From the NCBI GenBank assembly GCA_043228905.1, contig JBHGNT010000051.1, positions 1 to 64,000 on the forward strand: a stretch of 64,000 nt of DNA, written 5' to 3'. Shown here one piece after another: positions 1 to 64,000 of this stretch. The notes beneath the pieces were generated by a model. That model did no database searches, was not told the DNA's origin, and was given only the letters and a program-made list of their open reading frames with translations. Origin of the DNA: Azolla caroliniana. Taxonomy: Eukaryota; Plantae; Polypodiophyta. Made by a program: the position numbers and the translations under genes. Each line of letters starts with the position of its first letter. The first letter of the stretch is position 1.

Positions 1-12505: not shown

Positions 12506-15500
12506 TGTTAGGAAACAGGTCCCTCCGGATGAGGAGTACCTAGCTATGGATGACCCGGTGAGAACCGGATGACGAGTACCTGGCTACGGAGAGCCGGATG
12601 GTGCAGACCCGATGAGAGCCGGATGATGCAGGACCGGTGAGGAATGCTCACCGGATGAAGAGACATATTGGTAAATATGTTTCTGATAGTCCATCGTGGC
12701 TATATTTGTAAATAGCTGAAAAGTCATATTAGTATAAATACGACTTAGAGAAAACTTTTGGTAGTGGTTGTCATTCTTGTTGGCGCAAGATTAGAGCACG
12801 CAACTATGTACAGAGAGAGTGAGAGAGAGGAAGAGGTCGTTGCCTCTGATTGTAACCGCCGCCTATGGCGAAGATAACAAGCTCGAGGTCGTGGCCTCGG
12901 TGCTTTCTTATTGTACATTCTGATATAGAGATAGTTTGCGGTTTGTGGGTTGTCTTGGTTTTTCCCGAGTTTGGGTTTTCCACGTAAACATCCTCTGTAC
13001 TCTTCTCTCTATCGTGTTGTACCTTCATTCCCTGTTTTCTGTGTTTTATTCTAGGCTCGGTTGTGGCCGAGCGTTGTTCATCCGGAGCGTGTAGTTCTTG
13101 TCACTACCAACCCGAGCCTACGAAATCCGTCCGACATAGGACACTGTTTCACTGACAAAACGCTACGAGAGCTGAAGATTGGTGGGGGTGGCTTCCTACT
13201 GCTGGCGGAAGAGGACCGCTTCATAAGAATGCTCGAGAGGCACAGGAAGGCCTTTGCATTCTCACTGGGAGAGATCGGGTGCGTCAACCCGACCATCGTC
13301 AAGCCAATGGTGATCTTTACAGTACCACACATACCATGGAGTCTCAAGCCGATCCTAGTACCAAGAGCTCACATGTCGATGTTGATGGAGTTTTTTAAGC
13401 AGAAAGTGGAGCTGGGCATCCTCAAACCGTCGAGTGCCCCCTATTCTAACCAGTGGTTTACGATACCAAAGAAGAACGGCACGCTGCGGTTCATCCAGGA
13501 CTTACAACCGGTCAACAAAGTGACCATCCGCAATACGGGAGTCAGGCCGTCGATTGATGAGTTTGCTAAAGCCTTCACCGGAAGGTCCATATACTCAGTC
13601 AGAGATCTTTACTTGGGATACGACCAATTCCAGCTCGCCGAGGAAAGCAGGGACATCACGACGATGCGGACCCCTCTCGGGCTAGTTCGAATGTGTACCC
13701 TACCACAGGGCGGAACCAACTTGGTGGCACACATGGTGAACACAATGAACAAAGTTCTAAAGGACTGCATCCCGGACATCACCATGCCTTTCCTAGATGA
13801 CATCCCTATCAGGGGGTGTCCGGAAGACGCTAAGGATGAGTCGATCGGCGCGAACGGGTGTTGAAGGTTTGTCGTGGACCACATCTCCGATTGTGAGAAG
13901 ATACTACAAAGGCTCGAGGCCGCACGACTTACCTTCTCGGGAGAAATGTCGGCTTTTGGGCAACCAGAGATATTTGTGGTAGGCCACCTATGTGGGCCAT
14001 ACGGCCGGAAGCCATCGCCAACCAAGGTAGAGGCCATCTCAGCAATGAAGGAGGAGTGCGGATCCATCACAGATGTCCGGTAGTTCTTGGGAGCATGCGC
14101 CTTCTACCACATATGGATCCTCATTACGTGCACGTTGCCGAACCACTCTACGGCTTGCTGAAGAAGAACAAGAAATTCGAATGGACGAAGGAACATACGG
14201 AGGCAATCCGGAAACTAAAACGAACGCTTACCGCGGCACCGGCTTTGCGCAAAGCGGAATACGCACCGGGAACTCCGGTCTACATCATTGTGGACACTAG
14301 CCCGACTAGGATCGGGTGGCTCGTAAATCAAGAGGACGAAGACGGCACCCGCTTCCCTATCCGGTTCGGTGCGAAGGTATTGAGTGAACGGCAGCAAGGG
14401 TACGCCTATGTCAAGCGCAAGTTGTGGGGTATCGTTAAAGATTACCTAATCAGGACAGAAGTAATTATCGAAACGGACTACTTGCACATTCTCGGTATGG
14501 TCTCCAGATGTGCATCTCCCGACCTGGCCATGCTCAAGTGGATTGCGTACATCAAGTTCCTGAACCCGGAGATACGACACATCTCAGGTAAAGACAACGC
14601 CATGGCCGATATGATTTCTAGAGCAATAGTTGAGGATGAGGACGGCATGGTATGAGAGAGTGAAGAAATCTGCGCAGGCTTCTTCAAATCAGCAAGGATG
14701 AGGATAAAAGGGCAAAGCGCTCCGCCCGTGAATGAGTTGGACGAAGATGACTATGACGGGGAGTGGCTTCTAATCGGGAGATTTCAAGAGACAATGACGA
14801 CAGACACCACGATGACTAAGGAGGAGGCCAGACAGCTTCGAAAGAAGGCATACCGATATTTCCTGCGGAATGGGAAAATCTGGGTGGTCCCAAAAAGGTG
14901 AAACAATGCGCCGCTCCGGGTAATAGCGCGGGCGGATGACCAATAGAAGCTGATGTCGGAGTTCCACGAGAGCGCTTGGTCTGGACACCGAGGTACATGG
15001 GCTACATTTGAGAAGTTAAAGGGAAAATATTGGTGGACAGGCATGTACAAGAGTGTGCACGACTTCGTGTCCACATGCGAAAGCTGCCAAATGCACTCGG
15101 TGGTTCGACACCGCGACGAACTACACCCAACTTATCCTCCGACCGTGCACTTCAAAAGGATGGTTGACTTAGTTACGATGCGGATGGGCGAAGGTCAGAA
15201 GCGATACCTAGTGTTGGCAAGAGAGGACCTAACCAACTAGGTAGAGGGACGAGCACTAACGAACAAGACCATCCCGGCCATATGCAAGTTTCTGATCGAG
15301 GATGTCATATGCCGATACGGGTGAGTGGGGAAGATCGTGGCTGACCGAGGAGAGCTAGATGCGGAAGAGGCCGACGAACTGTTCGATCGGTTAGGCGTAA
15401 AACTGTCCCTCACAACAGCGTACAACCCGGAGGTGAACGGAAAGATTGAATGAGGCCACGGTCCTATCATAAAGGCCATTGTATGCGCATGTGAAGGTCG

Positions 15501-16745
15501 AGTCGGCCGTATGCGTTATGGGAGGATAGGACTACCCACAGTTCGGTAATAGGGTACATGCCGCCAAAACTAATGTATGGATAGAAACCCATCATGCTAG
15601 TAGAGCGGACGATCTCCTTGTGGGCAGCGATCGATTGGACTAGCGAAATGAGCAGAGAAGAGTTGCTAACGGCACGAATCTGACAACTCGAGCGAAGACC
15701 GAAAGACGTGGAACGAGCCATGACAAGGGTGAGAGAAGCAAGGATCCGGATCAAAGCTCGGTTCGACCGAACGAACCAGCTCCGGCCAAGGAAGATTGAG
15801 GAAGGCGACTGCGTGTTAGTCTACGACAGCAGCCTCGACAACCAGCATAGGTCTACGCGCAAGTTCGTGAAGCGATGGTTTGGGCCGTACGTGGTAAATA
15901 GAATCAACGACAACGCCACATACCATCTTGCGGAGCTCGACAGGACGCGAATTACGACTCTGGTGGCCGGGCAACGAATAAAAGCCTTCAAGAAACGGAA
16001 CGAGGAAGAACCGGACCGGGGAGCCGAAAGCGCTAGTTCAGGAGAGGAGGACGAGTAACCGATGGCCCGGAATCCTCCACTAAATTCACTATCCGACACA
16101 TATCGGAGGATGTGCGGTTTAGTGGGGGTGGATGTCGTGAAGATTACGGGCCATAGGTAGAAACAAGGTGAAACGCGCAAGAACACCGGTGTCGAGCCTT
16201 TCGGCTCCGGATCGTTGCGTGAGTCAGGTGGGAACCGCTGGGGTTTTGGACTAGGAAGAGGAGAGTTTTAAGGCTAATAAGAATATAAATATGTTGTAAG
16301 AAAGAGTTATAGCAAACTCGTGAATCCCACGAGTGTATTGTATTAGATTAATCAATATGAATATAAGAATATAAACTTCGGTTGAAAGAGAATGATATAG
16401 AATTCTCGTGAATCCCACGAGTATAGTTTATTAATTGGTGTTTTTTAGAAACATATCTAGTTTCCAAATATTTTTCACACACAATTACATTGTGCTTCCC
16501 ATCCTTATGTAGTGATGAGGAAGTCTTAGTAATCCATGCTTTTTCTCTAACTATAGACCCCATGCTTTTCCTATAGATAGACTATATGCTTTATCTAAAG
16601 TGATCATGCTTTTTCTAACTTGTGCGTTTTTTATCATGCACGCTAGATGTGTATGTGTAGCTTTTTCTTTTGTTATGCGTTTTTCTAATGTTTATCCTAG
16701 CGTGAATTTACCTTTCTATGTGGGACATCTATGCTTTAACACTAA

Positions 16746-16818
16746 TGAAATGCTAGTGTAATGGTAAGACATTACATTATTAACATGGAGGTGCAAGGTT
16801 CGAATCTTGCCCTATGCA
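16746..16818 (+). other. tRNA-like Pol III A/B-box sequence inside the LTR of D (antisense to the element)
   Basis: A-box-like TAGTGTAATGG at 16754-16764 and B-box GGTTCGAATC at 16797-16806, with tRNA-like spacing. The cloverleaf is degenerate. Confidence 0.5.
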
Positions 16819-17262
16819 TGTTCCATTTATTTTGCTATTTTCTTCTATTTCTTCATTTTTTATTGAATCTAATACTATATACGTTTTTCACGTAGTGTAC
16901 AAAATACACTACGACACTCGCCCCCTCCAAACCCGCACATCCTCCGGTATGTGCCGAAGTTGTTGGTGTTTGTTAGTCTCCTCCGTCCGGTCTCTACCCG
17001 ATTGGTTTCGTTGCCGGCTCGTAGTACCCTCGACTTCTCTTGTTATGTTGACTTTGTCTCTCCATTTGGAGCACATCCATTCTTTCCACACGAACCATTG
17101 TCGACATCCGATCCACCATAGTCTTCGTTCGCTTTTTGCATGGCCCGCTTGGTCCTTGTCATCCGCGGTAGTATCTTTTCTTGCCCTCTTTCTTTTCTTC
17201 ATCAATCTCGACTTCTTTTCGGATTTTCGGTTTAGTCGGATTAGCTTACTTCCGATTCGGTC

Positions 17263-18960
17263 TCATCGGATCGTCTTTCGTTTAGTTCGGCTTCCTTTCC
17301 GATTTGTATTCGGTCGATCCGGACTCGGTTGATCGGTTTTTACCGATTCAGTGCTCTTTCGGGTCGGTTTCTTTTCTTTTCTTTTCGTCCGGATTTGCTT
17401 TCTTTTCTTCGTTTTCACCTGCCTTGTCCGGTTCGACTTTCGGCACTTCTTTCCGTTGTTCGCTACGTAGGTCCTCCGATATGTGCTCGTTGTTCGGTCC
17501 TCGTGTGGTTGTAATGCATGCTTCTTTTCTCGCCGTAGCGCGTGCTTCTTTATTCGCCATAACACGCGTTTCTTTATTCGCCGTAGAGCGTGCTCTGTAT
17601 TACACGCTTCTCCCGTCGTAGACCCGACCTCCGCATTGTCGCACTTTCTTTTAGATTGGAATTTCGGATGGATCATTTTCCATCCGAACCGACTTCCGAC
17701 TTTACCTTCCTCGCCGCCATCTCCCGTCTCTCCGGTCTCACGTTGGTTCTCGGACACAACCGCCGAAGTCTCTAGATATTGTTGGCATGAATCCTCGGTA
17801 TTACCTTCTTTCGTAGTTTCACCCTTAGCATTCTTCTCGGCTATCTCTTCATCGTATTCGTCGGCTTCGACATTCGTTTTCTCTCCGCCACCTTCCGTCT
17901 CTTCGGTCTCACGTTGCCTTTCGATCGCAACCGCCGGAGTCTCTGGAATCAGTGGTGGGGAAGTCTCGATATGGCAATCCGCCATTGATTCGTCCATAGC
18001 CACCTCCGATTCGATTTCGTCTTTTGTGGCTACCTCCTTAATCACATCCGCTTCACACTCTTTATCTGCATCAATTATGCAAACATCTATTATGCTTACC
18101 CCTTTTTGACCCGATGTCTCGGGCACTTGTATCCCGAAATTTCCTTCTACACTTGAATTATCGGCCTTATCCTTCGCCATCGTTCTTTCACAAGACGAGT
18201 GGGTGTCTTGTTCCACTCTTTCTCCCGTGGTACCATCATGTTGTATTTCGGCCTTCATATTGGCTTCATCGTTTTTCCTCAATCAACCATCCTTCATGGG
18301 CCATGTCGTTGTTGACGAGATTCTCAGCTTCCTTTCATCATGTCTTCGGCATACCCTTTCGACTTTGGCCCAATCCTCGGTAAGGCCGCTCGCACCGTCA
18401 TCATCTTCGAGTTCGATCCCAATGTCCATCCTTTCTTTCCGATCGATCGATCTTACGAACATTAAGACTTTATCTTCTCCCACCAATCTTCGTTCCCGCT
18501 CCGAGAGTCGAGCAAAACGATGCTCGAACTCTAGGAACGCTTGCGTTGCACTTCGGTGAGTCTTCTCCGACGCCACCCATTCGTCGAATTCTCGTCGATC
18601 TTGTCCCGTCCATCTCTCATAGTCATATGCCTCCTGTAAAGCTTCTTCAAAGGACTCCCATGTCGAGTTTTGTTGTTGTATCTTGTGGATTCTCTCTTGT
18701 AGTTCGTCCGAGGCCACCCGACTAAAGGATATCACTTGCAATCCTTCCGGTATCCGATATTGCATCATCTCCGCCTTATATTCACGTAGGTAGCGTGACA
18801 CACCCTTACCGTTGAATTCCCCGTTTCGTCGCAGAAGCCGCTCTACTGCCACCTTCATCTCTGACATCGCACGTTGTTCTTGTTGCATCCGCTCAAACAT
18901 TATCATCATCATGTTCATCGCCTCTTGTTGATTCTCCATCTCCTTGCCACCCGTCTTCAC
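17263..18960 (-). pseudogene. Gag-like ORF of element D with a charged low-complexity C-terminus (one in-frame TGA at ~18283)
   Basis: ORFs 18283-18960 and 17263-18282 abut in the same frame. The N-terminal half aligns by eye with element C gag (FNGKGVSRYLREYKAEM versus FSGKDATSYLASYQAEM). Confidence 0.75.
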
Positions 18961-20185
18961 GTCGGGTTCACCAACTGCGGTCGTGCCTTTCGACTCACCG
19001 GTTTACGCGAGTGCACGCCTCGAGAGAATTAAATAGGGAAAGTACTAGGCATGAGTATATGGAGGGGTACTACGTAGTTAAGGGCATTAAAGGAGAAATA
19101 GACATTGCATATGTAGGGAGAGTTACGAGGGGAGAGAATCTAGGAAGGGAAAGCGACGGGTCATGAATACTTGTAACGGTCGCTCCTTGTGCTATAAAGG
19201 AGGCGACCTTCGACTGTCTTATGGAGGCCATCAAGAGGAGAGGGGATGCAGAGAGAGGTGTAAGGACTGATCATCGGAAGGTGCTTTCCTTGCACGCGTC
19301 AGACGCCCGAGTGCTCCCGACCAGGGGATCGACCTTCAGCGTGCCAACGTAGCTTCATGTCTGGCTATTGCCAAGCTCTACTCTCCATCACCGCCTATGA
19401 TCCGGTTGTAATCACCCACATCACCTTGCACATGTGTTGTTTAATAGAAACCTTCTCTACCTAACAAACGTTGTTCTCAATGTCTTGCCTGTTGTCGTGA
19501 AGAAAACCGTCCCTTAGCGCAATCGGTGCATAACGCGCGTGAACCGGCTCTTCACGCGTGCACGCCCTTTAATGTATATAATAGGGAATTAGGTACATAG
19601 GCATATCCGGGGGTAGTTAGATTTGGTAGGTAGGAAGTAAATGAGGGAGACGGCTCCCTTCCTGACGCTATAAAAGAGAGGGAGACGCGGGGGAGAAGGG
19701 GATCGCGCATTGAGGAGGACGAAGTGCTATTGAACCGTAACCGAACGCTTCTCCTCTGTTCATTCTGCATCGCTCCTCTCTACAGAATTTCGGGAGGCTC
19801 GCGCTGCTTCGAGGAACGCCCGTGTGCTTCCGGCAGCACCTCCATCCTATCCCCTTTCGTGCGCAGACGAACAGGCATCGGCATCTGTTCGCCAGCCTGT
19901 TCAGTTGTAACCGCTCACGTGCTCTGTTGTTTTGTGTCATTTGATAATATACAAACATTCGTGTCTCTCTGTCTCTGTGTCCATTCGTGTTTTTTGTGTT
20001 GACGGGCCGTGTCCCTATGTTTCTTTGCTCATACGTTACCGGTCGTCTCTCTCTTTCTCTTTCCCCTCCTATCACCTGCTCTTCGGTCCAAGACCCCGGT
20101 GGTCCCGCCTCGTTTCTCCACGCACGCGCGTAACAACGCGACATCTTTGGTGAACCCGACGTGAAAGGCGGCAGAGGAGCAAAAG

Positions 20186-23100
20186 ATGAGGGGGTCGGAT
20201 CTTGCAGAGGCCATGGCTTTGGCCGTGGACCGGATAGTGAGCGCGCGCAAGGGCACCGGCACCCGTGACAGGGCTATGGAGGCGATTGTCGGTATGATCG
20301 GCCGGTTCAGTGGAAAGGATGCCACGAGTTATTTGGCGTCCTACCAGGCGGAGATGTTGATGAGGGATATTCCGGAAGAGAGGCGTCTTGCCGGATTCCC
20401 TCGAGTGGCGATGCCGGGCATCCATGTGGAGGTGCTCGAGGTCCGGGCGGAGAGCCGGACCTGGGAGTAGTTCGAAGGACGGCTCCTGGAGAAATACAGG
20501 CTGGATGAGGCGCTTCAACTTTCGAAGCGGGGCTTCATGGAGTGGGTGGAGTCCCCCGACAAAGGAAGAAATGCGTCGCCACTCCTCCGGGAGTTTGAGG
20601 ATCGCTTTGCGCGCCTTTCGGCGCTCGATCGGACCGTTCTGGACACAAGTTGTGTCCTACTGTTTGTCAAATCGGTTGACGCACGGGATCGGGAGCAAGT
20701 GGGCTCCTTACTGGAAACCGAAGACGAGCTGACGGACGTTTTGACAAACGGTGGGAGTGGTCTGATACAGGGTCGACCGGGGCGGGTCCTGTCGCAGCAA
20801 GGAAGCTCAAACCGATACCACAGGCACGACGGGAAGAGACCCGGGAGTCGCTCGAAACCGGTTCGGCTTTGACCGGTGTGGTCAGAGGCTCGTCCGGGGG
20901 GACAACTTTGGAGGAGTTGACACGGGCGGTAAAGGATCTCCAGATCGCTCAGGCTCGGAGGGAAGGCGGCGATCAAGCTCGTGACCGACGGCCTCCAGCA
21001 GGAAATACGTGCATGTGGTGCGACGAGGTCGGCCACATTCGGAAAGACTGCGGGGACTTTGCGGAGGCTTTGAGAAGCCGGGTAGTGTACCTGTGGGAAG
21101 GTCGGGTGCACGCCAGCGATACCCGGAGGGCCCTCAACCGAAACGACGGGCGAGGAGGAATGAAAAGGCTGATGGAAGAGGCGGCGGCCCGGCACGCGGA
21201 GACCGTCCACTACTCAGCGTCAGTCGGCATTCGGGTCGGAGGCAGCGAGGCCCGGAAGGAGAGCAAAGCCAGGTTCTGGCCGACGGTGCTGGAAGGCCTC
21301 GCCGGTGCCCGACTAAAGAAAGACGAGACGAACCACGCAGAGAAGCAGGTCCAGGAGGTAACCGGGTGGAGTGACCCGGTCGAAGAAAAGACGGGGTTCG
21401 TCGAAACAGCTTGCCAGAACTACGAGGCTCTAGTTGAAGACAAACGGGTAGGTAAAACCGGAGGGGCCGGACCCTCAGAGAGATACGAAACCCGATTCGG
21501 GCCAAAACGGAACGAGGCCAGTGAGTCCAGTGCCCGGGATAACCACAAGAAGGGCGGATACCGTTTGGGCACAAAGATCGAAAGGACCACGGACCTACGA
21601 AAGGTCCTGGAAGAACGAATCCTCGACAGCAAGGTGGAACTGTCGTTGTGGGAGGTGCTCGGAATCGCCAAGAAGGAGTTACACGACTCCATCGTAGACT
21701 TGGTGAAGAGGAAGAGGCTGTCGACGGAGGCAGAACCGGAAAGGCTGGTGGAGGTGCGGACGACGCACATGGAGGACATGGCGATGGAAGACGAGTGGGC
21801 AGAGAGCCACTATTCGAGGCCACACTAGGCCCGAGCGACCACGGAAACCCCGGTGAAGACCGGTGGTGGCGCTAATGGACCACGGTTCGGAAATAAACCT
21901 GATGTCCATGGACTTCTACAAGAAGGGGAAATGGCCGATCAACACCAAGCATGGGTGGAAGATACGGGCGGCTACACGCACCACCGAGGAACTACACGGG
22001 GCCTGCCCAAACGTGCGAGTTAAGATCGGCGACGTCGAAATAGACCATCACTTCTTTGTACAGGAGACGTCCTCGCACCCGGTCATACTGGGAGAACCGT
22101 ACATTACGGCAGCGCGGATGGAGACCAAGGTGCTGGACAACGGGTCGGCTTACGCGAGGGTCAAGAGTCAGGACGAGCGTCATTCGGTCTAGTTCCTGAC
22201 GGTGCGACCGAACCACGAGCAAAACCGCGAGTCCCTCGGTGGCGAGAACCGAGAGGATTTTTAGAGAGGGTTGTCAAGGCGTGGGGCCGCGACAGTCCAG
22301 ACACTCCGGGAAAACCCCACAAATGTACGATAGAGGCGAAACCGAAGAAACCTTGTACCATAAGTAGGAAGTTTTGTTTCTCCGACAACGGAGGGTGTAC
22401 GATAGTCGGCGTCGTTGGCCGAGAAAAGACAAGGGCGGAAGCGCGACTTCGGGCGTGCGGAGTTCTCGAGCCCAGCGAGGAAATCAACGGAGCCATGGAG
22501 GCGGTCTCCTTCGACGATACCTTGGGAATACTAGCCGTGGAGAGCAGAGACATTACGACGATGCGGACTCCTCTCGGCCTAGTGCGGATGTGTACCCTGC
22601 CGCAAGGAGGGATGAACTCGGTGGCCCACATGGTGAATGCGATGAACAAGGTGCTGAGGGATTGTATCCCAGACATCACCATGCCATTCTTGGACGACAT
22701 CCCGATCAAGGGATGTCCGGTGGAGGAAAAGGACGAAACGATCGGACCGGACGGATGTCGGAAATTCGTGGCGACACACATTGGCGACTGCAAGAAGGTG
22801 CTACAGAGGCTAGAGGACGCGAGGCTCACCTTCTCCGGAGAGAAATCGGCCTTCAGGCAATTAGAGATCATGGTCGTCAGACATCTATGCGGACCGTATG
22901 GCCGGAAACCGTCTCCGGCTAAGGTAGAAGCCATCTCCGCAATGAAGCCCGACTGTAACTCGGTCACGGAGGTACGGAGGTTCTTGGGAGCATGCGCTTT
23001 CTACCACATATGGATCCCGCATTACGCCCACATTGCTGAGCCGCTATACGGGTTGCTGAAAAAGGGGTGAAAATTCGAGTGGCGGGACGAGCATACGGAG

Positions 23101-25089
23101 TCGGTCCGAAAGATGAAGGAGGCTCTTGCTGCAGCTCCGGCACTCCGGAAGGCTGTCTACGAGAAAGGCACTCCCATCTACATAACGATAGATACGAGTC
23201 CGACCGGGATCGGATGAGTCGTCAACCAAGAAGATGAGGACGGCATTCGGTTCCCAATCCGGTTCGGCGCGAAGGTCCTCAACGGGCGACAACGAGGATC
23301 CGCCCAGGTAAAACGCGATCTGTGGGGTATCGTTTCGGCGGTAAAGGTCGATAAAGACTATCTGATCGGGAGAGAGGTGATTATCGAGACGGACTGCCTG
23401 CCGATTCTCGGCATGGTTTCCGGATGCGCAACCCCGAACTTGGCAATGCTCAGGTGGATAGCGTACATCAAGTCCCTGGATCCGGAAATACAACACATTT
23501 CCGGGAAAGATAATGCCATAGCCGACATGCTTTGGAGGGCGCGATTCGACGACGAGGGTGGCATGGTTTCGGAAGACAAGGAAGTCGGCGTAGACTTCTT
23601 CGAGGCGGCCTACGTAACAACCGAGGGAGGGAGCACTCCGGCGCTTAACGATTTCGACGAGAGCAAGTATAGCGGGGAGTGGCTGCAGATTGGGGGATTC
23701 TTGAGGACGATGATGCCGACCGCGTCATGGACAAAGAACGAGGCCAACCGGATCCGGAAGAAAGCGTACCGATTCTTTCTTTGGGACGGATACTTGTGGA
23801 AGCACCTGAAGAAGAGAAATGGCATCCCGCTCCGAGTGGTGGCGATGAAGGAGGAACAGGAGGAGTTGCTGAAGGCCTACCACGACAGCCCTTGGGCTGG
23901 ACACCGTGGAACGTGGGCCACGTTCGAGAAACTAAAGTGGAAGTACTGGTGGCCGGGACTGTACCGGGATGTGCATCGGTTTGTGACAACTTGTGAGAGT
24001 TGTCAGATACACTCCATAGTCTGACATCGGGACGATCTTCACCCTACATAGCCTCCGGCCATCCACTTCAAATGGATGGTAGATTTGGTGACGATGCCGA
24101 TGGGTGTAGGGCAGATGCGATATTTGGTGCTGGCCCGGGAGGACCTGACAAACCAGGTGGAAGGCCGAGCCCTGCAGAACAAAACGACCGCAGTCGTGTG
24201 TCGGTTCTTGATTGAGGACGTGATATGCCAGTACGGGTGCGTCGGGAAGATCGTGGCTGAAGAGGCCGAACAGGCCGAGGAGCTGTTCGACCGGTTAGGG
24301 GTCAAGCTCTCGCTCACCACAGCGTACAATCCGGAGGCGAACGGGAAGGTGGAGCGCAAACATGTTCCGATCGACAAAGCGCTAGTCTGGGCATGCGGAG
24401 GCTAGGTCGGGAACTGGCCACGACTGTTACCTTATGCCTTGTGGGCAGACAGGACAACACACAGTTTGGTAACCGGGTTCATGCCGTCAGAGCTCATGTT
24501 CGGACAGAAGCCGATCATGCCGATGGAACGAACGATCTCCTCTTGGGCGACAGTGGACTGGAGAGACGAGATGAGCCGGGAAGAACTGCTAGCGGCGCGT
24601 ATATGGCAGCTCGAGCGGAGGCCAGAGGACGTGGAACGAGCGGCGAAGAGACTTTAGACGGCGAGGATGAGGAACAAAGCCCGGTTCGACCGAACGCACC
24701 GGCTCCGACCAAAGAAAATCGAGGAAGGCGACTGGGTGCTAGTCTACGAGAGCAACCTCGACAGCCAGCACCGGGCAACACGGAAGCTTGCAAAGCGGTG
24801 GTTCCGGCCTTACGTGGTAACGAGCGCCAACGACAACGGGACGTATCACCTAGCGGAACTCGACGATATGAGGATGGCAATACCAGTAGCAAGGAAGCGG
24901 TTCAAAGCGTTCAAGAAGCGCCACGACGGCGAACCGGATCTAAGAGGCCTGGACAGCGACAACGAACAGTCCGAAACGGAGGACGAACCGATGGACGAAG
25001 AACCGGAACTCGGACCGGTTTTCTCCAACCAGAGCACAATTTTGGCGCATACCGGTGGATGCGCGGTTAGGTGGGGGCGGATATCGTGA
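20186..25089 (+). pseudogene. Gypsy C gag-PR / pol, with stops and an internal deletion at ~22530
   Basis: gag with CMWCDEVGHIRKDC; PR DHGSEIN (21863-22264); RT FLDD (22495-23070); RNase H; integrase; C-terminal WFRPY module. Confidence 0.9.
22255..22320 (+). promoter_or_regulatory. Putative -1 frameshift signal plus pseudoknot, element C
   Basis: GGATTTT at 22255-22261, then TAG; the -1 frame is open into RT. Stem 1 is gggttgtc (22268-22275) with gacagtcc (22291-22298), and stem 2 is gtgggg (22281-22286) with ccccac (22315-22320). Confidence 0.75.
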
Positions 25090-36792: not shown

Positions 36793-39134
36793 TATGTCAA
36801 TTCTTCTTCTTCTTCTTCTTCTCTCTTTGAATGTGAGCTATGTAGCGAAGCTACGATAGTGATGAGCTGGTTCTTGGTCGTCGGTGTAGAGTACAACACA
36901 CAATCACGCTGAGGTGAACGGGCTAGATCGAGCTACTGAATCACTCTGATACCATGTAAAGAATCGGATATGATTCTTGTGAAGCGGAAGAGGTGTGAGT
37001 TATGTGTGTGTATGAGAAAGAAAGAAAGAAAGATATATTAACGTCTTCTAAGGCCAAATTTGGCCCATGAGACAAATAGGTTACAACAAAAAATGAGTGT
37101 TTATCCAATCATCAAAACTAAAAATAAAAGAAAATAGCTTAAGCTAAGAAAGTTCTAGTAGTGTACAAAACTTTGCACCAAGCCTAATCTCATTTTCCAC
37201 CCAAGTCTCTCAAAAAGAAGTGAGGTCAAAAGTTTTTGGTGTGGGTGTGACCCATGGTCCCGATGCACAGAGTGCCCTAGTCATGGCTTCTAGGCGGTGT
37301 AGTTCACGTTCCCTTATTTTCTTTATTGCTTCTACATCTCGTCGAGTTGCTTTGAAACCCGGCATCCGAGGGCGTTTGGTTCTTCTTTGATTTTCTGCTT
37401 CATCAAGGAGAAGTCCGAGTGGTGCAGGTGTGTCGACATTCATTGTCTCCCCCTGTTCCTGAAAAACTTCATTTGTTATATGTTGGTAAACATTAGCAAC
37501 ATTATTATCAACGTTTTGTAATTTGTTCTCTCTGTGGTGTTTCAATTCTAAGATGTATCTACCTAATTTCTTTATATCTAGTGTATCTAATAGTTTAGGG
37601 AGGGTGGGAGAGGAACCAAGTATGTCTTGGTATTTTGCCCTTATCTCGGCATAGGTGGGGCATTTGCATGTAAAATGGTACTCATCCTCTATCTCTATGT
37701 GGCATAACCTACATATCCTTTCCTCCCTAGGGACTCCATTAGTACGTCCATTCTCAATCTCAAGTTGGTGAGATGATATTCTAAGTTGACCAATGGCAAC
37801 CCTTAGTGCATGTGGTAAGAATACATCTAGATATTTTGGGCGCGTGATAAAACCTAACTCAGAGAAGTGCATAAAGTGTTCCTTATAGTACAACATTTTA
37901 GATGGGAGTGGCTCTAGTGGGGTGATCCATTTATACCGGGTATAAATTTGCCATATTTCTTGGCGTATTACTTTATTACGGTCCTCATGAGAGAGTAAAG
38001 TGTTATCATTCGTGTGGTCGTACTTAAGGGGGGGGAGGTTAGTAATGTCTAGAACGTTGGCAAGAAGCCAACTCACCATCATGCCATACCATGAGCTAGT
38101 ATAGCCGGACTCATACAATGCTCGAGAAGCCTTAAAGGCTTGGTGGGATATTCTATCAAGTGGTTGGTTATGTATCCTGTGTATAAAGACTACCAGTTGA
38201 AAAAGTGCTTCTACTAACATAGGGGGTAGAGTGAACTCAGCCCTAATAATGTCATGTGGGACCGACAATTTGCTTCGGAGTTGGCGTGATAACATCATCA
38301 CCAATGGTCTCTCTAATTGCGTCCACATGAAAGATGGTAGTCCTGGGGCCCAAACCGCTGATGCATACATGAGAGAGGGAGTCACTAATGAGTCAAAGAG
38401 CCACCCTTTAGTTCGTGGCTCTTGGAAGTATGCTTGGTGGCATTGTCTCTCGAGGAGTGAGAGGGATGCATGTTCTCTTGTAAGTCTATCCTTCGCTGCT
38501 TGTGTCATCGAAAATTTACCTGAGCGGGCACTGAAAGTGACTCCGAGATAGACATATGATCCAACCACCTCAACTGGGCTATGGGAGATAGTTAGGTGAC
38601 ACTTAGGTCTAACTTGGGCCGACGTGTAGAAGATAAGGACTTTAGTTTTCCCTAGATTCACTACCAATCCTCGTTGTGTGCAAAAGTCATCTAAGGCATT
38701 AAGGTGCCTTTGTAGGTCGTGTTCGGATTCAGAGAGCAAAACTATGTCATCTGCATAGAGCAAGATACGCACCTGCGTATCACCAAGGACTACTCCATTG
38801 CCTCCCTTACGAGCAATAAAATCTGTGATCTCATCAATGTAGATCCCAAAAAGAGTCGGAGATAAGGGGCAACCTTGTTTTACACCAATAGTGCTAGTGA
38901 AACTATCGGATATGCCGCCTGGGCATCGAACACACCCGGACACTTGTTCATATAGTGCGTAGATGGCCCAAACCATGTCATCTGGTATCCTCAAGCTCTT
39001 AAGCCTATCAAACAACCGCTCTCTAGGGACCGTGTCAAAGGCTTTGCGGAAGTCCACAAAACAACAATATAGTTTCTTCTTGCGAGCCTTAGTCTGGTCA
39101 ATTAAGCATCTAAGTGTGAAGATATGGTCAATAG

Positions 39135-39218
39135 TGTTGGAGACAATGTCGTCAATATCAAAGATCAAATAGCATTAGATTCGTGCTGAGTACCTGCGTA
39201 TGACAGTTTCTGATCCGT

Positions 39219-39252
<34 letters not shown>

Positions 39253-42200
39253 ACACAAGATTTTCTATTCAATAGAAACAATAATACAACACCCAACCTT
39301 ACAAAGAGGTTACTAGGTCACTTTATATAGTGACCGACTTAGGGCAACTACCCTTTACGCTAATTACACAAATGGCCCAAACTAGAGCTATACAAGGGAT
39401 AGTGTGAATACGTCCATTATACACTTGTATTCGACACTCCCCCGTAATGGGCGTATACATGGGTTATCTAAGATTACAGGTATGAACCTAGGTTCTCGGA
39501 CATATCCGTTTTGTTCGAGTCGGCAGGGTCCGAAGGCAGAAGACCGGACTGGTCGGGTTGGAAGAGTTGAAGCCGATCATTAAGGAACTGATGTCGGTTG
39601 TCCGAAACCATCCTGCGTTGTGTCCGGCTTTAACCGGACTGGTTTGTCGTTACGCCCATCTGATGCCGAAGGGACCGAAAGTGGTCTGCCGAAAGACACT
39701 TGGTCATTCCATCTGCGACATTGTCGGTTGTGGATATTTTCTCTAGACCGATTTTCCCTGAAATGACGCAGTCCCGAACGAAGTGATATCGAACGTCGAT
39801 GTGTTTGGAGGCGTTGTGGTGAACCGGATTTCTCGACAAGGCAACAGCACCTTGACTGTCGCTGTAGACAACTGGAGCCGAGTCATGGTCGACTTGCCGA
39901 AACGTGTGCGCCAGCCGGCCGAGCCACAAAGCTTCTTTTGCAGCGTCGGACGCAGCTACATATTCTGCTTCGGTCGTTGAGGTCGCTGTGCACTCCTGAA
40001 GTTTCGACTTCCACGAAATTGCTCCATTGCCGAATTTGAAGCAGTATCCAGTTGTTGATTTCCGACTGTCTATACAGCCGGTGAAGTCCGAGTCGGTGTA
40101 ACCGACTACGCCTGAGGTTGAGTTCGGACCGAAAAGAATGCCGTGGTCTTTTGTGCCAGCCAGATATTTGAACACATGCTTGACTGCGTTCCAATGCGAT
40201 CGGCCAGGATTGTGCATAAATCTGCTAACGACTCCTACGGCATGAGAAATATCAGGCCGTGTCGCGACCATCAGGTACATAAGGGAGCCGACTGCCGGTG
40301 CATACGGTACCGACTTCATATCTTCCCCCTCCGGACCGGATGTCGGGCAGTCTCGCTGAGAGAGCCGAAGATTCATGGGGAGCGGGGTTGAAGCAGATTT
40401 GGCTGATTGCATGTTGAAGCGTTCCAAGACACGTCCGATATAGTCGGTCTGAGACAAAAAAAGATGTCGTTTATCGCGATGCCGACTAATCTTCATGCCG
40501 AGTATGTGTCGTGCCGGACCGAGGTCCTTCATGGCAAACTTCAACCGCAGTTGCCGAATGAGATCGGCAAGTTCGCCCGCGTGGCGTCCAGAAATTAGCA
40601 TGTCGTCCACGTAAATGATGAGAAAGATGGGTGATCCGTCGTGAGTTGTGTTGGTAAAAAGACAATGGTCCTCATCGCTTTTTGAGAAGCCGATCGATTG
40701 GATGAAGTCGTCGAACTTCTTGTACCATTGTCGCGGTGCCTGTTTGAGGCCGTATAGACTCTTCCTGAGTCGGCAGACTAGATGTTCTTGGCCAGTTGCC
40801 ACGAAGCCTTTTGGCTGCTCCATATAAATTTCCTCTTCAAGATCACCATGGAGGAAGGCTGTTTTGACATCTAGCTGAATCAGCTCCAAGTTGTCGGCTG
40901 CCACTACGCCGAGTAGAAAACGGAGGGTTGTCATTTTCACCACTGGTGAAAAAATCTCGTCGAAGTCGACACTATATTCTTGTCGGAAGCCCTTCACAAC
41001 TAATCTGGCCTTGTACTTTGGGGTGGTTGAATCAGACGTCTCTTTTAGTCGATAAACCCACTTGCAAGGAAGAGCACGTCGATTCTTAGGTAATTCGACC
41101 AGATCCCAAGTCTGGTTTGCCCGAATGGAGTGCATTTCCGACTCCATCGCCAGATGCCAGGTGGCTGAATCGACAGATGTCGATGCTTCTTCGTAAGACG
41201 TCGGTTCGCCGGCGTCGGTGAAGAAAATTCCAGGAGAATACCTCTCCGGAGGTTGCGACAGTCTCTCGGATCGTCGAGGTATGATTGGACTGGTCGCATC
41301 GGGTATCGAGGTCGGATGGTCCGAAAGCGAATCATTCGGCTGTGCCGAGTCGGAGTTGTCCGAGTCGGTAGTGTAAGGTTCAGCTACCCGTGAAGCTGAC
41401 CGTGTGTTAAGAGCGGGGCCTTCTTGAAGGGTCGGCACATCGGAAAATGTTACCCTTCGGACTTCGATCGGTTTTTCGACTGATGGATTCATAGCCGACT
41501 CGTTGAACACAACGTCCGAACTTCGAACGATTTGTCTGCGTTCGGGGTCCCAGAGTCGGTATCCCATTTCGCCGTCTGATCCATATCCAAGGAAAATGCA
41601 TTTCCTGGACCGAGGTGCAAGTTTTCGGCGATCATCTTTCGGAATAAGGGCGTACGCCTCGCATCCGAAGATCCTCAGCTTGTCATAATTCGGCTTACTG
41701 CCGATCCATAGTTCCTGAGGAATTTGAAGTCCTAGAGGTCTGCTTGGCGACATGTTGATTATGTGTACTGCCGTGAGTAGAGCCTCTGCCCAGAAGCCAT
41801 CCGACAGTCCAGAGTGTTGAAGCATGGAAACTATCCGTTCTTGGATTGTCCGATTCATTCGTTCTGCAATCCCGTTTTGCTCCGGACTGTGTGGTGCCGT
41901 AAATTCACGTCGGATGCCGCGTTGTCGGCAGAATTTGACGAATTCTTCTGATTTGAACTCTCCCCCATTGTCGGTCCGAAAGCATTTCAGTTTTCGGTCG
42001 GTTTGATTTTCTACCATAGCGAGCCAATCGGAGAAGATCGAGAAGACACGATCTTTGGTGCGAATTGGATAAGCCCACACCTTTCGAGTTGAATCGTCAA
42101 TAAAACTGACGAAGTAAGAGGCGCCGCCGAGAGACTGATGCGGCATTGGGTCACAGACGTCCGAGTGGACTAAATCGAGAGGTCTCGTGTCTCTTGGTGC

Positions 42201-44442
42201 TGATGTCGGGTGTGATGCGGCTGCTTGTTTGCCATACTGGCAATGTTCGCAGAATTGATGGTCCGAGAAGGAGAGTTTAGGGATGTATCCGGCTCTAGAT
42301 AGGTGCGTGATGCCGGCCTTGCTAAGGTGTCCTAATCTTCTGTGCCATAGTGATGACACAGGAATATCCACCAAAAACAGGTTACCCTCTCTGAGCGTAA
42401 CATGTAACGGATACAGTGAGTGTATCTTGGGTCCTCTAGCAAGCAGGAGGTTCCCCCTGTGGAGTGTCCACCCTCCCGAAGAAAAACCGGCACGAATGCC
42501 GTCTTCATCTAGTTGTCCGACTGAGATCAATGGCCTTGAGAGCTCGGGTACATGTCGGACATTGTGAAGTACAAGTGTAGAGCCACCTGCAAGGTTGAGC
42601 TCTACTGTGCCGATTCCAATGATGTCACAGTGTTGCGAGTTGCCGACTCGAACTGAGTCGGAGTGACGGATCGTATATTGCCGAAATTGGGATCGATGAG
42701 GAGTCACGTGAAATGACGCGCCCGAATCTAAGAGCCATGTGCTCGATTCTTCAGTCGTGAGCAGAACTTCTGATCCGACTGGATTTTCGATTGATAGTAT
42801 GTTCGGGTCGTTTGGTAGCACATCAGCTGAGAAGCTGACGTAATTGATCTCCTCATGCCGGCCACTCTTCTTGTCTGATTTCTGAGACTTGTCGTTCTTG
42901 TTCTTGAGTGCGCGGCAGTCGGCTTTGATGTGTCCGGGTTTCTTGCAATAGTTGCAGATTCGATTATCCCGTGACTGGCTCCGTCTTCGCTGATTGTTCG
43001 GCTGCCGTGAGGAATCTCTTCCTCGTATGTTCGATCGTTCTGTCGAACCTTGTACTACATAAGCGTCGTCTGTTGAGTCTTTGGCGAAAGACTTTCTCCG
43101 AGCTGCTTCGGTCAGGATTGCGCTCGTGACTTCGGAGTATTTAACAGCCGTGGTTGACGCGTTGCACACGGTTGTGACGAAAGTTTCCCATGATGAGGGA
43201 AGGCTGCTCATGAGTATCATTGCTCTGAGTTCATCCTCGATTGCCGTCCCCTGAGATGAGATTTGGGAGCTTATGCTTTCGTACTCATTGAGATGTGCTT
43301 GAACCGAATCGGATTCTTTCATCCGCAAGTTGTAGAGGCGCCGGATCGGAAACATCTTCGTTGCAGCGACCTTCTTTTCGTAGGTGTCCGACAGTGTTTT
43401 CCACAGTTCGAATGCTGTCGTACACGATTGCACCGTAAAGTATACCGATTCCGATAGGTGCATCCGAATCGTGGTGCGGACGATTCTGTCCAGCTTCTGC
43501 CACTCAATTGGTTTCTATCCTTCTGGAGGTTCTTCATTTTCGATGGGATCGATTTGCCCCTTGACTATGAGATAGTCCTGCATTTGCTCCTTCCAGAAGT
43601 TGAAGTTCGATCCATCGAACTTTCGTAGACTCATTTCTGACGAGCCGGATGTTGATGCCATCAAATTCGGTTTCGGTTGACGAAGCTCGGTTCGGAGTTG
43701 ACTACGAACCTTGTTGGAGTGCAGCCGGTTGGCTCACCCGATATCGTTCTAGTCGGATTTGAACCCGAGTCGGTTCGGCTTCGGATATATGTATTGTTGA
43801 ACTTGCTCGAATTGACTCCGGTAACTTGAGGGACAGAACCGACTGGTCTTCCCGAATGTTGCTGAGTCGGAGTGAGCCCGGTTCGCTTCCGAATATGTAT
43901 GCCAAATACCGATTATTGAAACCGATTGTCTGGACCGATTCTGCTTCGGGTGACTGCAACGACGAGAGAGACGGATCCAACTGATCCTCCCGAATGTCGA
44001 TCAGCCGGATGAAGCACGAATTGGGGTTGTTGTCTTGAGACTGATCTGCACCGAGTGGTTACAATGAGCGGCGAGCAGCGTTTGATGACCTCTTCGGATG
44101 CCGTTTAACCGAGTGGAGCACGATCGTGTCAATGTTGCACAAGGGGATTTCACCTCGAGCGGTTACGATCACAAGGAACAGAGTACAACCGACTGGCTTA
44201 CTCCAAGCGAAGATGATCTAACGCGATGAGATGCAAGCCTCGTTTCTTTTCTTCTTCTCTCTTCTTCGAATGACGCAGGAGACCGAATGTTGTGCAGGCT
44301 GAGACGACGGCCGACAGCGAGTTGAAGGACCGAATACTGTGCAGGCTCTGATACCATATGTTGGAGACAATGTCGTCAATATCAAAGATCAAATAGCATT
44401 AGATTCGTGCTGAGTACCTGCGTATGACAGTTTCTGATCCGT

Positions 44443-44476
<34 letters not shown>

Positions 44477-44660
44477 ACACAAGATTTTCTATTCAATAGA
44501 AACAATAATACAACACCCAACCTTACAAAGAGGTTACTAGGTCACTTTATATAGTGACCGACTTAGGGCAACTACCCTTTACGCTAATTACACAAATGGC
44601 CCAAACTAGAGCTATACAAGGGATAGTGTGAATACGTCCATTATACACTTGTATTCGACA
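39135..44660 (-). mobile_element. Ty1/copia element H, very young and full-length
   Basis: Two 302-bp LTRs (39135-39436 and 44359-44660) that look identical by eye. Perfect TSD AATAG, tRNA-iMet PBS at ~44345-44356 and PPT at ~39437-39444. Confidence 0.97.
39630..43661 (-). CDS. Copia H gag-pol polyprotein with a single in-frame TAG at 43515-43517
   Basis: The 1277-aa ORF 39630-43463 has a Zn knuckle, DSGAS, integrase (HSDVC, RTDNGGEF), YVDD and RNase H. The same frame extends upstream to an ATG at 43661 (MASTSGSSEMSLRKFDGSNF) across one stop. Confidence 0.9.
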
Positions 44661-45718
44661 AATAGTGGAGAAGGCTCGTCTAAAGCCGGCCTGTTCAGGT
44701 GCACGAAGATTTAAGGTCTCCATATACTCGCTAAGCTCTGCCTCCATTACTGCACCATATAATTTAGCAAGGGTATGACCTATCATAATGGTCCTATAAG
44801 TATTTGGGTCCATGGGGTCCCCCCCCTTATGTATGGGGGCCACTGTGTTCATGGTCCATTGTGATGGAAAACCCTCTGCAAGGGCACGATTGAAGATTAG
44901 AGTTAGTAAGGGAGCTAGGCACTCTCTCGCGTATATGATGTGTTCTGCTCGCAATCCTGTGTGGTCCATGGACTTCCTATGTTGTAATTTCTTTATGACC
45001 TTCGTGACCCTAGAGGTCGTGAAGAGTGTCCCCACAGTAGGTCGGGGTGTGGAAGGCATTGGAATGGGTGGTTGGTTTGGGATGTGGTAAAGTCTCTCTG
45101 TATAAGTGTGCCAAGTTTCGGGATCTTCGATGGGTGTTTGTGGTCTTGGTTCCCGTAATCTCTTCCATGCAGTGGCACAATCGTTACTCATGAGCATGTG
45201 GTAGAGTTCCCAATATTGGGATGCCTCCCATGCTCGTCTCTTACGACGTGTCATCTTGCGCATTTCTTTACGAGCTTGTACTGAGGTAATACTACCACTG
45301 AGTTGCGATATTGTAAGTTGTCGATGTAAGCACCTACAATCCTCATCATACCATCTATTTTGTGGCATAGATCCTACTTTACCTTGATTGGAGTGTTTCG
45401 TGTATGGGAAGCTGCTAACCGCTGCAGAATGAAGGATGTGTGTGAGTTTCGTATTAAGGCTCTCTAAAGGTAGGGAGGGATCAAGGGAGGAGAGATGGGC
45501 TTGAACATGTCGAGCATATATGTCAGAGAGCTCATGTGTGAAATGTATTGTGATGTCATGGCGTGGTTGACTAGAGGAGTAAAACACAGAGAATACGTAA
45601 GGTAAAACACAGAGAATACACAAAGGAGAAAGACTTAACACAATACAAGGTGGGAGGAGGGTGCTTTATATAGTCACCCTCTCCCTTCATTAACTACAAG
45701 ACTCATGGAGCATGGGGA

Positions 45719-46336
45719 GCAAACTATCTCTATATGAGAATGTACAATAAGAAAGCACCGAGGACACGACCTCGAGCTTGTTATCTTCGCCACAGGCGGC
45801 GGTTACAATCAGAGGCAACGACCTCTTCCTCTCTCTCACTCTCTCTGTACACAGTTGCGCGCGCTAATCTTGCGCCAACAAGAATGACAACAACACATCT
45901 AAGTTTGCCCTAAGTCATATTTATGCTAATATGACTTTTCGGCTATTTACAAATATAACCCCGATGGACTCTCAGAAAGCATATTTACGAATATGTCCCT
46001 TTATCCAGTGAGCACTTCTCACCGGGCCTTCATCATCCGGCTCTTGTCGGGTACTCCTCATCCAGTTCTCACCAGGTCTCCATCATCCGGCTCTTGCCAG
46101 GTAATCTTTATCTAGTTCTCACCGGGTCTCCATCATCCGGCTCTTGTCGGGTACTCCTCATCCGGTTCTCACCGGGTCTTCATCATCCGGCTCTTGCCGG
46201 GTACTCCTCATCCGGTTCTCATCGGGTCTGAACCATCCGGCTCATGCCGGGTACTCCACATCCGGTTTCGGCCTCGGCCTTTGTTCATCAGTACTGTTCT
46301 TCTCACTTCCCATCCGGAGGGACCTGTTTCCTAACA
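45719..46336 (-). mobile_element. Truncated copia E-family LTR inside the 5' LTR of F
   Basis: Homologous to E's LTRs and ends cctaaca at 46336. The other end is deleted together with ~30 bp of F's LTR. Confidence 0.85.
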
Positions 46337-46468
46337 TATAATTCTATGACTCATACTAAATGCTAGACTACAAAGAGGTGACATAATGGTGACTCTTGAC
46401 CGTTGGAGTGTCTATTCACTCTCAAGGTGAGTTCACACACTAGACCAAGTTGAGCTTGATTCTCAACA

Positions 46469-49235
46469 ACATCTTTACATTTTCCTTCATGTCTCTTGGC
46501 TTGAATTTCAAAACTTAGAATTTATGAACTCATATCATAGCCTACATCAGTGGCTTTTATTTAATTATATGATCTCTAAATTCCGATATCATATGAGGAT
46601 GCCATGACCTTTTTTATTTATGTGGTGGCTCTTGTTTGCCCCTGCTTGACTTCTACTACAACTTTACATTTCCCTTCATGTCTCTGGGCGTGAATTTCAA
46701 AACTTAGATTTTATTACCTAATATCATACCCTACGCCGTTGGCTTCGATTCAACTATTGGAACTCTGATATCCGATATCAGATGAGGACGGCATGACATT
46801 TTTGATTCATGTGGTGGCTCTTGTTTGCCCCTACTTGAGTTTTACCAAAACTTTATATTTTCCTTCATGTCTATTGGCTTGAATTTCAAAACTCAGATTT
46901 TATTACCTCATATCATACCCTACGTTGTTGGATCCGAGTCAACTATGGAAACTCTAAAATCCGATATCATATGAGGAAGCCATGACCTTTTTGACTGATG
47001 TGCTGGCTCTTGTTTCCCCTCCTTAACTTCTATCACATCTTTACATTTTCCTTTATGTCTCTTTGCTTGAATTTCAAAACTTAGATTCTATTAGCTCATA
47101 TCATACCCTACGCCGTTGGCTTCCATTCAACTATTAGATCTCTGAAATCCGATATCATATGAGGATGTCATGACCTTTTTGATTGATGTGGTGGCTCTTG
47201 TTTGCCACTGTTTCACTTTTACCACAACTTTACATTTTCCTTCATGTCTCTTGGTTTGAATTTCAAAACTTAGATTTTATTACATCATATCATAGCCTAC
47301 TGCGTTGGCATCGATTTAACTATTTGAACTCTGAAATCGGATATCATATGAGGATGTTATCACCTTCTTGATTGATTTGGTGGCTCTTGTTTGCTACTGC
47401 TTGACTTCTACCACAACTTTAAATTTTCCTTCATGTCCCTTGGCTTGAATTTCCAAACATAGATTTTATTATATCATATGATAGTCTACGTCGTTCGCTT
47501 CGATTCAACTATTTGAACTATGAAAATCGATATCATATGAGGATGCCATCAATTTTTTGATTCATGTGGTGGCTCTTGCTTGTCTCTACCTGACTTCTAC
47601 CACATCATTACATTTTCCTTCATGTCTGTTGGAATGAAATTCAAAATTCAGAGTTTATTAGCACATATCATAGCCTACGTAGTTGGTTTTGATTCAACAA
47701 TTTGAAGTCTGAAATATAATATCATTTGAGGAAACCATGACCTCTTTGATTCATCTGCTGGCTCTTGTTTGCCCCTGCTTGACTTCTACCACAACATTAC
47801 ATTTTCCTTCATGTGTCTTGGCTTGAATTTCAAAACTTAGATTTTATTACGTCATATGATACCCTACGTTGTTGGCTTTGATTCAACTATTTGATCTCTG
47901 ACATCCGATATCATATGAGAATGCCATGACCTTTTTGATTGATGTGGTGGCTCTTGTTTGCCCCTCCTTGACTTCTACCACAACTTTAAATTTTCCTTCA
48001 TGTCTCTTGGCTTGAATTTGAAAACTTAGATTTTATTACCTCATATCATAAACTACATCGTTGGCTTCGATTCAACTATTTGAACTCGGAAATCCGATAT
48101 CATATGAGGACGCCATTACCTATTACATTCATATGGTGGCTCTTGTTTGTCTCTACATGACTTCTACCACAACTTTACATTTTCGTTCATGTCTCTTGGC
48201 GTGAAATTCAAAACTTAGATTTTATTACATCATATCATAGACTCCGTTGATGGCGTCGATTCAACTATTTGAACTCTGAAATCGTATATCATATGAGGAC
48301 GCCATGACCTTTATGATTGAGGTGGTGGCTCTTGTTTGCCCCTACTTGACTTCTACCACAACTTTACATTTTCCTTCATTTATCTTGGCTTGAGTTTCAA
48401 AACTTATATTTTATTACCTCATTTCATAGCCTGCTTTGTTGGCTTCGATTCAACTATTGGAACTCTGAAATCCGATATCATATGAGGATGCCATGACCTT
48501 TTTGATTGATGTGGTGGCTCTTTTTTGCCCTTGCTTGACTTCTACCAAAACTTTATATTTTCCTTCATGTCTCTTGGCTTGAATTTCAAAACTTAGATTT
48601 TATTGGCACATATCATAGCCTACGTCCTTGGCTTCGATTCAACTATTTGATCTCTGAAATCGGATATCATATGAGGATGCTACGACCTTTTTGATTCATG
48701 TGGTGGCTCTTGTTTGCCCCTACTTGACTTCTACCACAACTTTACATTTTCCTTCATGTCTCTTGGATTGAATTCAAAACTTATATTTAATTAGCTCATA
48801 TCATAGCCTACGTTGTTGGCTTCGATTCAACTCTTCGAACACGGTAATCGGATATCATATGAGGATGCCATGACCTTTTTTATTCATGTGGTGGCATTTG
48901 TTTGCCTCTACATGAGTTCTACCACAACTTCACATTTTCTTTCATGTCTCTTGGCTTGGATTTCAAAACTTATATTTTATTACCTCATATCATACCCTAC
49001 GTTGTTGGCTTCGATTCAACTATTTGAACTCTGAAATCTGATATCATATGAGGACGCCATGACCTTTTTGATTCATGTGGTGGCTCTTCTTTGCGCCTGC
49101 ATGACATCTACCACAACCTTACATTTTACTTCATGTCTCTTGTCTTGTATTTCAAAACTTTGATATTATTACCTCATATTATACCCTACGTCGTTGTCCT
49201 TGATTCAACTATTGGAACTTGGAAATCCGATATCA
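46469..49235 (+). repeat. ~189-bp satellite array (~14-15 monomers)
   Basis: The gtggtggctc motif recurs at 46622, 46811, 47000 and 47188, a period of 188-189. Confidence 0.96.
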
Positions 49236-50510
49236 TAAACCCTTAATCGCCTTTACATTGAACAAACTCTTTGTCTCTCCTAAAGGAGCTTGAGCGAGTT
49301 CGAATCCCTCCCGACACCATCCTCTTCACCTTCGACGTGGAGTCCCTCTACTCGAGCATCCCAACCAAGGAAGGTCTTCATGCCTTGAAGAGCATGATCA
49401 CCGATGCATTTGATGATCTATTGTTAAACCTTGGAATGACGTTATCTGACTTGGTTCTAGAATATCATTTTCTAGAATTCAATGGGACATACTGGCGTCA
49501 GCTCAAAGGTATAGCTATGGGGAGCAATTTTGCTATAGGATACGCTTGTGTCTTCCTATGTTTTTTGGAGAAATTACAGGAACAAACATGCAAACCCGAA
49601 GAACTAATCTTCTACAAAAGGTATATAGATGATGCGTTTGGCCTTTGGACAGGGACTTAGGATAGCCTATTACACTATCTTAAAGGCAGTGCATTTGGGC
49701 TACAACAACACATCAAGATAACTACATGCATTTCCACTACTGGCGTGGATTTCCTAGATATCCGCCTTTTCAAAGGAGAAGATTTTCTTCGCACGAACAA
49801 GCTTTCTAGCAGTTGTTATTAGAAGGAGCTCAACAGGTATCAATACCTTCCGCACTCCTCCTGGCATCCTCAACATCAAAAGAAAGCATTCATTATCGGG
49901 GAGCTGCGAAGATACATCCTACGGGAAAGTACCACAGAGGGCTATAAAAGAATAAGACGTCTATTATTCGAACGACTTCACGCCAGAGGCTACCCCGATA
50001 AGTTCCTTAGATTATGTTTCAATCAGGTCACATACTCGATGAGGACATCACTGCTTCATGCACCCTCCAAGAGAAGCGCAATGGATAAGGGTAATCCTTT
50101 AGTTTTAAAGCTGTATTTCTCTAAATATACGAAAGCCTTAAAACTTGGGAAAACCCTTATTCCTATTATTCACGAGCTAATCAAAGAGAATCCTAAGTTG
50201 TGCCATCTTCCGAAACCAATGATTTGCTAGAGTTTCCTCCAAGGGTTTAAAAATATTCCTTGGAGTTTCCATATTTTAGGATTGCTCTAAATTTTACCTT
50301 TCTTGTAAAGGACAGTTTAGAGGCATCACATATAAGACCCTCTAAAAGTATACCTAAAACAAGGTAAAATAATGCTTAGAAGCCTAAAAGTCACAGAAGT
50401 CCAAGGGTCATAGTCAATGGTCAAAATTACAGTTGCATTTTCTATTTCTCCCACATTTTTTATTTTCTCCCGCCTATTTTCGAGACTAGAATTTTCCCTC
50501 CACACGCTCT

Positions 50511-50517
50511 TATAAAA
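50511..50517 (+). promoter_or_regulatory. TATA box upstream of the PLE-1 hammerhead hairpin
   Basis: TATAAAA ~30 bp upstream of the CTTGTA…TACAAG hairpin. The same arrangement recurs at 51256. Confidence 0.55.
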
Positions 50518-50554
50518 AGGAGGGTGCGAGGGCTCATCTCTTGTATCCACAATC

Positions 50555-50612
50555 TAGTGTTCCACTGAAGAGCTCAGGATTAGCTGAGCGAAACATGTAT
50601 GGAGATACACTA
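50555..50612 (+). ncRNA. Type I minimal hammerhead ribozyme (intact core)
   Basis: Stem I is tcca/tgga, extended by tagtgt/acacta. CTGAAGA lies at 50565-50571. Stem II is gctcag/ctgagc, followed by GAAA at 50590-50593. Stem III is the palindrome ACATGT, and the cleavage triplet GTA ends at 50599. Confidence 0.9.
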
Positions 50613-50771
50613 ATCCTTTGGTAATACAAGTTTTTTTTTTAATTTTATGTTTCGTTTCTCCTTAATAGTGTAATTAAGTTTTCTGTAATCTTAATTAAGC
50701 CACACTATATCTCTCTCAATCCCTTTCTTCTCTACTCCCGCACGCCTAGTATAACCCCATAAAACCCTAAA

Positions 50772-52274
50772 AGCAACATAAGAAGGGCTTCATCACAGGA
50801 GAACTAAAAAGATATGCAATTCGAGAAAGCTCTGAAAACGGTTTCATGGAAATGCGGAAAAAATTCTATGACCGACTACGGGCTCAGGGCTACCCTTCGA
50901 AATTCCTACTCAAATGCTTCTCAACTGTCTCGTACTCCCTACGACCCCAACTCCTCCCCACCCAAACCAACAACAAAAAACCCCCTCCCATAGTGTTAAA
51001 ACTTCGCTACTCCCCGCACATAAAAAAAACTTCACATTGGTGCGCTAATGAGAAGCCGCCTACAAACCCTTCTACAACAACCACAGTATACATCTCTCTC
51101 ACCACCCCTTGTATGGTGGCTAAATGGCACAAAGTTAAGAAGTCATTTAGTCAAATCATCCTTTCCCCCTACCTAAAAGTTTTCTCCTTTTTTGTATCCC
51201 TTCTCTTGTACACCCCACACTTATCCCACATACATAGGAATCTTCCCCCACTCCCTATAAAATGAGCAACCTAGTAGGCTTAGTTTCATCACTTGTAACT
51301 CGGGCACTAAAGAGCCTCCTTCGAGGCAAAATGCATTTGCCGTTTTAATACAAGTAAAACTCTTCCTCTCTACGGTTGCTCATTGTCTTACGTTTTTTCA
51401 TATTTAGATTTTGTCTAATATTTTGTTTAGCTCATTTTGATTAATCAATCTCTTTTGTCTAATCTTTTGGTTAAGTTCTTTTTATTTTAGTTTTGTCTAA
51501 TATTTTGTTTAAACTCATATGATTAAGCAATCTTTTTTGTCTAATCTTTTGTTTAAAATTTTTTGATTAAGTATTTGTCCTTTAGTCTAAACCTTTGTTT
51601 AAGTACTTGTTTAACTAATCTCCATTTACTTAAACATTCACTTAAGTTTTTAATCCCTTTATGCTTTCATTTAAACAATCTTCTTAATGCTCTCCTAACA
51701 CCTTCTCCTTATGCACTTGTTTACGTGTTTACCTTAATCCCCTTTCCTCTCTTTGTTTAAATGTGTAAGTAATCTTCTTTTTAGTTCTAACTCTCTTTTG
51801 TCTTAGATCTAAATCTCGCTTGTGTCAAGTCCCCTCAAACTTTGTTTTCTAAATAATTTTTAGTTCTAACTCTCTTTTGTCTTAAGTCTAAATCTCTCTT
51901 GTCTCAAGTCCCCTCAAACTTTGTTTGCTAAATAATTTGTGGTTTATAAGTTCGATCTCTCTCACTCTTTGTTTTACTAATAATTTCTCATCTTGCTAAT
52001 ATCCTTCTTCTACTTGTACACCCCATCTCTCTCCCCCCTCCTTCCTCCTTTCTCCTTCACATACCCCTCCCCCCTTTCCCCCATCAACATCTCCCTCACA
52101 TACCCCTCCCCCCTTCCCCCATCAACATCATCTCTCCCTTACATAACCCCTTCCCCCATCACCATCCCCCACCTAAAACTTTAAGTTTAGATACGCAAAA
52201 TATCTAAACTTCAGCCAACCACAAACAAACCCGATGAAGTGCCGCACGCTTTAAGCCACTATAGAAACCCTAAA
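50772..52274 (+). mobile_element. Penelope-like element family 2: 3' fragment (RT thumb and 3' region); right boundary uncertain
   Basis: The frame KQHKKGFITGELKRYAIRES…RLRAQGYPSKFL starts right after AAACCCTAAA. It is followed by TATA at 51256-51262, a degenerate hammerhead and an AT-rich tail with 79-bp direct repeats (~51780-51938). The next telomeric seeds are at 52265 and 52739. Confidence 0.75.
51291..51355 (+). ncRNA. Degenerate hammerhead ribozyme in the PLE-2 3' hairpin
   Basis: ggca-CTAAAGA-gcctc(cttc)gaggc-AAAA-tgca-tt-tgcc, with outer stem acttgta/tacaagt. It differs from consensus (CTGAAGA…GAAAcgcgtT) only by G>A and C>T changes. Confidence 0.72.
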
Positions 52275-52738
52275 ACACCTTTGTTGTAGCGTCTTGCCAC
52301 TCATCACCCCTCACCCCTCATCCCCATTCACTCACTTGACTTTCCTACACTTAGCTTCTCCCAAACCTTGCTTATCAATAATTTTACTTTTGTCTCTAGA
52401 TCTTTGTCCATTACTAATTTTTTGCCTCTAAAAAGACTTTTTGGTTTACCAATTTTTTATTTTAAGTGGAACATACCCAAATCTCACCCCTAAATATCTC
52501 ACTCAAAGCTCCTTTAAAATTGTGCATATCAACAACTTTTGCTACTATCTTTTCATGTCTAAAACATTGTGTTAATAATTCTTGTCTCTAAATAATTTTT
52601 TAAATACCCTTGTTACTTTAGTTTGAGTACACCCCAATCTCATCCCTAACTTGCATCCCTCTCATTTCCCCTCACATACCCCCCCTCTAGCCATAGCACA
52701 TTACAAACCTTAAGCACCCTCCACCATAACCTTCTCTC

Positions 52739-54115
52739 AAACCCTAAACCCTAAAAACACACCCTCCCCTACACATACCCCCCTCTCTAACTATAATAAC
52801 CACACTCCTCATCTCTCGTCCACTACACACCCACTCACACCTTTCGTCTCTTGCTCTCCTCGAGCTTTTTTCAGCACAACATACCACTTAAATGGCAACG
52901 AAAGGTCCCAAGATAAAGACAACCCAATGTCGCACAACGACCACCCCACCGACTACCACCGCACCAAAACCCAACTTCGAAAGGCTCCTTGAACCCACGA
53001 AGACCACCACCAACATCAACGCACTCGCTTTCGACCCGCCAGCAACAACCACTACTACCGCACTCTCTACCCACCCGGAAACAAGCACCCTCGCCACTAG
53101 TGTGCGCGTTTTCGATCCGCCAACAACCTCAAACAGGGACGCCTTCTCTCAACCCTCTCTTACATGTCAAATAATTAATAATAAAGTTCCAATACATCTA
53201 TATGATCTATGTGTCGAAGATGAGGACTCCACACACACCACGACCCCCCTAAACCCTAAACCTAAAACCCCCACCATACCTACTAAAAACGCCTCCCATA
53301 ACGTAATACCACCCAACAACCCTAGTAATAGCAAACGTAATCGCGACCTCTCTACACTCCTAGCAAATCTAGAAGACTTAAGAATGGAAGGGTCCCTCGA
53401 ATTCACAACCACGCTCCCCCTCGCTGGCAAACTAGCTCTCTACCACAAACTATTTGAGGTCTTCGGTTCCCCCCCCCCTTAGAACTCAGACATAAAGACC
53501 CGGCTTCCATCCCCTTGACAAACAACCAAAGCCCTCTACTATCTAGTAGTCATCACGCCCACGCAAATATGTGCACACAAGACAAGGGCAAGGGTAAAGC
53601 AACAACACTAAACCCAAGCCCCGAACCACTAAACCCCTTAGAAAACCTACCCATTCCCACCCACATTGACACTATTTGTCAAGGAACCCTTCTAGAATAT
53701 AAGGAGTTACATCCAGGGTTTAGGGTTTAGGGTTTCAAACCTTCCCCTCATCTCGTATATTTCACTAGATACATCGATGACACTTTCGGTATCTGGACCG
53801 GATCCGAATCCCAACTAACCACCTATTTAAACTTCTATGGTATAACCACCAACAACTCTCTCAAGCTGACCACCCAAACTTCTTACACACAGCTACCCTT
53901 TTTAGATATCTGGGTAAATTTAGAAAAATTCCACTTTCTCTTTCAATTGCTTCCAAAAACTATTGAACACTTATCAATATATCCCTTTTTCTTCCACCCA
54001 CCCAACCCATGTCAAAAAAAGTTTCACCTCTAAGGAGCTTAAACGATATATGGTTCGGGAAAGTACAACTCTAGGATATCAATCTATACAACATAGTTTC
54101 TTTTCTAGACTTAGT
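52739..54115 (+). mobile_element. PLE family 3, copy a: ORF1 start fused to RT C-terminal half, 3'-truncated by satellite
   Basis: ORF 52892-53482/53676, then a cassette with (TTTAGGG)3 at 53677-53735, then RT LVYFTRYIDDTFGIWTG…LPFLDI…YIPFSSTHP. Confidence 0.8.
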
Positions 54116-54120
54116 TCCAT

Positions 54121-55105
54121 TTAAGGCAAGACAAATGAAGGAAAATGTAAAGATTTGGTAGAAGTCAAGCAGGGGCAAACAAGAGCCACCACATGAATAA
54201 AAAAAGTCATGGCGTCCTCATATGATATCGGATTTCAGAGTTCATATAGTTGAATCGAAGCCAACGACGTAGTCTATGATATGATCTAATAAAATCTAAC
54301 TTTTGAAAAGCCAAGAGACATGAAGGAAAATGTAAAGTTGTGGTAGAAGTCAAGCAAGAGCCAACAAGAGCCATCACATCAATCAAAAAGATCAGGGCGT
54401 CCTCATATGATATCGGACTTCGGAGTTCAAATAGTTGAATCGAAGGCAATGACGTAGGCTATAATATGTGCTAATAAAATATAACTTTTGAATTTGAAAA
54501 CGAAAGACATAAAGGAAAATGTAAAGTTGTTGTAGAAGTCATGTAGAGACAAACAAGAGCCACCACATGAATAAAAAAGGTCATGGCGTCCTCATATGAT
54601 ATCGTCTATCCAAGTTCCAATAGTTAAATCGAAGCCAACGACGTAGGGTATGATATGAGTATTAGAATCTAAGTTTTCAAAATCAAGCCAAGAGACATTA
54701 AGGAAAATGTAAAGTTGTGGTAGAAGTCAAGCAGGGGCAAACAGGAGCCTTCACATGAATAGAAAAGTTCATGACGTCCTCATATGATATCGGATTTCAC
54801 AGTTCAAATCGTTCAATGGAATCTAACGACCTAGGCTATGATATGTGCTAATAAAATCTAAGTTTTGAATTTAAAGAAGAGAGACCTAAAGGAAAATGTA
54901 AAGTTGTGTTAGAAGTTATGTAGAGACAAACAAGAGCCACCACATGAATCAAAAGGGTCATGGTGTTCTCATATGATATCAGATTTTGAAAGTTCAATTA
55001 GTTGAATCGAAGCCAACGACACAGGCTATGATATGTGCTAATAAAATCTATCTTTTGAATTTGAAGCCGAAAGACATGAAGGAAAATGTAAAGTTGCGGT
55101 AGACG
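54121..55105 (-). repeat. ~189-bp satellite, reverse orientation (~5 monomers)
   Basis: Reverse-complemented monomer motifs (gaaggaaaatgtaaagttgtggtagaagtc). Confidence 0.93.
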
Positions 55106-55294
55106 TCAATCTTTAGCTAGTTTCATCCATCTGACCAAAAGGTCCTTTCTTCGGTGAACCATTCGGTCTTCCCAGTCACGTCCTACAGATCCTCGCCTCG
55201 CCGATGCTTGCCACTCCGAATACGCACGATCTGTAACACTTCTCATATCTAAACTAGCTAACCTTTTTTTTAGCATCCCCCAGTAGCTACTACC

Positions 55295-57160
55295 CACTAC
55301 TACCGCACTCTCTGCCCACCCGGAAACAAGCACCCTCGCCACTGGTGCGCGCGTTTTCGATCCGCCAACAATCTCAAACAGGGACGCCTTCTCTCAACCC
55401 TCTCTTACATGTCAAATAATTAATAATAAAGTTCCAATACATCTATATAATCTATGTGTCAAAGATGAGGACTCCACACACACCACGGCCCCCCTAAACC
55501 CTAAACCTAAAACCCCCGCCATACCTACTAAAAACGCCTCCCATAACGTAATACCACCCAACAACCCTAGTAATAGCAAATGTAATCGCGACCTCTCTAC
55601 ACTCCTAGAAAATCTAGAAGACTTAAGAATGGAAGGGTCCCTCGAATTCACAGCCACGCTCCCCCTTGCTGGCAAACTAGCTCTCTACCACAAACTATTT
55701 GAGGTCTTTGGCTCCCCGCCCCTTAGAACTCAGATATAAAGACCCGGCTTCCATCCCTTTGACAACCAACCAAAGCCCTCCACTATCTAGTAGTCATCAC
55801 GCCCATGCAAATATGTGCACACAAGACAAGGGCAAGGGTAAAGCAACAACACTAAACCCAAGCCCCGAACCACTAAACCCCTTAGAAAACCTACCCATTC
55901 CCGCCCACTCTGACACTATTTGTCAAGGAACCCTTCTAGAATATAAGGAGTTACTTTCAGGGTTTAGGGTTTAGGGTTCCAAACCTTCCCCTCATCTCGT
56001 ATATTTCCCTAGATACATCGATGACGCTTTCGGTATCTGGACAAGATCCGAATCCCAACTAACCACCTATTTAACCCTCTATAGTATAACCACCAACAAC
56101 TCTCTCAAGCTGACCATCCAAACTTCTTACACACAACTACCCTTTTTAGATATCTGGGTAAATTTAGAAAATTCCACCTTCACTTTGAATTGCTTCCAAA
56201 AACTACTGAACACTTATCAATATATCCCTTTTTCTTCCACCCACCCAACCCATGTCAAAAAAAGCTTCATCTCGAATGAGCTTAAACGATATATGGTTCG
56301 GGAGAGTACAACTCTAGGATATCAATCTATGCAACATAATTTCTTTTCTAGACTTAGAGCCCAAGGATATCCCTCTAATTTTATATTGAAATTTTTTAAA
56401 CAAAACCCATATCACCTTCAGACCTCCCCTCCTCACACATACTACAACGAGGGAACACTCTACGCCCATTATCTTTTAACTCCAGTACACTCCCGACACC
56501 CCGGAACTGAAAATCAACGATATCCTTACTAAGCTTCATATAGATACACAATTAGATCAAGAACTCCAACATATCCCCAAACCAATTATTTGTTGGACGA
56601 AACCCAAAAAACTCCACTCACTCCTTGTGAAACCAAAAAATATTACCACTCTTTCCATCTCGGCATAAATACCCCTCACATATATTTTCTCCTTCCTTCT
56701 CTTCCATTTTCTCTCTCTCTCTCTCTGTCTCTCTCTCTATTACATATCGTTACTACCTAAAACACTATAGGCTACTATTCCACCTTTTCCTTTCTCTCTC
56801 CTTTCTCTCTCCTTTCTCTCTCCTCTCTCTAACTTTCCCTTCCTCCCTCTCCTCTCTCTATCTTTTTTCACCTATATCTATTTCTCACGTAACACAAAGC
56901 CATTCTTCCCTCCCTCCTCCCTCTCTCTACCCTCCCCTCTCTCTACCTCCTGTCACTCTCCTCTTCTCACTCTTCTCACTCCTCTCTCTCCTCTCTCCTC
57001 CCATTCCCCCCTGTAATTTCCTTTCCTCGTAACCCTTACCTAAAATCTCTTTATTTCACACACTTTATCTTTTATCACATACACTTTATTTTCCCACTTA
57101 TCACACACCTTTTATTTCTTCACTTATCACACTCAATCATACCTCCCTCCTTATCACACT
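55295..57160 (+). mobile_element. PLE family 3, copy c: duplicate of copy a with complete RT C-terminus and CT-rich 3' UTR
   Basis: 55295-56355 parallels 53050-54115. RT ends KPIICWTKPK… with TAA at ~56668. No endonuclease. Confidence 0.82.
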
Positions 57161-59150
57161 AAACAACACCCTAAACAAAACCTATACGCTAAATCTAACC
57201 CCAAACCCATACCCAATCCATACCCGGGTAGGTCCCACAAACACTTCTTTCACACGAACCATAATACTAATCAATATAAACAATGGTCGGACCGTCATAG
57301 TCATCATCACCATCATCAATTACAAGATCCACAATCAAATTACCATCAACAAAACCACACTCCTTATCATCATCATCTAAAATCACAAGCTCCACCATCA
57401 TACCACCACCACCAACAACACCACCACCAACAGCCACTGAAACATTTTCAACCGCCATACTGTCATCAAACACAAGTACATCAACAGCGACCGGACCAAC
57501 ACCATCTACATGTTCAACATCATCCGTAGCCACTAACCTTTCACCATTGCCAACCATCAAGCCTTCCTCAGCAACAGGCACCCATTCAACGCGCCTATTC
57601 CTATAACATAACAACCAATGAACCCATTCAACTTAACCCAATTAACAATAGACATAATATACATGAGCCTATTGTTAAACTCATCAATGTACCGATGCCT
57701 CCACCGCCTCCCCAGGAACCAATCTTTTCTGACCAATGTAAATCCCATGTAATACCCCCGCCGGAAATGAGGACCATGGACATACCATGGACCGCCACAC
57801 ATCCATTGTCGACGCCGCAGCCACCACAACACCGCACAGATGAGGTTCTCAGTGAAGGGTGCCATAATAGTCACCGACCCACTCAAATCTCTCAACTTTT
57901 TGAACAACCGCTGCTCGAGCCGCACTGGATACGAAGCCGCCGGTACCACTTCCTCCGTCGCACCAATCCCATACCCGTGTCGGAACTGCGTGGGGCAGTA
58001 ATCAAGGGTATGGACCGCCTTCAAATCCTTCCCCCAACCCTCCTATTACACCCACGTCGTCCCACCTCCGCCCCTTCCCTTCCCAAGGAGCAGAAGACAT
58101 ACCGCCTCAACCGCTTAATCCTCTCCAAGAAAGCACTATCCCCATGCTTAGAACCATCCCCATAGGAAGCTTCCTCCCCATACAAGAGCGTATTGAGATC
58201 CATGCACATCCCTACCCAAACCCACACAGTCACTCTCTGTTCCCTCACACACACAATCACTCTCTATTCCCTTACACATAGTTACCCCTCGCTCCCTTCC
58301 TACTCTCACCCAAACTCACACTCACACATAAACCCCTCTAATTCTAACTCACACACATACCCTTTTATTTATACACATACCCCTAATAATATCCTTCCCC
58401 CCACCAATTCCCACCTACATCCACACAACTACATGTCACACACTTAGTCCAAACCCCTTTTCTTCTTTTTTCTTCCCTCCCCCCCCACACTTCCCGTAAA
58501 TACTATAAACCCCCTCCTTTAAACCATAAGCCTTTCAATAATAAAACCCCTCACTATCCCTCAATTAAACCCCCTAAACCCACCCTTAAACCTAATCCTA
58601 CCTATCCCCCCTTCAATCCTACTAGAAACAACCCCTCTCCTTATAATCTCATTGACCCACACCCAAAAAACATGTAACGCGGCATGCGAATCATACGAAT
58701 AGACGATTCTGACACGCTGTGCACCCTACTAAATGTCTAGTTTATCTACTTAATAGACCCACACACGCCACCAATGCACGTGTATGGTTAGGAAAATCTC
58801 TCTTGTCGAATCCCTTTCCACCCCAAACCCAAACACGTACACAAAAAACGTCATAGATTTAAATTTTGGAAACCTCTTTCATCTATCCCTACTTCAAACC
58901 CCAACACCAAACCCATACTAGAAAGTAAAATCGACAAATTGTCCTCCTATACCCTTAGTAAGTTCGAAGTTAAACTTCTTAACTCAGGACTCAAGTACAT
59001 AACGCCGTGTGCACCCCAGTCCACCCAAGTCATCCTCCAAGAATATCAACACCTTAGTAGGTCTCTTAGACTCAAACATGTCTTTAAAAATAATGACTCA
59101 CCCATAGATAATCCCTTTAGATTTCCAAACCCAAGTTGGAACCCACCCAC
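57161..59150 (+). mobile_element. PLE family 3, copy d: middle of ORF1 to RT N-terminus
   Basis: Reverse-complement homolog of ~60990-62980. It ends in the PLE RT N-terminal motif LSSYTLSKFEVKLLNSGLKYI…SRSLRLKHVF. Confidence 0.8.
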
Positions 59151-59164
59151 GAAATACCCACCAC

Positions 59165-62100
59165 GAAGGAGAGTAGGAAAGGAGACATGGGTGGTTGGTT
59201 TCTAGAGTGACGTGTGGGTGCTAATTATGAGATAGGCGGTTGGTGATATGTGGTTTGGAATGGAATAAATGTTTGTGATAAGGGGACATGACTGAGTGTG
59301 ATAAGGAGGGAGGTATGATTGAGTGTGATATGTGAAGAAATAAAAGGTGTGTGATAAGTGGGGAAATAAAGTGTATGTGATAAAAGATAAAGTGTGTGAA
59401 ATAAAGAGATTTTAGGTGAGGGTACGAGGAAAGGAAATTATAGGGGGGAGTGGGCGGAGATAGGAGAGAGAGGAGTGAGAAGAGGAGAGTGATAGGATAT
59501 AAAATGGTAGAGAGAGGAGAGGGTAGAGAGAGGGAGGAGGGGGTAGAGAGAGAGGAGGGAGGGAAGAGTGTTCTTGTGTTACCTGAGAAATAGAAATTAT
59601 AGGGAGGGGGGAGATGAAAAAAGCTAGAGAGAGGAGAGGGAGGAAAGGAAAGTTAGAGAGAGGAGGGAGGGAAGAGTAGCCTTATGTTACGTGAGAAATA
59701 GAAATTGGAAGGCAGAGGAGGAAAAAGGTAGAGAGAGGAGAGGGAGAAAGGGAAAGTTAGAGAGAGGAGGAAGGGAGGGAGGGAAAGGTGGAAAGAGTAG
59801 CCTATGGTGTTTTAGGTAGTGAGGAAATGTAAGAGAGAGAGAGAGAGAGAGCTAGAAAATAGAAGAGAAGGAAGGAGAAAATATATGTGACGGGTATTTA
59901 CGACGAGATGGAAAGGGTGGTAATATTTTTCGGTTTCACAAGGAGTGAGTGGAGGTTTTTGGGTTTCGTCCAACAAATAATTGGTTTGGGGATATGTTGG
60001 AGTTCTTGATCTAATTGTGAATCTATGTGAAGCTTAGAAAGGATATCATTGATTTTCAATTTTGGGGTGTCGGGAGCGTACTTGAGTTTAAAGATAATGG
60101 GTGTAGAGTGTTCTCTCGTTGTAGTATGTGTGAGGAGGGAAGGTCTATGGTGATATGGGTTTTGTTTAAAAAATTTCAATATAAAATTAGAGGGATATCC
60201 TTGGGCTCTAAGTCTAGAAAAGAAACTATGTTGCATAGATTGATATCCTAGAGTTGTACTCTCCCGAACCATATATCGTTTAAGCTCATTAGAGATGAAG
60301 CTTTTTTTGACATGGGTTGGGTGGGTGGAAGAAAAAGGGATATATTGATAAGTGTTCAGTAGTTTTTGGAAGAAATTGAAAGAGAAGGTGGAATTTTCTA
60401 AATTTACCCAGATATCTAAAAAGGGTAGTTGTGTGTAAGAAGTTTGGGTGGTCAGCTTGAGAGGGTTGTTGGTGGTTATACTATAGAAGTTTAAATAGGT
60501 GGTTAGTTGGGATTCGGATCCTGTCCAGATATCGAAAGCGTCATCGATGTATCTAGTGAAATATACGAGATGAGGGGAAGGTTTGAAACCCTAAAAGTAA
60601 CTACTTATATTCGAGAAGGGATCCTTGACAAATAGGTCTGTAGCTAATTGGGTTTTTATGGACTTTAGGGAGGAAGTACATTTGGGGGACTAGGTATCCT
60701 TTTGGTGGTTGAAGTAAGATAAACTTGGCCTCTTGGGGTGATAGGATGTTGTGGTTTTTATTACCTAAGTGGCGTAGTCTATGGAGGAGTTCTTCCAAAG
60801 GAAAGGTATTTACTACCTTATACGTGGAAGGATTAGAAAGGTGTTCTTGGCCTTTTTCGAGGTAGTTTTTATGTCGAGGACACATACCCCGTTGTTTTTA
60901 TCGGTGGGTAGAATGGTTATTAGTTTATTTTTTAGGAGGCTTTTGAGTCCTATTTGTAAGTGCTTGGGGATTTTACATTTTGGTAGTGAGGTGGGTGGGT
61001 TCCAAGTTGGGTTTGGTAGTCTAAAGGGATTATTTAGGGGTGAGTCATTAGTTTTGAAGAAATGTTTGGGTCTAAGAGACCTACTAAGGTGTTGATATTC
61101 TAGGAGGATGACTTGGGCGGACTGGGGTGCACACGACGTTATGTATTTGAGTCCTGAGTTAAGAAGTTTAACTTCGGACTTACTAAGGGTATAGGAGGAC
61201 AAGTTGTGAATTTTACTTTCTAGTGTGGGGTTTGGGTTTGGGTTGGAAGTAGGGATACATGAAAGAGGTTTCCAAAATTTAAATCTATGACATTTTTTGT
61301 GTACGTGTTTGGGTTTGGGGTGGAAAGGGATTCGACAAGAGAGATTTCCTAACCATACACATGCATTGGTGGTATGTGTGGGTCTATTAAGTAGGTAAAC
61401 TAGAAGTTTAGTAGGGTACACGGTGTGTCGGAATCGTCTATTCGTACGATTCGCACGCCGCGTTGCACGTTTTTTGGGCGTGGATCAATGGGATAATAAG
61501 GAGAGGGGTTGTTTCTATTAGGATTGAAGGGGGGATTGGTAGGATTAGGTTTAAGGGTCAGTTTAGGGGGTTGGATTGAGGGATTGGGGGGGTTTTTATT
61601 ATTGGAAAGCTTATGGTTTATAGGAGGGGGTTTATAGTGTTTACGGGAACTGTGGGGGGGGGGAAGAAAAAAGAAGAAAAGGGGTTTGGACAAGTGTGTG
61701 ACATGTAGTTGTGTGGGTGTAGGTGGGAAGTGGTGGGGGGAAGGGTATTATTAGGGGTATGTGTATAAAAAAAAGGGTATGTGTGTGAGTAAGAATTAGA
61801 GGGGTTTATGTGTGAGTGTGAGTTTGGGTGAGAGTAGGAAGGGAGCGAGGGGTAACTATGTGTAAGGGAATAGAGAGTGATTGTGTGTGTGAGGGAACAG
61901 AGAGTGACTGTGTGGGTTTGGGTAGGGATGTGCATGGATCTCAATACGCTCATGTATGGGGAGGAAGCTTCCTATGGGCATGGTTCTAAGCATGGGGATA
62001 GTGCTTTCTTGGAGAGGATTAAGTGGTTGAGGCGGTATGTCTTCTGCTCCTTGGGAAGGGAAGGGGTGGAGGTGGGACAACGTGGGTGTAATAGGAGGGT

Positions 62101-63427
62101 TGGGGGAAGGATTTGAAGGTGGTCCATACCCGTGATTGCTGCCCCACACAATTTCGACACGGGTATGGGATTGGTGCAACGGAGGATGTGGTACCGGCAG
62201 CTTGGTATCCAGTACGGCTCGAGCAACAGCTGTTCAAAAAGTTGAGAGCTTCGAGTGGGCGGGTGACTATTATGGCACCCTTCACTGAGAACCTCATATG
62301 TGCGGTGTTGTGGTGACAGCGACGTCGACAACGGATGTGTGGCGGTCCATGGTATGTCCTTGGTCCTCATTTCCGGGGGGGGTATTACATGGGATTGACA
62401 TTGGTCAGAAAAGATTGGTTCCCGGGGAGGCGGTGGAGGCATCGGTATATTGATGAGTTTAACAATAGGCTCATGTATATTATGTCTGCTGTTAATTGGG
62501 TTAAGTCGATAAGAGAGTTCATGGGTTGCTATGTTATAGGAATAAGCGCGTTGAATGGGTGCCTGTTGCTGAGGAAGGCTTGATGGTTGGCGATGGTGAA
62601 AGGCCGGTGGCTGCGGATGATGTTGAACCTATGGATGGTATTGGTCCGGTCGCAATTGATGTACCTACGTTTGATGACAGTATGGTGGCTGAAAATGTTT
62701 CAGTGGCTATTGGTGGTGATGTTGGTGGTGGTGGTGGTATGATGGAGGAGCTTGTGATTTTAGATGATGATGATGAGGATTGTGGTTTTGTTTATGGTAA
62801 TTTAACTGTGAAGCTTGTAATTGATGATGGTGATGATGACTATGACGGTCCGACCATTGTTTATATTGATTACTATTATGGTTCGTGTGAAAGGAGTGTT
62901 TGTGGGAGCTACCCGGGTATGGATTGGGTATGGGTTTGGGGTTAGAGTTAGCGTATAGGTTTTGTTTAGGGTGTTGTTTAGGGTTAGTATTGCATTTATG
63001 GTTTGGGTTTGGTTTGTTGAGGCCATTGGTGTATGCTTTATGGTTTTTTGGGTTTTTTGGGGAAGGGGCATCTTTAAAGTTTAGGTTTTTTGAGGAGTTG
63101 AAATTTGGTGGGTTAACATAATCCGGTGGTGTCTTGGTACTGTTCGAGGGGGGTATGAAGGATGGGCTATCGTAGAAGACGTCTTCAGCATGTTCTCCCA
63201 TGTCGTCTTCTTCTTCTATTACTTCTATTCCAAAGTTATAGCCGATGGCATAGTTATTGCAAGTATTAAGTAGATCTTCAATGTATTGTTCTAAGTAGGC
63301 CGTGATTTCTTCTAAGAATTTTTCGGGAGTGACATAATTAGAGACGCCATTTAGGTTGTAAGGTTCTTGTAGGGTGTTGGTGAGTTGTAGTAGATCTTTC
63401 CTTTAGGGAAATCATCTAATAACTTGG
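59165..63427 (-). mobile_element. PLE family 3, copy e (inverted): long ORF1 region, RT and 3' UTR
   Basis: RT N-terminus NLSSYTLSKSEVKLLNSGLKYI, ILPTDKNNG and PQMYFLPKVHKNPISYRPI. Motifs A and B are replaced by a cassette at 60586-60630. YIDD and the thumb run to a stop at 59898. Upstream Pro/Thr/His-rich ORFs extend to ~63400. Confidence 0.85.
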
Positions 63428-64000
63428 TGTGAGAGTGTACGAGAAGATCTAAGTGTTTTACATAAGTGCAAGTAAGTTCTTTGTTATATTGAATGGTTAG
63501 ACATACATTTTGGCCTTACAAGGATTCGAGCCCAAAACGTCTTGGTCTATATGTTAGACCTTTAACCATTATACTAACATATATCATGTATAGTTATGAT
63601 AAATGTATTATTAGTTATTACAAGATATTTAGAGTATTCTAGAACATTGTAGGATATTCCATTATTATATTAAATATCATAAATATCTAAAATATTCTAG
63701 AACATTCTAGAATACTCCATAAGGACCTATAAATAGGTGTCTATTCATTTATCACAACTCATTCGGTTCAACACTAGTTTGTAGCCCCTTAGCCTACTCT
63801 TTGTAATCCTTGCTCTCTTATAATATAAACTCTCTTTCCATTTCTAGTGTTCTTTCTCTCCCTCCCGCCCTCCCTCCCTCCCACTCTCTCTCTCTCCCTC
63901 TACCTTCTATTGTCATCTTATTTTTCTCTCTCCTATTTCCAAGTCACGACAGTTTGAACCAAATCTAACTCTTTTTTCTTCTTCTCCAACTTCTTCTTCT
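63428..64000 (+). repeat. Probable LTR of another retrotransposon, running off the window
   Basis: An abrupt change at TGTGAGAGTG interrupts PLE ORF1. It is AT-rich with attctagaa repeats, TATAAATA at ~63728, tgtaatc and aatataaa motifs, and a pyrimidine tract. Confidence 0.5.
63511..63584 (-). other. tRNA-like Pol III A/B-box sequence in the terminal LTR-like segment
   Basis: On the minus strand, TAGTATAATGG (63576-63566) and GGCTCGAATCC (63532-63522) lie 44 nt apart. Confidence 0.45.

What the first reader, a model, noticed from the sequence alone, without database searches (positions are those of the whole stretch)
49236..63427. Chain of endonuclease-less Penelope-like retroelements punctuated by telomere seeds: a buried, retroelement-built chromosome end
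Seen: three clearly different PLE RT families, with thumb motifs HQKKAFIIGELRRY, QHKKGFITGELKRY and HVKKSFISNELKRY. None has a GIY-YIG endonuclease after RT. All copies except e have their 5' end toward the telomere. Junctions carry C-strand telomere seeds: TAAACCCT at 49236, AAACCCTAAA at 50762 and 52265, and (AAACCCT)2 at 52739. The 57161 junction falls at a native ccctaaac. Established: endonuclease-deficient PLEs (Athena and terminons of bdelloids, Coprina of fungi, relatives reported in Selaginella) attach to chromosome ends by priming on the G-overhang. They become 5'-truncated and telomere-capped, forming polarised chains. Inference: this is a multi-family terminal-transposition system in a land plant, now ~49 kb inside because satellite and LTR nests were added distally.
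Basis: partly seen in the sequence, partly recalled or inferred. Interest (0 to 1): 0.88.

Follow-up and report, generated by a model that had tools for sequence, protein, structure and literature searches.

The report
Relic chain of telomere-type plant retroelements
About 49-63 kb inside a plant chromosome end lies a decayed cluster of endonuclease-less Penelope-like retroelements of the telomere-attaching kind already known from the spike moss Selaginella; its outer half still looks like a head-to-tail chain built on a former chromosome end, and its inner half has been scrambled by later duplications and inversions.

Summary
The window starts with a true (CCCTAAA)n telomere (1-3444). At 49.2-63.5 kb there are six fragments of three reverse-transcriptase families, about 43-45% identical to each other.

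The elements belong to a well-supported land-plant clade that includes the telomeric Selaginella elements. I confirmed a telomere-capped chain of those at a Selaginella scaffold end.

Three corrections:
- The seeds are mostly built into the elements (ribozyme-like motif, about 150-200 nt, seed, then ORF1). They are not telomerase caps.
- The "PLE-3" copies c1 and c2 are chimeras: family-2-like ORF1, then (TTTAGGG)3, then the family-3 RT C-terminal half.
- Only a→b→c1 is a clean chain. c1/c2, d and e are rearranged.

Copies a and b are single-copy, decayed, and shared with a second organism, so this is an old relic.

Verdict: a new member of a known kind, of moderate interest. First-stage notes (unchecked) report similar arrays inside a 178-bp satellite on other pieces of this genome. 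If true, that weakens strict terminal restriction.

The parts
1..3444 (+). Terminal telomere array (CCCTAAA)n. The C-strand is on +, so the left end of the window is the chromosome end.
46454..49237 (+). 189-bp subtelomeric satellite, 14.7 copies, directly distal to copy a. The same satellite also lies at 3445-4106, 30719-32263 and, inverted, 54119-55109.
49236..49243 (+). TAAACCCT at the satellite|a junction. Only AACCCT lies outside the satellite monomer, so this is a weak seed.
   Evidence: The junction is bridged by contigs of three runs.
49244..50761 (+). Copy a (family 1). It is 5'-truncated at about RT aa 285-290. RT motifs A to thumb lie at 49262-50227 with two in-frame stops, followed by the ORF stop and a 3' UTR that is complete by comparison with L022.
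   Evidence: 43% to P0002, 45.5% to Selaginella P0013; nearest P0179/P0183; L022 2809-2932 matches 50507-50639.
50553..50620 (+). Hammerhead-like motif of copy a: CUGAAGA core, 6-bp helix II, GAAAC, palindromic CAUG. It is preceded by a TATA-like box.
   Evidence: The Rfam HH9 match is only 11.3 bits, E=7.
50762..50771 (+). AAACCCTAAA, the terminal seed of copy a, 197 nt after its ribozyme core. Copy b's truncated RT follows directly.
   Evidence: The homologous seed in L022 lies 190 nt after the ribozyme and 10 nt before the ORF1 ATG.
50772..52264 (+). Copy b (family 2). It is 5'-truncated within the RT thumb (aa ~486 onward, 50771-51050). It has a decayed hammerhead at about 51290-51335 and a 3' UTR with internal tandem repeats.
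   Evidence: It is 80% identical to P0182. L021 4287-5185 matches 50776-51623.
52265..52755 (+). Family-2 inter-unit leader 'x', bounded by the seeds AAACCCTAAA (52265-52274) and (AAACCCT)2AAA (52739-52755). It is collinear with the tandem unit junction of L021.
52756..54114 (+). Copy c1, a chimera. Leader plus family-2-like ORF1 (ATG 52892; homologous to L021 ORF1 aa 68-280), then (TTTAGGG)3 at 53715-53735, then the family-3 RT from motif C, cut off in the thumb at 54114.
54119..55109 (-). The 189-bp satellite in inverted orientation, separating c1 from c2. An unassigned 184 bp follows (55110-55293).
55294..57160 (+). Copy c2, 95.5% identical to c1 over 1066 bp. It is 5'-truncated in the family-2-like ORF1 and carries the same (TTTAGGG)3 scar (55959-55978). 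The family-3 RT C-half and 3' UTR end at the equivalent of L002 position ~3985, before the ribozyme/seed module.
57156..59162 (+). Copy d (family-3 5' part: ORF1 tail to RT aa ~126). Its 5' end falls inside a native AACCCTAAAC of the element, with 2-nt microhomology to the 3' UTR of c2. It is 3'-truncated.
59167..63500 (-). Copy e, the most complete family-3 copy, inverted. It runs from ORF1 (about aa 158 on) through the RT N-terminus with the DKN motif and motifs 1-2. Motifs A-B (about 400 bp in L002) are replaced by a 43-bp family-2-like ORF1 piece plus a telomere run (60586-60595). The RT C-half and the 3' UTR follow, ending at L002 position ~4117. Its 5' end abuts non-PLE DNA without a seed.

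Best explanation
This is an old, dead relic of terminal retrotransposition by endonuclease-less Penelope-like elements (EN- PLEs) of the plant 'Coprina/Selaginella-type' lineage.

Proposed mechanism. The elements encode ORF1 and an RT without an endonuclease. Their RNA carries a hammerhead-type motif and, about 150-200 nt downstream, short C-strand telomeric seeds. The inferred attachment step, taken from the published model for Athena and Coprina, is this: a seed at the RNA 3' end pairs with the G-rich 3' end of an unprotected chromosome terminus, and the element's RT extends that end. Each new copy therefore lies distal to the previous one, sense strand on the C-strand, with its 5' end towards the telomere.

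Proposed history here. A family-2-type unit (now b plus its leader plus the 5' part of c1) sat at an end. It was eroded into the RT thumb of b. Copy a (family 1) was then attached through its terminal seed and was itself eroded to RT aa ~290. Later the 189-bp satellite came to lie distal to a. LTR retrotransposons nested in that satellite pushed the chain from a few kb to 49 kb from the telomere. The proximal part (c1/c2, d, e) was reshaped by DNA-level events: a chimera-forming break healed with (TTTAGGG)3, a segmental duplication with inverted satellite, and an inverted duplication.

Shown: element class, polarity, truncation pattern, complete 3' end of a at the junction, intrinsic seeds, terminal chains in relatives.
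Inferred: that this locus was once the physical chromosome end, and the priming step.
For: Class:
- In the representative search, most full-length hits among the best 150 of 4917 are ~550-650-aa proteins that end where the query ends.
- No GIY-YIG was found in the 17 hits scanned with Pfam, which include the few with long C-terminal extensions, nor a GIY-YIG-like sequence pattern in any of the 402 fetched proteins.
- DKN, RT1-7 and thumb columns are invariant in alignment A4.
- A profile of A4 hits TERT, group II intron, retron and defence-associated RTs in the PDB list of 20, which names no retroviral or LINE RT.
- The tree places all three window families in a 26-row clade (SH-aLRT 99) with Selaginella, Ginkgo and Cryptomeria, sister to a small group that holds Closterium.

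Mechanism in kin:
- The end of Selaginella scaffold GL377664 (L015) has a telomere at 1-363 directly capping RT aa 539-576. A copy truncated at aa 346 and a full-length copy follow, all on +. Each has a hammerhead (Rfam HH9, E 1e-7 to 1e-9) followed about 200 nt later by (CCCTAAA)n.
- Four Mb-scale contigs of another eukaryote all begin with head-to-tail chains of P0273.
- L020 has the last ~115 nt of a family-1-like 3' tail, then a 124-bp telomere array with variant repeats, then a full-length element.

This locus:
- The 3' UTR of a is complete up to the seed (compare L022), and b starts inside the RT immediately after it.
- Five of six pieces are on the C-strand.
- The cluster is not a simple insertion into the satellite. 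The only satellite on the other side is inverted, and there is none beyond e.
- LTR nests (copia/gypsy domains, LTR pairs 96-99.7% identical) fill 4.1-30.7 and 32.3-46.4 kb between satellite blocks of matching orientation.
- Published model and features: PMC8557442, PMC12477314, PMC13159263, PMC4209133.
Against: - No long telomere tract survives at any junction here. The seeds (10-17 nt) are no longer than the elements' own seeds, so capping by telomerase is not shown.
- The 49236 seed is only 6-8 nt.
- c1, c2, d and e do not fit terminal addition. c1 and d are 3'-truncated. c2 and e lack the ribozyme/seed module. e is inverted.
- The c2|d junction has only 2-nt microhomology, so it could equally be a deletion inside a tandem pair.
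- b plus c1 could be the ordinary partial-tandem (pLTR) form that PLEs take on insertion.
- Unchecked first-stage notes report similar arrays inside a 178-bp satellite on other pieces of this genome. If those sites are internal, these elements can also settle away from ends.
- No fungal, rotifer, EN+ or TERT reference sequences were available, so the deep placement (Coprina against Athena) rests on the link to Selaginella.
Confidence: 0.6

Rival explanations
1. Endonuclease-independent insertion at internal breaks. The same EN- PLEs primed on free 3' ends at double-strand breaks or stalled forks inside the fragile subtelomeric satellite, so this place was never the physical chromosome end. The seeds are simply part of the elements.
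For: The seeds are intrinsic. Satellite lies on both sides of a-b-c1. c1 and c2 have 3' truncations with little or no microhomology, as expected for internal priming. Unchecked notes report PLE arrays inside a 178-bp satellite elsewhere in the genome.
Against: The satellite on the proximal side is inverted and only 1 kb long, so the flanks are not one interrupted array. The strict C-strand polarity of a, b and c1 matches the nearby telomere. Kin examined at scaffold and contig ends are terminal.
Confidence: 0.2
2. The chain was built at another chromosome end, or further out on this one. It was brought here by subtelomeric recombination, break-induced replication or segmental duplication together with satellite. 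It is a relic of terminal addition, but not at this position.
For: Subtelomeres here are clearly recombinogenic. The satellite changes orientation at about 31.15 kb and again at 54.1 kb. c1/c2 is a segmental duplication and d/e an inverted duplication.
Against: a and b are at single-copy depth, so no second copy of the block exists at 95% identity or more. Organism B shares the sat|a junction (contig 49059-49479, one difference) and holds stretches of a and b, though its b|x bridging is marginal, so any move must be old.
Confidence: 0.15
3. Ordinary dispersed EN+ Penelope elements whose endonuclease has decayed, or a non-PLE reverse transcriptase. The telomere-like words would be chance low-complexity matches.
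For: The copies are decayed, and the local Pfam scan gives only a weak RVT_1 hit.
Against: Intact relatives end at the same residue with a stop and no endonuclease. Nothing downstream matches any Pfam family. Relatives show 36 C-strand against 0 G-strand runs, with 1.1 expected per strand. Hammerhead motifs are present.
Confidence: 0.03

Closest known systems
Telomere-associated EN- PLEs of Selaginella moellendorffii (RepBase Coprina Sm1/Sm2; Gladyshev & Arkhipova 2007, as cited in PMC12477314, PMC13159263 and PMC4209133)
   Same: The RT has no endonuclease. Copy a is 45.5% identical over 312 aa to Selaginella protein P0013 and falls in the same SH-aLRT-99 clade. Both share an upstream ORF, a type-I hammerhead with a palindromic helix III, C-strand telomeric repeats about 200 nt downstream, sense strand on the C-strand, 5' truncations and head-to-tail order.
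   Different: Here the seeds are 10-17 nt, against 24-80 nt in Selaginella. The chain is 49-63 kb from the telomere, whereas the Selaginella copy in L015 is directly capped. The copies are dead, three deep families are mixed, and chimeric copies occur. The host is a different plant, which was not identified.
Athena elements and terminons of bdelloid rotifers (Arkhipova et al. 2017, as described in PMC8557442 and PMC12477314)
   Same: They are EN- PLEs that attach to G-overhangs with the help of reverse-complement telomeric repeats next to a hammerhead. They form long polarised chains, have more than one ORF, and can bury host DNA between units.
   Different: The hosts are rotifers, with a different telomere repeat, giant composite units (>40 kb) and a separate clade by published trees. 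In the terminon description the C-rich repeats are immediately adjacent to the ribozyme. Here they lie about 150-200 nt downstream.
Coprina-1_Alen of the fungus Ascochyta lentis (PMC13159263)
   Same: It has two ORFs (coiled-coil ORF1, then RT with DKN, RT1-7 and thumb), no endonuclease, ORFs pointing to the centromere, and telomeric repeats on both sides of copies.
   Different: The fungal copies are young, nearly identical, transcribed and at the very ends of 13 chromosomes. The copies here are old, truncated and buried.
HeT-A/TART/TAHRE of Drosophila (own knowledge)
   Same: Head-to-tail, 5'-truncated arrays are built by repeated attachment of retroelement 3' ends to chromosome termini.
   Different: Those are non-LTR (LINE) elements that use poly(A) and replace telomerase. 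Here telomerase repeats are present and the RT is of the PLE type.

Membership tests
Penelope-like elements (PLE) | RT with the PLE-specific N-terminal DKG/DKN motif, RT motifs 1-7 and the conserved thumb | tested here: met
   Copy e has ILPTDKNNGVCVLD and PKVHKNPISYRP. Copy a has FDVESLY, MGSNFA, YIDD and FLD. All copies have the thumb H.KK.FI..EL.RY. The same columns are invariant or nearly invariant in 92 relatives.
Penelope-like elements (PLE) | RT groups with PLEs (sister to TERT) in a rooted phylogeny with reference clades | tested here: inconclusive
   The window families group with the published Selaginella PLE proteins (SH-aLRT 99). A profile hits TERT and group II intron RTs in the PDB. 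Atlas neighbours are rotifer and chordate DUF8422/HTH_animal/RVT_1 clusters. No named Athena, fungal Coprina, EN+ or TERT sequences could be put in the tree.
Penelope-like elements (PLE) | Hammerhead ribozyme motif in the flanking (pLTR) region | tested here: inconclusive
   Copy a has an intact CUGANGA...GAAA core with a 6-bp helix II, but Rfam HH9 gives only 11.3 bits. The motif in b is decayed. Kin L002, L003, L010, L020, L021 and L022 carry canonical cores. Selaginella reaches 41-46 bits against a gathering score of 52. Cleavage was not tested.
EN- telomere-associated PLEs (Athena/Coprina type) | No GIY-YIG endonuclease, N- or C-terminal | tested here: met
   The ORFs stop after the C-terminal extension. 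Nothing downstream matches any Pfam family. No GIY-YIG was found in the relatives scanned with Pfam, nor a GIY-YIG-like pattern in any of the 402 fetched proteins.
EN- telomere-associated PLEs (Athena/Coprina type) | Reverse-complement (C-strand) telomeric repeats on the sense strand near the hammerhead and 3' end | tested here: met
   In a, the ribozyme core at 50565 is followed by the seed at 50762. L022: 2860 then 3050. L002: 4273 then 4428. L015: 8422 then 8642 and 12576 then 12788. Relatives carry 36 C-strand against 0 G-strand runs. The seeds here are short (10-17 nt).
EN- telomere-associated PLEs (Athena/Coprina type) | Located at chromosome termini with ORFs pointing to the centromere | tested here: inconclusive
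   The orientation criterion is met for 5 of 6 pieces. The cluster is subtelomeric (49-63 kb from the end) and not terminal. The genome-wide distribution could not be tested. Unchecked notes suggest copies in a 178-bp satellite elsewhere.
EN- telomere-associated PLEs (Athena/Coprina type) | 5'-truncated copies capped by telomerase-added repeats, with the next copy's 3' end attached to them | tested here: inconclusive
   The a|b junction has the right form: complete 3' end, 10-nt seed, RT-internal truncation. The seed is no longer than the intrinsic one, so capping is not shown. Clear examples exist only in kin: L015 (telomere directly on RT aa 539) and L020 (124-bp array).

The most novel reading that the evidence does not exclude
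EN- PLEs of this lineage form a vertically inherited clade that attaches to chromosome ends and spans streptophytes from Zygnematophyceae (Closterium) through lycophytes to gymnosperms. The clade is still active in close relatives of this plant: intact, identical ORFs occur in many samples, and tandem units assemble as circles. These elements would repeatedly patch eroded or broken plant chromosome ends alongside telomerase. Their many sense-strand telomeric seeds include ones that double as coding sequence in ORF1 (NPKP). These seeds would act as multiple annealing sites and as telomerase re-start sites, which would explain truncations exactly at native seeds such as the 5' end of d.
Probability: 0.3. 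Interest if true: 0.65.

Novelty: new member of a known kind. Interest (0 to 1): 0.45.

Why it matters
A recent plant review (PMC12477314) calls telomere-associated transposable elements rare in plants. For PLEs it cites only Selaginella.

This locus and the relatives fetched here show three things:
- The same kind of endonuclease-less, ribozyme- and seed-bearing PLE exists as several deep families in another plant lineage.
- Close kin occur in gymnosperm and Closterium (a streptophyte alga) gene sets, where they are annotated only as uncharacterised proteins.
- A telomere-to-telomere assembly can preserve a readable fossil of end-building by retroelements.

That gives plant telomere biology a concrete system for asking whether retroelement attachment backs up telomerase at damaged ends. 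It does not reveal a new mechanism.

Tried and rejected
- Rfam over 44-64 kb at E<=1 found nothing. A narrow scan gave only a weak HH9 hit for copy a. I therefore do not claim an active ribozyme.
- Local Pfam gave only weak RVT_1 hits. It did not reproduce the precomputed DUF8422/HTH_animal hits.
- phmmer of P0002 against the PDB found nothing. Only the profile search reached TERT and group II intron RTs.
- The two key papers (PMC1890498, PMC5850863) are not held. Their content is cited second-hand from PMC8557442, PMC12477314, PMC13159263 and PMC4209133.
- The search of earlier findings by sequence returned nothing.
- ARAGORN found no tRNA in the window, although 63520-63600(-) looks tRNA-like by eye.
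- Identifying the organism failed. Run names are coded. The copia polyprotein's best named hits are angiosperms at only ~44% identity, and the best unnamed hits reach ~50-53%. So the host is a plant, probably not an annotated angiosperm.
- I first read 'ICQGTLLEYK' before the G-run as a remnant of RT motif 2. I rejected this when it aligned to ORF1 aa 261-279 of the family-2 relative L021.
- I considered a|b as a nested insertion and rejected it. The 5' part of b is not upstream of a.
- Two literature searches for PLEs in bryophytes and ferns gave nothing relevant.
- In the tree script only, copy a was read through its two stops with X at each break.

Full report
**Setting**

The window is a chromosome end. 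A search for two CCCTAAA units with at most one mismatch gives 457 hits against 0.04 expected. A phase-perfect array runs from 1 to 3444 with the C-strand on +. A 189-bp satellite follows the telomere directly (3445-4106). It recurs at 30719-32263, changing orientation near 31.15 kb, at 46454-49237 (14.7 copies, +) and at 54119-55109 (inverted).

The stretches between the satellite blocks (4.1-30.7 and 32.3-46.4 kb) are nests of LTR retrotransposons. They carry copia gag/integrase/RVT_2 domains, a gypsy-type RVT_1 and LTR pairs 96-99.7% identical. No PLE RT is found outside 49.2-61.4 kb.

**The observation**

All three quoted thumb motifs are present. tblastn with an intact 620-aa relative (P0002) maps the pieces as follows:
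- a = aa 290-597 (49265-50227)
- b = aa 486-563 (50780-51013)
- c1 = aa 396-518
- c2 = aa 392-618
- d = aa 10-126
- e, on the minus strand = aa 1-279 and 396-618

The families are about 43-45% identical to one another and fall in separate subclades. Every ORF stops after the C-terminal extension (…KPKNLHSLLVKPKN… in e). No Pfam family, GIY-YIG included, matches any stop-free segment downstream at E<=1.

The telomere seeds are at the stated coordinates. Runs of 9 nt or more number 12 in the 14.3-kb region and 3 in the other 45.7 kb.

Contigs from independent public runs bridge the junctions. 49208-49784 is present without or with one difference in X1 and X2 (organism A, two studies). 49059-49479 is present in X3 (organism B). 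50684-51272 and 51279-52709 are present in X1, and 52114-52709 in X2. Copies a and b lie at single-copy depth (about 33-41 in X1, against 2000-5500 for the satellite). The structure is therefore real, old, and not an active multi-copy family at 95% identity or more.

**What the elements are**

An exhaustive HMMER search with the 230-aa C-terminal half of e found 4917 proteins. Most full-length hits among the best 150 are ~550-650 aa long and end where the query ends. The few hits with long C-terminal extensions have no GIY-YIG by Pfam, and no GIY-YIG-like sequence pattern occurs in any of the 402 fetched proteins.

All named relatives are streptophytes: Selaginella moellendorffii, Cryptomeria japonica, Ginkgo biloba and Closterium. 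An alignment of 92 relatives has the DKN motif, RT motifs and thumb invariant or nearly so. Its profile reaches TERT and group II intron, retron and defence-associated RTs in the PDB list of 20 hits, which names no retroviral or LINE RT. Atlas neighbours are DUF8422/HTH_animal/RVT_1 clusters, commonest in Rotifera and Chordata.

The tree is a quick IQ-TREE run (LG+G4, midpoint root, no outgroup). It puts the three window families in a 26-row clade (SH-aLRT 99) with Selaginella and the gymnosperms, sister to a small group that holds Closterium. Family 1 is nearest P0179/P0183, family 2 nearest P0182 (80% identity) and family 3 nearest P0001 (85%). The literature files the Selaginella elements under Coprina (Sm1, Sm2) and describes them as telomere-associated, with canonical hammerheads in their flanking repeats (PMC13159263, PMC12477314, PMC4209133).

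**How relatives are built and where they sit**

*Selaginella scaffold GL377664 (L015).* The scaffold ends in a telomere (locus 1-363) that directly caps a copy truncated at RT aa 539. A copy truncated at aa 346 and a full-length copy follow, all on the C-strand. Each hammerhead (Rfam HH9, 41-46 bits, E 1e-7 to 1e-9) is followed about 200 nt later by (CCCTAAA)4-12.

*Contigs carrying P0273.* Four contigs of 0.67-3.8 Mb from another eukaryote all start with one or two head-to-tail copies of P0273 on +.

*Close kin of the window families, from metagenome assemblies.* These contigs carry ORF1, then the RT, then a hammerhead, then seeds, then the next ORF1.
- L005, L012 and L022 have identical ends, which marks tandem units of about 3.7-6.1 kb.
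- In L022 (family 1) the seed lies 190 nt after the ribozyme and 10 nt before the ORF1 ATG.
- In L002 (family 3) seeds lie 155-350 nt after the ribozyme, the last one 10 nt before the ATG.
- In L021 (family 2) a 16-nt seed lies 115 nt before the ATG.
- In another family (L004) the leader has no seed. There the seeds lie inside ORF1, where AACCCTAAACC codes for NPKP.
- Over 42 kb of non-redundant contigs there are 36 C-strand runs of 9 nt or more and no G-strand run, with 1.1 expected per strand.
- L020 shows a buried cap: the last ~115 nt of a family-1-like 3' tail, then 124 bp of CCCTAAA/CCCTGAA repeats, then a full-length element.

**Re-reading the locus: the clean part**

The 3' UTR of a matches that of L022 through the ribozyme region (L022 2809-2932 matches 50507-50639) and the shared GGTAATACAAGTTTT block. 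It ends in AAACCCTAAA 197 nt after the ribozyme core. Copy b begins directly after that, inside its RT thumb. This is a complete 3' end joined to an internally truncated older copy. The 5' part of b is not upstream of a, so this is not a nested insertion.

The 3' UTR of b (L021 4287-5185 matches 50776-51623; L021 434-512 matches 52181-52256), the 464-bp 'x', the 17-nt seed and the ORF starting at 52892 are collinear with the tandem-unit junction of L021. The seeds at 52265 and 52739 therefore belong to one family-2-type leader. They are not two separate junctions.

**Re-reading the locus: the rearranged part**

- The ORF in c1 and c2 is homologous to L021 ORF1 aa 68-280, up to …DTICQG.LLEYKEL. 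Then comes (TTTAGGG)3 in sense orientation, and then the family-3 RT from motif C. The c copies are therefore chimeras.
- Copy e carries the same 43 bp plus telomere run in place of about 400 bp (RT motifs A-B) that are intact in L002. Its 3' half therefore shares ancestry with the chimera.
- c1 and c2 are 95.5% identical over 1066 bp. They are separated by inverted satellite plus 184 unassigned bases. c1 is cut off in the thumb.
- c2 ends at the equivalent of L002 ~3985 and e at ~4117, both before the ribozyme at L002 4273.
- The 5' end of d lies inside a native AACCCTAAAC of the element, with only a 2-nt overlap with the 3' UTR of c2. The metagenome contig L002 breaks 6 bp away.
- d is cut at RT aa ~126 and meets the 3' UTR of e head-on within about 4 bp.
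- The 5' end of e (ORF1 aa ~158) abuts non-PLE DNA with no seed.

**Interpretation**

The class, the polarity, the a|b junction and the behaviour of relatives support a fossil of terminal attachment by EN- PLEs (confidence 0.6).

Burial is largely accounted for. Without the LTR nests the chain would lie behind about 5 kb of satellite. How satellite came to lie distal to a is not shown.

Telomerase capping at this locus is not demonstrated, because the seeds are intrinsic and short.

The main rival explanations are endonuclease-independent insertion at internal breaks in the satellite (0.2) and relocation of a chain by subtelomeric recombination (0.15). First-stage notes on other pieces of this genome describe similar arrays inside a 178-bp satellite. 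They are unchecked, and they bear directly on the first rival.

**Novelty**

The kind is known: Selaginella since 2007, Athena/terminons, and fungal Coprina. What is added is a multi-family relic chain in another plant, chimeric copies, and a view of a streptophyte-wide clade. I rate this a new member of a known kind, with interest 0.45.

Noticed in passing
window 35224-35260 (between ORFs 33479-35221 and 35482-36792, minus strand): A Ty1/copia element has gag and protease upstream and SH3-like plus RVT_2 domains downstream. The integrase-core region between them is missing, and a 37-nt telomere run sits at the gap (G-strand in the element's sense orientation). This is the same kind of scar as the (TTTAGGG)3 that replaces part of the PLE RT at 53715, 55959 and 60586. 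It could reflect breaks healed briefly by telomerase and then rejoined, or template switching onto telomeric RNA.
   Followed up: partly
window 53715-53735, 55959-55978, 60586-60595: The '40-bp cassette' before the G-strand run in the family-3 copies is not RT sequence. It aligns to ORF1 aa 261-279 of the family-2 relative L021. c1 and c2 are therefore ORF1(family 2)-telomere-RT(family 3) chimeras, and e has acquired its 3' half from such a chimera.
   Followed up: partly
window 3445-4106 and 30719-32263: The telomere array is joined directly to a 189-bp satellite monomer at 3445. The satellite flips orientation at about 3624 and again at about 31150, giving palindrome-like junctions. This suggests fold-back or inversion events in the subtelomere.
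   Followed up: no
window 28658-28673 and 28877-28885: A 16-nt G-strand and a 9-nt C-strand telomere run lie 200 bp apart inside the LTR nest. They are unexplained.
   Followed up: no
L020 4800-5046: A metagenome contig from a related plant shows a textbook buried cap: about 115 nt of a family-1-like 3' tail, then 124 bp of alternating CCCTAAA/CCCTGAA repeats, then a full-length EN- PLE with a TATA box and hammerhead.
   Followed up: partly
L016-L019 (ERZ26858887, contigs of 0.67-3.8 Mb): In an unidentified eukaryote from a long-read metagenome, four large contigs all begin with head-to-tail chains of the same EN- PLE (P0273), with ORFs pointing inward. Three of the contigs start with the identical sequence. 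Short (AAACCCT)3 tracts lie nearby.
   Followed up: partly
L005, L012, L022: Contigs of intact relatives have identical 115-119-bp ends (assembler k-mer overlap). The units therefore occur as perfect tandem arrays or as circles in the source organisms. Identical RT proteins recur in up to 7 samples from two sets of ENA assemblies.
   Followed up: partly
window 63520-63600 (minus strand): The sequence just beyond the truncated 5' end of e looks tRNA-like or SINE-like by eye (…GGGCTCGAATCC…). ARAGORN calls no tRNA anywhere in the window.
   Followed up: partly
ORF1 of family-3 and P0175-type elements (e.g. window 57044-57526, 62710-63402; L006 1083-1518): Telomere-like words lie inside ORF1 coding sequence, where AACCCTAAACC encodes N-P-K-P in a low-complexity Asn/Pro/Lys tract. 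They are always in C-strand orientation on the sense strand.
   Followed up: partly
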